A stretch of DNA of 64,000 bases from an archaeon (GTDB lineage: Archaea > Nanobdellota > Nanobdellia > Woesearchaeales > UBA9642), in NCBI GenBank assembly GCA_043806035.1, contig JAZDHK010000001.1, positions 1 to 64,000 of the forward strand. Reading direction: 5' to 3'. Positions 1-64,000 of the stretch are shown piece after piece; position 1 is the first letter of the stretch; each line of letters starts with the position of its first letter. The translations under genes were made by a program, and so were the position numbers. The notes beneath the pieces are model-generated. The model saw nothing but the letters and a program-made list of their open reading frames with translations, had not been told where the DNA came from and did no database searches.

Positions 1-210
1 CATGGCGTAGTCGTCATCGACGACCGACAACAAAAACTGAAAGTCTTTACCGCCGACGTGGATGCGACAAGCCCTCCGCAGAGGGCTTGACGAGGAAGGA
101 GGCGGAACGGGGTCATAGGGGGTCGCAACCCCCTATCTCACCAGTAATCCAAAAACTCTAAAATTTTCCTTCGGAACATTGCACTAAATTTTAGGTCTTC
201 CCGTTGGTCA

Positions 211-238
211 GACGAATATAACAGCGATTATGTGCAAT
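211..238 (+). repeat. dif-like recombination site 1 (GACGAATATAA-CAGCGA-TTATGTGCAAT)
   Basis: 11+6+11 layout with TAA/TTA flanking a 6-nt spacer, as in E. coli dif; one of 4 direct-orientation copies. Confidence 0.75.
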
Positions 239-258
239 TTTTGAGAACGCTTAATTTT

Positions 259-1191
259 TTATTGGGAGACTTTGCCATTCCAAGAAGTTGTACTCAATTC
301 TGGTTTTAGCACATCAATAATTTCATCAGGATTAATTTTATACATAACATAGCTCTCTGTATGTTTATCCCATGGAAAAGATGATTCTGTTCCATTAACT
401 GAAACATGAAGATGAGTTCCATTTCTAACTGAGTCCTGTAATTTCCCTGGCAATCTTGCAGCATGTTCAGTATAGTAAATCAAATCAATTTCTGGAATTT
501 GAATCTTAAATAAATGGAGATTTTTTCCTTCTTCAGTCAATGTTCTTCCACCAAAATGTCTTCCAACGGCAATTGCTACATCCTGATGAGATGAAACCGA
601 GACTAATGGAGACCAATAATTTTCGCCATGAAAATGTCTTTCAACAACTTCATCGAAATATACGGATAATAGATTGGCTTCAAAATTTTCTATTGTAGAT
701 GACATCTCTCCAGATTTTCTTAAAAAATCAGACTCAATTCCTTCATGTCTCATTTTTTCTGCTTCTTCATCACTTAAAACCATGCCTCTCCAAACAGTTT
801 TAGAGCCGAGATATTTTTTAAATGATTCTCTTGCTGCTAAATAATCACTTTGATCTTGAGATTTTAGAAAATCTACAAATTCAGGTAAATGAGTAACAAC
901 TCCTTGATCCAAATTTAGTTGTGCTAAGTGAGGATTTTGTTGAGCAAATATTCCATGGATGGTGGTCCTTTCAGGGCTATCACCCCTCGCACTAATCACT
1001 TTTGTCCAATTCGCATCTCCATAAGCTGAACCAGAATAACTAGAAATAACTGCTTCAATTATTTCATTTCTTTTATGATTCACCGAATTTTCTAATAAAC
1101 TCGTAAGATTACTTCTATCTCCAATAATTTCAACAGCTTCATCTCTACCACGATATACTCTAAGCTTACCTAAATAAGATGTATCTACCAT
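259..1191 (-). CDS. AT-rich cassette gene, putative R-S-E type ADP-ribosyltransferase-fold protein
   Basis: 310-aa ORF; motifs VWRGM, SPLVSVSS and late ESYV occur in ART-like order; function inferred. Confidence 0.45.
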   Translation of the reverse strand: MVDTSYLGKLRVYRGRDEAVEIIGDRSNLTSLLENSVNHKRNEIIEAVISSYSGSAYGDANWTKVISARGDSPERTTIHGIFAQQNPHLAQLNLDQGVVTHLPEFVDFLKSQDQSDYLAARESFKKYLGSKTVWRGMVLSDEEAEKMRHEGIESDFLRKSGEMSSTIENFEANLLSVYFDEVVERHFHGENYWSPLVSVSSHQDVAIAVGRHFGGRTLTEEGKNLHLFKIQIPEIDLIYYTEHAARLPGKLQDSVRNGTHLHVSVNGTESSFPWDKHTESYVMYKINPDEIIDVLKPELSTTSWNGKVSQ

Positions 1192-1465
1192 ATATCAAGA
1201 TATAAAGACTTAATTTATAAATTTTGTGTTTCGTAATCACTATTGAGTGACTAATGGCTTGAAACACTAGAATTCTGCAATTCTAGGGCGTGGTGCGACT
1301 TTCTGCTCAAAAAAGGATTGCACATGGTTTTCTGGATTTTTGGCGCAATGCTCGCTTCGAGGGTCGGGGATCCGATCATCGTTTTTTTCAACAGTTTGTA
1401 AGACGCTGCTTTATTTAAATGTTGTCCTACATTTTGATAATTGGTGCGCCGCTTTTTCAAGGGTT

Positions 1466-2587
1466 TTACTGATTGTTCCGTTTTTGTAGAAGTTCTCTCT
1501 TCTTGTTTCCAGAAACAAGCCCTGCGATTGTTCTTCGACGGAGTTGTTCTCTGAAGTTGTGTGAGTTGGCGTGTTTTGCATATGCCGACCATCCTTGCAG
1601 GGAGTTCAATACGTGGTCGGCGTCGACTAGGCAGTTCTCGTATCCTTCGAGTAGGTCTGTGAGTTTGTTCTGGATTTTGTAACTGTTTCTTTTTCTGGGA
1701 AGCTTGTGATGAGAGAATATTCGATATCCTAAGAAGGAGGTTCCTCGGTGCAGTGGTGTGATGCTGCATTTTGTAGGGTGCAGATCAAGCTTGATGCCCG
1801 TCAGGAATTGCCGTATCTTCGCTTCATATTCTTTTAGCGTGCGTTCTGATTGGTGCAGTATGACGAAATCATCGACGTAACGGATGTAATATTTAACCTT
1901 GAGGTCATGCTTGACGTATTGGTCGAGCTCGTTGAGGTAGATGTTGGCGAAGAATTGACTCGTCCAATTCCCAAGAGGCATACCTTTGCCAGTTTCTTTG
2001 CTTTCGTAATTGTCAAGTATCTTCTTGACGAGCCACAAGACATCATCGTCCTGGATGCGCCGTGCGATTATGCTCAATAGAACGTTGTGGTCGACTCTTT
2101 CGAAATAATGGCAGATGTCTGCTTTGAATACGTAGCCACGAATCACGTCGGTAGTTTGTCCGCTATCGGTTAAGAAGGTCATTGTTCTTTTACCATTCAG
2201 GGTCAGTTGTTTCTTGAATTGGTCGAACCGTAGTATAGCTGGTAGTGTTCCTTTGCCTTTTCTGCTAGCAAAACTATCCTAAATGAATCTTGGCTCGAAG
2301 ACGGGCTGAAGCACATTGATGAGAGCGTGGTGAATTACGCGGTCACGAAAATCGCTTACGCATATCGTTCTTGTTTTCGGGTCTCGCAGGATGAACGTCT
2401 TTAAGGGTCGTGGCCTGTATGTCTTATTCCTAAGTTCAAGACGAAGGTAAGCGAGTTCCATGACGTAACTTTTGGAGAATTCCTTAACTGAGGTCTTGTT
2501 GGCTTTGTGCAGTTGGGCTTTGAAATATGCTATGTTAAGGTTTTCCCATGAGCAAAGCTGCTCGTAGAGCCGTCGGTATGTCTTCAT
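1466..2587 (-). pseudogene. DGR reverse transcriptase interrupted by one in-frame TAG (2279-2281)
   Basis: MKTY start; PKTRTICVSDFRDRVIHHAL, FI*DSFASRKGKGT, KADICHYF, GMPLGNWTSQFFANIYL, YIRYVDDF; both track ORFs are in one frame. Confidence 0.9.
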
Positions 2588-2638
2588 GATCTTTCGGGAA
2601 TAACCTTGCTCATTCAGTATAATGTCCCTGCCCGTGGC

Positions 2639-2729
2639 CATTCCACGAGCACGCCTGTTGTTGTTGCATTTGTTGTTGGCATTGAGGTTGTTGTTGTAGT
2701 TGTTGTCGTTGCCAAGCCCGACCAAGCGG
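2639..2729 (-). repeat. DGR template repeat (TR)
   Basis: AAC-rich 91-nt copy of VR just upstream of the RT; 17 of 18 substitutions versus VR are at TR adenines. Confidence 0.95.
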
Positions 2730-2988
2730 CCGTTGTAGCCCAGTCACCGTCGAATGCTCACCATCACTTCAGGACGTTCCTTGCGTACTTGTTGTCGTGA
2801 TTGTATTTCATACCAATGCCCACAGACGACTCTATCGTCTAGTGTTGAGGTCTCTTGGCGTGATGACGGGGCGTGTGGTCTCACTCCCTTCGGCACAATA
2901 ACACGTGCCAAATGATGAAGGCAGGGACAACAAACCCGTATCCTTCCCGTTCATATATTTATCCAATTTTTAGATGCAGTGCCGAGAA

Positions 2989-5900
2989 TCAGGTTCTGTA
3001 GAATTCTCTGTACGTGTAGTTGTAGGGTGAATAGGAGAACTGGTATTCTCGGGAAAGGGTTATCTTGTCTTTTTCCTTGAACCTGTTCGCAATCACACCC
3101 TGGATGCTTCCTCTGTTGCTGTGGATGGTTGTTTGTACAGGTATGAGAACGTCGGAGCACTTCATCTTTTTAGCGATGACCTTAGCGGCCTGCACAATCT
3201 TATCAAATATTTGTTCTGGGCTAGTCTGGCTCAGGATACTCGATGCTGGCTGTACAGACAAGACTAAATGTTTCTTGCCTGCTTCGTCTATGAATCGCAG
3301 GATCGCTCCGCCGTGAGCGTTCTTGTCATCATCGAAAATCATGAGCTGCCAGAAATTCTTGTCATTCCACAACTGCTCATCAGGAGCAACGCACACACCC
3401 ATGTTATACATGGCAAGGCAGTGAGTCTTCTTTTTTGAGAGGAGCAGGTGGTATTTTTTACCTCCGCCGATTCTCGCTGATTTCTTGAATTCGTACTTGC
3501 TCATCTCTTCTTGCATCTTCGCATAGTTATCTCCATAAAGTTCTGCGAAAATTCTGGCAATCAGCCCTTTCTCTATCACGTTCGGCTTCATCCCTGACAG
3601 CCATGCGTTAATTTGTGCAACGTCCATGCCTCTGATTGCACGTGTGTTGTCGACGGCGAACCCATTCTGTACCAGAATTCTCAAGGCGATTTCATCCTTA
3701 CGTTCGTCAGGCTGAGGAGAAATCATCACGCCAAAAATCTGCTTCGCGAGTCCCTTGAAGTCGATCTTTTTCCTTCCTAGCGCAGTCATCTGCAAGTCAT
3801 AAAATCGTTCTGGCTTCTGTTTCAATGATTCCTGCAATATGCTAAAGACAAGATCATTTGCAACCCGATCGCCAATGAATTCCTTGTACTTCATGAGGGT
3901 CTGATGCTCAAGGCGGAATTCAGGCAAGCTCTCACCCTTATTCAAGCTATGTTGATAGACACCAAATATAAAGTATTGTCGCTGCTGCTTGAGCGAGTTC
4001 TTGATGAGGGCATCCATCATCTGGAAACCGAACGTTGCCACATCAAAGGCTTTTCGCTCCTTGATTTGCTGCGCAGCGTCGATGATGAGCTTCCACGCTT
4101 CCGAATCTACCTCTTGCTCCTTGTTCTTGAGCACAAAACTACCCCTACTCAGCTGAATGCTAATCGGTTTAGAGAGAGCGGCGGGAATGTCTGCTTGCCT
4201 ATCCTGGCGTTCAGACCAGGTGTGTTCATAGTTTTGCTTATCGACCGTCATGTCGTGGCACGCATAGACAAAGTACAAAACGGACATGAGCATCCTATCA
4301 TCATACCTCTTGCTCAGTGCTCCTTCATAGATGTCATTCTTCATCTGACGAACATCCTTAAAGAGAAGGAAGATACGCTCATCTCTTGTGTTGGCGTCGC
4401 TTGTTGTGTAGATTTCCTTGAACGCAGGATACAACGCCAATATGTAGGCGGGCGCATTCTCCAAGAAGACCTTGATAATCTCAGCATCCTTACTTATCGG
4501 CGAGGGGATGACTCTCTGGTCGAGCCCTGCGATCAGAATATCTTGTAAGATGGTGTTGGCTTTGGTCAGATACGTCTTGCTGATATGCTTGATGAGCTCC
4601 AGATCATTCTTACCTTGGATGCCCTGTTGGTCGTAGATTCTCTTTGTCGATTCGAGTATCTGGAACGTTGCTACCGTCTGCGACTTCGCAACAGGGATGA
4701 GAAAATCATCGAAAACAGACAAGCCAAACTGTATTATCAGTGAATTAAGTCTTTCGAGTGCGCTCATCGTCTGGTCTTCTGTCCCCTCGCAGCATTCGAT
4801 GAATTCAACAAACTTCTCTGCTATTTCATGAATCTGGTCAGGTTTTTCTATCAGATGTTTTAGTAATGGAATGCCTGAACTGAAGAGATGCTTGACACTT
4901 TCAGGAGAACTCTTCGAGAGCTTTTCAGATAATGCAATGCATATCTCGCAAATGAGCGACAGGTCTTCTTCCTTATTGATGAACCCGATAAGGGCAGCCA
5001 GACTGGCATAAAACAAGTGATGCGCCTTCGCAGGTAGCCTACGCTCTTTCTCCTCAAAAAACGCAACCAACCGCCCCACGTCGTGCATGATTCCAAGTTT
5101 CCGATAAATCACTAACCCTATATAAGGCACAAGCAAACCTTGATTTCCTGTGGAAAAAATTTTTTGCACCCCACGAGCGCGCCAGTCGTAGTCGCAATAG
5201 CTGTAGGCAATGAGGTAGTCGTTGTAGCGGTCGCCGCCAAGCCCGACCAAGCGGATCAATGCTTGTCCTACTCGCACGTTGCAATCTGACTTTTTTACTG
5301 TCCACGCACGTAAGTCTCGGTTAAGTTGTTTCTTCATGAAGTCAGCATATGCTTGTGCCTTGTTGCCAAGGATGCATTTGGCAACGTCCAGAACATCAGT
5401 TCTTTCGTTCTGGTCAGTCACTTTGATGATGCGACCAGTCTGCTTTGCCCTCGCGATGGCATTTCTTATCATTGATGTATTTGCATCAACCACCCACTTA
5501 TTTCCTGCGTCGTAGCCTTCCTTCGTCCTGAGCAACAAGATGTTCTCTATCGGGTCGTCATCGAACGCAACAAAATATTCCTTTCCATCAGTGAAATAGA
5601 TGGCAACAGTTCTTGTGTTGTAATAATAATCAAAGTCTCCCTTGCCCTTCATCATACGATAATTGACGGCTTCTCGTGCTGACTGCAAGACTCCGCCATT
5701 CTCGAACGTGAACTTGACGCAATCAGGCATAGCGATATTCTTGCTTGATATTTCCGTGTATTCCTCAACTGGAGGGTCACGCGTGGAGAAACCCTCACTA
5801 AGTGTAGTGTGAATATGTCGTAGCTGTTCTATGAAATCAGTCAACGCTTTCTCTTTCTGGTTAATCTCATGGATGTTTACGACGGTAAGCTCTTTTTTCA

Positions 5901-6144
5901 GCGCGTCCATGTCGTTCTGATTGTGTTTCTCGTAGAACGCCAGTAGATGTTTGTAGATATCCTCAAGTTCAGTAATCTTCAACAATGCGGCTTGATTGCC
6001 CTTGAAATCTTTAGCCAAATTCTCCAAATGACGAATAAGCTTATCGAGCTGTTTCAGCCGAGCATCATCATACCAGTGGATACCAATCTCCTCATCAAGC
6101 GGGAACACGTCCACCTTCTTGTCAAACCAGTCGAAAAGGCCCAT
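2989..6144 (-). CDS. DGR target protein (1051 aa) with internal variable region
   Basis: Uninterrupted ORF containing VR at about aa 297-326 (RLVGLGGDRYNDYLIAYSYCDYDWRARGV). Confidence 0.9.
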   Translation of the reverse strand: MGLFDWFDKKVDVFPLDEEIGIHWYDDARLKQLDKLIRHLENLAKDFKGNQAALLKITELEDIYKHLLAFYEKHNQNDMDALKKELTVVNIHEINQKEKALTDFIEQLRHIHTTLSEGFSTRDPPVEEYTEISSKNIAMPDCVKFTFENGGVLQSAREAVNYRMMKGKGDFDYYYNTRTVAIYFTDGKEYFVAFDDDPIENILLLRTKEGYDAGNKWVVDANTSMIRNAIARAKQTGRIIKVTDQNERTDVLDVAKCILGNKAQAYADFMKKQLNRDLRAWTVKKSDCNVRVGQALIRLVGLGGDRYNDYLIAYSYCDYDWRARGVQKIFSTGNQGLLVPYIGLVIYRKLGIMHDVGRLVAFFEEKERRLPAKAHHLFYASLAALIGFINKEEDLSLICEICIALSEKLSKSSPESVKHLFSSGIPLLKHLIEKPDQIHEIAEKFVEFIECCEGTEDQTMSALERLNSLIIQFGLSVFDDFLIPVAKSQTVATFQILESTKRIYDQQGIQGKNDLELIKHISKTYLTKANTILQDILIAGLDQRVIPSPISKDAEIIKVFLENAPAYILALYPAFKEIYTTSDANTRDERIFLLFKDVRQMKNDIYEGALSKRYDDRMLMSVLYFVYACHDMTVDKQNYEHTWSERQDRQADIPAALSKPISIQLSRGSFVLKNKEQEVDSEAWKLIIDAAQQIKERKAFDVATFGFQMMDALIKNSLKQQRQYFIFGVYQHSLNKGESLPEFRLEHQTLMKYKEFIGDRVANDLVFSILQESLKQKPERFYDLQMTALGRKKIDFKGLAKQIFGVMISPQPDERKDEIALRILVQNGFAVDNTRAIRGMDVAQINAWLSGMKPNVIEKGLIARIFAELYGDNYAKMQEEMSKYEFKKSARIGGGKKYHLLLSKKKTHCLAMYNMGVCVAPDEQLWNDKNFWQLMIFDDDKNAHGGAILRFIDEAGKKHLVLSVQPASSILSQTSPEQIFDKIVQAAKVIAKKMKCSDVLIPVQTTIHSNRGSIQGVIANRFKEKDKITLSREYQFSYSPYNYTYREFYRT
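5167..5254 (-). repeat. DGR variable repeat (VR)
   Basis: 88-nt match to TR with adenine-specific substitutions and a one-codon deletion. Confidence 0.95.
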
Positions 6145-6257
6145 CTATTGCTACCTCTACTCTGACCCGTCCTTTGGCTTGAGGATTTATAAAGAATTCG
6201 ACCTAGCGGGAGGAAAAAAGAGCGAGCTTTAAATATGGAAACGACTTGTGCGTGTAC

Positions 6258-7580
6258 ATGGACGCTGAGCAAGTGAAGATTCTGCTGAAGGAGCGAGAGA
6301 ATCTCACGCTCGAATTCAAGGAACGCTACACAGCGAAGATGGATGAAGATATCGTCGCATTCTCGAACACAAAAGGCGGCGTCATCATTCTTGGCGTCAA
6401 AGACAACGGAACAGTCGTCGGCGAACAGCTCACAAACGACATGAAAGCAAAAATAAACAGCCTGGCTAAGAATTGCGAGCCAAGTATTAGTGTGCAACTA
6501 TCCCAAGCAGCAAATGTAGTCATCATAGAAGTGAACGAAGGAATGCAAAGACCTTATCGCTGCGGTACGGGATACTTCCGAAGGCTCGACGGCAGTACCC
6601 AAAAGATGACCAATGAAGAGCTGCGTATCATGTTTGGCGAAAACGAACCCCTGTCTTTTGAGGAGAGAACAAGCAACTGCACTATCGACGACATTTCTGA
6701 TGACAAGGTGAAGAAATTTCTGCAAGAAGCAAAAGTAAGCATCACTGATCAGAGCACGGCGGACATCCTCACGAGCACCAACGTCCTCAAAAGTAGCAAG
6801 ATTAACAATGCAGGCATCCTGCTCTTCTCCAAAAACGTCAAGAAGTTCCTGCCGCAGGCCAAGATGACGCTGCTCTGGTTCAAAGGAACAACAAAAAGCA
6901 TCATCCTCGACAGGCAGGACGTAGAGGACGATTTGCTCACTCAATTCGAGCAAGCCATCTTCTTCATCAAGAAACACTTGAACGTCAAAAGTGTCATCGA
7001 AGGCACGGACAGGACGGAAATCTACGACATTCCTCAAGCGGTGTGGCGTGAGGCCACAGCCAACGCCATCATCCACCGAGACTACGCAAGGACAGGCACG
7101 AACATCTCTGTCGAAGTATACGATGACCGACTGCTAATATCCAGCCCTGGCGGACTGCCCAAAGGGCTGAGCAAGAAGGAATTCGGCAAGATTAGCATAA
7201 GGCGCAACGAGCTTATCGCAGATTTCTTCTATCGCATGGGCAAAGTCGAACGCGCAGGTACAGGCATCCAGCGCATGAAAGACAAGATGAAAGAAGCAGG
7301 ACTCCCAGAGCCATCCTTCGAGGTCGAGAACTTCTTCATCGTCACCATGCAACGCACACAAGAAGGCATCAAACCAAAAAGTGAGACGTTAACACCCAAG
7401 CAAGAGCAGATACTCGCACTGCTCAAAGAGAACCCATCACTCACACAAGCGAAACTCGCAGAAAAATTAGGCGATACGCAACGACATATTCAGCGCATCA
7501 TAGTCGAGCTAAAAAAGAGGGATTTTATTGAGCATACGGGTTCTAAGAAAGCAGGTCAGTGGGTAGTTAAAAAAAGTTAA
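6258..7580 (+). CDS. AlbA_2/Schlafen + HATPase_c_4 + HTH protein (RecG-like-C regulator family)
   Basis: ENLTLEFKE, IVAFSNTKGGVIILGVKD, REATANAIIHRDY, VERAGTGIQRM, C-terminal HTH. Confidence 0.88.
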   Translation: MDAEQVKILLKERENLTLEFKERYTAKMDEDIVAFSNTKGGVIILGVKDNGTVVGEQLTNDMKAKINSLAKNCEPSISVQLSQAANVVIIEVNEGMQRPYRCGTGYFRRLDGSTQKMTNEELRIMFGENEPLSFEERTSNCTIDDISDDKVKKFLQEAKVSITDQSTADILTSTNVLKSSKINNAGILLFSKNVKKFLPQAKMTLLWFKGTTKSIILDRQDVEDDLLTQFEQAIFFIKKHLNVKSVIEGTDRTEIYDIPQAVWREATANAIIHRDYARTGTNISVEVYDDRLLISSPGGLPKGLSKKEFGKISIRRNELIADFFYRMGKVERAGTGIQRMKDKMKEAGLPEPSFEVENFFIVTMQRTQEGIKPKSETLTPKQEQILALLKENPSLTQAKLAEKLGDTQRHIQRIIVELKKRDFIEHTGSKKAGQWVVKKS

Positions 7581-7686
7581 TAGGACATAAAAATGTCCTA
7601 TTAAATGTCCTATTAAATGTTGAGAAAAAGCCGTTCTGACGGCTTAAAACGCCATTATTCTTAGAGTTGTACCCAAAAATGGGTAC

Positions 7687-9325
7687 GAGGCTGTCCGACA
7701 ATCAACTTTTTTGTTGCATTGTCGGAGAGAAAAAGTCTTTCGTCTTTAAGCTGCTCTCCTTAGGCGGTTGTTGATGAGAACGATGTTGTGGGAGATGCAG
7801 GCAAGGGAGAATTCTGTGGCCACGTTCTTGTGGGTTCTGAGCAAAAAATGGGTGAACTGCCTGTTGTGTTTTATATCGCCAATGCTGCGCTCGACTGTTT
7901 GTTTTCGCAGATCATACACTGCCCGTCCTTGCGTGGTGCGCAGTTTTGTACGCATGCGATTGAAGAGCTTGTCATGTTCACCGACGCTGATTTTCTTGCG
8001 TCTTTGGTCTTTGCAGCATGCTGCAAAGTGCACGCAATGCTTGCAGTCACGAACACGAGAAATGTATGTGGTGCGATGCTGGTGTGATTGGCCGTCAAGA
8101 TACGTGCCACGATTTCGGAGCGGAATGTTCATCGGGCACACGTACACGTCCTGCTGCTCATCATAGGTAAAATCAGCACGACCAAAGTTCAAGTGATCAG
8201 TTTCCTTTTGATCAGAGCAGGTCACGGGAATGTACAAATCAAAGCCGTGCTGTTCGAGCGCCGCCATTTCTTCTCCGTTCTGGTAACCCTTATCTGCGCT
8301 GATTTTCGTCCCTGCGGGCAGTGCGCCGAATGTGTCTTCAACACAACGAATGTTGAATCGTAACTGTCCTCGGTCAACGCTTTTAGCAATTACCTCGCCT
8401 GAGATAATCATGCCTGTCTTGTCCGTGACGAGCTGGGCGTTGTAGCCCAGCTCAAATCGTCCTTTTTTGCTTATCATGAAGCGACTATCAGCGTCGGTGA
8501 AACTGAACTTGGTGAGCTGCTTGTCGTGCATGGATTGTTTGGCGTGTTCGAGTGCTGCTTTGATGGCTTGTGTTTTCTCTGGCTTGCCTTGCTGGATTGC
8601 AGTATTGATTTCTTTGACAATTTTTCTCACGATCGGTCTGCGCTTTTCTGAGTCGCTAAGGTCTTTGGGCATCTCGTGCAGTCCACGATTGCCTAACAGC
8701 GCGTCCTCTTCCTCATCCGTGCGTATGCCTTCTTCGATTACTTGGTCAATGTACTTTTGCAGTTTGTCAATTGTGGCCTTGTCAATAACTTTCTCGTCGT
8801 TGGCGCACGCCTTGATGACTGTCCCATCAATCATCAACTGGCTCAAGTCAACAAGACCGTGCTTGAGTGCAAACAAATTCAACTGCTTGAACACCTCCTT
8901 GACCAAGGAGGTGTTGTTCTTGCGAAAATCACTAATCGTGCGAAAGTCAGGACTGGTCTTCTCAGCCAGGTAAATGTACACGACGTTCTCGTGAGCGTTC
9001 TTGGCTATTCGTCGTGAGCTGCGCAGGCCATCAACATAGCCCATCAAGAGCAGCTTGAGCAAAATCCGAGGATGGTACGCAGGATGGCCTGCGCCCGCAA
9101 ACTGCTCATCAAATGACGAATAGTTAAGTTCGTCAGTTATTTGCTCAAGCAAATAACACACGTGATTCTGCGAGAACAGGTCGGTGATGTTGGGTGGAAG
9201 AAGGTAGTTTTGGTTGCGAAAACTCTGCACATACGCCATGAAAAGCACCTCATTTTGTCGTCGACAAAAACAGCTTTTCTCGAGGAGAACAACTATTAAA
9301 ACCTATCGAATTATCGGACAGCCTC
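7687..9325 (-). mobile_element. IS1182-family insertion sequence (1639 bp)
   Basis: Terminal inverted repeats GAGGCTGTCCGACAAT (7687-7702) and ATTATCGGACAGCCTC (9310-9325), 15/16 match, enclosing the transposase. Confidence 0.9.
7746..9239 (-). CDS. IS1182-family DDE transposase
   Basis: GHPAYHPRILLKLLL, SSRRIA, PDFRTISDFR, IDGTVIKA, GYNAQ, ADKGY, RKQTVERSIG. Confidence 0.93.
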   Translation of the reverse strand: MAYVQSFRNQNYLLPPNITDLFSQNHVCYLLEQITDELNYSSFDEQFAGAGHPAYHPRILLKLLLMGYVDGLRSSRRIAKNAHENVVYIYLAEKTSPDFRTISDFRKNNTSLVKEVFKQLNLFALKHGLVDLSQLMIDGTVIKACANDEKVIDKATIDKLQKYIDQVIEEGIRTDEEEDALLGNRGLHEMPKDLSDSEKRRPIVRKIVKEINTAIQQGKPEKTQAIKAALEHAKQSMHDKQLTKFSFTDADSRFMISKKGRFELGYNAQLVTDKTGMIISGEVIAKSVDRGQLRFNIRCVEDTFGALPAGTKISADKGYQNGEEMAALEQHGFDLYIPVTCSDQKETDHLNFGRADFTYDEQQDVYVCPMNIPLRNRGTYLDGQSHQHRTTYISRVRDCKHCVHFAACCKDQRRKKISVGEHDKLFNRMRTKLRTTQGRAVYDLRKQTVERSIGDIKHNRQFTHFLLRTHKNVATEFSLACISHNIVLINNRLRRAA

Positions 9326-9494
9326 GGACCCTTTTTTGTGTCCTGACTATTTAAATACTTGCACGAACATTATTGGGTATGAGACAACCCATATTCTTGT
9401 CAAGAATTTGTCAAGTCAACTCACTCGATATTTCAAAAGTGTATCACATAATCGGACATAATGTAATAAATCATGGAAACTATGAAGTTATGAG

Positions 9495-10058
9495 GTGAAA
9501 AGCATGGTCTGGACTTACAAACGCGAACCATTGGAAGACAACGAAGCCGACTTGCTCAGAAGAAACTGCAAAAGCTTTGAGGAAGAGCTCGTCATAAACG
9601 TGCTCCTTGATACAGGCATGCGCGTAAGCGAGCTCGCCCACCTCGAGGAACAGAACGTAGCCTGGCAACGCAGCTGCATCAACCTTACTGGTAAGGGAGG
9701 CAGGCGCAGGGTCATTCCTATGAGCGACCTCGTGCGCTTCTACCTTACGCATACGTTCAGCAAACAATCGAGGGTACCACTGGCTATGAGAACTATTGAG
9801 AAGTACGTCAAGGTCGTTGCTGAGCGTGCGCGGCTGAAAAAGAAGGTTAGCCCGCACATCTTACGACACACCTTCGCCGTCACATACCTGCACCGAGGAG
9901 GCAATCTTCGAGCGTTGCAGGCGATTCTGGGGCACAGCAGCATAACCACAACAGACATTTATCTGAACTATTCGGGCAAACGGGTGATTGAGGATTTTCA
10001 GAAAGTGTGGCAGCAAAAGGAGGTCGGCAACGCAAATCTCAAGCAGTTTTTCCCATGA
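9495..10058 (+). CDS. Tyrosine recombinase, catalytic domain only (187 aa)
   Basis: TGMRVSEL, GKGGRRR, HILRHTFA, LGHSSITTTDIY: full R-K-H-R-H-Y set; no N-terminal core-binding domain. Confidence 0.92.
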   Translation: MKSMVWTYKREPLEDNEADLLRRNCKSFEEELVINVLLDTGMRVSELAHLEEQNVAWQRSCINLTGKGGRRRVIPMSDLVRFYLTHTFSKQSRVPLAMRTIEKYVKVVAERARLKKKVSPHILRHTFAVTYLHRGGNLRALQAILGHSSITTTDIYLNYSGKRVIEDFQKVWQQKEVGNANLKQFFP

Positions 10059-10330
10059 GCGATTCCCTCAATAATGATGCGTTTTTCTGGACACTAATAC
10101 TGGTGGGACTAGGCATCGTGATAAAGAAATGGTACGATAGCTTGGATGTGCAACAAATCCTGCACACTGCGCTCCTGCTGGTGTACGGGCTTGCGATATT
10201 GTCGGTATTCCTTCTTGTTCTGTACTTGGCGCTCAGATACGGTCAGAGGAATAAGGAGCACATCAATGATTTCAAAAGCCACATAGCCAGCTATGAGCGA
10301 GAATATAAATATTTCTATTTTAACTACTGA
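10055..10330 (+). CDS. Small membrane protein translationally coupled to the recombinase
   Basis: ATGA overlap with recombinase stop; two hydrophobic segments. Confidence 0.6.
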   Translation: MSDSLNNDAFFWTLILVGLGIVIKKWYDSLDVQQILHTALLLVYGLAILSVFLLVLYLALRYGQRNKEHINDFKSHIASYEREYKYFYFNY

Positions 10331-10433
10331 CAGATGACTAAATGACAAAGTTTCCCTTAATGTAATAGTATAATAGACTTCGTCTTGTAACGCGTTCTCA
10401 AAAACTGTCCCTTCGGTCGGTCGACTTGCAGTC

Positions 10434-10461
10434 TCCCCACATAACAGCGATTAAATACAAT
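10434..10461 (+). repeat. dif-like recombination site 2 (TCCCCACATAA-CAGCGA-TTAAATACAAT)
   Basis: Same layout and spacer as site 1. Confidence 0.75.
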
Positions 10462-10515
10462 TGAAAAAGTGCGCCTATAGAATATTTTATATATGTACCA
10501 ACATCTTAAGAAAAT

Positions 10516-11079
10516 ATGGACTTAGGAAAAACACTTTATGTGATTAATAGAAAACAATGGCGTTCATGGCTCGCTAAAAACCACAATAAAGAAAAAGAAA
10601 TCTGGCTCATTTATTATAGAAAATCATCTGGCAAAAAAAGAATTCCATACAATGATGCAGTTGAAGAGGCTCTCTGTTATGGTTGGATAGATAGTGTTAT
10701 GAAGAGAGTAGATGAAGAAAGGTTTGCTCAGAGATTTACTCCAAGAAGACCGGGCAGTATACTCTCAGAAATGAATAAAGAGCGTATTCGCTTACTTGTA
10801 AAACAAAAAAAGATGAAATCTGTTGGTCTCACTGCAATACAACACGTTTCTTTTAATCCTACAAAGAATACAAAACTAAAAATCCCATCTGATATTCTCA
10901 AATCCTTGAAGAAAGACGAAAAAACGTGGGGATACTTTCAGAAATTTTCAGAATCATACAAACGTATTCGGATTGAGTGGATAGAAGGAGCCAGAACTCG
11001 CCCCGAACTTTTTAAAAAGAGACTAAGATATTTTCTTAAGATGACTGCAAAAAATAAAAAATATGGGATGATACAATGA
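10516..11079 (+). CDS. YdeI/OmpD-associated (bacteriocin-protection) family protein, cassette gene
   Basis: WRSWLAKNH, YNDAVEEALCYGWIDS, QRFTPRR, WIEGART; AT-rich. Confidence 0.9.
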   Translation: MDLGKTLYVINRKQWRSWLAKNHNKEKEIWLIYYRKSSGKKRIPYNDAVEEALCYGWIDSVMKRVDEERFAQRFTPRRPGSILSEMNKERIRLLVKQKKMKSVGLTAIQHVSFNPTKNTKLKIPSDILKSLKKDEKTWGYFQKFSESYKRIRIEWIEGARTRPELFKKRLRYFLKMTAKNKKYGMIQ

Positions 11080-11159
11080 TATAGCATTACGGCGCACTTT
11101 TTCAACTTCTTCGCTTCACTTCGTTACGCTCGACCACGTTGCACTCTCGCCTTCGGCTC

Positions 11160-11187
11160 GGGGTATTTAACAGGAATTAGATTCAAT
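11160..11187 (+). repeat. dif-like recombination site 3 (GGGGTATTTAA-CAGGAA-TTAGATTCAAT)
   Basis: Same layout; sits between two AT-rich genes. Confidence 0.72.
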
Positions 11188-11348
11188 AATTTTTAGTGGC
11201 TACGAACGACTGAAGGGGGACATTTCTAATACGACGAAACGAATTAGGGGGAGTTCAGACAATAAAAACATTAATAAACTTCAAGTTCAATAGAAGTTAT
11301 AAGTGGATATTTATATATGATTCCAATTCCATAAAGAGGTATATAACA

Positions 11349-13892
11349 ATGTTCAACAAAAAAATTTTATTAGGACTATTATTGGTTTCGATAATTATTC
11401 TTTCAGGTTGTGCAAATGAGAAAATATCTAAATATACTTCTGGAAAAATAGAGGAACCACAATTAAGTTATAATCCTCCAACATATTCTTTTAGTGCAAA
11501 GCAATATAATAATCCTGAATATAATTTGCCATTAACAGAATTGCCAGAAAATTATCAAAGAGATTTAGTAGATAAATTCAAAAAAGAACTAACTCAAGAG
11601 CAAATTAATACTCTATTAGTCAATGGAGTTGTAATTATACCTGGGGAGAATGATAGATTTGAGAGGGCATATCAGGAGCTTACTATGACAAAATATCAAA
11701 GTAAAGATAGAGAGGGAGTTCCCATTTTTATAACCACCGATTCTATTATGCACTTGTTTCATATAGAATTCAACGAGTTATTAAAAAACATAGAAATTAA
11801 CAAGTTAACACCTATGTTAAATGAATTTTTGGATAAAACTATTGAAGAGACAATAGCACAGTATAATGGTCTTGAAGATAAAGAATTAAAAGAACTCTCA
11901 AGAAGAAACGTGGCTTATTTAGCAGTTGCTAAGAAATTGTTAGACCCCGACTATAATGTTCCCGGATTTGTAGAAAATGAGGTTAAAGAGGAAATTGCAA
12001 GAATAGAAGACCATAAAGGTTTTTACAAAAATCCTCTTTTTAGTGAAAGTTGCCCTGAGGTTTGTGAACAAAGATTATACCCTTATAATTATAACCAGGG
12101 AGAAGGAGATAAGTGCAGTCAAGAAGTGAAAGGAAAAGTAATGTATGAGAGCAAAGAGTGGGAATTTCAAGACCTTTATATCCAAGTATGTTCAAAAAGA
12201 TGTTATTGTGAAGATTATTCCCAATATGTGCCAAGGGGACATTATACATCAAGTGAAGAACTAAAGAGATATTTTAAATCAATGATGTGGCTTGGAAGAA
12301 TGACATTCAAAGCTAATGGAGAAGAATGGACAAAACAGGCTGTTTTATTAACGGATTCTGTTAAATCTGCAAACACCATCGAATTATGGAATAAAATTTA
12401 CACTGTAACTGGATTCTTTGCAGGGGCTTCTGATGATTTGACATTTTATGAATATGATACTGTGGTTTTTAATCTGTTCAATTATGACTTTGATGAAAGC
12501 AAAGAGCTAAAACAACAAATAACAGAAAAAATGCAAGCAGAAATAAGGCAGATGAGGGGTCCAAAAATTCTTGGAGGATTTGAGTTTGATGTTGCTGGCA
12601 ATCTGAAAGACACTACTCAAGGACTGAGATTAATCGGACAAAGGTATGCTATTGATTCCCATATTTTGTCAGATATGGTTTACAACAATGTTGGAGTAAA
12701 TCCAGAATCAGAAAATTACGAAAGAGTCATCCAATGTAAACAGACTACCCAACAATTAAGTAAACCCGAAGAATTTTATTCTTCTTGTAGCAATATGAAT
12801 GAAGATAAAGTTAAGTATTGGAATGAAGTATGTTCCAAAGCAATGGAGATGTATTATTATAAAATGTGCGGGGGTCTAGATGAAGAACAGCTTTATTCAG
12901 TATGTAGATACATGCCAACAGGATTAGATGTAATGTCTGCTCTAGGTTCAAAAAGAGCAGATGAAATATTATCTGAGAAAAAAGTATCTACCTTCTGTAA
13001 TTATGATGAAAAAAATGAAGAAATGAAAGACTTAGTTCAAAGTTATGACCAAAATAAATGGAATGAAAACCTTTATAATACTTGGTTATGGATGATACAA
13101 CCAGTTTTGAAAGAAAAACCACAGGGTTACCCAAATTGGATGAAATCTGCAGTTTGGAGAAATAAAGAACTAGTTACAGCTCTGTCTTCATGGGCTCAGT
13201 TGAGGCATGATACGATACTGTATGTGAAACAAAGCTATACCCGAGCAACCATGATGATGAAAGCAACATCTGTAGGACCAATGTCTTCTAGATATTATGG
13301 TTATGTTGAGCCAAACCCAGAATTGTTTGCAAGAGCGAAGTTTATCTCTAAATTTTTGATTAAGGGATTGGAAGACCAGGGCGTAATGACTGAAGATGTT
13401 AAAAAATCATTAGAGCAAAGCAGGGATATGATGGATAGGCTCAAAGATATTTCTGAAAAAGAGCTACAGGGAATTCCACTTAGCGAAGAAGATTATAGTT
13501 ATATTGAGTCTATTGATGCAACATTTAATAGAATTATAGAAGACTTAGCTTCGGCATTAACTATCGAAACAAATAAAAAACCAATTGGCCCAGGAGTAGA
13601 AACTCATACAAATTTAGAGGGAAAGGATGATGCATTTAAGACAACAATAATAGCAGATGTTCACACCGAGACAAACACAAAAAAAGCATTGGAAGTTGGA
13701 ACTGGAAAAATTGATTGGATTATCGTCGCCCATGCATCAAAGGATGGAAGAATTGGTTTAGCAGTTGGACCTATGTTTAGTTATTATGAGTTCCCATGGC
13801 CAATGGAAGACAGATTGACGGATGAAAAATGGAGAACTGAAGTAATAAATAACGCAGAAAGACCAGATTGGATCACTTCTTTTATCTCTTAA
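11349..13892 (+). CDS. DUF3160-family lipoprotein, cassette gene
   Basis: Lipobox LSGC; PIFITTDS, EDYSQYVPRGHYT, YFKSMMWLGR, SWAQLRHDTILYVKQSY, RLTDEKW. Confidence 0.88.
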   Translation: MFNKKILLGLLLVSIIILSGCANEKISKYTSGKIEEPQLSYNPPTYSFSAKQYNNPEYNLPLTELPENYQRDLVDKFKKELTQEQINTLLVNGVVIIPGENDRFERAYQELTMTKYQSKDREGVPIFITTDSIMHLFHIEFNELLKNIEINKLTPMLNEFLDKTIEETIAQYNGLEDKELKELSRRNVAYLAVAKKLLDPDYNVPGFVENEVKEEIARIEDHKGFYKNPLFSESCPEVCEQRLYPYNYNQGEGDKCSQEVKGKVMYESKEWEFQDLYIQVCSKRCYCEDYSQYVPRGHYTSSEELKRYFKSMMWLGRMTFKANGEEWTKQAVLLTDSVKSANTIELWNKIYTVTGFFAGASDDLTFYEYDTVVFNLFNYDFDESKELKQQITEKMQAEIRQMRGPKILGGFEFDVAGNLKDTTQGLRLIGQRYAIDSHILSDMVYNNVGVNPESENYERVIQCKQTTQQLSKPEEFYSSCSNMNEDKVKYWNEVCSKAMEMYYYKMCGGLDEEQLYSVCRYMPTGLDVMSALGSKRADEILSEKKVSTFCNYDEKNEEMKDLVQSYDQNKWNENLYNTWLWMIQPVLKEKPQGYPNWMKSAVWRNKELVTALSSWAQLRHDTILYVKQSYTRATMMMKATSVGPMSSRYYGYVEPNPELFARAKFISKFLIKGLEDQGVMTEDVKKSLEQSRDMMDRLKDISEKELQGIPLSEEDYSYIESIDATFNRIIEDLASALTIETNKKPIGPGVETHTNLEGKDDAFKTTIIADVHTETNTKKALEVGTGKIDWIIVAHASKDGRIGLAVGPMFSYYEFPWPMEDRLTDEKWRTEVINNAERPDWITSFIS

Positions 13893-14064
13893 TTTTTTTT
13901 ACTTCTTGTTTATATTATGATTAATAAATGATGGAACTCCCCCAGACTACTATGAAATGTCCCCCTTGATGTTTGTTCTTGATGTTTCGCTTCGCTTATT
14001 TGATTGAACACGAGCCACTAAAAATTACTCTGCGGACGCAGGTTTCCCACACTTGCGTATGGGA

Positions 14065-14092
14065 AACGAACTTAACAGGCATTATGTCTAAT
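14065..14092 (+). repeat. dif-like recombination site 4 (AACGAACTTAA-CAGGCA-TTATGTCTAAT)
   Basis: Same layout; follows the DUF3160 cassette. Confidence 0.75.
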
Positions 14093-14127
14093 TCATAATT
14101 CGGGCTAAAAGATAGAAACCGAAAGAT

Positions 14128-14566
14128 TTAGGCTCTAGAAAATTTGTATGTGTTGTCTCGTAATTGCCCTGAAAGTACTTCAAGTTCCCAATCAACTGCA
14201 ATGCCTTCTTCCCATCTTTCATACTTCTTAGAATATTTTGCATCAACTCCAATTAAAGTTGATTGATAAGGAATTACTTCAAAATCATTCTTTGTTTCAA
14301 TAGGAAGATCAACAGTATGTTTAGCTCCACTTGATTCAATTATTAATCAAATCAGGTAGAGCTTTAATTATATTTTCATATACTATACTTGCCCAAAAAT
14401 TTGCGACAAGTCCGAACATTATACCTATGATAATACCTTGATTAAATCTTGTTCTTTCCTCGACATATTTTTCAGAAGAGTATAGGTTAGCTAGGTGAGA
14501 ATTCAGTTCTTCATCTGTCCATTTTCTCTTTTTCATATCTTGATTCTCCACGTATTTGCTTGTCAT
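14128..14566 (-). pseudogene. Disrupted AT-rich cassette gene
   Basis: 76-aa ORF (14336-14566, one TM segment) followed out of frame by a start-less open stretch 14128-14346 (ESSGAKHTVDLP...KFSRA*). Confidence 0.5.
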
Positions 14567-14650
14567 ACATTCCTTCTTTAATGTTGTTCAAGTGTATGGC
14601 TATCTTTCGCTTCAGTTCGTTCTGTTCCCGACGCAATTTTTTTATCCTGC

Positions 14651-14761
14651 TCATTTGAGTTCCTTTAGTCGTCCTGCTTTGATATCTTCAAGACTGGCTA
14701 AAAAATCCTTAAGAAACTCATTCTGTTCACGTAGTTTTTTCTCTAATCTATTCACACTCAT
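14651..14761 (-). CDS. Putative small antitoxin (36 aa)
   Basis: MSVNRLEKKLREQNEFLKDFLASLEDIKAGRLKELK; ATGA overlap with toxin stop; not in ORF track. Confidence 0.6.
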   Translation of the reverse strand: MSVNRLEKKLREQNEFLKDFLASLEDIKAGRLKELK

Positions 14762-15081
14762 ATGCAATCACTCTCCTTTAAATTTTTTACGCATTTTTCA
14801 TACTGCGCTCTTTGTCCTTTAATGAAATCTATGATTTCCTGCTGGTTTTTCTTGTCACCTATATCAGTAAGCAGTACAATTACCTCCGCGTCAAATATGA
14901 GAAAATATATTCTGAATTTTCCCACTTTTAGTTCTCTTATGTGCCTATCTCCAAGAGGTTTGCCAACAAACGGATTTCTGGAAAGTTTTCGGATTCTGGA
15001 CAAAGTCTGTTCGTGCAATGCTCGAGGGATGATTTTTCTGAATTTTTTCTCAAAGACCGTCGTCATTTTTACCGCATACAT
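14758..15081 (-). CDS. RelE/ParE-family toxin
   Basis: FEKKFRK, NPFVGKPLG, RELKVGKFRIYF. Confidence 0.85.
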   Translation of the reverse strand: MYAVKMTTVFEKKFRKIIPRALHEQTLSRIRKLSRNPFVGKPLGDRHIRELKVGKFRIYFLIFDAEVIVLLTDIGDKKNQQEIIDFIKGQRAQYEKCVKNLKESDCI

Positions 15082-15177
15082 GTTATGCTATAGAAAACGC
15101 GTTTTATGATGCTTTGTTCGTTATTTCCGGAGATTTTCCGCACAATCTATTTAAACAAGCAACCTCTTCTTGGTAGC

Positions 15178-15534
15178 ATGACCTACCTCGTCGCCTGTCT
15201 CAGTTCGGGAAAGGGAAGCTGGACGCACCTGATGAACATCATCAACAGTGGCATGTTCGAGCACACCATCCTCATAACGAATGAGTTTGGCAGCCAGAAC
15301 TTCAAAGGCAATGATAACATGAGTTTGTGCGTTGTCGACTTCAGGAAAGACCTCCCAACACTGATAAAAGACATCGTGCAGCAGATCGACGGCAAAGTCC
15401 CTGATTTGGAAGTCGGGCTCAACATTATCTCGGGAACAGGCCACGAGCACATGGCCATCCTTGCCGCCTTGATCAAGTGCGGCCTTGCCATCAGACTGAT
15501 AGACTACACGGAGAATGGTGTGCAGGAAATTTAG
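15178..15534 (+). CDS. Hypothetical protein
   Basis: MTYLVACLSSGKGSW start after TATA-like TTTAAA; host-like codon usage. Confidence 0.7.
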   Translation: MTYLVACLSSGKGSWTHLMNIINSGMFEHTILITNEFGSQNFKGNDNMSLCVVDFRKDLPTLIKDIVQQIDGKVPDLEVGLNIISGTGHEHMAILAALIKCGLAIRLIDYTENGVQEI

Positions 15535-16721
15535 TCTTCCTCTTCTTTCGGCAAGTACGTCAGATGCTCATTCACAAAACTCGTGGGTTGTATGAATGCG
15601 CTTCTGTTCTGCTTGGTTTCCATTTCAAAGATGTCCCCTGAGCCGTCCATATAATACACGAGGTCTTTTCCCACAAAGAAGCCGAGCACCTCATTCTCAG
15701 GCAGGGGTGTGATGATGTTGTTCGTCCTCTTACCCAGGCAATCAGCACAAGGATATAATACTCTGCCGTTCTTGATGAATCTGTTTTCATCAATCGTGCT
15801 GTTCTCCTTGCGCTGCATGAGCAAAGCAAAAGCGCTCAACGTGATGTTGTTGTCAGTAATTCGCGGGCTTTCCGCATCCACCTGCACTGCGGCAAGGCCG
15901 CAATCCTCAAGAAGGTTATTCGTGATGGTCGGCGAGGCATTCTGCACGTAGATGCACGACCATAATGCGTGGTGGACAATGTTACTGTCAAAGACGATCG
16001 CGTTCCCTTCAAGGCTGACGCCTGAGCGTGCATGCTCGATCTTGACGTATTGGATGTACGAGTTGTCCAGTGCAATCATTCCTTCCCAGTCGAACCTGCT
16101 CGTGACGGGAAAACTGCTTATGGTGATGAACTTGTTCGCTTTTCCTTTCGCAATGAATCTGGCACGGAGCAGGATGGCATTCTTGGCAAAGGCCGCATCT
16201 GCTGTGGGATCATGCAACCGCTTTGCAAGAAGGTTCTCCTTGCTCGGCAGCAATGGCTGCATGTCTTTTCCTGTCAGCACAGAAATCGTGCTGGTGGGCA
16301 GCAACGTTATTGTTCTTGTGGTGTTGACGTCCTGCACGAACAACGCATCACCTCCAATGATGATGTCTCTCTCAACAGAGGTGATGTTGCAGTCGCTGCA
16401 CGCAGTGAAGTTCTCCTTGTAGCTGCACAGGCCATCCCCACAACAGGGAACGATGGGAGTATTCCTGCACAAGCGCAGGCTGCTGTCGAACGTGTCTTCC
16501 GTGCAGGCATTGCCATCATCACAGTTGCCGCAGTCCCTTGTGTTTTCCTCGCCCTGCTCGCACACGCCATTGCCCTGGCAGGGCGTTATGGCGAGATACA
16601 CGCACTGTCCCGCAACGCACTTATCTCTCGTACAGGCATTGTTGTCATCGCAGTCGCACGAACAGCTGGCAAAGAATAATAGGAAAATAAGGAGAAAACC
16701 AAAAAGAGGTGGTTTCAGCAT
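15531..16721 (-). CDS. Secreted Cys-rich repeat protein with right-handed beta-helix
   Basis: Signal peptide; CDDNNACT/CDDGNACT repeats; ASPTITNN/SPRITDNNIT beta-helix repeats. Confidence 0.7.
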   Translation of the reverse strand: MLKPPLFGFLLIFLLFFASCSCDCDDNNACTRDKCVAGQCVYLAITPCQGNGVCEQGEENTRDCGNCDDGNACTEDTFDSSLRLCRNTPIVPCCGDGLCSYKENFTACSDCNITSVERDIIIGGDALFVQDVNTTRTITLLPTSTISVLTGKDMQPLLPSKENLLAKRLHDPTADAAFAKNAILLRARFIAKGKANKFITISSFPVTSRFDWEGMIALDNSYIQYVKIEHARSGVSLEGNAIVFDSNIVHHALWSCIYVQNASPTITNNLLEDCGLAAVQVDAESPRITDNNITLSAFALLMQRKENSTIDENRFIKNGRVLYPCADCLGKRTNNIITPLPENEVLGFFVGKDLVYYMDGSGDIFEMETKQNRSAFIQPTSFVNEHLTYLPKEEED

Positions 16722-17251
16722 GAGCAGTCGTGGCAGTCATGGTGGCCACCGCACGAGCTTTTTTCCTTGATGCCGACAATCTTAATCTTGAAATTCAACT
16801 CCTTGCCTGCCAAAGGATGATTGAGATCGAGCACGACCTCGGTATCCGTGAGATCATCCACTTTTGCCTGGAACTGCTTGCCTTCAGGCGTCGAGAGGAT
16901 GATGTACTTGCCCTTCTGCAGCTTGTCGCTGTTGGGCAGTTTTTCCTTAGGCAGAGAAATGCGCATTTCCTCACGCCGCTGACCGTACGCCTTGTCTGAA
17001 GGAATAGTGAACGTTTTTTCTTCTCCCTGCTTCATGCCAATGACAGCATTGTCAAATCCGGGAATGACCATGCCATTGCCCGCAACGAATTCGAGAGGCT
17101 CTCTGTCGTCGCTGCTATCAAAAACAGTGCCGTCATCCAGCGTTCCTGTGTAGTGCACGGAAACAACGTGATCTTTCTCAACGTTCGTAATCGCTTTGCT
17201 CTTCTCTGCTTTCTCCCCTTCTGCAGATGTTGTGGCTTTTTTCTTGGTCAT
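16715..17251 (-). CDS. slyD: FKBP-type peptidyl-prolyl isomerase, SlyD-like
   Basis: VHYTGTLDDGTVFDSS, DLNHPLAGKELNF, His/Cys tail. Confidence 0.92.
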   Translation of the reverse strand: MTKKKATTSAEGEKAEKSKAITNVEKDHVVSVHYTGTLDDGTVFDSSDDREPLEFVAGNGMVIPGFDNAVIGMKQGEEKTFTIPSDKAYGQRREEMRISLPKEKLPNSDKLQKGKYIILSTPEGKQFQAKVDDLTDTEVVLDLNHPLAGKELNFKIKIVGIKEKSSCGGHHDCHDCSC

Positions 17252-17389
17252 AGCATCAACTCCTTTTCCGCTCAGGACAAGAACACGTTTATAAATGTTG
17301 TGGGGGTGTCTGTGAACCCTTCAGTAAGGACTGGTCACCTCCAGAAAACATTTAAGAACACCATTCTCCACTCATCTTGAGGAGCGCAC

Positions 17390-20077
17390 ATGATCACCTT
17401 TCAGGACAAGCCATACGTGGACGAAGAGACGAGAGCAGTCCTCAATCCACTCGTCAACGAATGGTTCTTCAGCAAATTCACTGAATTTGCAGCCCCGCAA
17501 AAATTCTCCATTCTCAACATCCACAAACGCAAAAACATGCTCATCTCTTCGCCCACGGGATCGGGAAAGACGCTTTCTGCCTTCACCACCATCCTCAGCG
17601 AACTCATCACGCTGAGCGAGCACGGCAATCTCGAGGATAAGCTGTACTGCATCTATGTCAGCCCGCTCAAGGCGTTAAGCAACGACATCGCTAAAAACTT
17701 ACAAGAACCCCTCGAGGAAATGACTGCCATGGCAAAGAAGCACGGCAAGGAAATATGCATACGTGTGGGCACACGCACAGGGGACACCACTACTGCTGAA
17801 CGGGCGAAGATGCTCAAAAAACCGCCGCACATCCTCATCACCACTCCTGAAAGTCTCGCAATTATCCTCTCCTCGACAAAATTCAGGGAGACCTTGTCTT
17901 CCGTGCAATGGGTCATCATCGACGAAATCCATAGCATGGCCAACAGCAAACGCGGCGTGCACTTAAGTCTTAGCCTCGAGCGGCTGCAAACCCTTGCCAG
18001 CTTCACCAGGATAGGATTGTCTGCAACCGTCTCCCCGCTCGACAAAGTGGCACAATTCCTCGTCGGGATAGAGGATCCTCGTGAGCTCAAGTATCGCGAC
18101 TGCATCGTAGTGGACGTGCAATACCTTAAGAAACTTGACCTGAACGTGCTCAGCCCGGTAGAGAATCTCATCGACACGCCCTTTCAGGACGTGCACAAGA
18201 AAATGTACGAGCTCATCCACAAGCTCATTCAAGATCACAAGACGACGCTCATCTTCACCAACACGAGAAGTGCAACGGAAAGAGTTGTGCACTACCTCAA
18301 AGATAAATTTCCTGGCAGCTACCTGAAAGTCAACGAAGATAAGGACGAAGCGAAAGCGGAGAAGAAGGAAGGAGTGGAAACCAGCTACATCGGCGCGCAT
18401 CACGGGAGCCTGAGCAAAGAACACCGATTCAATATCGAGAACAGGCTCAAGGAAGGCAAGCTCAAATGCGTCGTCTGCTCCACCTCTCTTGAGCTCGGCA
18501 TCGACATCGGCTACATTGACCTCGTTATCCTGCTCGGCAGCCCCAAAAGCGTAGCCAGAGCCCTGCAACGAATAGGCAGGTCGGGGCACAAACTGCATGA
18601 TACGGCAAAAGGCAGGATCATCGTCCTCGATAGAGACGATCTCGTGGAATGCTCTGTCCTGTTGAAGGCGGCAATGGAGAAGAAGATAGACCAGATTGAC
18701 ATTCCCATGAACTGCCTGGATGTTCTGGCACAGCAACTGTTCGGCATGGCCCTCGACCGACAATGGCCCGTCGAAGAACTCTACTATCTCGTCAAGAGGA
18801 GCTATTGCTACCACGAACTGCCGAAAGAGGACTTCATTGAGGTCATCCGTTATTTGAGCGGGGAATATGCCAGCCTCGAGGACAGGAATGTCTATGCAAA
18901 GATTTGGTTCGACAAGGAAACGGGCATGATCGGCAAGCGAGGCAAGCTTGCCCGCGTCCTCTACATGACAAATGTGGGGACAATTCCTGATGAGACTGCC
19001 GTCAAAGTGAAAGTCAAGGACCAATTCATCGGCAGGATCGACGAGCAATTCCTTGAGCGGCTCAAGCGAGGGGACGTCTTCGTTCTGGGAGGGAACACGT
19101 ACGAATTCCTCTATAGTCAGGGCATGACGGCGTTCGTCAAGGCAAGCATCAACAGGCCCCCAACCGTTCCTTCCTGGTTCAGCGAAATGCTCCCGCTCAG
19201 CTTCGACCTCGCACTGGAAATACAAAAATTCAGAAGATACTTGGAAGAGCATTTTGATGCAGGAACGTCCATGGAGGACATGCTCAAGTTCATCCACAGC
19301 TATCTCTACGTTGACGAATTTGGGGCCAGAGCAATCTACCACTACCTGCACGAACAGTATCTTTTCTCGGAGATAAGCCATGACAAAAAGATAGTCATCG
19401 AACACTATGCTGATGAAAAGAGCAAGTACATTATCTTTCATACCCTCTTCGGCAGGAGAACCAACGACGTGCTCGCCAGAGCGGTCGGCTTTGCAATAGG
19501 ACAGATACAAGGAAAGGATGTCGAGATGAATATCAGTGACGTCGGCTTTTTCATCAGGACAACGCAGGCAGTGCAGGCATCCCGTGCGTTGAAGCTCATC
19601 AAGAGCACGCAACTCAGGGATATCATGAACACTGCTCTTGAGAAGACAGAGATTCTCGGCAGAAGATTCAGGCACTGCGCGACACGAGCATTGATGATTC
19701 TGCGAAGTTATAGAGGAAGGACGAAGAGCGTCGGCAGGCAGCAGATGAGCTCGCGCCTGCTCATCACCGCAGTAAAAAAGATCAGCCCTGACTTTCCCAT
19801 CCTCAAAGAGGCCAGAAGAGAGGTGCTCGAAGACCTCATGGACATCGCTCATGCAGAACAGGTCCTCAAGTGGATCGAGTCTGGCAGGATACAGCTCAAG
19901 GAGACGCATGGAGACCTGCCAAGCCCGTTTGCCTTTAACTTGATCGCGTCAGGATATGCTGATATCATGAAGATAGAGGACAAGGCAGAATTCCTGCGGC
20001 GAATGCACATGAATATCCTTGCCAAGATTAGCCTGAAGAAAGGACAAAAGTCGGAAGAGTCGTGGGAGTCAGAGTGA
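17390..20077 (+). CDS. lhr: Lhr-family ATP-dependent helicase
   Basis: SPTGSGKT, ITTPESL, DEIH, RIGLSAT, HHGSLS, LELGIDIG, QRIGRSGH. Confidence 0.93.
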   Translation: MITFQDKPYVDEETRAVLNPLVNEWFFSKFTEFAAPQKFSILNIHKRKNMLISSPTGSGKTLSAFTTILSELITLSEHGNLEDKLYCIYVSPLKALSNDIAKNLQEPLEEMTAMAKKHGKEICIRVGTRTGDTTTAERAKMLKKPPHILITTPESLAIILSSTKFRETLSSVQWVIIDEIHSMANSKRGVHLSLSLERLQTLASFTRIGLSATVSPLDKVAQFLVGIEDPRELKYRDCIVVDVQYLKKLDLNVLSPVENLIDTPFQDVHKKMYELIHKLIQDHKTTLIFTNTRSATERVVHYLKDKFPGSYLKVNEDKDEAKAEKKEGVETSYIGAHHGSLSKEHRFNIENRLKEGKLKCVVCSTSLELGIDIGYIDLVILLGSPKSVARALQRIGRSGHKLHDTAKGRIIVLDRDDLVECSVLLKAAMEKKIDQIDIPMNCLDVLAQQLFGMALDRQWPVEELYYLVKRSYCYHELPKEDFIEVIRYLSGEYASLEDRNVYAKIWFDKETGMIGKRGKLARVLYMTNVGTIPDETAVKVKVKDQFIGRIDEQFLERLKRGDVFVLGGNTYEFLYSQGMTAFVKASINRPPTVPSWFSEMLPLSFDLALEIQKFRRYLEEHFDAGTSMEDMLKFIHSYLYVDEFGARAIYHYLHEQYLFSEISHDKKIVIEHYADEKSKYIIFHTLFGRRTNDVLARAVGFAIGQIQGKDVEMNISDVGFFIRTTQAVQASRALKLIKSTQLRDIMNTALEKTEILGRRFRHCATRALMILRSYRGRTKSVGRQQMSSRLLITAVKKISPDFPILKEARREVLEDLMDIAHAEQVLKWIESGRIQLKETHGDLPSPFAFNLIASGYADIMKIEDKAEFLRRMHMNILAKISLKKGQKSEESWESE

Positions 20078-20716
20078 CTCGCCCGTCTCCAGTATTCTTT
20101 GCTTGAGCAGTGCTGCCTGCTCATACGCTTCTTCCTGCAGGACATCATCCAATTCCCGTCGTAACGCGCATGATTTTGGAAAGCGCTCTGGATTGCAGTC
20201 AATGTATTTTGTTGTCGAGTCATACATGTCTCTTTCAGAGAGCAGCAGGCACATGAATCCGGCGCTGCGCAAGGCGACTTCTTGCTGTTCCTGCGTGCGC
20301 TGCTGCGTGATGGTTTCTATCTTGACATACTGGTAGAGTTGCTTGTTCTGCCTGAGCAGGACGAGCCCTTCCCTCCCTTTTCTTGCAAAGTAGGAGTGTG
20401 TGGGATCGTGGTGATGCTCGTTCAGGAGCAACTCGGCAGCATCCTCTCCGATGATGGGCAACCCTGAGTGCGTGTAGCCTTCCTCTTCATGGGCAGTGCC
20501 TGCTGCATCGAGAAGAAAGTAGCTGTTGATTGCGTACAGCAGGGATACGTCCTTGCAGTAGTCTCTTGTCAGGATTTCCAGCATGGGAACGATACGCCCG
20601 TTCTCCTGTCGCAGATGCATGATGCCTTGCACGAGATAGGTGAGCAAATCCATACCGCCTTTGCCATTCAGCACGAGATCGACATCACGTTGCCTTACCT
20701 GATGAAGTAGTTTCAT
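20069..20716 (-). CDS. Hypothetical protein with C-terminal UvrB/UvrC (UVR) motif
   Basis: LRRELDDVLQEEAYEQAALLKQRI. Confidence 0.6.
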   Translation of the reverse strand: MKLLHQVRQRDVDLVLNGKGGMDLLTYLVQGIMHLRQENGRIVPMLEILTRDYCKDVSLLYAINSYFLLDAAGTAHEEEGYTHSGLPIIGEDAAELLLNEHHHDPTHSYFARKGREGLVLLRQNKQLYQYVKIETITQQRTQEQQEVALRSAGFMCLLLSERDMYDSTTKYIDCNPERFPKSCALRRELDDVLQEEAYEQAALLKQRILETGESL

Positions 20717-20793
20717 GGCGGTTAGTAAATGTACGTAGCTTTAAAAATGTTTTCAATTGTAACTACTCAATGATGAAAAATAATCTGCATTAT

Positions 20794-22785
20794 TCACTTT
20801 TTTGCATATGAGGCAATGATATATTTCGAAAGCATGCCCTTCAGCTCATTCCTTCTTCCCACTGCATCGATGACCGGCTTGCCAGGCATGACTTCAACAT
20901 ACGTGAGTATGGTAGGATGCATTGCATACTTCTCGATCTGGCCTCCCGCCAGAGCAATGACACGAGGACCCGCAAAGCCATACCACGCTCCTTTTTCTGC
21001 CAGCGTGATGATGCCTTGGCTGCCGAAGCTTGCAGGTGTCCCCCCGAACGTAGGGTTTGCAATGACGACAAAGTACGGGATTTTTCCCTCGATCTGGGAG
21101 AGCGTCGCCATGCTCTTCTCCATCATTTTCAGGGAAAGAATGCTCTCCTGCATGCGCGCTCCGCCTGTCGAAGTTATGACTACCAATGGCTGCTTCCGTT
21201 TGAGCGCATACTCTGCAGCCTTCTGGAATTTCATCCCGACATCCATGCTCAACGACCCACCCAAAAAGTAGAATTCCATGGCAGCAAACGTGACCGGCAG
21301 ACCCTGTATGCTACCTTCTGCAGTGACGAGCGCACTGTTCAACCCGAGCTTTTCCTGGATTTCCTTATTCTTCTGCACGTATTCCTCCGTATGATAGATG
21401 GTGCTCGTGATCAGGCCAAGATCGAGCTCTTCATTGAATTCCTGAAGCCGTGTGCCCCTGTCGTTGAATACCCGTATCCAGTCGTGGGCGGGCAGCGTCG
21501 GCCCCCAGCCGCATTCAGGACAGCTGTAATGATTGTCCTTGAACACGTCAAAAGGAATGGTCGCGTGGCATTCTCTCGTCTTTGTTGTGAGCAAAATATC
21601 TCTGACGCGCTGCCTGTACTCTTCATGATTACGGATTTTTCCCATCCGAAAGGCACGCTGCAATTTTTCCATTTCAGCAGTATTCACTTCCACGATGATG
21701 CCTGGCTGCTGAACTCGCTTATCGCCCTCATACCCACACCGTATGGCAGCCGTATCATCAGAACCGCTCCGCTTGGCAAGCTCCTGAAATTCAGTCAGCA
21801 TGTAGTAACTCCGCAACTGCTCGACATCCGAGGACAGTTGCTTGATGTCTTTCGCCTCTATGCCTTGGTTTTTGGCGATGATCGCTGCAGCAATCTTCCG
21901 TCTTCTCCTCCTGAACAGTTGAGTGCTCCGCTGTGCAAACGGCAATTCTCCGCCATAGCTCAAGGCCTGCTGCAGCCTGCTCCTTATGGGAGAGCTGATG
22001 TGGTGGATGATGCTCTTCCTTTTCTTTTGGAAATCGACGAATACCTGTGCCAATGCCTGATCAATGTTGAGCAGCGTCTGCCTATACCCTTGTTCCTTCT
22101 CCAGATGCGCCCCGCCAGGATATTCAGGGATGATGGACGTGATGACCTTCGCCTCAAGAAGGTCCTGTGCCGTCGGTTTCATGATCTCGACTGCTTTGTC
22201 GATATGCTCGTTCGTCCGCCACAGAATGGAACTGCAATGCGGAGGGGCAATGACGTAATAATTGGCGTATTCCATCATCAGCGCAATATCGCTCACTTGA
22301 TTGGACAATGCACCGCCGCTTCCCCCCTTGCGCAGGATGAGTGAAGCAATATACGTTTTGAGATTGAGCAACGTCTTGATGTTGTTCGCGATGAGCCAGG
22401 ACTGCCCCATCAGCGCTGCCGACGTCCCTGCAAAGCCACCTTCTGTATTGACGATAGTGAGTACGTCTAGGTTCTCCTTTTCCGCACGCAGGTATGTCTC
22501 GTTTGCATGCCTCAGGCTTTCCGGCATAAGCAGTCGATCATTCTGGGCGACAACGACAATGGTGTTCGTCTTGTTGTCGTTCGTGAATGTTGCCGTCCCT
22601 GTGTAAAGTATGCGTTCGTCCTTGCTCATGCCTCCTTTGGCAGAATCCCAATCCACCCATGACGAAAAGTGAGGGAGCAGACCCGCACTGATGCCCTCGA
22701 TCACATCCTTTGTCCTAATTGAGTCAGGATGCAGAGAAATCTCATATGCTGCCAATCGATCGGTGGAATCAGTCATGGACTTCAC
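20794..22785 (-). CDS. Fused acyl-CoA carboxylase carboxyltransferase, alpha (N-term) + beta (C-term)
   Basis: AccA-like GGSGGAL, YYVIAPPHCSSILW, IIPEYPGGAH; AccD-like CPECG, FLGGSLS, TGGARMQES, PTFGGTPASF, GFAGPRVI. Confidence 0.85.
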   Translation of the reverse strand: MKSMTDSTDRLAAYEISLHPDSIRTKDVIEGISAGLLPHFSSWVDWDSAKGGMSKDERILYTGTATFTNDNKTNTIVVVAQNDRLLMPESLRHANETYLRAEKENLDVLTIVNTEGGFAGTSAALMGQSWLIANNIKTLLNLKTYIASLILRKGGSGGALSNQVSDIALMMEYANYYVIAPPHCSSILWRTNEHIDKAVEIMKPTAQDLLEAKVITSIIPEYPGGAHLEKEQGYRQTLLNIDQALAQVFVDFQKKRKSIIHHISSPIRSRLQQALSYGGELPFAQRSTQLFRRRRRKIAAAIIAKNQGIEAKDIKQLSSDVEQLRSYYMLTEFQELAKRSGSDDTAAIRCGYEGDKRVQQPGIIVEVNTAEMEKLQRAFRMGKIRNHEEYRQRVRDILLTTKTRECHATIPFDVFKDNHYSCPECGWGPTLPAHDWIRVFNDRGTRLQEFNEELDLGLITSTIYHTEEYVQKNKEIQEKLGLNSALVTAEGSIQGLPVTFAAMEFYFLGGSLSMDVGMKFQKAAEYALKRKQPLVVITSTGGARMQESILSLKMMEKSMATLSQIEGKIPYFVVIANPTFGGTPASFGSQGIITLAEKGAWYGFAGPRVIALAGGQIEKYAMHPTILTYVEVMPGKPVIDAVGRRNELKGMLSKYIIASYAKK

Positions 22786-23701
22786 GCCGCGTCACGATGT
22801 TTCCTCTGCCCTTCTTGAATTTTCTCACCTTGCCATCGTGCTCGAGCTCAGAAATGATGAGACTTATCTTCGCCTCGCTGATGAGCGGGAACGCCTGCCT
22901 GACGTCTTTCTGCGTCGTGGGGCTGTGTGACCTGATGAACTGCTTGATAAGCGTACGGTCATCATCACGTGCAGGCTTCTCTTTTTCCACTACTGCTTCA
23001 GCGGGCACGGCAGCATCAACGCTATACGTTTGCAGTGGCGTTTGTAGCGGGACGGTGGTGCTTGCCTCTTCAGGCGTGATGCGAACGATGGTCTGCGGCT
23101 GGACGAGAGGTTTTTCTGGTTCTGTGCGGCTGGCCTGTATTTCCTTGAGCCGTTCTTCACGCTCCTCCCGCAGGTGGTTGATGTACTCTTTGAGCTCGTC
23201 CTGGTGCTGCTCAAGCCGTCTTTTTTCCTTATAGATTACGATGAAGAATGCTGCGCCGAGCAGGATGAAGATGGCAATGATGCTGATGACGAGTATGATG
23301 ATGATCGTGGTGAGGTTATTGTTCTGATCCTGGAGAAACGCCGCGGGAGTGAATGCCTCATCGTCAACGATGCGTTCATCGGTAACGGGGAAGAGGATGA
23401 TATCCCTACTGTACGATCCGTCTTTGATGATGACAATATCCTCTGTCGCAGAGAATGAGTTGTCATTTGTCGTTGCCGTGATGGTGTAGCTGCCAGGTTC
23501 TAGAGAGAAGCGATAGGTTGCAGATTTTGCCAGGATGCTTTGCTGCGGTGTCGTGTTGATGGAAACAAGGACGTCCCGTGCAGGCTCCAGCGCATAGTCA
23601 TAGATGTTGCCCTGAATGGACGCGGCATGCACTGCAGGAAGCAGGACAAGCAATAGGACTGCGCTGCAGAGAAAGCGATTTCTCTTATGTCCACACCCCA
23701 T
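22769..23701 (-). CDS. Membrane-anchored protein with extracellular beta-sandwich and C-terminal winged-HTH
   Basis: Signal peptide, one TM, TTQKDVRQAFPLISEAKISLIISELEHDGKVRKFKKGRGN. Confidence 0.75.
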   Translation of the reverse strand: MGCGHKRNRFLCSAVLLLVLLPAVHAASIQGNIYDYALEPARDVLVSINTTPQQSILAKSATYRFSLEPGSYTITATTNDNSFSATEDIVIIKDGSYSRDIILFPVTDERIVDDEAFTPAAFLQDQNNNLTTIIIILVISIIAIFILLGAAFFIVIYKEKRRLEQHQDELKEYINHLREEREERLKEIQASRTEPEKPLVQPQTIVRITPEEASTTVPLQTPLQTYSVDAAVPAEAVVEKEKPARDDDRTLIKQFIRSHSPTTQKDVRQAFPLISEAKISLIISELEHDGKVRKFKKGRGNIVTRREVHD

Positions 23702-24003
23702 AACTCCTCTTGTGTAGTTATACTATAAATAATTTGTCATTTTTTCGGAGAAACAAGAGGGCCGATACATTTCTTTTTTTCTCTTCCAACCTTCATTCTC
23801 ATTCGTTTCTTGCTCTGAAGCTTTTTTAAACTTTTTATACGTATTCGAAGTTTTTTTGAACTTTTTCCCGCACTTTCCGCTCTGATAGAATAAGTAATTT
23901 TATTAAGTAGTGTTCGGAATGTCATTGCAAAAAGGCGAACGCCTTTGCTATACATTGCCAACATCCTGCATGAACAACTCATGCATGAACAGGAGGAATG
24001 CAC

Positions 24004-25398
24004 ATGAAACGACTGATCGCACTGTTTTTGTTTTGTCTACTTGCCCTGTCCCTCGCACTGTACGGCGTAGCTGCAGAGAATGCACAAACAGGAGTATCTG
24101 ATGACACTGCAGGCAACGCCGCCGACAAAACGGACACGAGCGCGCTCACGGCAAGCTCAGAAACCATGGACGACAACTTCGTCAGCGTGAGCAGTGAGGC
24201 TGCCACGACAATAGATGCAAGCACCACGCTCGAGGATTGCAAGGAAAAACTCAAGCAATACTACCCTCGTGTACAAGCAGACAGACTGGAGAAACAATGC
24301 CTCCTGCTCAATCGAAACTTACGACCCGCAGCGATGCCGGTCCTATACGAACTAAAAGCAAAAGAACGTAACGCGTGGGTGGCAATAGAGAGCGAGATCA
24401 AGCAGAAGTTCGGAGAGATCGTGAGCAACATCACTCCTGAAGAGAAGAAGAAGCTCGTGCTCATGAACAGAGAACAGCTCAGCAAGTTCATGGAACAAAA
24501 AAAGGCATTGAACAGCTACCGCCTCCAGGCAATAGACAATGCCGAAACCTACTACAAGGCAAGGCAAGTGACTGCTGAGAAACGCAAGCAACACCTCCAG
24601 AACTATGATTATGCAAAAGAGCAATTCAAGCAATTGCGCGAGGCATATGCTGAGAAGAATGCGGAGTTCAAAGACCTTCTCCAGTCAGCAAAGGACTGCA
24701 CAGAAAACTGCACGGATGTGCAGAATAGCAGTTTTGCCGCCGCCAAGGACAGCCTGCTCAAGCTGGCAGACATGATGCAATCATCGATCGAACAAGTCAA
24801 GGAGAAACTGCTCTCCTCAGAAGATTTGAGCGAAGCCAGTGTTGACGAAAGCACTGCAAGAATCGATGCACTGCTCCAGTCCGTCCAGGATGCCAGAGCA
24901 AAGATAGAGCTTGCATCAACCAAGGACGAGCTCAAGGCAGCAGGCAAGGATCTCATCAGCATCTGGAAGGAGGTTGGTGCTCGCCTGCGCCTTCATGAAG
25001 CAAAACTCTTCGCGGCAGAAATCAACACAGTCATCATCCGGGCAAAATTCCTCGAAGGCAGGATGAACAACATCATCACCTATCTCAAGGACAAGCAGAT
25101 AGATACGACGCCTTTCGAGAGCCAGATCGAGGAGTTCAGTACACATATCGAGGCGGCACGCAGCAACTACGACGACGCCATGACCCTCTTGCGCCAGGCC
25201 TGGCAAGGAACGGACAGGGCAGATGCCGTCCAGAAAGCACACACATTGCTCAAGGATGCGCGGCAAGAATTGCAGGAAGCACACGTGAATGTGCAGGCAG
25301 TCGTCGCCTATGCGCGCACCAGCGGCGTCAACCTCGCTACCGTTGAAGCGCCGCAGGAAATCCTCATCGAGGAAACGAACGACGTACTTGCGTCCTAA
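24004..25398 (+). CDS. Secreted coiled-coil protein
   Basis: Signal peptide; long helical A/E/K/Q-rich body. Confidence 0.7.
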   Translation: MKRLIALFLFCLLALSLALYGVAAENAQTGVSDDTAGNAADKTDTSALTASSETMDDNFVSVSSEAATTIDASTTLEDCKEKLKQYYPRVQADRLEKQCLLLNRNLRPAAMPVLYELKAKERNAWVAIESEIKQKFGEIVSNITPEEKKKLVLMNREQLSKFMEQKKALNSYRLQAIDNAETYYKARQVTAEKRKQHLQNYDYAKEQFKQLREAYAEKNAEFKDLLQSAKDCTENCTDVQNSSFAAAKDSLLKLADMMQSSIEQVKEKLLSSEDLSEASVDESTARIDALLQSVQDARAKIELASTKDELKAAGKDLISIWKEVGARLRLHEAKLFAAEINTVIIRAKFLEGRMNNIITYLKDKQIDTTPFESQIEEFSTHIEAARSNYDDAMTLLRQAWQGTDRADAVQKAHTLLKDARQELQEAHVNVQAVVAYARTSGVNLATVEAPQEILIEETNDVLAS

Positions 25399-25453
25399 GT
25401 TTATCGTAATCTTTTTAAACATTCTTTTTTTTAGACGTGTCAGGGTGATATCT

Positions 25454-25678
25454 ATGAAATGGATTGCGGTCATATTGCTTCTGTTTGTCCTGAGCGCTTG
25501 CGCAAAAGTTGCTGACACGAGAGATCAACAGCCGATTAACAATCAGCAGATAGATACTCAACAACCTGCAGACCAGGCAAACGACCAATCAGCAGAGCTG
25601 ACCTTGCCGCAAGTTGCAGAGCCTGAAGAGACTGCAATTGATACGAGTTCGCTGGAAACTGATCTTGACCAGTGGTAG
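25454..25678 (+). CDS. Small lipoprotein
   Basis: GGTGA RBS; MKWIAVILLLFVLSAC lipobox. Confidence 0.7.
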   Translation: MKWIAVILLLFVLSACAKVADTRDQQPINNQQIDTQQPADQANDQSAELTLPQVAEPEETAIDTSSLETDLDQW

Positions 25679-25737
25679 CAGCAACTAGCAAAAATAACAA
25701 CGTTTAAATACAAGCGTACAGCTCAACATGCAACGGG

Positions 25738-26781
25738 ATGCAACTCGGTCTTACTTTCAATGATGTTCTGCTCGTTCCAAAACGTAATATAGTGAGTTCT
25801 CGTTCTGACGTCGATACCACGACACAACTCACGAGAAACAGAACTCTGGGCATACCCCTGCTCGGCGCAAGCATGGACACCGTAACAGAAGCAGGTATGG
25901 CCATAGCCCTTGCGCGAGAAGGAGGTCTGGGCATCATCCATCGCTTCCTCACTGTTGAAGAAGAGGTCGCTGAGGTGAAGAAAGTCAAAGACCAGCAGCT
26001 TCTCGTCGGTGCGGCAATAGGTATCAATGGCGACTACTTCCAGAGAGTCGATGCGCTCGTCGCTGCTGGCGCTGACGTGCTCAGCCTTGACGTGGCTCAC
26101 GGTCATGCAGACGATGTCATTATTGCGGTGCAGGCGATAAAGAAAAAGTATCCGAGCGTCGACCTTATCGTGGGCAACGTAGCTACTGCAGTAGGAGCGA
26201 AAGACCTCATCGATGCAGGCGCTGACGCCATCAAAGTTGGTGTCGGTCCGGGCAGTACGTGCACGACGAGAGTAGTCACGGGCGCAGGCGTTCCTCAACT
26301 GACGGCAATCATGGATTGCGCTACCGTTTGCATTCCTGCGGGAATTCCACTCATCGCTGACGGTGGCATTCAGACGTCAGGAGATATCGCCAAAGCATTG
26401 ACTGCAGGAGCTTCTTCAGTCATGTGCGGCAACGTTTTTGCGGGAACGGACGAGGCGCCGGGAATACTCATCGAGATGAACCGCCGAAAATTCAAATTGT
26501 TCAGGGGCATGGCGAGCAGATCAGCGACCGTCGACTATTACAAGAAGAACGGTGACAGCATGGGCTTCGAGAAACTAATCATGCCTGAAGGCGTGCAGGC
26601 GATGGTGGAATACAAAGGGTCCGTGCGGGACATCGTGCAGAAACTTGTTGCAGGGCTGCGTTCTGGCATCAGCTACTGCGGAGCAAAAGACATTCTCAGT
26701 ATGCGCAAGAACGCGGAGTTCATCAGGATAACGGAAGCAGGCTACAAAGAAAGCCTGCCGCACCACGTGGAATTCTCTTAA
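25738..26781 (+). CDS. guaB: IMP dehydrogenase/GMP reductase family, no CBS domains
   Basis: [46 protein letters not shown]. Confidence 0.88.
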
Positions 26782-26834
26782 GCGTACGTACGCTGTGGGT
26801 ACATTTATATGCCATTCTGCATTCCTCTCTTCTC

Positions 26835-27335
26835 ATGGGACTTTCTTCATGCCCTGAGATTCTTGTCCAGAAAAAGACAAGGTACGATCCTACTCTTGCT
26901 GATCGAGTGAATAGTGAGAAACTTCTGGACAAGAATACAGCAACAACAAGAGAAGCAACCGACGAGAGTGTAGCTGCACTTATCAAGAGGTTGCAGGAGC
27001 ATTTCCCTCAAGACTGGACGAGAACTGACGAAACAGAGACCGAGAGAGCATACAAGGACAGATTTGACAACTACTATCCCGAATATGTGGTGAACATACT
27101 GACGTTGGAAAGTATGATGGGAGACGTGACCATTACTCTTTCCCAAAGAACACCTGACCGACCAGATCCACTATATACTATCCCTCCGACGTACGACCTG
27201 AAGTTTGTTCGATATAACAAGGAATTGTTATCGTTGCGTCACCTGACCAATTCTGAGTTCAACGCAGAAAACTCAGAACTTACCAAGAAGTTCTTTGAGC
27301 GCGCTGAAAGAGCCTATCAAGGAAGGAATACGTAA
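26835..27335 (+). CDS. Hypothetical protein
   Basis: 166-aa ORF filling the intergenic gap. Confidence 0.6.
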   Translation: MGLSSCPEILVQKKTRYDPTLADRVNSEKLLDKNTATTREATDESVAALIKRLQEHFPQDWTRTDETETERAYKDRFDNYYPEYVVNILTLESMMGDVTITLSQRTPDRPDPLYTIPPTYDLKFVRYNKELLSLRHLTNSEFNAENSELTKKFFERAERAYQGRNT

Positions 27336-27357
27336 CTGCTCAAGATTACCCACTGAG

Positions 27358-27633
27358 CTAGAGTTCAAACTCCTCGATGAATCCTTTGATGAGCGCGTAT
27401 TTTTCTAGGAATGCAAATCCCTTGTCGCTTAGTGTAATGTACGTCTTGCCTTGGTTGTCCGTAATTTGCCTGATGAATTCTTTTGCGAGCAGCTCGTCGA
27501 AATAGTATATGAAGCTCTGGCTGGAGAGATTGGTCTTGCGAAGAAGGGGTGTCCGCTTTATGGAATTATGATGATCTCGGATGACACACAGGAAGTCAAA
27601 GATGACCTCTAGCCGATCTCTTTTCTTGTTCAT
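27358..27633 (-). CDS. Archaeal winged-HTH regulator
   Basis: KRDRLEVIFDFL, RKTNLS, ITLSDKGFAFL. Confidence 0.8.
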   Translation of the reverse strand: MNKKRDRLEVIFDFLCVIRDHHNSIKRTPLLRKTNLSSQSFIYYFDELLAKEFIRQITDNQGKTYITLSDKGFAFLEKYALIKGFIEEFEL

Positions 27634-28337
27634 TTCACCCACTTAGCGACCTTGTAATAGATGAAGAAGAATATGCCAAGCGATGCAACGTGCAATGCGA
27701 TGCTGACCTCAAACGGTATGAACTGTCGAGGACTCCGTATGTCAAACAGGCTGATGAGCCAGAACAGCGCAAGTAGGAAGTAGATGGTTCGCGTGTTCGT
27801 CCTCTTCTCATCCCTGCTCTGTTTCTTTCCCTTGACGCGCGTGTTTATGACCAGCATGATTCCCAGCAGCACGCTTTGGATGAGCGACAATAGTAGGGGA
27901 GAGATGGAGATGAATGCGACGATGGCAACGATGAGCGAGATGATGTTCGCCCAAGTGAGGAATTGTTCCACGCTGATCTTTTTGTGGATGGGGCCATACG
28001 TGAGATAGAGAATTGCCATGGTGCTGAAATACGCAACGACCAAATTGGAGATGGGCAGTACGAATCCCGGACCCCGTACGTGCTCGACAATGAACAGGTC
28101 GCCGACAAGCATGATGTACAGCAGCAGCCGTGACGCATAGGCCAGACCAAAAAACAGGAATGCAAACCTGAAAAACTGGATGCCCTTGTACTTGGTGAGG
28201 AGATAAATCTCTCTCGTCTTGAAGAACACGAGGAAGCAAAGGAGGAGTATGATAAGCGTGTACGCTGCCTCAAGCAAGAAACCAGCAGGCATGAACGGTG
28301 GCGGCATAGATGTCACTCCCAACGAGCACATACACAA
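27630..28337 (-). CDS. Multi-pass membrane protein, possible sensor
   Basis: About 7 hydrophobic segments; overlaps the wHTH start; start uncertain. Confidence 0.7.
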   Translation of the reverse strand: MCMCSLGVTSMPPPFMPAGFLLEAAYTLIILLLCFLVFFKTREIYLLTKYKGIQFFRFAFLFFGLAYASRLLLYIMLVGDLFIVEHVRGPGFVLPISNLVVAYFSTMAILYLTYGPIHKKISVEQFLTWANIISLIVAIVAFISISPLLLSLIQSVLLGIMLVINTRVKGKKQSRDEKRTNTRTIYFLLALFWLISLFDIRSPRQFIPFEVSIALHVASLGIFFFIYYKVAKWVK

Positions 28338-28446
28338 ACATATTTATAAATGCGATGGAGGTGCAGTATACATTTTTCCTTCTCTTTCTTTTTATACCTG
28401 TGCTTTTGTCTATGGGCGGGCATATGTGTTGCTTGGAGGAGAAACT

Positions 28447-29046
28447 ATGAAAAACATTATGTTGTATGCGGGATTGGTGCTTTTGCTCTTTGCAGGCTTG
28501 TTTGTCGCAGGAGCCTTTGCGTCATCCTCGACAGGGATGGCAGATACTGCTACCGTCCAACGAGGGCCGCTTTTCAAGAACGGAGAACATGCGATGCTAG
28601 AGAATGATGCCACGAGAACCGCATTAGCGAACGCAGACTATACTGCATACCTCTCTGCCCTCGATGAGAGCTGGGCTGCATACAGATCGACAATCACCGA
28701 AGAAAAGTTCAATGCACTGGCAACCCAGTACCAGAAAAGAGAACAGCAAATGACTGCCATGCAAGATCACCAGCAAGCAGTACACGCAGCGATGGACGCT
28801 GGAGACTATGCAGCATGGAAGGCAGCCATGGAGAGTTCCCCACGGAATGCAGAACTAGACGTGATTACTGCAGACAACTTCGACACCTTTGTCGCCATGC
28901 ACGAGGCAATGCAAGACGGTGATGTCGACACTGCAAGAGCGCTTGCAGACGAGATGGGGATATTGCCTAGTGTTGGTAGTTTTGGGAAAGGTTTCGATGA
29001 ACATGCAGGCCAAGGATTCGGGAAGGGTCATGGCTTGCGTATCTAA
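28447..29046 (+). CDS. Secreted protein
   Basis: GGAGG RBS, signal peptide, repeated A-DY-A-W/Y helices. Confidence 0.7.
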   Translation: MKNIMLYAGLVLLLFAGLFVAGAFASSSTGMADTATVQRGPLFKNGEHAMLENDATRTALANADYTAYLSALDESWAAYRSTITEEKFNALATQYQKREQQMTAMQDHQQAVHAAMDAGDYAAWKAAMESSPRNAELDVITADNFDTFVAMHEAMQDGDVDTARALADEMGILPSVGSFGKGFDEHAGQGFGKGHGLRI

Positions 29047-29161
29047 TTTTTTTATTTTTTTTAATGTATTACTCCTGCGGAGTGTATTCCAGATATGGAT
29101 GATACATCCACACCATTTATAAGGAAAGTTATGCTCTTCCGCGGAAGATATGAGGAGGTAT

Positions 29162-29548
29162 ATGATGAACACAACATCCCTATTCCTGCTTTCCCTGGCT
29201 TTTTTGCTCTTAACGAGCTGTACTGCGAATACGCAAAGCAGTATAACGGGAGAGCCTCCAGTTGGAGGAGTGTATGCTGATGGATTCAATGGAACGAACA
29301 GGGAAATAAGCGATACTCCTGACCAAAATCCAGAAATGCGCAGAGGGAAAGTGACTGATGCAGAACGTCGGCAACAAATGGCGGATATGCAGCAGCAAGC
29401 AAAATCTGCATGCGAGGGCAAGACAGAAGAGGACGCGTGTGTGCTCGGAAGAGGAGAAGGCATCTGTATGTTAGAGAACGGACAATTGCTCTGCACGCCG
29501 AACTGGCAGAATGGCCCACAAGGAGAGCCTCCGGAGCGGCCGTCATGA
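29162..29548 (+). CDS. Lipoprotein
   Basis: GAGGAGG RBS, LLTSC lipobox, ACEGKTEEDAC motif. Confidence 0.7.
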   Translation: MMNTTSLFLLSLAFLLLTSCTANTQSSITGEPPVGGVYADGFNGTNREISDTPDQNPEMRRGKVTDAERRQQMADMQQQAKSACEGKTEEDACVLGRGEGICMLENGQLLCTPNWQNGPQGEPPERPS

Positions 29549-30255
29549 AACAAGAATCTGTTCTTCTTCGCTTCGAGGACGTCTGGAAGATATATCATAT
29601 GGGCGAGATTGATGTTCCCGCATTGAGAGGGATAAGTGTCGAGATAAGGAAAGGGGACTTTGTTGCTATCATTGGCGCGTCAGGATCGGGAAAGAGCACC
29701 ATGATGAATCTTATCGGTTGCCTTGACATGCCATCTAAAGGAAAAATCTTTCTTAAGGATAAGAACATATCCGTCCTGTCCGAGTCTGATCTTGCAACAT
29801 TGAGAGGAAGAACTGTTGGTTTTATCTTCCAACAATACAATCTCATTCCTTCCATCACCGCATTCGAAAATGTACTGCTACCGCTTGAGTTTCTCGAATA
29901 CAGTGATGCCGAGGCGGAGCAGCGTGCAAAGGATATTCTTGCGCTTGTCGGTCTTGCTGATAAGCTGCACAGCTTGCCAACACAGCTTTCTGGCGGCCAG
30001 CAGCAGCGCGTCTCCATTGCCCGAAGCCTCGTGAGCAATCCTGAAGTCATTCTTGCAGATGAACCTACAGGGGCGTTGGACAGCGTTACGGGTAGAGAAG
30101 TGCTTTCGCTGCTGAGCAAGCTCTGGCGTGAGCAAGGAAAAACCATCATCATGGTGACCCATGACTTGAACTTGGCAAAATATGCTCGGACGGTCATTGA
30201 ACTTAAAGATGGACAAATATTGCGACAGGTGCACAGTCGCGAGGTGAAAACATGA
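29545..30255 (+). CDS. ABC transporter ATP-binding protein (LolD/MacB type)
   Basis: GASGSGKST, LSGGQQQRV, ILADEPTG, VTHD. Confidence 0.93.
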   Translation: MKQESVLLRFEDVWKIYHMGEIDVPALRGISVEIRKGDFVAIIGASGSGKSTMMNLIGCLDMPSKGKIFLKDKNISVLSESDLATLRGRTVGFIFQQYNLIPSITAFENVLLPLEFLEYSDAEAEQRAKDILALVGLADKLHSLPTQLSGGQQQRVSIARSLVSNPEVILADEPTGALDSVTGREVLSLLSKLWREQGKTIIMVTHDLNLAKYARTVIELKDGQILRQVHSREVKT

Positions 30256-31628
30256 AAGAAATAATCTTGTTTCTGACATTGGCGTTGCTGCTGTCAACGA
30301 ATGCATTGGCTGCTACGGATAGCCTTTCCGTGAAAGACTCGGCAGCACTCTCGTTAAGTATCGTGAATACCAATCCATCCCCTCCCCGTGTGGGAGAGAC
30401 AGCTGACGTTCGTGTCAGTGTTGCAAACGTTGGCGGAAAACCTCTTGCCAACGTCATTATAGAGATTGTTCCAGCATATCCTTTCTCCATCGCATCTGGA
30501 GAATCATCCATGCAAGAGATAGGGAGCATATCCTCCTATCAAGGCTATTTGGATGATACATCGCTAAAGATCGTCAAGTTCAGGCTTGCTATTGACAAAT
30601 CAGCAACGGCGGGCACGTACGAACTGAAACTGAAATGTTATGACCAAGACCACACATATCTTTTTGAGAAGAGCCTCTCTCTCGACGTACAAGGAAGAGA
30701 GAGTGCAGAAATCATCCACATTGATAAGACAGTTCTTGTTCCAGGAGAACAAAGCAGTCTGAGCTTCACCATTAACAATGTGGGAAACGCGCCTCTCCGT
30801 GACCTGACTTTTTATTGGGAGAACGAGGAGAATATCATCCTCCCTGTCGGCAGCGACAACACGCGCTACATCAAGTATGTTGACGTCAATGAAGGCGTTG
30901 ATGTCGACTATCAAGTCATCGCTGACACGAATGCCGATGCAGGGCTCTATCCTCTTAATCTGTATCTCACCTATGCGGAAACGAACTCGGGTGAAGAGAA
31001 GACCATAACGACCATCGCGGGCATCTACGTTGGTGGAGGAACTGATTTTGATGTCGCATTTTCTGAGATCACGGGCAGCCAAGTGTCATTCACTGTCGCA
31101 AATGTAGGCAGCAATCCTGCATCCTCAGTGTCGGTCATCATCCCGCAACAGCAGGGATGGCTTGTTTCAGGATCGAATGCAATGATTGTCGGGAACCTCA
31201 ACACGGGAGATTATACGGTTGCAAGCTTCAGCCTCCAATCTATGCAGCGATCAAGCACAACTCCAAATGAGACGATGAGTCAGCAGGACATGCAACAGAG
31301 AAGCATATCCTCACAGAACACCGTAACGGTGAATATTGCCTACACGGACACGATGGGCAAGAGGCAGCTCATCGAGAAAACAGTAGCATTGAGCTTGAGC
31401 ACAGCCATGAATGCATCGCTACCAAGCATGTCCTCGTTCAGGGGGGCACGCCAGCAGAGCTTCTTCTCAACGTATAAATGGTATATTATCTTGTTCGTGG
31501 TGTTAGTCGTTGCAGTGCTTGCAGGCATATTCTACAGGAGACATAAGAAAGCGAAACTGCTCAACCCACACCAAGCATCAACCTCGTTTTTCAGGAAACA
31601 AGAGTCCTTGGAGAAAAAAAGAAAATGA
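30252..31628 (+). CDS. COG1361-like S-layer domain protein
   Basis: Signal peptide, repeated V-N-G beta-sandwich units, C-terminal TM; lies in the ABC operon. Confidence 0.78.
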   Translation: MKEIILFLTLALLLSTNALAATDSLSVKDSAALSLSIVNTNPSPPRVGETADVRVSVANVGGKPLANVIIEIVPAYPFSIASGESSMQEIGSISSYQGYLDDTSLKIVKFRLAIDKSATAGTYELKLKCYDQDHTYLFEKSLSLDVQGRESAEIIHIDKTVLVPGEQSSLSFTINNVGNAPLRDLTFYWENEENIILPVGSDNTRYIKYVDVNEGVDVDYQVIADTNADAGLYPLNLYLTYAETNSGEEKTITTIAGIYVGGGTDFDVAFSEITGSQVSFTVANVGSNPASSVSVIIPQQQGWLVSGSNAMIVGNLNTGDYTVASFSLQSMQRSSTTPNETMSQQDMQQRSISSQNTVTVNIAYTDTMGKRQLIEKTVALSLSTAMNASLPSMSSFRGARQQSFFSTYKWYIILFVVLVVAVLAGIFYRRHKKAKLLNPHQASTSFFRKQESLEKKRK

Positions 31629-32857
31629 AGCTGCGCAAGTGCTTCAAGCACGCGTTCGAGATGGTTCTGCACAGCAGACTAAGAAGCTGGCTGACCATCC
31701 TGGGCATCGTTATTGGCGTTGCAGCAGTCATTGCCATAACATCCATAGGCAGCGGTATGCAGCAACAAATGAGTGAACAGCTTGGAGGCCTTGGCGGTGA
31801 TCTCTTGACGCTGTCTGCGGGCTATTCGCGAGGATTCAGCATGTTCGGCCCGCCAGGTGAACGTGGTGGAGGAGGGGCTACAGCGACGGAAGAAGAACCC
31901 GTCCTCGACCGCACTGACGTGCAGGCATTGAAGGGGTTGCCTGAGATTGCACTCATCGATACCCAGATCAGAGGAACGGTGAAAGTATCCTATCTTGGCA
32001 AATCAGGCTCTGTATCACTAATCGGCGTCGACCAGAAAACCTGGTCAAGAATAACGACAGAGGCTATTGCTGAAGGCAGGATGCTTGACTCTGCAGACCA
32101 GAACGTCATTGTCATTGGAGGAAAACTGGCCAGTTCCTTTTTCGACAAGCCCGTAGGCATAAACCAAATGATTACTATTGAAAGCAACGTCTTCCGAGTT
32201 GTAGGCGTGCTTGATGATGACAGTACAACGATATACGCACCACTCGCCATGGCATACCAGGTGCTCGACGACAAAGAACAAGGCGTCTATGATTCCATTA
32301 TCATCAAGATCAAGGATGAGGGCCAATTGGACGAGACCATTAACAAGACAGAACAAAGACTCATGCTCGTCCGTCATGTCACTGCAAAGACCCAAGACTT
32401 CTCCATAACCTCAAGCAAGAAGATGCAAGAAACCCGTTCGGAGATGATGTCCTCCATGAATGCATTCTTGGTTGCTATAGCGGCAGTTTCCCTCATCGTC
32501 GGCGCTGTTGGCATAGCAAATACGATGTTCACCTCAGTGCTCGAGAAGACGAAAGAAATAGGCATCATGAAGGCAATAGGCGCAAGAAACAGGGACATTC
32601 TGACTATTTTCCTACTCAATGCTGCACTCATTGGCATGGTTGGTGGACTGTTGGGAGTGGTTTTTGGTATTGTGCTCTCTGGTGCATTGCCTGCACTCAT
32701 GGGGGAAACAGGCATGCTTCGAGGAGGGACATTCGTTTCCCTCCATGCAATACTTATGGCACTGTCCGTCTCTGTCATCATCGGCATCGCTGCAGGCATC
32801 ATCCCTGCATATCAAGCGTCAAAGCTCAAGCCAGTGGATGCGCTGCGATACGAATAA
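31625..32857 (+). CDS. ABC transporter permease (MacB/FtsX type)
   Basis: RSWLTILGIVIGV, EKTKEIGIMKAIGA, ASKLKPVDALRYE. Confidence 0.93.
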   Translation: MKLRKCFKHAFEMVLHSRLRSWLTILGIVIGVAAVIAITSIGSGMQQQMSEQLGGLGGDLLTLSAGYSRGFSMFGPPGERGGGGATATEEEPVLDRTDVQALKGLPEIALIDTQIRGTVKVSYLGKSGSVSLIGVDQKTWSRITTEAIAEGRMLDSADQNVIVIGGKLASSFFDKPVGINQMITIESNVFRVVGVLDDDSTTIYAPLAMAYQVLDDKEQGVYDSIIIKIKDEGQLDETINKTEQRLMLVRHVTAKTQDFSITSSKKMQETRSEMMSSMNAFLVAIAAVSLIVGAVGIANTMFTSVLEKTKEIGIMKAIGARNRDILTIFLLNAALIGMVGGLLGVVFGIVLSGALPALMGETGMLRGGTFVSLHAILMALSVSVIIGIAAGIIPAYQASKLKPVDALRYE

Positions 32858-32874
32858 CTGAGTATACATTTCTG

Positions 32875-34506
32875 TTATGCCAGTCCCAAACTCTCCACGA
32901 TGATCTTTGCATCGAATGGCGTTAGGTCGGCGTATTTCTGTCCATTGCCCAAGTACAGAATTGGCTTCTTCGTCACGAAACTGACAGAGATGGCAGCACC
33001 TCCCTTGTCATCGACATCTGCCTTTGTCAAAATGATGGCATCTATGCCCACTGCCTTGTCGAACTCCTTCGCCTGCTCCACACAATCATTGCCCGTTATG
33101 GACTCACCGACAAAAATCTTCAGGTCAGGAGTGTTGACCCTAACTACCTTCTTGAGCTCTTCTATAAGATTGGCATTGCTGTGCATCCTTCCTGCCGTGT
33201 CGATAAGCACCACATCGATATTCTTCGCTTTCGCATGAGCGACTGCGTCGAATGCCACCGCCGCAGGATCCGCATGGTAGTCATGCTTGATGAGCTTGAC
33301 GTTGAGACGGTTGGCATGTTCCTCCAATTGGTGAATGGCGGCTGCCCTGAACGTGTCCGATGCTGCCATGACGCAACTATGCCCTTCCTTCTGGATCATG
33401 TGCGCGAGCTTGGCCATGCTCGTCGTCTTCCCTGAGCCGTTGACGCCTATCATGACGATGACGTACGGCAGTTGCTGTTTCTTCTTCATTTTTATTTCTG
33501 CGATGATGTCTCGCTGCTCGACATCGAACAATTGAGTGATGCTCTCCTTGAGCGTCTCGCTGATAATCTTCTCCACGCTGTGCCGTGAGATCTTCCCTTG
33601 CGTGAGTTCCGCTTTCAAGTCCATCTTAATTTTTTCAATGACTTCCACAGCGACGTTGTTCTCCAGCATGATAATTTCTAGATCCCAGAATAACTCTTCG
33701 AACTTCTCTTCCTTGAGGGTTATCTTCGTGAATGCGTCGGCGATCTTGCCGAAGAACCCTTTCTTCTCTTCTTCTTCATGCACTTTTTCTTTTTTCTGCT
33801 CGTGCTCTCGCTTGAGCAGGGCTATTTTCTCTTCACGCTGTTTTCTCTGCTCTTCCTGCAATTTTTTTTCTTCACGATCGAGCTTCGCCTCTTCCTCAAA
33901 TGCATCGAGCTCTTCCTCGACCGCTTCTGCAGCAGGAGCAATTTCGTCGCTGGGCAACGTGATGGCATTGTGCTCTTCTTCCAGTTTTGCCGCGGCCTCT
34001 CCTTCCAGCACCTTCTCCTCGACTTCCTGATCGAGATCGTGAGCAATCTGCTCGTTCAGATCCTCCTCTGTCTTCCTGCCGAAGATGCGTGCAAAGAATC
34101 CTTTCTTCTCCCGCTCTTCCTCGACATTCTCATCTTTAGGAGCTTCAATTTCGATGTAGTCAGGAGATGTGTCTTCCTGTTTTTCTTCAACAGTGTCCAG
34201 CAGTTCTTGCGCAGAGGGCTGCTTTATTTCATGCGGGAGACACTCTGCTTTGAGCGGCTCTCCTTGCACGGCATTGATCAGCTCTTGCGCTGACGGCGCA
34301 GGTTTCTTTTCAGGATGCTTGCGAATGTCTGTATGTTTTTCTTCATGCTTTGGGGCTGTTTTCTCTTCGGGCTGCTTTATCGCCACGTGTTTCTTCTCAG
34401 GGGGTGTTTCCTCTTCGCTGACCTTCTCGACGGTCGCTTCTTTCTCCACTGCTTTCGTGAACTTGCCGAGCGTCTTTTTGAGCGCCTCCTTGAAGAATCC
34501 GAACAT
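32875..34506 (-). CDS. ftsY: SRP receptor FtsY with long acidic N-terminus
   Basis: GVNGSGKTT, DTFRAAA, DTAGR, TKAD, KGGAA. Confidence 0.95.
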   Translation of the reverse strand: MFGFFKEALKKTLGKFTKAVEKEATVEKVSEEETPPEKKHVAIKQPEEKTAPKHEEKHTDIRKHPEKKPAPSAQELINAVQGEPLKAECLPHEIKQPSAQELLDTVEEKQEDTSPDYIEIEAPKDENVEEEREKKGFFARIFGRKTEEDLNEQIAHDLDQEVEEKVLEGEAAAKLEEEHNAITLPSDEIAPAAEAVEEELDAFEEEAKLDREEKKLQEEQRKQREEKIALLKREHEQKKEKVHEEEEKKGFFGKIADAFTKITLKEEKFEELFWDLEIIMLENNVAVEVIEKIKMDLKAELTQGKISRHSVEKIISETLKESITQLFDVEQRDIIAEIKMKKKQQLPYVIVMIGVNGSGKTTSMAKLAHMIQKEGHSCVMAASDTFRAAAIHQLEEHANRLNVKLIKHDYHADPAAVAFDAVAHAKAKNIDVVLIDTAGRMHSNANLIEELKKVVRVNTPDLKIFVGESITGNDCVEQAKEFDKAVGIDAIILTKADVDDKGGAAISVSFVTKKPILYLGNGQKYADLTPFDAKIIVESLGLA

Positions 34507-34904
34507 CAGCCATCACCTGGTGTCAGAGAGGCATCGAGCTTTTGCGCCTGCTCTACAAGTTCGTTGAACTGCATAACCAGCTTTTCCTTGTACGCGGCCA
34601 TCTCCGCATGCTGCTTGAGGATGAGTATCTTGACGTCTTCGATGGACTTCTCGACGACGGTATTGCTGCCCACATTCACCAGCACGGACTCGCTGCCGAG
34701 CAGCGTCGCCTTGGCAAAGACCCCATTGATGACGCTCACCAGCAGCTCATCGCCTTTCTTGAGCTTGCTGAACTCGTCGATGTGTTTGAGCGTGCCTTGC
34801 ATCTCAGCAATTTGCTCGTCCACCTGCTGCAATGCCTGCTCGATCTGCTTCATCTGCAGGTCTATGGTCTGAATCTGGAAGATGTGTTCCTTGTTGAGTT
34901 CCAT
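34506..34904 (-). CDS. pfdA: Prefoldin alpha subunit
   Basis: ELLVSVINGVFAKA, VLVNVGSNTVVEKS; conserved aIF6-pfdA-ftsY order. Confidence 0.88.
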   Translation of the reverse strand: MELNKEHIFQIQTIDLQMKQIEQALQQVDEQIAEMQGTLKHIDEFSKLKKGDELLVSVINGVFAKATLLGSESVLVNVGSNTVVEKSIEDVKILILKQHAEMAAYKEKLVMQFNELVEQAQKLDASLTPGDG

Positions 34905-34905
34905 G

Positions 34906-35574
34906 CTATCCCTCCGTGAACCCGAATGCCTGTTCTGCATTGACGAGTTCTGGGCCTCCGGACATGGCGCCAATGACCAGACCGTGCCTGTTCACGAGTA
35001 CCCCGCTGCTGATATAGGCATTGCCGAAATTGACCGTGCCCGTGGTTATGGGCAACTTGAAGAGATCTGCGAGGAATGCGTACTCATCGTCGGTGATGTC
35101 GTGGCTGACGAGCATGCCTTTCCTGTTGTGGGCGGCCATACTGCCGATGCTGAACACGTCGGCAATCTTTGCCTGCTGCACGGGAATGTTAACGCTGTCT
35201 CTGATCTGCTGGACGAGCTCTTTGGGGAGTTCCTTATTAACTAAGGCGGCCTTGTCCGTCATGATGATGTTGTTGCCCAGGCAGGTGAATTTTGTCTTGA
35301 TGAGCTGGTAGGGGAGGTTGTACTGCTCGAGCCTTTTCAGCTCGTCTGGGAATGCGATGTCGGGTACGAGCAATGTGTGGTTGTTGCCCACAAGAAAGAC
35401 ACCCAGCATGGACGTTCCTGCAATGTTGAGCCGGTGAATGGGAACGTTGAGCTCCTTACCTATCTGCCTGGCTGCCTCTTCAGGCACGTCGTTGCCCAGC
35501 AGGCAATAGCTGTCCGTGCAGAACCCATACAGACCTATGTTGGGATTGCTGTAAAAGCTCAGGATGAGCGTCAT
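34906..35574 (-). CDS. eif6: Translation initiation factor 6 (aIF6)
   Basis: NPNIGLYG, IAGTSMLG, LGNNII, GTVNFG, SGPEL. Confidence 0.92.
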   Translation of the reverse strand: MTLILSFYSNPNIGLYGFCTDSYCLLGNDVPEEAARQIGKELNVPIHRLNIAGTSMLGVFLVGNNHTLLVPDIAFPDELKRLEQYNLPYQLIKTKFTCLGNNIIMTDKAALVNKELPKELVQQIRDSVNIPVQQAKIADVFSIGSMAAHNRKGMLVSHDITDDEYAFLADLFKLPITTGTVNFGNAYISSGVLVNRHGLVIGAMSGGPELVNAEQAFGFTEG

Positions 35575-35682
35575 GTGCAAGAGGGATTTATGGGGGTTTA
35601 AAAAGGTTTATGTTGGTTTGTGCTTTCAGAGAAGTCGCAAAATCTGAAAGATTATTAACTCAGAACTCTTTCTCTTTCGTAT

Positions 35683-36282
35683 ATGATTGATTTGTGTCTA
35701 ACGCTGAACAACATGCTGGACAACGTAGAAGAGTCTCGTCTTGTGCACTTTGACTGGATACTTCCTGCAGCGATCGTTGGCTGTCCTTCCCGTAGTGTTT
35801 GGAAGCCGCCGCAACGATATGACTTTCCGCCTGCTGATTACGAACCATATATTGATCTTTGGGCGCAATTCGTCATTGAGCACTATGCTGGCCTTGACGA
35901 GCTGATGACCTGTATTAGGGAAACAGTTGGAGGAAAACACGGTTCGTACATTTTGAGCATGGCGCTCGAGAATGCATTCTATCACGGCAACCAGAACGAT
36001 CCGACGCTGCCCGTCACCATAAAAGCGTTTCAGGGAATAAGAGGCGTCGTTGTTAGGATACGGGATAGTGGTGTGGGATTCGACTTCAAAAAGGCAGTCG
36101 AACAACTGAAACAGATTGAACACCAAAACATACCACTCTATCTGCATCCAGAACAGGTTCCTGAAAACATGCGTTTCTTCTCAAGAAAAGGCAGAGGATT
36201 CTACGCATTCATGTACTCTTCACCAATCATTTCTTTCGAGGCAAACGGAAGTGCCGTCAACATGCTGTATTTGAAGAAATAG
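35683..36282 (+). CDS. HATPase_c (RsbW/anti-sigma-like) domain protein
   Basis: ALENAFYHGN, IRDSGVGFD, GRGF. Confidence 0.75.
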   Translation: MIDLCLTLNNMLDNVEESRLVHFDWILPAAIVGCPSRSVWKPPQRYDFPPADYEPYIDLWAQFVIEHYAGLDELMTCIRETVGGKHGSYILSMALENAFYHGNQNDPTLPVTIKAFQGIRGVVVRIRDSGVGFDFKKAVEQLKQIEHQNIPLYLHPEQVPENMRFFSRKGRGFYAFMYSSPIISFEANGSAVNMLYLKK

Positions 36283-36395
36283 TCGACGTGCATGAACGAG
36301 ATCAATCATGAGAATGTTTTGCATGCTGTATTCATAATACGTGTGTAATTGAGTTGAAGCAAAAAGTATTTATTTGAAGAGGCATTCCTTTCTTC

Positions 36396-36761
36396 ATGGC
36401 AACCCTCGCAGACAAGGTGAAGTTAGGCTGGTATGGAACCCTTGCATTCTTGTGCCTTGGAGCACTCGGCGGCATGGCCGAATATGGCATGCAGGTAAAG
36501 AAATCCTGTGTTGTCGTGCACAAGAGCTACTGGGAGAGCACATTGCTGGGAGCGCAAGGCATCATCGTCGGCAAGGACTGTTCGGACACGATGGAGAACG
36601 AATACATCATGCTCCGCTTCGCTGGAGATGACGCGAAGAAGATGCTGACGACCATTCATGAAAAGGACACGCTGTCACTGAACCTGCCATACGAAGGCAA
36701 GGATTTCTCGCTTGGGCTTTCGCACATTGACAGCCTCAACCACAAAGAGTACAGACCGTAA
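36396..36761 (+). CDS. Hypothetical membrane-anchored protein
   Basis: N-terminal hydrophobic segment; host-like codons. Confidence 0.6.
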   Translation: MATLADKVKLGWYGTLAFLCLGALGGMAEYGMQVKKSCVVVHKSYWESTLLGAQGIIVGKDCSDTMENEYIMLRFAGDDAKKMLTTIHEKDTLSLNLPYEGKDFSLGLSHIDSLNHKEYRP

Positions 36762-36793
36762 ACATTAAATAGGCTTCTCTTTATAAATGAGAC

Positions 36794-37447
36794 ATGGCCT
36801 TTTGGGAAGTCATCCTTGCAGTGCTCGCCTACATTTGGCATCTCATCCTTTCCTGGCTCAACCTTTTCATCGCACCCATTCTTAACTTAGAGCTGATGTG
36901 GATCATCATTCCTATCTGGTTCTCCTGGTTTTTTGCTGAGTTCTTCCAGGAAAAGTCAGGCACGTCATATGGGAATGCCATCAGCAACGGCGTCGTCCCC
37001 GTCTTTGTAGGGCTTGACTGGACGAGATATCTTGTAAAGCTCATAACTGCAGGAGAGCTCATGTGGGGGTGGGAACTAGCAATAAAATTCTTCATCTGCT
37101 TCATCATCTTCGCGTATGGGCTTTCGGTCATCATCTATGGCATCAAAGCGAGGGCGTTCGTGCATTATTTCGGCAGGATTCGAGAAATAACGTACATACT
37201 CCTCATGATCACTCCGCTCATGTACGGCGTTGCCGAGCTGCACGGTGAGTTTTTCCTTGTCATCTTCCTCTTCTTTCCCATATGGTATTTCGTCATCGAA
37301 TGGATTGACAAAAAAATCCCCGATCCTCTTGCCGTGCGCAAAGACAGGGAAGACACAGAATCAGGACAGCCCTCTCCTTCATTTAGCCAACCTCCTCCCC
37401 AGACGAGCTTCCCTGACAAGAATCCTTTCCCTCCTTTTCCACAGTAA
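36794..37447 (+). CDS. Membrane protein
   Basis: Several TM segments, Pro-rich tail. Confidence 0.75.
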   Translation: MAFWEVILAVLAYIWHLILSWLNLFIAPILNLELMWIIIPIWFSWFFAEFFQEKSGTSYGNAISNGVVPVFVGLDWTRYLVKLITAGELMWGWELAIKFFICFIIFAYGLSVIIYGIKARAFVHYFGRIREITYILLMITPLMYGVAELHGEFFLVIFLFFPIWYFVIEWIDKKIPDPLAVRKDREDTESGQPSPSFSQPPPQTSFPDKNPFPPFPQ

Positions 37448-37479
37448 TATTTAAGAACTAGCACTGCAAGGAAGATTCC

Positions 37480-37782
37480 ATGAGACGACTGCTGCTCGCA
37501 CTGCTCCTGCTTGCTTTCCTTGCAGGATGTGCTTCAGACAATCCACCACAGTACGCATGCACAGAACACAGTGATTGCATGCTCGTCAAGGACAATGTCG
37601 CCCATAACCAGTGCTGCCTCTGGGAAGCCATCAACGCAAACTACGAGTCTTGGCATAAAGAAAAAGTTTCTGCACGGCTGATGTGCATCAAGCCCTGCCT
37701 GCTCGACCAGAACAGCGTTGAAGCGGGCTGCTTCAACAATGTCTGCGCGGTCGTTCATCTCAAGAATAGTACAGAAGAATAA
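37480..37782 (+). CDS. Small Cys-rich lipoprotein
   Basis: LAGC lipobox; CTEHSDC...CC...C..PC...CFNNVC. Confidence 0.72.
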   Translation: MRRLLLALLLLAFLAGCASDNPPQYACTEHSDCMLVKDNVAHNQCCLWEAINANYESWHKEKVSARLMCIKPCLLDQNSVEAGCFNNVCAVVHLKNSTEE

Positions 37783-37788
37783 AAAAAT

Positions 37789-39405
<1,617 letters not shown>

Positions 39406-39666
39406 TTAGAATTTTGCCAGGATATTCTTGAACTCGACGATGACAAACTTCTCGTTGCCTATCTCGATGTCCTCATTGTCATACCCGCCATACAGGACGT
39501 GGTCGCCTTTCTTCAGGGGAAGGTCCTTGCCGTCCTTCTGGCCGACGCTCTGGACAATTCCCTCTTTCTTCTCCTCTTTGGCGTTGTCGGGGATGTACAA
39601 TCCTCCTTGTGTCCGTTCTGCCTTTTCCAGCTTTTTGAGAATGACTCGTTCACCTATGGGTGTCAT
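39406..39666 (-). CDS. groES: Co-chaperonin GroES
   Basis: PIGERVILK, TQGGLYIPDNAKEE; GGAGG RBS; upstream of groEL. Confidence 0.93.
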   Translation of the reverse strand: MTPIGERVILKKLEKAERTQGGLYIPDNAKEEKKEGIVQSVGQKDGKDLPLKKGDHVLYGGYDNEDIEIGNEKFVIVEFKNILAKF

Positions 39667-39730
39667 GTTCTCGAACCTCCTTGCACGGGAAGAGGAATGC
39701 GGAGGCATTTAAGAAATTTACGCAGAATCA

Positions 39731-39864
39731 GGCTTCGTCCTCAGAGTCTCGTGCATCCCCGAGCGAAGCAATTCACGAACAATCCAGCTACGTGCCGACT
39801 CGTATGCGGACATCTGCATACTGTGTGTGCGGAGCGGGATGCGAAAGAGATTGAGGATGGAGCC
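39731..39864 (+). other. 134-bp self-complementary element flanked by a 9-10 bp direct repeat (MITE-like or structured ncRNA)
   Basis: GGCTTCGTCCTCA/TGAGGATGGAGCC termini, inner GCATCCC/GGGATGC, flanking (C)GCAGAATCA repeats. Confidence 0.55.
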
Positions 39865-39874
39865 GCAGAATCAC

Positions 39875-40276
39875 TCAATACTGACTTTTCTGATCACTGA
39901 CCTTCTTCGTCAAGCGGTTATACGCGTTTTTGATGATGTCCGTGAGCGATTTCATTCCCCTGATATTGATCAGCGCACCGACCTGGTTGCCTGTTTTGTT
40001 GAATAGTCCTATCTGGAGGACGGGAGCTTTTGTCGGCCCTGTCCTGTTGAACAGTCCTATCTGGACGAGCGGGCCATCGACCTCTTCTACATAGTTCATG
40101 AAGCCAGCCACCTCGAGCCCTTGTGCTCCGCCTTCAACATAATTGACGATGCCGGAAAGCATGAGGCCGTGATAGTCGGACCGGTGGTAGGCGACATTGC
40201 ATATCGCTGCAGGGGTGAAGCCTTGCGAGTTGTCATCATAACAGTTCACGATAAGGGGCAGTCCTTGGTAGCTCAT
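39875..40276 (-). CDS. Hypothetical repeat protein
   Basis: GLxxxGxxNY and VQIGLFN/LQIGLFN repeats. Confidence 0.65.
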   Translation of the reverse strand: MSYQGLPLIVNCYDDNSQGFTPAAICNVAYHRSDYHGLMLSGIVNYVEGGAQGLEVAGFMNYVEEVDGPLVQIGLFNRTGPTKAPVLQIGLFNKTGNQVGALINIRGMKSLTDIIKNAYNRLTKKVSDQKSQY

Positions 40277-40329
40277 ATTCTCACTGCTCTTCGTTAATGC
40301 ATTTGCGCATAAAAACCTTTCTGGCAAGA

Positions 40330-40354
40330 ACTGCCTTTTCGGAAGAAGGGCAGT
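40330..40354. terminator. Hairpin downstream of scpA
   Basis: ACTGCCTTTTC-GGAA-GAAGGGCAGT. Confidence 0.4.
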
Positions 40355-40363
40355 ATATTGCGC

Positions 40364-41131
40364 TTAAGAAGCCTTTTTAAGGAGCATCACGCTAATTTCC
40401 CCAAAATGCTGCTGCTGTTCCAGGTTAATCTTGCGCTGCGTGTCCAAGTGCAGCAACGGGATGAACGTCAATACTTTGTCCGTCCTGCTCTCGCCAGGAA
40501 CGAGCATGGTGAACGTGAGCGTCTCCTGCTTTTGGGCATAGTGCTGCTCTATCCTATCATACATGCTGCCCATAAGCCCTTCAATGTCTATGTGGGCGCT
40601 CGGCAGCGTTATCTTGATCTGCCGCTTGGGAATCACGGGTTTTCTGCGGGCGTCAACCTTGAGCGCGCTTTCCAGCGCCTTGACCAGATCAAAGACAGAG
40701 ACCTTCCGCTTTCTCGGCTGAGGAGTCTTCGGATACAGCTGGATGTCCAGATCCTTGTCGATGAAAATGTGCCCGTCCTCATCAAGCTCATACGGCTCCC
40801 CTTCGTGCATGAGCTGGTCGAAATACAGCATGTCTTCTTCCAAGAACCGGGTGCTTTTCATCTTGACGAGCAAAGCAGCCGCAAGTATCATCTTGCCTGT
40901 AATCCTGAAATCGAACTCCCGTAATTGCTGGATGCGCTCCAAGAACTTCTTTGCGAGCAGCGACACGCTGATATCCCAAGGATCCATGCCTTCTGCCCGC
41001 ACGAGATCATAGATGATGTTCTGCCACGTCAATTCCTGCTCGTTGAACAGCACAGAGAATATCCTGTTATGCGGGTTGTTCGGGTCGTTGTCCAGAAGGA
41101 GCTGCTGTTCCATGGTCTCTGTTTTTGTCAT
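40364..41131 (-). CDS. scpA: Segregation and condensation protein A (kleisin)
   Basis: MDPWDISV, GKMILAAALLVKMKS, RKVSVFDLVKAL, FIPLLHL, QQQHFGEI. Confidence 0.9.
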   Translation of the reverse strand: MTKTETMEQQLLLDNDPNNPHNRIFSVLFNEQELTWQNIIYDLVRAEGMDPWDISVSLLAKKFLERIQQLREFDFRITGKMILAAALLVKMKSTRFLEEDMLYFDQLMHEGEPYELDEDGHIFIDKDLDIQLYPKTPQPRKRKVSVFDLVKALESALKVDARRKPVIPKRQIKITLPSAHIDIEGLMGSMYDRIEQHYAQKQETLTFTMLVPGESRTDKVLTFIPLLHLDTQRKINLEQQQHFGEISVMLLKKAS

Positions 41132-41286
41132 TGCTTTTTAAGGTTTTCTGTTGCCTGTCCAGTCCTGGGACGCCCAAGTATTTAAACTTTACGACGAGAG
41201 AACCTCCTGTGTAGGCGTGGTTTCCTTTGCTTTAGTTGTGTATTCGTTTCACAACGTTTAAATAATCTTCATCATCCGCGAGTGAC

Positions 41287-41721
41287 GTGGAGATCCCTGT
41301 CTGTGTGAACGATTCGCTTGCTGACGGCGCAGATTGCTTCATTGCCTGCGAGAACATCCTGAAGCTCGTGAAGGCGCTATATCCCATAAATGTTGCGTAC
41401 GACACAGGCCACGGTCCGGGTCTTGAGTGCAAAATGTGGTCGCCGGACAGCCTCAGCACCGCTTGCGGTCACGTTCTTGAGAACGTGGCATTCATCGCTG
41501 CAAGAATGGACGATACACTCGGTGACACCATAGATGGGATTGTGGATAATGTCATCGACTTCAGCTTCGGCTATCTCGACATGATGTCCTTCCTTCCTGA
41601 GGCAAGCGCCCAGGAAAAGTTTGACTGCATCACCAGCTATAGTGCGCGTGTAGATATGCTGGTTGATGATTTTGTACGGCTCAGAACGTGCATGTTCAAC
41701 GCCTTGCACCTCTACAATTAG
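41287..41721 (+). CDS. Hypothetical protein
   Basis: 144-aa ORF filling the gap. Confidence 0.5.
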   Translation: MEIPVCVNDSLADGADCFIACENILKLVKALYPINVAYDTGHGPGLECKMWSPDSLSTACGHVLENVAFIAARMDDTLGDTIDGIVDNVIDFSFGYLDMMSFLPEASAQEKFDCITSYSARVDMLVDDFVRLRTCMFNALHLYN

Positions 41722-42557
41722 AGGATGAGCAGCACCGTCCCCCCGAGCATGATGAACGTGGCGATGCTTCGTAGCAGGACGTGTTTTTCCTTGAACAATT
41801 CTCCCCCTGCAATGACGCTAAACAATATTGATATTCTGCGAAGTGGCAGCACGATGCTGACGAATGCAAGCGGCAGTGCGAGCAGGAACGCGAAATTAGA
41901 GCTGATGCCCAGAACAGATATGGTGAAGAGGTGCTTTTGTTTCACTTCCTCGAACAGTTCCTTGAAGCCGTGCTGTACCACGGAAAAGATGATCAGGAGG
42001 ACGTTGACGAAAACCCACAACCACCAGCCCAAGACGAGAGGGGGAACAGTTGCAATGCTGAATTTCTGTAGCGTAGCAACCACGCCACCAAGCGCTGCAG
42101 CGAGCACGGCAAGCAGCACGTAATGTCCTTTCACTTTCTCCTTGAAAGCGGACAGGTCAAGATTAAGTAGGAACGCCCCGCTTACGATAAGGATAATCCC
42201 CGCAATGTTCACCACGTGCAGTCGCTCATGAAGGAAGAGCATGGCAAGGATGAGCAAAAACAGTGGCGTGAGTTCCATGAGCGGGCTGGCAATGCTGATG
42301 TCCAGATGCCTGAGCGCCTTATAGTAGAAGTGGACTTCTGCGGTGAGCAAAATGCTGATGATGAAAATGATGACTATCTCTCTGAATGCTATGGGCGTGA
42401 GGATGAACGGGGCTATTAGTAGGAGAAGCAGCAACGACCACGCCCCTCGTGCAGCATTGAACGCGATACTGTGACGGTGCTGCAGGCTTTTCTTACTCAA
42501 AATGTCAACGGCAGCAAGCAGGACAGCGCTTGCAAAGATAAGCAGGAGGACATTCAT
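41718..42557 (-). CDS. EamA/DMT transporter
   Basis: About 10 TM; YYKALRHLDISIASPL, FLHERL. Confidence 0.85.
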   Translation of the reverse strand: MNVLLLIFASAVLLAAVDILSKKSLQHRHSIAFNAARGAWSLLLLLLIAPFILTPIAFREIVIIFIISILLTAEVHFYYKALRHLDISIASPLMELTPLFLLILAMLFLHERLHVVNIAGIILIVSGAFLLNLDLSAFKEKVKGHYVLLAVLAAALGGVVATLQKFSIATVPPLVLGWWLWVFVNVLLIIFSVVQHGFKELFEEVKQKHLFTISVLGISSNFAFLLALPLAFVSIVLPLRRISILFSVIAGGELFKEKHVLLRSIATFIMLGGTVLLIL

Positions 42558-42641
42558 GCGTCCTTCCTCAACAGCACGCTTTATATAGTTAACCGATAAC
42601 TATAAAAAAGACAGGTCTAAAGAGAGAGTTGAGGTGATATC

Positions 42642-42812
42642 GTGTCCGATACCATAATAGTGAAGTCGAAAATAAAGGAACTTGTTGGCAATTATAACGT
42701 CTCATCTGACTTTTCTGAAGAGCTCGATAAGAAGGTGAAGCTGCTCATCGCCGATGCGGTCAAGCGGGCAGAGGCAAACGGCAGGAAGACCGTGATGGGA
42801 AAGGATATATAG
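42642..42812 (+). CDS. Short histone-fold protein (DUF1931-like, 56 aa)
   Basis: MSDTIIVKSKIKELVGNYNVSSDFSEELDKKVKLLIADAVKRAEANGRKTVMGKDI; GAGGTGA RBS and TATA box; not in ORF track. Confidence 0.88.
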   Translation: MSDTIIVKSKIKELVGNYNVSSDFSEELDKKVKLLIADAVKRAEANGRKTVMGKDI

Positions 42813-42931
42813 ACTGAGTGTCCAGTCTGTTGTGTACAGTTGTGTATCTTGAACTAACTCCTTCAAGTCTTGCACATCAACATGATCCAAACACATTTGT
42901 TGCCATTATTTTTTTGCAGTATGCTTCCACT

Positions 42932-43246
42932 TTACATTTTTCCTGCGAGGTAGCCTATACCGAAGCCTGCTGCCTGAATGAGTCCTGCAGTTATTGTACC
43001 GATGACGCCATAGATTCCACTTGCCTTTGCTGACTCTTTTGCATTGCCGCTCATGCCGTAGCAGAATGCCCACGAGCCAATTGCTGCAGATGCTCCTCCT
43101 GCAATCATTGGTCCGTACATGAGTACGTTCCTCACCGCTTCCGGTTCGATGGGTGTGTTGTGCGCTGCTGCGTATCCTGTGAAGAGTCCGGAAACGCCTG
43201 CGCCTATGTACGATGCGGGTATTGCTCTAATCAGTAGTTCTAACAT
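42932..43246 (-). CDS. Small Gly/Ala-rich membrane protein
   Basis: GGTGA RBS; 3 hydrophobic segments. Confidence 0.6.
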   Translation of the reverse strand: MLELLIRAIPASYIGAGVSGLFTGYAAAHNTPIEPEAVRNVLMYGPMIAGGASAAIGSWAFCYGMSGNAKESAKASGIYGVIGTITAGLIQAAGFGIGYLAGKM

Positions 43247-43397
43247 GTTTTCACCTTGCGTTTTTGTGTATTTGCGCTGTGCGCGCATAAGGGTAGAAAT
43301 AGCACCCGTTAGTATATACTTTTGTCTTATAGTATATATATTAGCTTATTTTGTTTATAGAAAAGAAATATATTTATACTTCCTCTTCCTACTGCTC

Positions 43398-44291
43398 ATG
43401 ATGCGAAGGAAACTCGTCAAGCAAGGAGCAGCAACGCTTATGGTGAGCCTGCCGGCAGACTGGATCAGGCAGCATGGGCTGGGCAAGGGCGACGAGATAG
43501 ATGTCGAGGAAGAGCAAGGAAAATTATGCATCAGCAAAGTCTCACAAAAAGAAAAATCTTCAACTACCATTCGTCTCACCTCTCCTGTCGAGAGCAGCGT
43601 ACGAACAAGCATCATCAACGCATACAGAGCAGGCTACGATATTCTGAATATTGAGTACGGTGACGAACGATGCATGGTCGCAATCCAATCCACTCTTGAG
43701 AAGTATCTTCTGGGTTTCGACATCCTCGAGCGGCATAAGAATTCATGTATTTTAACCAGCATATCAGAACCTGCCTTTGAGCAATTCCATAGCATCCTGC
43801 AAAAACTCATAACCAATATAGGCTATGTCATCCACGCAAGCATAGCGCGACTGCAGAAAAAAACTCCATTTCCCGATTATGAAGCCATCATCTTCAAGAC
43901 GTACCAGTACGACAACTTCTGCAGGCGCATCATCGCAAAGCAGCATTTCGACAGAGAATTCCTTCCTGACTTCATGGGCATGCTCATCAATGCCTTGCAC
44001 GAATTCCTCTTCCTCAACAGACTGCTTGACAAGCAGCCCTGCCAAGTCGAACACACAGCCCTCGCACATCTGGATGACGCATTCTTACTCATCCAGAAAG
44101 CATTCACGAAAAAAGACCATACAGCAGTCGAGAAACTCCACGAGACACAGCTCGGCTATGAGCACTTCTCAGAAGACATCAAGAATCCCAAACGAGTCAT
44201 CCCCTTGTACCATCTCGCCCTCGCCAGCAGGTTCCTGTACTTGTCGACGGGGCCATTGCTAGGATATTTGCTTAAGCAGCCATCCGCCTAA
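43398..44291 (+). CDS. AbrB + PhoU phosphate-uptake-type regulator
   Basis: RRKLVKQGAATLMVSLPADWIRQHGLGKGDEI; AYRAGYD. Confidence 0.82.
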   Translation: MMRRKLVKQGAATLMVSLPADWIRQHGLGKGDEIDVEEEQGKLCISKVSQKEKSSTTIRLTSPVESSVRTSIINAYRAGYDILNIEYGDERCMVAIQSTLEKYLLGFDILERHKNSCILTSISEPAFEQFHSILQKLITNIGYVIHASIARLQKKTPFPDYEAIIFKTYQYDNFCRRIIAKQHFDREFLPDFMGMLINALHEFLFLNRLLDKQPCQVEHTALAHLDDAFLLIQKAFTKKDHTAVEKLHETQLGYEHFSEDIKNPKRVIPLYHLALASRFLYLSTGPLLGYLLKQPSA

Positions 44292-44514
44292 GCTGAGCGA
44301 TTTTGCTGCCGATCCTGTTCAGTATGGCATCAGGATACTTTCCTCGCATGCCCTGCAATAATTTTTCTGCGAAAATGATGTCCGCAAGCAGGCTTTGCTT
44401 CTCAGCGCGTGTGATGTTATGCTTGTCCTGATCGCTCAGCACGGGAACGGGGCGCAATTGCAGCTTGTGCTGCGTCTTGGCAAGCCTTACCAAGAAATCT
44501 CGTGCAGGATTCAT
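44272..44514 (-). CDS. Hypothetical protein
   Basis: 80 aa, coupled to the upstream ORF. Confidence 0.55.
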   Translation of the reverse strand: MNPARDFLVRLAKTQHKLQLRPVPVLSDQDKHNITRAEKQSLLADIIFAEKLLQGMRGKYPDAILNRIGSKIAQLRRMAA

Positions 44515-45032
44515 AATCCTAAGAATCTCCTTTTCGGTTCTGGAGGAAGCGGTGGAGCACCTAACTGCGGAGGAGGTCCTGGAGGAGGCAACGGCGGCAG
44601 GTTCGGTGATGGGGGAGGTGGTGGCATGTCCGGAGGAGGGAATGTTCTCATTGGAGGAGCCATTTGCCGAGGCATCATGCGTTGCATCTGCGGCTGGCTC
44701 ATTTGTGGCATTGGTGGGGCTTGTTGGTTCTTCACCATGTCTGCAATCGCCACGAGCGCTCGTGCCATCTTCTCATTCTGGTCGAGGATCCTGCTCAGTT
44801 TCTCCTGCGGCTTTTGTCCTTCATATTCCTTGATGAGGTCATTCTGCGTCTGGTTCAGCAAGTTCAGGAGATTATTCATGCTCCTTGAAAGATTATCCAT
44901 CGCCTCGATGAGCGTCTTTGAAGAACCCATGCCTCCAAGCGGATCTTTTTTGAACGAATCCAGCTCCTTCCTCAGCTTTTCTAGTTCCTCGTGAGGCAAT
45001 AACTCATATTCATCAGATTGAGCATCAACCAT
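44511..45032 (-). CDS. Coiled-coil protein with Pro-rich C-terminus
   Basis: GGGGTGA RBS; YELLPHEEL; poly-Pro tail. Confidence 0.7.
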   Translation of the reverse strand: MVDAQSDEYELLPHEELEKLRKELDSFKKDPLGGMGSSKTLIEAMDNLSRSMNNLLNLLNQTQNDLIKEYEGQKPQEKLSRILDQNEKMARALVAIADMVKNQQAPPMPQMSQPQMQRMMPRQMAPPMRTFPPPDMPPPPPSPNLPPLPPPGPPPQLGAPPLPPEPKRRFLGL

Positions 45033-45147
45033 GCTTCACCCCTTTCTCAACACCAGACGGAAATGCTTTTTAAATAGTTTTCTGTTTTGCCTCTTGTGCA
45101 AATATTCATAAAGTTCCACTGCCCTATGTTGGAGTCGAGGATGTGCA

Positions 45148-45558
45148 ATGATACATAAGACAAATGTTTGGGTGTGGTCATACAATAAAAACAACACACC
45201 CCTGGACTTTAGCACTGCAGGCAAGTGGCTGTCATCAGGAACACCGAAGCGATTTGCAAAGCTCTTTCCCACAATTGATGCTCTCGTCGAGCAAGGTCTG
45301 CTGTTCAAGGCAAAATACACGCACAAGGAAAACCTCGACTATGATCCTCTGCCGTACGAGAAAAGCGTGCTCTGCGTGTACGCAGATGGCATCACGAAAG
45401 AACAGGTCAAAAACATCATCAGGGGATTAGGCACACGTTCCTTAACGTGGAAGTACGAAACACAATCGATAAAAGATTGGCTGCCTGGCGGAACGTTGTA
45501 TGAGAAGTCACAGCAGCAGAAACTGCGTTACCTCTACGAACACGACTGTTGGGCATAA
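45148..45558 (+). CDS. Hypothetical protein, possibly DUF1917/Bles03-like
   Basis: GKWL...KAKY...VLCVY...WKYE pattern. Confidence 0.5.
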   Translation: MIHKTNVWVWSYNKNNTPLDFSTAGKWLSSGTPKRFAKLFPTIDALVEQGLLFKAKYTHKENLDYDPLPYEKSVLCVYADGITKEQVKNIIRGLGTRSLTWKYETQSIKDWLPGGTLYEKSQQQKLRYLYEHDCWA

Positions 45559-45590
45559 TGTTTAAATGTACGCGAGCATTCGCAATGGTT

Positions 45591-46034
45591 ATGCACTACA
45601 TCGAAGCGCCACAAGCATATACTGGCAATGAGAAAAGTATTTTTCTTGCAGGAGGCATAACGAACTGTCCTGACTGGCAGCACGAACTCACTGCGCTGCT
45701 CAAGGACGAAGCACTCGTCATTCTCAACCCCCGTAGGAAAACATTCCACGAAAACCCAAACGCTGCAAGAGAACAGATTATCTGGGAGTACAAACACTTG
45801 AGAAAAGCAACAGCCATTTCCTTCTGGTTCCCCAAAGAAGCCATTTGCCCCATAGCGCTCTACGAACTAGGCGCGTGGTCTATGACGGACAAGGAGCTGT
45901 TCATCGGCATCCATCCCGACTATCCTCGACGGGCGGATGTGGAAGTGCAGACAAAACTCGTGCGTCCCAACACGTGGTTCGTCTATGATCTGTGCACGCT
46001 TGCGGACAGTATCAAGCGCTGGTCAAAGCAATGA
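45591..46034 (+). CDS. Nucleoside 2-deoxyribosyltransferase-like protein
   Basis: IFLAGGITNCPDWQ, LNPRR, QIIWEY, CPIALYELG. Confidence 0.85.
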   Translation: MHYIEAPQAYTGNEKSIFLAGGITNCPDWQHELTALLKDEALVILNPRRKTFHENPNAAREQIIWEYKHLRKATAISFWFPKEAICPIALYELGAWSMTDKELFIGIHPDYPRRADVEVQTKLVRPNTWFVYDLCTLADSIKRWSKQ

Positions 46035-46129
46035 CGTTGCGCATAACGCGCAAGCACTACCTGTGCCAGCAGCGATACTGGTAAGATGGTGAAGAAACAT
46101 TTAAGTATGAGAAAGAGTATCTGCCGTCA

Positions 46130-47119
46130 ATGAACCCGCAAACGCTTGACGAACTCCTGCTTGCAACAAAAACCAACGATTTCTCGCTCGCCGCAACCAT
46201 GATGCCTGAAAAAACAAGCAGGCTGGGTAAGCTCTTCGCAAAAACGCTCGGCATGTCCTCAGGAAAGATGATCCTTGCCTATCAGACGATGCTCAACAGA
46301 CTCTCTGTGGGATGCACGGCAGAAGAAACAACTGCTGCAGTCAAGAATGCAGTGCATACCGCATCGAAAGTCAACATACGCCTGCCGTTCTCTCATCAAA
46401 AGACGGCACGGCTGTGCGGTCTGGTAGCGCTCAACCAGGCAGGGTTCTTCGATGCGGAGACAGCGCTGTACGCTGCAATCAGGCAAGATCTCGGCAGTCA
46501 GGGAAGTATCGACGACATCAAGGCAGTCGCGCGAGCACACCCTGAAACGTATGGTCGGCTGCTGGAGCAAAAGCAGAATGCGATTTACGACTTCACCGTC
46601 CTGATGGGCATGCGCGACGACAAAGCGCGCTTCTCCTCACTCACGGAAGCAATGCCTACAAAAACAAGAAAGTACTTCACTGCAGTATCCAAACTGCACA
46701 AAGGCGGCTTGCTCAGGCCAACCTGGCCATTACCATTCAAAAAGTTCTCGACAGCCATAGAACAAGGACTGTACTATGACACGATCGGCGCCGCAGCGCA
46801 GGAAGGCACGGGAATAGATATTGGGTTCACGTATCCTCGCGGCGAAGAACTACTGGCGAAGATTGTCACTGACTACAACACTGCAGTGCAGCAGCCAAAG
46901 AAAAGATGGATTGCACACCCTGCACTCACTGCAGCAGGACTCTACCTTGCCGGCATGAGCGTCTGCCTGGCCAAGACGGGCGCGCAAGCAGGCATCGTCA
47001 TTCACAATCCTGCTGCCGTCGCTACATCGGCAGGAGCACTACTTTCAACGACGCTGGACAATGAGGAAATATCCACTCCCGTCTCTCTTGTCGTGTACAG
47101 CCTATTGACGACAGCGTGA
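46130..47119 (+). CDS. Hypothetical protein
   Basis: 329-aa ORF with hydrophobic C-terminus. Confidence 0.65.
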   Translation: MNPQTLDELLLATKTNDFSLAATMMPEKTSRLGKLFAKTLGMSSGKMILAYQTMLNRLSVGCTAEETTAAVKNAVHTASKVNIRLPFSHQKTARLCGLVALNQAGFFDAETALYAAIRQDLGSQGSIDDIKAVARAHPETYGRLLEQKQNAIYDFTVLMGMRDDKARFSSLTEAMPTKTRKYFTAVSKLHKGGLLRPTWPLPFKKFSTAIEQGLYYDTIGAAAQEGTGIDIGFTYPRGEELLAKIVTDYNTAVQQPKKRWIAHPALTAAGLYLAGMSVCLAKTGAQAGIVIHNPAAVATSAGALLSTTLDNEEISTPVSLVVYSLLTTA

Positions 47120-47205
47120 GTTTTATAGGCTGATGCTTGTATCCTGCAGACACGAAAATACATCTCGACAAAATTTATAAACAGCCCCGCAAGCCCAGCA
47201 CGCAT

Positions 47206-47309
47206 GGGCAAGTAGCTCAACTCGGTAGAGTGCCCCGTTGGCTCACGCGAAATGAACATGTTCGTGTCCAGAGTCGGGGAGGCTGCGGGTTCAAATCCCG
47301 CCTTGTCCA
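47206..47309 (+). tRNA. tRNA-Ala(GGC) with 30-nt intron (47244-47273)
   Basis: Acceptor GGGCAAG/CTTGTCC with G3:U70; T arm GCGGG-TTCAAAT-CCCGC; bulge-helix-bulge at 37/38. Confidence 0.9.
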
Positions 47310-47403
47310 TAGCTGACCTCAGCTAGCACGGAAACGGATTCTGCGAATCCGGGATTTTTTTAGTGGGCTGCAAGCCCGCTTACGTATCAAATCAGTTGAT
47401 TTG

Positions 47404-47420
47404 AATCCCGCCTTGTTCAT
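47404..47420 (+). repeat. Duplicate of tRNA-Ala 3' end (att-like)
   Basis: AATCCCGCCTTGTTCAT vs AATCCCGCCTTGTCCAT (47294-47310), 16/17. Confidence 0.75.
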
Positions 47421-47423
47421 GGC

Positions 47424-48071
47424 TCACTTCTGCTTTTCCTCGACGATATTGTTCCATCGCATGATGATGTTATTTCGTTCAGTGTCCGTATAGAAGAAAT
47501 CACTGTGCACTGGACAATAGTTCCCTCGTTGCAATTCCAGCCAGCTGCTTTGCATGTCGTACGCTCCTTCCTCGTGCCTGAGAATCCAGACGCAATCGGA
47601 TCGCTCGCAGAGCTCGTGTCCAATGTCGTATGCGTCCAACCTGCTTCCCAAATTGTGCGAGATGAGTACTTCAAGGCCTGCAAGACGCACGTCCTTGTCA
47701 GGAATGTGTATGCACATCTGTTCGGTAGTTGCCATTTTGGACCAGGCATAGCCGAGCTTATGCTTCTTGCGCATGAGCGCTTCCTGCATGAACACATCAA
47801 GACAAGCAAGATACTGCGGTGTTGCCTTGAACGCTTCAGGCGTGTGCTTGAGCAGGTAGTCACTTGCATAATATTTGATGTTGTCATGACAGTCAATGAG
47901 TCGGTGCACCAAATTTTTTGTCGATGTTGGCATGTCATTGATGTGATGCTTGTACTCAGAAAGTCCGTACTGAGGCACGTCCTGCTCCCGTCTTGTCTGT
48001 GCCAGATCTTCGATGATGTCTCGCAGCGCTTGCCTGCTGAGTCGTTCATACGGTAGTTTTTCGCTTATCAT
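47424..48071 (-). CDS. Hypothetical protein
   Basis: 215-aa ORF, host-like codons. Confidence 0.6.
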   Translation of the reverse strand: MISEKLPYERLSRQALRDIIEDLAQTRREQDVPQYGLSEYKHHINDMPTSTKNLVHRLIDCHDNIKYYASDYLLKHTPEAFKATPQYLACLDVFMQEALMRKKHKLGYAWSKMATTEQMCIHIPDKDVRLAGLEVLISHNLGSRLDAYDIGHELCERSDCVWILRHEEGAYDMQSSWLELQRGNYCPVHSDFFYTDTERNNIIMRWNNIVEEKQK

Positions 48072-48163
48072 GCCTGGCTACATGCACTGCACAGCATTAA
48101 TTATTGCTACTCCTTAAATAAGTAGGAGAAAGATTATTATATTCGCGATGATTTTCTGCAGCC

Positions 48164-48865
48164 ATGATTGAAACGTTGCAAACACTCGGCCTGAGCAAAC
48201 GCGAGAGCGTCTGCTATCTTGCACTGCTTGAACTCGGGCCTGCACGCACGGGCAGCATCTGCAAAAAAACACGAATACCCTCCTCAAAAATATATTCCCT
48301 GCTCGAACGTCTCGCAAGCAAAGGACTCGTTTCCCATGTTCTGCGCAACAACATACGATACTATCAGGCAGCGCACCCGAAACGGCTCCTGCACGACCTT
48401 GCCGAGAAAAAAAGGAAAATCGAACACATCCTGCCGAGCCTGCTTGTGCACAAACAACAGCACCAGAGCGTAGAGTTGATAGAGGGGCAAAAGGCGCTCT
48501 TCACGGCACTCACAGAACTCATTGCCGATGCCCGACCGAGGGAACTCTATCTCGTCTTCTCAATCAACGAGGAGAACAAGGACAAACAGGCAAACCTCTT
48601 TTTCAGGAACATGACTCTCCGCAGGAAAGAAAAAATGCTAGACGTTCGTTTACTCAAGAACAAGAAAGACTACGTCAACGAAAAACACACAAAAGTGCAG
48701 ATTCGCTACACCTCCTTTTCTTTGCCACAAGGCATAACCATTTTCAGAAACCATATCCTTCTCGTCACATGGCAGGAGACTCCGCTTGCCGTACACATAG
48801 AAAGTGAAACCATAGCGGGGCAGATGAGGGAATTTTTTCTTTCACTCTGGAAAAAAGCACGCTAA
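48164..48865 (+). CDS. TrmB-family transcriptional regulator
   Basis: LGLSKRESVCYLALLELG, IPSSKIYSLLERLASKGLV. Confidence 0.88.
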   Translation: MIETLQTLGLSKRESVCYLALLELGPARTGSICKKTRIPSSKIYSLLERLASKGLVSHVLRNNIRYYQAAHPKRLLHDLAEKKRKIEHILPSLLVHKQQHQSVELIEGQKALFTALTELIADARPRELYLVFSINEENKDKQANLFFRNMTLRRKEKMLDVRLLKNKKDYVNEKHTKVQIRYTSFSLPQGITIFRNHILLVTWQETPLAVHIESETIAGQMREFFLSLWKKAR

Positions 48866-48890
48866 CCCCTGTATGCGAAAACTTCTGCAG

Positions 48891-49697
48891 TCACAGATCA
48901 GTCAATTCCTCCTCAGAAAATTTTGCAAGCAGCAACGATTTGAGCTTGGCGATCGCGCGGCGGTGGCGCTCGCCGATGCGCTGGACCGAAACCCCCATTA
49001 TTTTTGCGATGTCCGACATTGACAGCTCGTGATAGTAACGCGCTTCAATGACCTCTCTGTCTTTAGGAATGAGCTGCGCGAAGCAGGTCTTGAGGAATTG
49101 CTTGATGTTCTGCTCATGCAAATCCTCTATGATGGGATGGTGGATGGGAAGCACGCTCAGCAGCGTTCCTTCCTTGCCATATTTTTTGTTGAGCGACAGC
49201 GGCCACCGGTATTCGTTCATGTGCGTGATTACTTGCTTGATTTTGTTCTCACCGATGTGCAGGATGTCACTAAGCTCCTCAGCCAGCGGCTCCCGGCCAT
49301 GTGTTGCAAAAAATCGCTGGGACGCAATATCTATCTTGTGGACGAGGGTTGTCGTTGCATACGGCAGGTGAACCGTCTTTGTTTCTTTCTGACCTTGAAA
49401 AATGGCCTGCCGTATCCACCTGACAGAATACGAAGTGAATCTCCCTTTGTCCGGATCGTACGTCTCAATGGCGCGCAGCAAACCCTTGTTGCCATCGCTC
49501 ACTGCCTCGTCGAGCGAGTAGTCTTTCTTTATCATCTTGCTCGCAATAAATACCACAAAGCTCAGATTTCCTTTGGCTATCTGGTCGCGAGCGGCAAGCA
49601 ATCCTGTTGCCATATACTCTCTTGCGAGAGCGGCCGTTTCTTCTTGAGAGAGGACGGGATACAGGGATATATCCTTTAAGTACTGGTCCAAGGACAT
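48891..49697 (-). CDS. Sigma-70 family protein (regions 1.2, 2, 3, 4)
   Basis: LDQYLKDISLYPVLS, NLSFVVFIA, GNKGLLRAIETYDPDKGRFTSYSVRWIRQAI, REPLAEELS, IAKIMGVSVQRI. Confidence 0.9.
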   Translation of the reverse strand: MSLDQYLKDISLYPVLSQEETAALAREYMATGLLAARDQIAKGNLSFVVFIASKMIKKDYSLDEAVSDGNKGLLRAIETYDPDKGRFTSYSVRWIRQAIFQGQKETKTVHLPYATTTLVHKIDIASQRFFATHGREPLAEELSDILHIGENKIKQVITHMNEYRWPLSLNKKYGKEGTLLSVLPIHHPIIEDLHEQNIKQFLKTCFAQLIPKDREVIEARYYHELSMSDIAKIMGVSVQRIGERHRRAIAKLKSLLLAKFSEEELTDL

Positions 49698-49793
49698 AGG
49701 TGAGAAGAATGCTTTTCTCTTTAAATACTCTCCTGCACCACAGGAATGGAGAGGGTCGATACATTATTAAAGAGATTGTACTTTAGGGCAGTC

Positions 49794-50426
49794 ATGGACT
49801 TTGGCATCATCTTGCTTAAGATGGGACTCATCTTCGTCCTCGCATTCCTCTTTGGCCTGGAACGGCAGCGCAGCCACAAACCCGTTGGTTTTGGGACGTT
49901 TACCTTCGTCTCCATCGGCGCATGCGCACTTGCTATCGTTGCCGACAGCTTAGGCATAGACAGGTATGTACCGCTTCTCGCTGCCATCGTCACAGGCATA
50001 GGCTTCTTGGGAGCGGGAGCGCTGATACGCACGAACGACAAGCTCTTCGGGGCGACGACAGCAGCAGGCATTTGGCTGTTCGCCATCATCGGACTCGTGG
50101 TCGGTGTGGGAGAATATGCATTGGCTGCATTCGTCTACGTCCTGGCCTGGCTTGTCATACTCATCGACAATTGGCTCCAGACAAAAGGTGTCGGCCTCTA
50201 CCAGAAGCACGTCCGCATCATCACGAACAGAATCATCACCGAGAAAGAAATTCGCAAACACATCTATTTCGGCAGCAGGAAGCACAAGCTCGTCAGCATA
50301 GAGATAGACAAGACGAACAACAGGATGAAGCTCTCGTATGTCATCGAGGGAAACAAAGAGAACATCAACGCCATCACCAACCAGCTCTTCGAGCAGGAAT
50401 GGCTCGAATCGTACACGGTGGAATAG
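49794..50426 (+). CDS. MgtC/SapB family membrane protein
   Basis: GLERQRSHKPVGFGTF, IVTGIGFLGAG, GATTAAGIW. Confidence 0.9.
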   Translation: MDFGIILLKMGLIFVLAFLFGLERQRSHKPVGFGTFTFVSIGACALAIVADSLGIDRYVPLLAAIVTGIGFLGAGALIRTNDKLFGATTAAGIWLFAIIGLVVGVGEYALAAFVYVLAWLVILIDNWLQTKGVGLYQKHVRIITNRIITEKEIRKHIYFGSRKHKLVSIEIDKTNNRMKLSYVIEGNKENINAITNQLFEQEWLESYTVE

Positions 50427-50495
50427 GACTTTTAGTTCTGTGTGAATTAACGTTTGACCATTGTAGAAACAGGCACAACATTTGGTGTGAGCGAT

Positions 50496-51308
50496 TCACT
50501 TGAGTACAAATTTCAGGGGAATAGCTACCCAAACGCCAACCGGACTATTTTGTTGAATGGCTGGCGTAAATTTCCACTGCTGGATGGCTTCGATAGCCTC
50601 TTCCTCAAAGCCAAGACCTTGCGGTGTCGCCTTCATAATCTCCCATTTGCGCACCGCACCCTTGTTGTCCACGTAAATCTTCAGTACAACCTTGCCAGTC
50701 ACACCTGCAGTTTTTGCCATTTCAGGATAGTCTGGCAGAGGACTTACAATGGGCTGTGGCGCCACTTCATACGGAATAAAAACGTTTGAAGAAGGAATAG
50801 AATCCTCGAGTTTGCTTTCCAAATACTCTATTTTGAAGTTAGCAGCGCCACTCAAGAGACTATCCAATGTCGGTGTGGTAGCCAGAGCTAGCTCTTCTTG
50901 AGACGGGATGTTTACTATCTCTTTTTCCTGCTCGTCAGGAACGGCCACAGGTTTGGCATACGCTGGCGGCACAACCGTCGCCTGCGCAACCCTAATCGTC
51001 GGAGGAACGGTCCTATCCGTGATTGATGGAGGTTGTCCTAGATTAGCAGGGGTCAGTGGAATGACCCGTGTGGGCTGCATCAGCTTTGGAGTAAATGCCA
51101 CGTTCGCAATGTATAACGGAGTCAGAATGATAGCGATGGACATAGCCAAGCTACTCAAAAAATGACGTCCAGCATACCTCGTTAATTCATGATGGAAAGG
51201 AAGATAGTAAGCAAGAAGCTGCTTGTACGTTGCATTAGGTGACAATTCCACGCAACTCCCCTTATTGTACGTATAAGCATTTTGCATAGTAATCCTTAGT
51301 AGAGTCAT
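50496..51308 (-). CDS. TonB-like protein (TM + Pro-rich linker + TonB_C)
   Basis: PDYPEMAKTAGVTGKVVLKIYVDNKGAV, AIEAIQQWKFTPA, IPLKF; start uncertain. Confidence 0.85.
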   Translation of the reverse strand: MTLLRITMQNAYTYNKGSCVELSPNATYKQLLAYYLPFHHELTRYAGRHFLSSLAMSIAIILTPLYIANVAFTPKLMQPTRVIPLTPANLGQPPSITDRTVPPTIRVAQATVVPPAYAKPVAVPDEQEKEIVNIPSQEELALATTPTLDSLLSGAANFKIEYLESKLEDSIPSSNVFIPYEVAPQPIVSPLPDYPEMAKTAGVTGKVVLKIYVDNKGAVRKWEIMKATPQGLGFEEEAIEAIQQWKFTPAIQQNSPVGVWVAIPLKFVLK

Positions 51309-51400
51309 TAATCAATAAATATTTTTCTCTTTTTAGTTACCTTAACAACTGTGTCTTGAATAGGAAAAACTATAAATACTCTGCTCTGTTCTTCTCCCGT

Positions 51401-51640
51401 ATGAATGAGTGGCTAGGCATATGGGAAGTCATCCCTCACTATTATCCTCGTGGAGAAGGGCCGCAGAACGCATTGCGAAAACACTTGGGAAACGTTGATG
51501 TGGTGTATTCGTTTAAGCAAGCCGAGCGGGCAAGTCCGCAAGAATTGTTCGGTCGCATACCTGCCTATGTCAGGCACAATGAAGACGTGCTCAGCCAAAT
51601 ACGTACAGCAGCACAATCCCTACAACTATACAAAGAATAG
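51401..51640 (+). CDS. Hypothetical small protein
   Basis: ATG after TATA-like TATAAAT; overlaps the convergent gene. Confidence 0.4.
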   Translation: MNEWLGIWEVIPHYYPRGEGPQNALRKHLGNVDVVYSFKQAERASPQELFGRIPAYVRHNEDVLSQIRTAAQSLQLYKE

Positions 51641-52460
51641 GGATGAGTTTCTTGAGCATGTCCTTGTCCTTGGCGATGTTCCAGGACGCATCGACCAGCT
51701 TCTCAAAGAAGAGCACGGCAAGCACTTGCAATGTCTGCAAGGAAGCGACAATGCCTGCAGGCAGCCCCGCCATGGCAAGAAAAAGAGTCAGCATGGCCAG
51801 CAACGTGATGAATTCTATGAGAAATGCAAAGGGCAGCAGCTTGAGCTCTTGGAAAAATCCTCTCCTGTACTTCGGCAGGAACAGGATGGCCACGATAGTC
51901 AGTCCCATGAACAGCTGGCTCCACGCGAACGACTGCATCAGCGGAAGCGTCGTCGCCTGCACTTTGATAATGAATTCAGTTATGGCAATCATGACGATGA
52001 GCCCGATGAGCAGCCACCAATTCACCTGCCACTTCATCTTCTGGGCACGCAATGACAGGGTAAGAACGCCGACAATAGTGAGCAAGCCGCCGATGTAGCC
52101 GAACAAGGAAAGGCGTTCGTTCAGGAAGAAGAAGGAAAGCAAAGCAACCAGCACAGGATACACGTAGATGAGTCCCACAAAATTAGAGACATCCTCTGTG
52201 CTGAGGATATGAAAGTACATGAACGTCTGCAAGCCCATGAACAGTCCCGAGATGAAGGGGAAGAGCAGATTGCTCAGCTTGAACTGCGACCAGTCAAGAA
52301 ATGCCCCCACAAGCAAGGCATACACGATAGTCACTATGCCTGCGACGGCAGCATAGCTCAATGCAGCCTTGACTTTCTTCGCCAGGATGTACTTGTCGAG
52401 AATGTTGTATGTTGCAAAGAAGAACGGGCTGAGAATGGCGAAAATCCACGGGGAAATCAT
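51591..52460 (-). CDS. EamA/DMT transporter
   Basis: About 10 TM; YPVLVALLSFFFLNERL. Confidence 0.85.
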   Translation of the reverse strand: MISPWIFAILSPFFFATYNILDKYILAKKVKAALSYAAVAGIVTIVYALLVGAFLDWSQFKLSNLLFPFISGLFMGLQTFMYFHILSTEDVSNFVGLIYVYPVLVALLSFFFLNERLSLFGYIGGLLTIVGVLTLSLRAQKMKWQVNWWLLIGLIVMIAITEFIIKVQATTLPLMQSFAWSQLFMGLTIVAILFLPKYRRGFFQELKLLPFAFLIEFITLLAMLTLFLAMAGLPAGIVASLQTLQVLAVLFFEKLVDASWNIAKDKDMLKKLIPILCIVVGIVLLYVFG

Positions 52461-52531
52461 GCGCTTAGCGCAATGTTCGCATTGATAAATGTTTGGAAAA
52501 AGTATTTAAACAAAGGACGGTTGCGTGCAGC

Positions 52532-52762
52532 ATGGCTGCTCTGCTGTGGTTGTTCGGCACGCTATTGCTTTTGCTCATCGCCATAGCCGTCTTCGCATTC
52601 GTCTTCTGGATACTCATGATCGTGGATGTTGCCCAGCGTACGTTCAAAGACGACGGCGAGAAAGTCGCCTGGGTGCTCATCGTCATCCTGCTCGGCATCA
52701 TCGGAGCCATCATCTACTACTTCATCGTCAAAATACGTAAACCAAAGCAAAGAAAAAAATGA
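52532..52762 (+). CDS. PLDc N-terminal domain small membrane protein
   Basis: FWILMIVD, KVAWVLIVILLGIIGAIIYYF. Confidence 0.8.
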   Translation: MAALLWLFGTLLLLLIAIAVFAFVFWILMIVDVAQRTFKDDGEKVAWVLIVILLGIIGAIIYYFIVKIRKPKQRKK

Positions 52763-53538
52763 CCTCGCCGCTCTTCATTACGAACATGCATCACGAGCAG
52801 CTGGCTGCAGTGCTAGAAGGAGAACAGCTGCCAAAAAAAGCATTGGTCATCATCTGCCACGGCTTCGGAGCACACAAGAACCTTCCCTGGAAGCAGGCGC
52901 TTTCGGCAACACTCCTACAACGAAAACTGCCATCTCTTCGCTTCGACTTCAGCGGCTGTGGTGAAAGCCAAGGACTCTTCGAAGAGTCAACCTATACAAA
53001 ACAGCTTTCTGATTTGTTCAGTGTCATCAACTGGTCATTCGAGCACGGCTATCACCAACTGTACCTTGCCGGGCACAGCAGAGCAGGTAGCGTCGTGCTC
53101 AGGGCGGCAAGCGAACGCCACGGCATATGCGGCGTCATTGACATTGCAGGCGTTGCGTATGTCGAGCAGTTCGACAGGCGTCTTACTGCTGCACAGGCGC
53201 GTGAGCTGCAGCTGACGGGCAAGACTGCCATTCCTTTGCCGATACGGCTGGACGGCAAACTGTTCACCCTCACAAAGGAATTCATCGATGACACAAAGAC
53301 CTGGCATCTCTTCCAAACAGTAAAACATATAAAATGTCCCCTGCTCATCATTCACGGGGAGAAGGACCAGAGCGTTCCTCTGCAGGACAGCAAAGACCTG
53401 TACTGGGAGGCCATGTGCGAAAAAGTCATGGATGTCCTGCCTGGCTGCGACCATTACTTCAGGAGCGAGCAAGAGCAGCAGCTCCTGGCAATCACGATAA
53501 CTCGATGGGTGATGAAACATGAGAACGCTACTTTTTGA
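52759..53538 (+). CDS. Alpha/beta hydrolase
   Basis: CHGF, RFDFSGCGES, GHSRAG, IHGEKDQSVP, DHYF. Confidence 0.9.
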   Translation: MTSPLFITNMHHEQLAAVLEGEQLPKKALVIICHGFGAHKNLPWKQALSATLLQRKLPSLRFDFSGCGESQGLFEESTYTKQLSDLFSVINWSFEHGYHQLYLAGHSRAGSVVLRAASERHGICGVIDIAGVAYVEQFDRRLTAAQARELQLTGKTAIPLPIRLDGKLFTLTKEFIDDTKTWHLFQTVKHIKCPLLIIHGEKDQSVPLQDSKDLYWEAMCEKVMDVLPGCDHYFRSEQEQQLLAITITRWVMKHENATF

Positions 53539-54169
53539 CCTACACGGCACACTGATAGAGAACGGCGTCTATCCTAGTCCTTTGAAGCAAGTCCGGTATT
53601 TTCTGCGGCTGCACATGCAGTATTCTGACTTCGTGAAAAAATTCGAAGATGTCATGATGCGACAGGCCTTTCCAACGCTCAAGGACGCATTCCTGGAAGT
53701 GGCCAAGGCATTCGACATGGAACTCTCCGAATTCCAGTTCGAGAAGCTCATCGGCATGTGGAACAAGAACAAACTCCTGGCACGGCCATTCCCCGAGACC
53801 ATACAAGCGCTCAAGGAATTACGCAGCAGAGGCTACAAGCTCGTCATTTTGAGCAACTGCGACTGCTTCACGAAGGAAATCGTCGAAAAATACCAGCTCG
53901 AAAAATACGTGGATGGCATCTTCCTCTCCTGCGACACGGGCATGCTCAAGCACGAGCCTGCATTCTTTGAACACGTGCTCAACCAGGTCAAAGCAAAGAA
54001 AGAAGATGCGGTCATGGTAGGTGACAGCATCGAGAGCGACATGCGCAGCGCCGAACTCGCAGGCATACAAGGCATCCTCATTGACAGGAAAGACAGCAGG
54101 AAGTACACGCCATCCATCCGTAGCCTCCACGAGCTCGAGGAGAAACTGATGGGGCTGAACAGTGAGTGA
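53519..54169 (+). CDS. HAD-family hydrolase
   Basis: FDLHGTL, LSN, MVGDSIESD. Confidence 0.88.
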   Translation: MRTLLFDLHGTLIENGVYPSPLKQVRYFLRLHMQYSDFVKKFEDVMMRQAFPTLKDAFLEVAKAFDMELSEFQFEKLIGMWNKNKLLARPFPETIQALKELRSRGYKLVILSNCDCFTKEIVEKYQLEKYVDGIFLSCDTGMLKHEPAFFEHVLNQVKAKKEDAVMVGDSIESDMRSAELAGIQGILIDRKDSRKYTPSIRSLHELEEKLMGLNSE

Positions 54170-54572
54170 CTGCATCTTCTGCAAGATAGTCCAGGGAGAG
54201 ATTCCTTGTGAGAAAGTCTATGAGGACAGGAATGTCCTCGCGTTCATGGACATCAAGCCCATCAACAAAGGGCACGTGCTCATCGTCCACAAGCACCACA
54301 AGCGCGATCTTGCTGATTTGAGCGATGAAGAACTTTCTGCAGTCATGCGTAGCGTCAGAATGGTTGCTGTTGCCGTCAAAAAAGCGACGAAGGCGGATGG
54401 CTTCAACATCGGTATGAACAACGGATCTGCGGCAGGGCAGGTCGTCTTCCACGCTCACGTCCACGTCATTCCCCGATTCGCGAACGATGGACTGCAGTCC
54501 TGGCCGGAGAAGGAATGCGCGCAAGACGAGATTGCCAGCATCGCAAAAAACATACGCGCGGCGCTCAAATAA
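54162..54572 (+). CDS. HIT family hydrolase
   Basis: CIFCKIV, GHVLIV, AGQVVFHAHVHVIPR. Confidence 0.93.
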   Translation: MSDCIFCKIVQGEIPCEKVYEDRNVLAFMDIKPINKGHVLIVHKHHKRDLADLSDEELSAVMRSVRMVAVAVKKATKADGFNIGMNNGSAAGQVVFHAHVHVIPRFANDGLQSWPEKECAQDEIASIAKNIRAALK

Positions 54573-54627
54573 CTCGTTTTGTTTCTGCACAACATTTAAA
54601 TAAGGAACATAGCTTCTGGAGCACCAT

Positions 54628-54733
54628 GCGGGTGTAGCTTAACCTGGTTATAGCGCCAGACTCATAGCAGCACTGCGACAACGCATGATGTCGTGAGATC
54701 TGGAGGTCGCGAGTTCAAATCTCGCCACCCGCA
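54628..54733 (+). tRNA. tRNA(CAT), probably elongator Met, with 31-nt intron (54667-54697)
   Basis: Acceptor GCGGGTG/CACCCGC, anticodon stem CCAGA/TCTGG, T arm GCGAG-TTCAAAT-CTCGC; Ile2 not excluded. Confidence 0.88.
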
Positions 54734-54770
54734 TCAAAATATTTTTATAGATTCTCCGTTTTATTATCTG

Positions 54771-55133
54771 ATACCTTCAGGAAAAATACATCGGGTTATA
54801 AGTTTGAAAAGAACAGATAATGATTATGCTGAATTACATAGGTGGATAGACAATAACCAGGACACACAAGGGGTGGACCACAGGAGTAAAAACCACTATT
54901 ACAGTGAAGAACTCCGCCAATTTGTTTCTGACCATTTTGGAGGTCCTGAAGCGGTTAGTGAATGGCTCTTTCACATAGCACTAGACAATCTCGATACCTC
55001 AGTAATTAATGACTGGAACAATGAAGTTTCGGATAGTAATATTTACACATTTGGCTTTTCTCGAAACGGATATATTTATTATGACGAAGATGAGTTGGAC
55101 GAGGAAGAGATGGAAGAAAAATTTTCAGACTGA
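54771..55133 (+). CDS. AT-rich hypothetical protein next to the tRNA; start codon unclear
   Basis: Open frame PSGKIHR...ELHRWID...EWLFHIALD; no ATG where a start is expected (ATA at 54771). Confidence 0.5.
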   Translation: MPSGKIHRVISLKRTDNDYAELHRWIDNNQDTQGVDHRSKNHYYSEELRQFVSDHFGGPEAVSEWLFHIALDNLDTSVINDWNNEVSDSNIYTFGFSRNGYIYYDEDELDEEEMEEKFSD

Positions 55134-55393
55134 TTTATTGTCTTCAGATACTCCTTTTTCTCTTTCGGATGGTTCTTGAACAGGTAGTCTTCCAGTGTCG
55201 GGTAGAATGCCTGGACGCGCTTCAGGTCGTGGTTGATGAACTGCCTGTAGGTCATGACGTTTCCTTCAACGTCAAGAATGGCGTCTTCGGGCAGGGTGAG
55301 CATCCTGACGAGATCAGCAAGGCTATCCGTCACGAAGACAATGTTACCGAACTCGTCGAACTTGAACCTGCCCAAGGAATCTCCCTCATACAT
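55079..55393 (-). CDS. Hypothetical protein
   Basis: Host-like codons; 3' end runs into the convergent AT-rich gene. Confidence 0.6.
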   Translation of the reverse strand: MYEGDSLGRFKFDEFGNIVFVTDSLADLVRMLTLPEDAILDVEGNVMTYRQFINHDLKRVQAFYPTLEDYLFKNHPKEKKEYLKTINQSENFSSISSSSNSSSS

Positions 55394-55638
55394 GATCCAA
55401 CTGCTCATGCACGTACACACGTTTGGCACTATATATTGCTAAGTATATAGCGAATGAGTACATTGAGGATGCTGCTCTAACGGTCCGCGCTCCGTAACGA
55501 ATGGTGAGCGGCTGCCCGTCTCGAGGGCAATCGCAACAGCTGTGCACCCTGAGAACTCCGCTAGGCGGACTTTCTCAACGATGCCATGCGCAAACTATTT
55601 AAACACAGAAAACAGCAATACTGGCGTTGGGTGGTTGT

Positions 55639-55761
55639 ATGGAATGTCCTATCTGCGGCAGCAATGATGTCGTCGAAGAAACGATCTACGATGATGAAGA
55701 GACGCTCGAAGGGGCGAACTACAAATTCATCTGCAATGATTGCTCGTACGAATGGGAATGA
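55639..55761 (+). CDS. Small zinc-ribbon protein (40 aa)
   Basis: MECPICGSNDVVEETIYDDEETLEGANYKFICNDCSYEWE; two CxxC; not in ORF track. Confidence 0.75.
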   Translation: MECPICGSNDVVEETIYDDEETLEGANYKFICNDCSYEWE

Positions 55762-55964
55762 CGCATAACTGATTTTCTCGACGGAAAATCACCGATATTT
55801 TTTTCTTGCATCATTATTTTTTTTAAAAGCGTAAGATATTTAAATAACAAAATCCAGAAATGAAATACAAAAATTGTTTATGACGAGGCGTGTTTCCTGA
55901 TGACGACAATGTGCGCAAAAAATTCTTCTAAACCCGCCTTGCTCTTGTGGAGGAGTGCGTAGAA

Positions 55965-56978
55965 ATGAAAGTTGCTATACTGAGTAATTTATTTCCCGAC
56001 GACAACGAATACAAGGAAGTGGAAGACGATCTCATGGAGTTCGGCAGGAACGTACAGAAAGCACTGGTCAAGTGCGGGCACGAAGTCGTTTTCTTCGATG
56101 TGAACGAGACGACGTTTGAGAAACTTAGGACGGCAGACATTGATATAGCCTTCAACGTCTGTGAGCGATTCAACGGCAATTCTCTTTTCGAGCCGCACGT
56201 CGCCGCAATGCTCGAACTGCTCAACATCCCGTACACGGGATCAGGACCGTTGACATTAGCGACCTGCATCAACAAAGTCAGGGTGAAGGAAATCCTCATG
56301 CATCACGGCATACCGACGCCGCGCTACCAGGTCTTTTATTCCAAGAACAGGAAGCTCAATCCAGAGCTGAACTTTCCTCTCATCGTCAAGCCTGCGCAGA
56401 TGGACAACAGTATCGGCATCAGGAATGACAGTGTCGTGTATACGGAAGACGATTTGCGCAGGAAAGTGGCGTACATCCTAAGGACGTACGACCAGCCAGC
56501 GCTCGTCGAGGAATTCATCGACGGCAGGGAAATCACCGTCGGCATTCTGGGGACGGACAAGACGACCGTGCTGCCCATCGTGGAGACGTGCTTTGACGAC
56601 TTCCCTGAAGGCATGAACAAAATTTTGGGATATGACGCCAAGTGGTACATCAAATGCCCGTACACCTTCCCCGAATCCTTGCCTAAATATCTCGAGGCTC
56701 GCATCAAGAAGATAGCGCTTGACGTGTATGACATACTCGGTGTACGAGATTATGGCAGAGTTGATTTCAGGGTTGGTCCTGATAACGTTCCCTATGTTCT
56801 TGAAATGAATCCTAACCCGGGTATCAGCTTTGAGTGCTTCCTGCCCATCGCTGCGAGAAAGCACGGCATTCAATACCATGAACTCATCAACATGGTTTTG
56901 GTGTTGGCGCTCGAGCGACAGGAGAATAAGATTAAAGTGTTGCCGACACCCAAGCAGGAACGTGTTGAAGTGCAATAA
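55965..56978 (+). CDS. D-Ala-D-Ala ligase-like ATP-grasp protein
   Basis: IPYTGSG, PLIVKP, ALVEEFIDGREITVG, YGRVDFR, LEMNPNPG. Confidence 0.88.
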   Translation: MKVAILSNLFPDDNEYKEVEDDLMEFGRNVQKALVKCGHEVVFFDVNETTFEKLRTADIDIAFNVCERFNGNSLFEPHVAAMLELLNIPYTGSGPLTLATCINKVRVKEILMHHGIPTPRYQVFYSKNRKLNPELNFPLIVKPAQMDNSIGIRNDSVVYTEDDLRRKVAYILRTYDQPALVEEFIDGREITVGILGTDKTTVLPIVETCFDDFPEGMNKILGYDAKWYIKCPYTFPESLPKYLEARIKKIALDVYDILGVRDYGRVDFRVGPDNVPYVLEMNPNPGISFECFLPIAARKHGIQYHELINMVLVLALERQENKIKVLPTPKQERVEVQ

Positions 56979-56980
56979 CA

Positions 56981-57883
56981 ATGGAATTCGTTGAGGAGCC
57001 TAACCTCAAGTCAATTCTCTTGAGGGCGATTGGTAGGTGGGGTTTTGCCGCGGAGCATAACTACCACTATTTTACGTACACGAATGAGGAGAAAGACTCA
57101 AAAAATTTCTTCTGGCACAACGGTGATGATAAGGGCATCATGGGCAGGGTTAGAAAGGGAAGATATGAAGTGCTCTTCCCTCCTCTCGCGCCGCCTGCAG
57201 AGCATCTTTCGCTGTGGCTGCAGTTCCTCACATTTATCTTCGACAACGGAGCGATAGCCGCAGAAATTGAGCTCTCTCCTGATATGAAGCAAGAACTCAT
57301 AGCAAAACTCCCTTCTGTATTCAAGGCGAGCAAGCCAAAATGGTATTTCAGCTATCCTGTCTTTGACATGACGACCTGGGATGGAGACACGCTTGAGGGA
57401 GGCAAGTGGAAGGACGTCCGCTACTACTGGAACAAGTTCAACCGAGAGCACAAGCTAGAATTTGTTGACGCAAAGACCTTTTCCAAGGAAGACTTGTACA
57501 AGATCGTTGAGCACTGGAAGCAGGAGAAGAAGAAAAGGCACCAGGAACGTATATGGCACGGCTACTTCTATAACGTCATCAACGCAAACTTTGCAGGATA
57601 TGACCTTGCACGAGTAACCTTGGTCGATGGAAAGCCAGAAGCGCTCATCGCAGGCTTCAACATACCAAATAGCAAAGGCTACTATTCGAGCATAGGCATC
57701 TTCAACGGTAGCATAGACAGGCTGAGCATGGTCTGCAACCTTGACGAGCTGCGGCTGCTCAAAAAACTAGGCTATACATCGGTCGATTTTGGGGGGAGTG
57801 ACAAGAAACTCATGGAATTCAAGATGAAATTCAAGCCTGCAAAGATTTATAAGACACATGTATTTCTCATCAAAAAAACATGA
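56981..57883 (+). CDS. DUF2156/MprF C-terminal-like GNAT-fold protein
   Basis: LEGGKWKDVR..NKF, VDFGG, LMEFKMKFKP. Confidence 0.65.
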   Translation: MEFVEEPNLKSILLRAIGRWGFAAEHNYHYFTYTNEEKDSKNFFWHNGDDKGIMGRVRKGRYEVLFPPLAPPAEHLSLWLQFLTFIFDNGAIAAEIELSPDMKQELIAKLPSVFKASKPKWYFSYPVFDMTTWDGDTLEGGKWKDVRYYWNKFNREHKLEFVDAKTFSKEDLYKIVEHWKQEKKKRHQERIWHGYFYNVINANFAGYDLARVTLVDGKPEALIAGFNIPNSKGYYSSIGIFNGSIDRLSMVCNLDELRLLKKLGYTSVDFGGSDKKLMEFKMKFKPAKIYKTHVFLIKKT

Positions 57884-58761
57884 ATACCAAGGTGCTCACT
57901 TCCGAGGTTGACTGCAGAAAATACTGGGAGCTCTTCTCGCCCCACGAGACGCTGTATGACGAATGGGATTTCAGGATGTGCTTTGCCAAGCAACTCGCAA
58001 GCAACTTACATTTTATCCTCCTTCTTCAGGGAAAAGAACAGGTAGGTTTGATTCCTCTCGTCGAGGAAGACGGAAAGTACATGCTCTTTGGAGGAGACTA
58101 TCCTGACCAGAACAGGATATTCCTGAAGGATAAGAGCCTGCTCAAGCAAGCGATAGCTGCCTGCCCGAGTCCTGCAAAGATACGCTACCTGCGTCAAGAC
58201 CAACAAGTCGATGATGTGCTGCTGCCAGAGACGAACGAGTACACGTACCGCTACTATCTTGACCTCACCAAGCACAACAGCCTTGAATCATTCATGTCCA
58301 CTATGTCCAAGAAACACAGGAAAAACCTCAAATCTGACTTGAAAGACGTTGCACTGCTTAATCCCGCAGTCTCGACTGACCAATTCGACTTCAAGAAGTT
58401 CGTCTTCCTGCAAGTGAAGAATTTTGGCGACGAAAGCTACTTTTCCGATGAGAACATGGTCAAAGGATTCGAGGAACTTATGAACTGGGCAAAACAGCAA
58501 GGCAAGCTCCGTACCATATCCATACTCGTCAATGGTGTCATCGAAAGCATGAGCGTCAGCATCTTCCACAAGGGCATCTGGACATTCCTCAACAGTGCGA
58601 CAAACAAGAGCATACCTAATCTGGGAAAATTCCTCATTGCAACCACGCTCAAGGCGGCCATGACGGAACACTGCACCGAGTTTGATGCCATGTCCTATGA
58701 CTTAGGCTGGAAACAGCTCTGGAATCTGGAGAAGCAGCCATTGTTCTATTTCGAGAAGTAG
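57880..58761 (+). CDS. GNAT/FemAB-like transferase
   Basis: VGLIPL, MSKKHRKNLK, NLGKFLI, FDAM..GWKQLW. Confidence 0.75.
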   Translation: MNTKVLTSEVDCRKYWELFSPHETLYDEWDFRMCFAKQLASNLHFILLLQGKEQVGLIPLVEEDGKYMLFGGDYPDQNRIFLKDKSLLKQAIAACPSPAKIRYLRQDQQVDDVLLPETNEYTYRYYLDLTKHNSLESFMSTMSKKHRKNLKSDLKDVALLNPAVSTDQFDFKKFVFLQVKNFGDESYFSDENMVKGFEELMNWAKQQGKLRTISILVNGVIESMSVSIFHKGIWTFLNSATNKSIPNLGKFLIATTLKAAMTEHCTEFDAMSYDLGWKQLWNLEKQPLFYFEK

Positions 58762-58800
58762 CAGCATAACCTTTTTTAACAGACACACGCTTCAGAGTTT

Positions 58801-59706
58801 GTGGTCGAACGTATTCTGCTAGTAGAGCCTCGCGGATTCTGCGCAGGCGTGGATCGTGCCATAACGATAGTTGAGCATGCCCTGCACAAGTACGGCAAAG
58901 TCTACGTTAGGCATCACATCGTTCACAATGAGCACGTCGTCCAGAATTTAGAAAAAAAAGGGGCTGTTTTTGTCGAGGAATTGCAGTACATTCCTGATGG
59001 GAGCGTGGTGATTTTCAGTGCGCATGGTATCGCTCCACAGGTCGAAGAGGAAGCACAGCAGAGAAACTTGCACGTCATCGATGCCACGTGTCCTCTCGTC
59101 AAAAAGGTGCATGTCGAAGCGAGACGCTACCACCAGCAAGGCATGGACCTTGTCCTGATAGGCCATAAAGGACATCCGGAAGTGCTGGGAACGATGGGCT
59201 ATGCACCCATGCACCTTGTCGAGAACAGTGCGGACGTGGAAGCGCTGCCTTTGCTGAACAGGCCATGCTATCTCACCCAGACCACGCTGTCAGTGGATGA
59301 GACGAACGACATCGTCCTCGCATTGCGCAAAAAATATCCTGTACTGACGACCGTGCCGTTGAGCGACATCTGCTATGCTACGCAGAACCGGCAACAAGCG
59401 GTAAAAGAGCTTGCCAAGCAGGCAGAGCTTATCATTGTCGTTGGCTCCCCGCAAAGCTCGAACACAAAACGCTTGGCAGAAGCGGCAGAACGGGCAGGCA
59501 GCAAAGCGGTCCGTATCTTTGACAGGACAACATTACGCAAGGAATTTCTGAACAGTCGTGTCATCGGCATAACATCGGGAGCGAGCACGCCTGAATCTGA
59601 CGTTATCGGTGTTGTTGAGCACATACGCTCGTGGTATCCGCAGGCACGCACAGAACGAGTAATACGCGCAGAAGAGCATCTGCAATTCAGCCTTCCTCCT
59701 CTTTAG
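58801..59706 (+). CDS. ispH: 4-hydroxy-3-methylbut-2-enyl diphosphate reductase
   Basis: PRGFCAGVDRA, IVHN, SAHG, DATCPLV, HPEV, QTT, ICYATQNRQ, SSN, GASTP. Confidence 0.96.
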   Translation: MVERILLVEPRGFCAGVDRAITIVEHALHKYGKVYVRHHIVHNEHVVQNLEKKGAVFVEELQYIPDGSVVIFSAHGIAPQVEEEAQQRNLHVIDATCPLVKKVHVEARRYHQQGMDLVLIGHKGHPEVLGTMGYAPMHLVENSADVEALPLLNRPCYLTQTTLSVDETNDIVLALRKKYPVLTTVPLSDICYATQNRQQAVKELAKQAELIIVVGSPQSSNTKRLAEAAERAGSKAVRIFDRTTLRKEFLNSRVIGITSGASTPESDVIGVVEHIRSWYPQARTERVIRAEEHLQFSLPPL

Positions 59707-60254
59707 CCAAGAAGCTTTGCAATGGTCTCCCCTTTCATTTCACGGATCTCTTCCTTGCTCAGCCCCTCGAGCTCATGAGGGAAAATCAGCCAGGCATTCG
59801 TACGATGGATGTAATAATCGGGAATTCTCTTTGTCTTGTTGCGATCTGGCTTGTAATATACCGTCGCCACTCTTGTTTTCTCTGGAAAGTTCCTGCGCAT
59901 TTTATCCTGCAAGGTGCTAATGACTGCCTCGATACTCCTTCCCGAATCGAAGACATCATCAACGAGCAAGAGTGAGTTTTCTGCATTCGCGGTATCGATA
60001 ATGTAGTGCAGGCCATACACGGCGATCTCCTGTCTGATGCAGTCTATACCTTCATACGCTTCAGTGCGTATAGCTATGTGTTTTGACGCGTGGCCTTTGT
60101 ACGTGAAGAATTCCTGCACGGCAATCCCCACAGGAGTCCCTCCCCGCCAGATGCCTACAATGAAATCAGGAAGGAAGTTGTCGTCATAAATCCTTTTTGC
60201 CAACAGAAAAGAATCCTCAAGCAGACTCTGTGCCGAAATGGAGAGCTTGTCCAT
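59703..60254 (-). CDS. Type I phosphoribosyltransferase
   Basis: VGIWRGG, LLVDDVFDSGRS, WLIFPHE. Confidence 0.88.
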   Translation of the reverse strand: MDKLSISAQSLLEDSFLLAKRIYDDNFLPDFIVGIWRGGTPVGIAVQEFFTYKGHASKHIAIRTEAYEGIDCIRQEIAVYGLHYIIDTANAENSLLLVDDVFDSGRSIEAVISTLQDKMRRNFPEKTRVATVYYKPDRNKTKRIPDYYIHRTNAWLIFPHELEGLSKEEIREMKGETIAKLLG

Positions 60255-60322
60255 GCAAGGCGAGAATGTGCTTGAGTTTATATTCTTTGCCTGCTGCGAA
60301 GGATTACTTGGCAAGTGTTGCA

Positions 60323-60607
60323 TCATAGCTGAAATGCCAGCATCCATGCTTCGTAATCGGGCTGCCTAAACAAGTAGTCCACAAATTCCTTCTTCGAGAG
60401 GTTTTTCCTCTGCGCCTGGAATGCTATCTGACTGCTCATGCTCTCATACAACGTGCCCCGTGAGGGAACGGCAGCGCCCCATTCCAACAGAGCGCCTAGG
60501 AGAGAGGCATTGTCCACAGGGTTTGCTTGCTTATGCTCCTCTAGCCTCAATTCCAGATACGGCTTCAATTCGTCTTTCTGTTCCATGGCTGTTGTTTGAT
60601 TTGTCAC
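60323..60607 (-). CDS. Hypothetical protein
   Basis: 94-aa ORF. Confidence 0.45.
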   Translation of the reverse strand: MTNQTTAMEQKDELKPYLELRLEEHKQANPVDNASLLGALLEWGAAVPSRGTLYESMSSQIAFQAQRKNLSKKEFVDYLFRQPDYEAWMLAFQL

Positions 60608-60706
60608 GTTTTAAGTAAATTATGGTCATGAATACTCTATGCGCAAACATACGTTATCGAGAACACTCCTTTTTGCATCTTGTTTGAGTAGTGAAAAGGG
60701 CATGCT

Positions 60707-61084
60707 TTATGTATAGTTCTCCTCGAAGTCAGCAAGCAATTCCCGCAGTTCCTTCTGCGTCAGCAGCGTCTCAGGGTCAAAGGAGTCAACCTCTGTTCGA
60801 AAGCGTGAAAGTTCTTCTTGCTTGACTGCAGTCTTCATGGACTGCGCCAATGTATTGAGCATGATGTTGATGTGCTGCACATCTTCTCGTGCAGCGGCGA
60901 TGGCAGCATGCACTGCAGCAAGATCATCGCTGAACGTCTTGCTCTGCTCGAGCATCCGTTCCTGGCGCGACGTTTCCTCATCCAGCAGTGCCAATGCATC
61001 TTTATCCAGCGCCCCCGTCTGCTTGTCCACGCGAGCCAGCACGCTATTGAGCTGCATGATGTCATCAGGAGAGATTCGTGTCAT
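60707..61084 (-). CDS. Hypothetical coiled-coil protein
   Basis: Helical ORF; start uncertain. Confidence 0.6.
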   Translation of the reverse strand: MTRISPDDIMQLNSVLARVDKQTGALDKDALALLDEETSRQERMLEQSKTFSDDLAAVHAAIAAAREDVQHINIMLNTLAQSMKTAVKQEELSRFRTEVDSFDPETLLTQKELRELLADFEENYT

Positions 61085-61176
61085 GCCCTTCTTGTCGAAT
61101 TCCTGATTTATATACTTTCTGACAAGGTGAGGCAGTAACGGGCAACCTATCCGAGCACGCGCGAATACACTCTCTA

Positions 61177-63102
61177 ATGAGAACAAAAGGTTTTTATATC
61201 AGTAAGCTAAGAATTGCTCTCAAAAGGGGTGATTATGTGAATGATGATATAGTTCTTGTTCCTCCTCGGGCTCCATTGCTGCAGCCCCCTCAGAAGAAGG
61301 AAGGGTTCTTCCAGAATATCTTCAAGAAAAAAGAGCAGGACGTGCCTTTAGACAAGCCAACAGACCTGTCAACAGATCTGCCTCCGCTTCCCGCCATTCC
61401 AGAAGGCCAAACGGACATTGATACGAAACTGAGCGAGCTTGAGACGCTTGAGAAAAAACTTGACCAATCTCTCCCCAAAAAAGAGCAGAAGAAGAAAATA
61501 CAGAAACAAACGCCAAAACCTGTGCTTTCAGACATGCCTACATTGCCTCCCCTGCCTGAGATGGAAACCACGCAGCAAAAAGCCGTCAAGGAAAAGCCGC
61601 AAGAAATGGCACGAGAAGCAGTTCTTGAGAAGGCAGAACGGAAAGCAAAGGAAGAGAGCAAAAAATTCTCGCACCCCTATCCCGAGGAACATCCCAGCAA
61701 GAACAAGGATAACGTGCTGTTCCATCCACTGCCTGAAGTTCCTACAGCAGAAAAGAAGGAAAAGAGAGGATTCTGGGCCTGGCTTTTCAGCAAGAAAGCG
61801 CAACCAAAAGAGGAAGGCAACGTGCCCGAAATACCCGATGCTGAATTGACGAACCTGCCGCCGCTTCCTGCATTCGACATGCAAGAGCCTGAGACAAAGC
61901 TCATCATTCCCGAGCAGCTTCCCGAAGACGAGGTAGACACTGCCGTAGACGAGGCCATAGAACAATACTTCAATGACGTCGAAGCGGAAAAGGAGATGGT
62001 CAGGAAAGAGCTCGAGCGCATCATGACTGGAAAGAAACGCTCCAGCACATTCCTCACGAAAAACACCAAACGCCTCGACCAGCTCATGAAGAACATCAGC
62101 AAGATCAACAGCAAAAAATTCGCGTTGCGCTTCCAGGGGAAAGAAGGCAAGGTGAACAAGCGAGAATTCCTGCAATTCATCAAGCAGCTCGACCAGACAG
62201 AGAGGGAGCTTGCTTCCCTGCGCGACGAGGTCTTCGATCTCATCATGGACAACGTGCACGAAGAAGCATATGGCGACGTCCACGACATGATCCAAGAGAA
62301 GAAGGAAGAGCTCAGTGAGCAGCACAATGACATCAAGGAAAAACAGGCGTATGTCGACGAGAAGTTGCCGCAACTGGAGAAACGCGAGCAGAAACTTGAT
62401 GAGCGAGAACAACGTCTCACCCTCCGAGAGAATGACGTGAAGGAGCGAGAGAAGATGGTTACTGACCTGGTCCGCGAGAAAGTGGAACTTCTCGTCCAGA
62501 AACGTATGGTGCAGGAAGAACGCCGCATCCAGAAGATCAAGGACGATCTCGAGAAGGAAAAGATACAGCTCGCTATGGAAAAAACAAAACTCGAATCCAG
62601 CATGAAAGACCTGCAGGAGAAAGAGCACCATCTCGAGGAGGAGAATGCGGAATACGTGCAGCGCATGAAAGATCTCGAGGATTCCTTGGCAAAAATGAAA
62701 GCGGACTACGAACTCAAGCTCAAGGTGGCCAACGACCAGGCAGCCCAACTCGGCGAGCAGCTCAAAGCAGTAAATGTGTCCAAGGATGCTGTCAGGAGAT
62801 CACCAAAGCCAGAGAAAGATTTCCAAGGTTACCTACAGGAAAGCCTGAGGCAGATCCAGCCAGCCAGCATGAAACAGGAACCGCTGCCTGAGCCGCAACA
62901 AACGGAAAAGATATACCAACTCATCGACCAATGCAAGGACTGCATAGGGCAGGGAGATGTGTACAATGCGCAGAAGGCATACAATGATGCCAAGTCGGCA
63001 TTCTACACGTGCAACGTGCACGGCACGGAGAAGGCCATACTCTATAATACCCTGCGTGAGCTGTACGATGATATCCGGCTACTCCTGCTCGATCAAGACT
63101 AG
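61177..63102 (+). CDS. Large Pro/Glu/Lys-rich coiled-coil protein
   Basis: 641 aa; LPPLP repeats then long heptad region. Confidence 0.75.
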   Translation: MRTKGFYISKLRIALKRGDYVNDDIVLVPPRAPLLQPPQKKEGFFQNIFKKKEQDVPLDKPTDLSTDLPPLPAIPEGQTDIDTKLSELETLEKKLDQSLPKKEQKKKIQKQTPKPVLSDMPTLPPLPEMETTQQKAVKEKPQEMAREAVLEKAERKAKEESKKFSHPYPEEHPSKNKDNVLFHPLPEVPTAEKKEKRGFWAWLFSKKAQPKEEGNVPEIPDAELTNLPPLPAFDMQEPETKLIIPEQLPEDEVDTAVDEAIEQYFNDVEAEKEMVRKELERIMTGKKRSSTFLTKNTKRLDQLMKNISKINSKKFALRFQGKEGKVNKREFLQFIKQLDQTERELASLRDEVFDLIMDNVHEEAYGDVHDMIQEKKEELSEQHNDIKEKQAYVDEKLPQLEKREQKLDEREQRLTLRENDVKEREKMVTDLVREKVELLVQKRMVQEERRIQKIKDDLEKEKIQLAMEKTKLESSMKDLQEKEHHLEEENAEYVQRMKDLEDSLAKMKADYELKLKVANDQAAQLGEQLKAVNVSKDAVRRSPKPEKDFQGYLQESLRQIQPASMKQEPLPEPQQTEKIYQLIDQCKDCIGQGDVYNAQKAYNDAKSAFYTCNVHGTEKAILYNTLRELYDDIRLLLLDQD

Positions 63103-63228
63103 CGTTGCAGATACAGTGTTGTCGACTTGCTGCATCTGTCGATGCCCGTTACGCTGACCGCGAATTACTAGGGGGAATCTTCAACATCTTACAAAGTATG
63201 TTGTTTTGCAGACTGCAAGGACCGTGTC

Positions 63229-64000
63229 TTATCTGCACAGCATGGCACGGACGCTGCTTCCTTCAATGCGGAACTGCACGGGCAAGAATTTTTCTGTCAC
63301 GTAGATGTTGCTCAGGATGTGCTTCGTTATCTTCGACGTTGTTATTGTGTCCCCAGATAGTGCAAGGAAGGGAATGAGCTGGTCTGCAGTATATGCATCA
63401 ACAACAGCACCAGTGTTCAACTCGTCAAGCAATTGCTGTGCAGCTTCTTTGCCGACAATCTCGGCTTGCTTTCCTTGCTCGCCGAGCACGCTTGCACTCA
63501 CAAGCTGCGGCTGGTGAGGGTCAGTTCCCTCAGAGGAACCTCCTCTACTGACGAGCGTGATGCCGCTGCCTACGGAAGCAGTCACCCGATAACTTTCTTG
63601 CATACTGCACGGCTGTGCCAGCGTGAGCTTTGCCGCTTGTGCCTGCCTTTCAGCGACCCGTGTTTGAGCGAGTTCCTGGCTGGCATGGCTGCTGCCAACG
63701 ATGGAAAGAGTGGTTTGTTGACGTTCGAGAACGAACGGCAGGGTATGGGCAAGCGTTTCTTTGAACGCAGTGTGTTGCGCGAACACTGGCAGGAGCTGCT
63801 TTGCATGCGCATTCTCTTCCTGCAAGCGGTCCTTGAGCGGTTTCAGGGTGAGGGTGACTTCTCCCTGCCCTTTCGGATAGTAGCCTCGCTTGTACACCGT
63901 GCAGGAAATGTCAGCATATTTTCTCAAGTACGGGATCATGACGAGGATGAAATGATCGATAGGTGCAGACCAGGCAACATCCGTTCCCCCTTTGAGCCGG
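63229..64000 (-). CDS. rtcA: RNA 3'-terminal phosphate cyclase, 5' part outside the window
   Basis: GGTDVAWSAPID, KRGYYPKGQGEV, VAERQ, VDAYTADQLIPFLAL, HILSNIYV. Confidence 0.92.
   Translation of the reverse strand, partial: RLKGGTDVAWSAPIDHFILVMIPYLRKYADISCTVYKRGYYPKGQGEVTLTLKPLKDRLQEENAHAKQLLPVFAQHTAFKETLAHTLPFVLERQQTTLSIVGSSHASQELAQTRVAERQAQAAKLTLAQPCSMQESYRVTASVGSGITLVSRGGSSEGTDPHQPQLVSASVLGEQGKQAEIVGKEAAQQLLDELNTGAVVDAYTADQLIPFLALSGDTITTSKITKHILSNIYVTEKFLPVQFRIEGSSVRAMLCR

Follow-up and report, generated by a model that had tools for sequence, protein, structure and literature searches.

Four copies of a short dif-like site lie near one end of the window (the whole 64-kb stretch of DNA analysed here), which raises the question of whether the genes between them are mobile cassettes and, if so, which recombinase would move them. 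Integrons are the textbook gene-capture system, and their origin from Xer-like recombinases is an open question. DPANN archaea have small genomes and are believed to rely on exchanging genes. A natural integron layout with Xer/dif-type parts would make the Xer-to-integron transition testable with real sequences, and such an array would give DPANN archaea a defined route for acquiring single genes. We regard a cassette array on a Xer-family recombinase platform with dif-like sites as the best explanation of this locus and think that it is probably correct; on that view, the window covers the distal stretch of a chromosomal array of gene cassettes in a Woesearchaeota (DPANN) archaeon.

Core sites and cassettes in the window

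The core TAACAGNNATTA occurs four times in the 64-kb window, always on the + strand, against a shuffle expectation of 0.06, and at least four copies were reached in 0 of 100 shuffles. An earlier, sequence-only reading of this DNA had reported the same four sites, and their positions, letters, single orientation and dif-like 11-6-11 layout all hold. When a weight matrix (trained on 25 sites from five genomes) was run over the whole 1.5-Mb genome, five matches scored at least 24 bits, these being the four window sites and one on contig C20, and the next best match scored 16.6 bits. In the host, then, the sites do not occur by chance and are restricted to a single locus.

The consensus core spans 28 bp: the left 11-bp arm has TAA at its end, a 6-bp spacer follows that is for the most part CA..A, and the right 11-bp arm has the form TTA....CAAT. 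This inverted-arm layout is common to 80 sites in 25 arrays or loci, and relatives carry same-strand arrays of the same site type. The strict pattern is present in 5 of 41 related genomes, while a reversed-pattern control is present in 0 of 41. Neighbouring sites do not have identical spacers, and the 80-site comparison showed no clear tie between spacer letters and either arm.

Table 1. Array features in the window, in order of position (E values are from Pfam; site A is the core site on contig C20)
Feature	Positions	Strand	Details
Multi-copy repeat, 3' end	1-143		Insertion within left structure of site 1; array interrupted and assembly broken here
Outer left arm, cassette ending at site 1	143-155	+	13-nt exact reverse complement of the C20 stretch after the mini-cassette behind site A
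Left module of site 1, conserved module family	156-210	+	Near-identical module precedes a site in G039:C3 (L019)
Site 1	211-238	+	11-nt left arm, 6-nt spacer CAGCGA, 11-nt right arm; 35.6 bits (weight matrix)
Outer right arm, site 1-2 cassette	238-250	+	13-nt exact reverse complement of 10392-10404
AT-rich cassette gene, 310 aa, function not assigned	259-1191	-	Sub-threshold DUF7587 match only (Pfam)
Inserted island, host-like GC	1213-10306		Both ends homologous to contig C34; outside the cassette system proper
Outer left arm, site 1-2 cassette	10392-10404	+	Pairs with 238-250
Site 2	10434-10461	+	Spacer CAGCGA; contigs from other metagenomes diverge at 10446-10454
Outer right arm, YdeI cassette	10461-10475	+	15-nt exact reverse complement of 11091-11105
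YdeI/OmdA-family cassette gene, 187 aa	10516-11079	+	PF13376, E 3.2e-12
Outer left arm, YdeI cassette	11091-11105	+	Followed by left module 11106-11159
Site 3	11160-11187	+	Spacer CAGGAA; contig breakpoints at 11174-11182
Outer right arms, DUF3160 cassette, two blocks	11187-11226	+	11187-11201 pairs with 14013-14027; 11213-11226 pairs with 13954-13967
DUF3160 cassette gene, 847 aa	11349-13892	+	PF11369, E 1.7e-179
Outer left arms, DUF3160 cassette	13954-14027	+	Followed by left module 14028-14064 with conserved hairpin
Site 4	14065-14092	+	Spacer CAGGCA; contig breakpoints at 14078-14082
Last, decayed cassette	14093-14690		76-aa ORF at 14336-14566 (-); remnant left module at about 14606-14690
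ParE/RelE-type toxin and overlapping ORF, distal array end	14651-15081	-	Toxin 14758-15081, ParE_toxin E 7.2e-6; 38-aa ORF 14651-14767

The AT-rich stretches noticed earlier are real, with a GC content of 31-36% at 1-1500 and 10500-15000 versus 44-53% elsewhere in the window, and the genes of the window array do point in mixed directions, as had been stated (Table 1). Pfam confirms the proposed YdeI and DUF3160 assignments and gives the supposed RelE toxin-antitoxin pair a ParE/RelE-type toxin, for which the overlapping 38-aa ORF may encode the antitoxin. An ART-like label for the 310-aa gene finds no support, since there is only the sub-threshold match and a search of the PDB with the product returned nothing. 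The array had also been taken to start at position 141, but the sequence up to 143 is the end of a repeat, and the array probably continues on C20. A 141-mer of this repeat begins contigs C1, C34, C42 and C19, its opposite end begins contigs C20 and C13, and Rfam found no group II intron in it.

One gene per interval, as first described, fails between sites 1 and 2, which lie 10.2 kb apart (211 to 10434) around an island of about 9 kb. Pfam and Rfam identify in this island a retroelement (RT plus RT-16 RNA), a 1051-aa ORF, a Schlafen/AlbA_2 ATPase, an IS and a 187-aa recombinase. The YdeI cassette has a second complementary block, 10502-10517 pairing with 11028-11043, and the module family at the end of the DUF3160 cassette also occurs at loci L016, L020 and L138, where by eye both sides of the stem change together. 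The last cassette has no core site after its remnant left module, its right flank has no partner anywhere in the genome, and only 14073-14130 is common to a cassette of locus L055.

Cassette behaviour across genomes

Sequence homology with other genomes and with contigs from metagenomes begins and ends at the 6-bp spacers, which supports treating each interval as a cassette. For example, a NUDIX cassette occurs in two different genomes with 90.8% identity over 674 nt, running from core to core between unrelated flanks. Likewise, contigs from runs of four studies have the YdeI or DUF3160 cassette in common with the window and diverge at sites 2, 3 and 4 (Table 1). No circle or deletion junction was found among the assembled contigs examined.

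The two ends of a cassette also match each other. Among consecutive site pairs from 15 arrays, the right flank of site n matches the reverse complement of the left flank of site n+1 exactly over 10 nt or more in 28 of 45, versus 63 of 3,495 other pairs, these being counts on sites from related genomes that are not independent of one another. At the variable arm positions, consecutive pairs match at 3.8 of 5 and other pairs at 2.16 of 5. Circle junctions joined in silico fold much more stably than their shuffles (z -3.9, -2.6 and -4.4), whereas linear junctions (z -1.9, +1.5, +2.6 and -0.3) and non-cognate joins (z +1.5 to -2.3) fold no better.

Cassettes mostly hold one AT-rich gene each, are about 0.5-3 kb long and can take either orientation (of the 46 that contain an ORF of 60 aa or longer, 28 are sense and 18 antisense). 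In a set of 51 the median length was 679 bp and the mean GC content 34%, whatever the GC of the host; their content is diverse, and a recombinase domain was absent from all cassette proteins scanned. By eye, TATA-like AT-rich stretches precede at least two cassette genes.

The proposed recombinase platform on contig C20

Contig C20 carries the fifth core site and a 268-aa Xer-family tyrosine recombinase beside the array's primary site. It probably adjoins the left end of the window, a placement which rests on the 13-nt complementarity (Table 1) and matching repeat ends, not on a spanning contig. About 160-190 bp separate the recombinase gene from the primary site, which is upstream and points away from the gene. 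The same arrangement, a divergent recombinase gene about 160-300 bp from a conserved primary site, recurs in many Woesearchaeota/Nanoarchaeota genomes, and the left arm of the primary site is conserved across loci. The closest relatives of the recombinase are Woesearchaeota/Nanoarchaeota records, in keeping with the DPANN host first proposed. The array contig carries host genes.

Arrays and this recombinase go together in other genomes. Upstream sites on the opposite strand occur at 14 of 37 DPANN loci with the recombinase, and at a 15th (GW2011_AR15) across the record origin. In 20 of these 37 loci no more than 1.3 kb of contig remains upstream of the recombinase gene, and an array there would explain such frequent assembly breaks. 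Where at least 1.5 kb of upstream sequence is present, 11 of 15 loci have such sites and four (L047, L056, L059 and L066) have no upstream array; at L066 and L069 sites lie downstream of the recombinase on the same strand. Sites are lacking at 41 of 43 bacterial-type loci; matches of at least 19 bits number three, one each in three Pseudomonas loci (including L101), and two other rows are without coordinates. In G006 (83% complete) sites are present and the array-type recombinase was not found. The host genome (G000) has five sites, the complete GW2011_AR15 genome has six, and arrays reach eight sites or more.

The array recombinases form a separate monophyletic clade (SH-aLRT 99) in a quick tree that included no XerA of other archaeal phyla and had its root on a long branch. 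The C20 enzyme scores 187.8 bits against the XerA equivalog NF040815, below the cut-off of 220; array-type orthologues score 182-208 bits, and another clade in the same order scores 246-269 bits. Against the integron integrase model TIGR02249 it scores 181.7 bits (cut-off 265), its orthologues 186-198 bits and bacterial IntI controls 400-401 bits. It aligns end to end with Pyrococcus XerA, and the catalytic R-K-H-R-H-Y positions are invariant in three aligned clade members. The IntI-specific insert around patch III is absent, with residues 163-191 opposite IntI4 170-247 and about 50 residues missing, and the protein is shorter than the bacterial IntI proteins tested (298-314 aa). Its best PDB match is the Vibrio integron integrase 2a3v (E 3.1e-33), and its nearest relatives outside DPANN are bacterial integron integrases. 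This enzyme is the likely catalyst of the array.

The earlier reading had put forward, as one candidate, the 187-aa recombinase encoded at 9495-10058, which lies 380 bp before site 2 and whose catalytic domain matches Phage_integrase (E 1.8e-28). However, it consists of the catalytic domain only, belongs to the inserted island with host-like GC, has an 87% identical paralogue on C34 with no sites nearby, and is absent from arrays in other genomes. It is therefore very hard to credit as the driver of the array.

Mechanism, alternatives and known systems

The earlier proposal of cassettes handled by a Xer-type recombinase is supported, with flank covariation and spacer breakpoints as the support for cassette behaviour, and we regard the system as an integron analogue on Xer/dif-type parts, with the C20-type enzyme as presumed catalyst. 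The recombinase and primary site would form the platform, behind which cassettes would queue. Each cassette starts with a right arm and outer right arm; at its end come the outer left arm, a module of 35-60 nt that contains small hairpins, and the left arm. Because arms and outer arms are matched between the two ends, an excised circle would hold one complete, largely palindromic core site. The recombinase would bind the two arms and exchange strands at or in the spacer, as Xer does at dif, so that recombination between a cassette's two flanking direct sites would excise it, and the circle could insert at the primary site or another site. The differing spacers of neighbouring sites count against this mechanism, as classical two-strand exchange tolerates such differences poorly. 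Since the cassette-specific outer arms can act only by base pairing, they suggest a folded single-strand or cruciform stage, which might, speculatively, join the two cassette ends.

In an alternative scheme the enzyme would be the chromosome-dimer resolvase (a single Xer in the style of XerS or XerH, encoded beside its dif), the primary site would be dif, and the cassettes would be independent small integrative elements piling up there with no dedicated capture platform. Such an IMEX-like scheme overlaps our preferred one in mechanism and differs in the purpose of the enzyme. It fits the dif layout of the core and the cassettes' lack of a recombinase of their own. It also fits the host genome, where all five tyrosine recombinases tested fall short of the XerA cut-off, the array enzyme scoring highest, and GW2011_AR15, whose sole full XerA-like gene encodes the array enzyme (the other match has 62 bits and two stops). 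Further, G002, G003, G009 and G014 have a single match, and G000 and G025 have no other full-length one. However, the array type coexists in G007, G011 and G038 with a canonical XerA that passes the NCBIfam cut-off (269 and 246 bits) where the array type does not (182-208 bits), and in G038 a stop codon interrupts the array-type gene but not XerA. The array clade has a patchy distribution, being present in 10 of 41 relatives, the site pattern is at background level only in five genomes without the array-type recombinase, and a second array (in G039, with no adjacent recombinase) and a solitary site sit away from the recombinase. We consider this scheme unlikely, though worth keeping in view.

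An ordinary integron (IntI plus attC), as in archaeal MAGs, would account for the divergent recombinase, primary site and array, for the 2a3v match and TIGR02249 score, and for the bacterial integron integrases as next relatives. It is largely refuted, and we give it hardly any credence, as the score is below cut-off, the IntI insert is missing, exchange falls at the centre of the palindrome rather than its base, and gene orientation is mixed. Nor are the sites self-contained hairpins, to judge from linear-junction folding, and a crude scan of our own (not IntegronFinder) gave 0 R''/R' candidates in 16 kb, so the early verdict that they are not attC stands. It is very improbable that the units are MITE-like transposons, or their cores regulatory or terminator elements. 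Every unit does have 12-16-nt terminal inverted repeats, and there are tandem empty units of about 100 nt, but each cassette has its own repeats, leaving no common end that a transposase could recognise. Moreover, the conserved part is a 28-bp junction with tyrosine-recombinase geometry, units always abut in one orientation beside a recombinase gene, and the genome has no further copies outside the array.

The cassette array on a Xer-type platform might, tentatively and on balance with some doubt, be an independent or ancestral form of integron. It would be a capture platform without the IntI insert, whose dif-like core forms the tip of a long palindrome specific to each cassette and whose primary site may double as the chromosome dif. 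A shared AT-rich gene pool would move between Woesearchaeota of very different GC, and the outer arms would point to a folded single-strand intermediate, the step thought to lead from Xer to integron recombination. The short core and the recombinase clade would offer a handle for harvesting this mobile archaeal gene pool from metagenomes. No description of such a system was found in the literature searched; PMC4792948 argues for a smooth transition from Xer-like recombinases to integrons.

Integrons are reported in archaeal MAGs (PMC9668308). The array resembles integrons in that its recombinase gene and primary site are divergent and lead into cassettes that are compositionally foreign, mostly hold a single gene and each bring a structured recombination site of variable sequence. 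It also has site clusters without an adjacent recombinase (like CALINs), a toxin-antitoxin pair (the antitoxin being putative) and cassettes common to different genomes. It differs in its recombinase, which has no IntI-specific insert and fails the TIGR02249 cut-off, and in cassette genes that point both ways, whereas integron cassettes are mostly co-oriented. An attC site is a self-contained imperfect hairpin with R''/R' core sites that recombines at its stem base, whereas here exchange would be at the palindrome's centre, so the palindrome is split between the cassette's two ends.

A dif site, as defined in PMC8371274, is 28 bp long with two 11-bp inverted arms and a 6-bp spacer. In the Xer/dif system a chromosome has a single such site, located where replication terminates. 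The array sites share these arms, this spacer and the TAA/TTA beside it, but there are many per chromosome rather than one, and their recombinase forms a separate clade under the XerA equivalog cut-off. Its gene adjoins a site, unlike the Thermococcales arrangement, where PMC2958812 places dif away from xerA. That paper also mentions XerS. The XerS/difSL and XerH/difH modules are similar in having a single Xer-type recombinase encoded immediately beside the site, but are not known to carry cassette arrays.

IMEX that integrate at dif include CTX, TLC and the gonococcal island. Like the cassettes, they have no recombinase of their own and sit in tandem between directly repeated dif-like sites, each bringing one. 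The cassettes differ in being archaeal, in being single genes of about 0.5-3 kb rather than phages or islands, and in their long arrays with extended cassette-specific palindromes. Acinetobacter pdif modules are likewise single genes bounded by Xer-type sites in varied contexts. They lie on plasmids between inverted sites, whereas the array sites are direct, chromosomal and tied to one recombinase gene.

Core sites and extent of the array

The sequence-only reading had described four 28-nt dif-like sites, each with an 11-nt arm, a 6-nt spacer and a second 11-nt arm, and their positions (211, 10434, 11160 and 14065) and letters are as it gave them. The window contains four copies of the core TAACAGNNATTA, all on the plus strand; shuffles predict 0.06, and none of 100 shuffles reached four. 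Across the whole genome (1.5 Mb, 42 contigs), the strict core occurs seven times. The same reading had suggested a profile scan, which was run as a weight matrix trained on 25 sites; five sites stood apart from the background at 24-36 bits, with all other matches at or below 16.6 bits. Four of them are those of the window, and the fifth lies on contig C20, minus strand. A site-like match on contig C34 at 18838 was rejected as a chance match within a conserved non-coding stretch, the window copy of which (1213-1450) lacks it. We also rejected the possibility that the repeated site is a tRNA or another RNA gene: ARAGORN gave no hits, and Rfam gave only two distant tRNAs and an RT-16 RNA. A terminal site 3' of the fourth site was looked for and is absent, leaving only a remnant module there.

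As judged from its sequence, the site has the geometry of a Xer-type core, in which cleavage occurs at the spacer ends according to PMC8371274. Spacer letters, compared in order to place the exchange point, are not clearly coupled to either arm: mean spacer identity is 4.08 for sites with the same left arm, 3.75 for those with the same right arm and 3.86 in the background, and position 5 alone shows a lean, towards the left arm. The analysis confirmed the AT-rich stretches noted earlier as well as the genes for YdeI, DUF3160 and a ParE-type toxin; the label "ART-like" for another gene was not confirmed.

The window opens, at bases 1-143, with one end of a repeat; three further contigs begin with this same end, and C20 and C13 begin with the other. 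On C20, the sequence that follows a scar is exactly complementary to window 143-155. Given this complement and the two ends of one repeat, C20 and the window are probably a single array; the gap between them is spanned by no contig. The multi-copy repeat (window 1-143 and the starts of C34, C42, C19, C20 and C13) has at least four right ends and two left ends, as well as subterminal hairpins; TTTATC precedes both left ends, and the interior is not assembled. Its first and last letters had raised the suspicion of a group II intron, which was dropped: Rfam gave nothing at either end, and RF00029 gave nothing genome-wide.

Features of the window and of contig C20, the latter in order as read on the C20 minus strand
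Feature	Coordinates	Remarks
Paired outer arms	238-250 with 10392-10404	Reverse complement
Paired outer arms	10461-10475 with 11091-11105	Reverse complement
Paired outer arms	11187-11201 with 14013-14027	Reverse complement
RVT_1 fragment	1466-2182	Within island
RT-16 RNA	2730-2919	Rfam
Schlafen AlbA_2 + RecG-C-like ATPase domain + winged helix protein	6246-7580	Within island
Insertion sequence	7671-9341	DDE transposase (7746-9248, minus strand) flanked by inverted repeats of 32 nt, 88% complementary
Tyrosine recombinase gene	C20 4040-4846	Pointing away from array
Primary site	C20	About 160-190 bp from recombinase gene
145-aa ORF	C20	After primary site; its arms and outer arms pair with the next site (site A)
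Empty mini-cassette	C20	After site A
Scar	C20	After mini-cassette; without spacer and right arm
UvrA-like and PadR genes	C20	AT-rich; after scar, followed by repeat

Palindromes divided between neighbouring sites

Immediately to the right of a site lies a stretch whose reverse complement is found 35-60 nt to the left of the next site. Additional inner blocks of the window's cassettes pair in addition to these cassette-specific outer arms, and the variable letters of the cores agree between the right arm of each site and the left arm of the following one. In 15 arrays drawn from this genome and others, 28 of 45 consecutive site pairs share an exactly complementary stretch of 10 nt or more, versus 63 of 3495 non-consecutive pairs. 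In the same arrays, 3.8 of five variable arm positions match in consecutive pairs versus 2.16 of five; p-values for both comparisons are overstated because the rows come from related genomes, but the effect is large nonetheless.

DNA folding agrees with this pattern. When each cassette is closed into a circle in silico, the resulting junctions fold strongly (z -3.9, -2.6 and -4.4), whereas linear junctions fold no better than shuffles (z -1.9, +1.5, +2.6 and -0.3) and non-cognate joins produce no strong fold (z +1.5 to -2.3). The exchange point therefore divides the palindrome, the reverse of the situation in an integron attC, which lies whole at the cassette end. A crude scan found no attC-type R''/R' hairpins in 16 kb.

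In the best-supported reading, a cassette would be cut out when the direct sites on either side of it recombine, and the excised circle would enter the primary site or another site. The outer arms vary from cassette to cassette and are therefore not protein-recognition sequences, so they could act only by pairing, which would indicate a single-stranded or cruciform stage. The left modules (35-60 nt with small hairpins, preceding a site) are of few families, common to several genomes, and by eye both sides of their stems change together; they may be binding places for accessory factors.

Mobility, relatives and comparison with known systems

Sequence comparison indicates that cassettes move between genomes. 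A NUDIX cassette (165 aa) is 90.8% identical over 674 nt between relative G039 and another MAG, with homology running from one core to the next and unrelated arms, modules and genes on either side. Contigs assembled from four sequencing runs, belonging to four studies, were also aligned to the window, which shares its YdeI cassette with two of them (X2 and X3) and its DUF3160 cassette with a third (X4). The match limits (10446-10454, 11174-11182 and 14078-14082) coincide with the spacers (10445-10450, 11171-11176 and 14076-14081) or fall no more than 6 nt away. The unrelated contexts of the NUDIX cassette and the contigs that diverge at or near spacers support cassette behaviour. Assembled contigs, which cannot show circles, otherwise contained one unrelated 115-nt skip and no back-joining.

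The 15 arrays hold 51 cassettes of 104-10217 bp (median 679 bp), and their GC averages 34% regardless of host GC. Of these cassettes, 46 contain an ORF of 60 aa or more, which runs in the array direction in 28 and against it in 18; there are also empty units of about 100 nt, at times in tandem. Pfam families include NUDIX, HD/DUF4202, hydrolases, symporter, serpin, NucS-like nuclease, YdeI and DUF3160; about half of the cassettes scanned have no Pfam family.

A strict 20-nt pattern occurs in five of 41 related genomes (reversed control: 0 of 41), and AT-rich parts of G006, G025, G038 and G039 contain arrays in which 3-8 sites share one strand. Using the recombinase as a query, with one genome per species, gave 80 loci. 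The 37 closest (43-58% identity) carry the titles Woesearchaeota, Nanoarchaeota or Pacearchaeota, or titles suggestive of binning errors. Sites are upstream on the opposite strand at 14, downstream on the same strand at two and absent from 21; at 20 of these 37 loci the contig ends no more than 1.3 kb upstream of the recombinase gene. The complete GW2011_AR15 sequence carries five sites separated from the nearby recombinase gene by the record origin. By eye, the site nearest the recombinase has its own conserved left arm in eight of the 17 loci listed and in the window's genome. Bacterial loci are without such sites, bar one look-alike each in three Pseudomonas records.

Some relatives carry unusual arrangements. 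In GW2011_AR15, the last array site, at 5375 (+), has a right flank exactly complementary over 13 nt to the left flank of a solitary site on the other strand, 690 kb away at 695081 (-); a large inversion between two sites would be expected to leave such a pairing. Locus L021 (G025, contig C5; 400-620, minus strand) has three sites 100 nt apart with two near-identical empty cassettes in tandem between them, adjoining a recombinase operon that includes a 337-aa ORF upstream of the recombinase. Locus L019 (G039, contig C3; 7500-10500) is that genome's second array, beside uvrC and without an adjacent recombinase, and its cassettes 1 and 2 are identical duplicates. The Pseudomonas look-alikes (L101 9724, L109 3124 and L111 6594) are TAA-6-TTA sequences about 280 bp upstream of integron integrase genes, score 19-25 bits with the archaeal matrix and have one arm conserved across all three; they may be the attI of those integrons.

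The arrays work like an integron, yet they lack three of the five defining features tested. Their putative catalyst, the 268-aa C20 recombinase, has as its best PDB matches a Vibrio integron integrase (in two pieces) and Pyrococcus XerA (in one piece), and it is without the IntI insert of about 50 residues. It falls below the cut-offs for both integron integrases (181.7 vs 265 bits) and XerA (187.8 vs 220 bits), while a second clade from the same order exceeds the latter (246 and 269 bits). In a quick tree of 66 rows, with eight rows containing stop codons excluded, the array clade (34 rows, SH-aLRT 99) and bacterial IntI (14 rows, SH-aLRT 96) each occupy one side of a branch, and the grouping of the array clade with XerA-type rows has weak support (82). 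Xer/dif matches in geometry, but the sites here are not single-copy and the enzyme is not a XerA equivalog. The array-type recombinase is present in 10 of 41 relatives, with the XerA type as well in G007, G011 and G038; neither the window's genome nor complete GW2011_AR15 shows another full XerA-like gene, and the array enzyme may also act in chromosome-dimer resolution. Five genomes lacking the array recombinase were searched for a canonical dif of the same type, and the pattern was no more frequent there than background. IMEX arrays are similar, but the units here are single genes and a recombinase gene is linked. Such arrays appear undescribed in the open literature, including the accessible parts of PMC9668308, PMC8371274, PMC2958812, PMC8138268 and bioRxiv 10.64898/2026.05.13.725050; the genome lists of PMC9668308 might include some of the MAGs studied here.

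Other features of the window

The island, an insert of host-like GC at 1213-10306, includes a probable diversity-generating retroelement (1466-6144, minus strand). Its 85-nt repeat pair (~2640-2725 and ~5170-5255) differs mostly where the first copy has A, and the second copy is inside a 1051-aa ORF (2989-6144), but not C-terminal. The Schlafen-domain protein may be a defence-type gene. Tyrosine recombinases of 187 aa, with the catalytic domain only, are encoded at 9495-10058 and in locus L002 (13073-13636); their DNA is ~87% identical, and the ORF that follows is shortened in the window copy. Two tRNA genes of 104-106 nt (47206-47309 and 54628-54733) were both found by Rfam and neither by ARAGORN; both probably contain introns, which are common in archaeal tRNAs.
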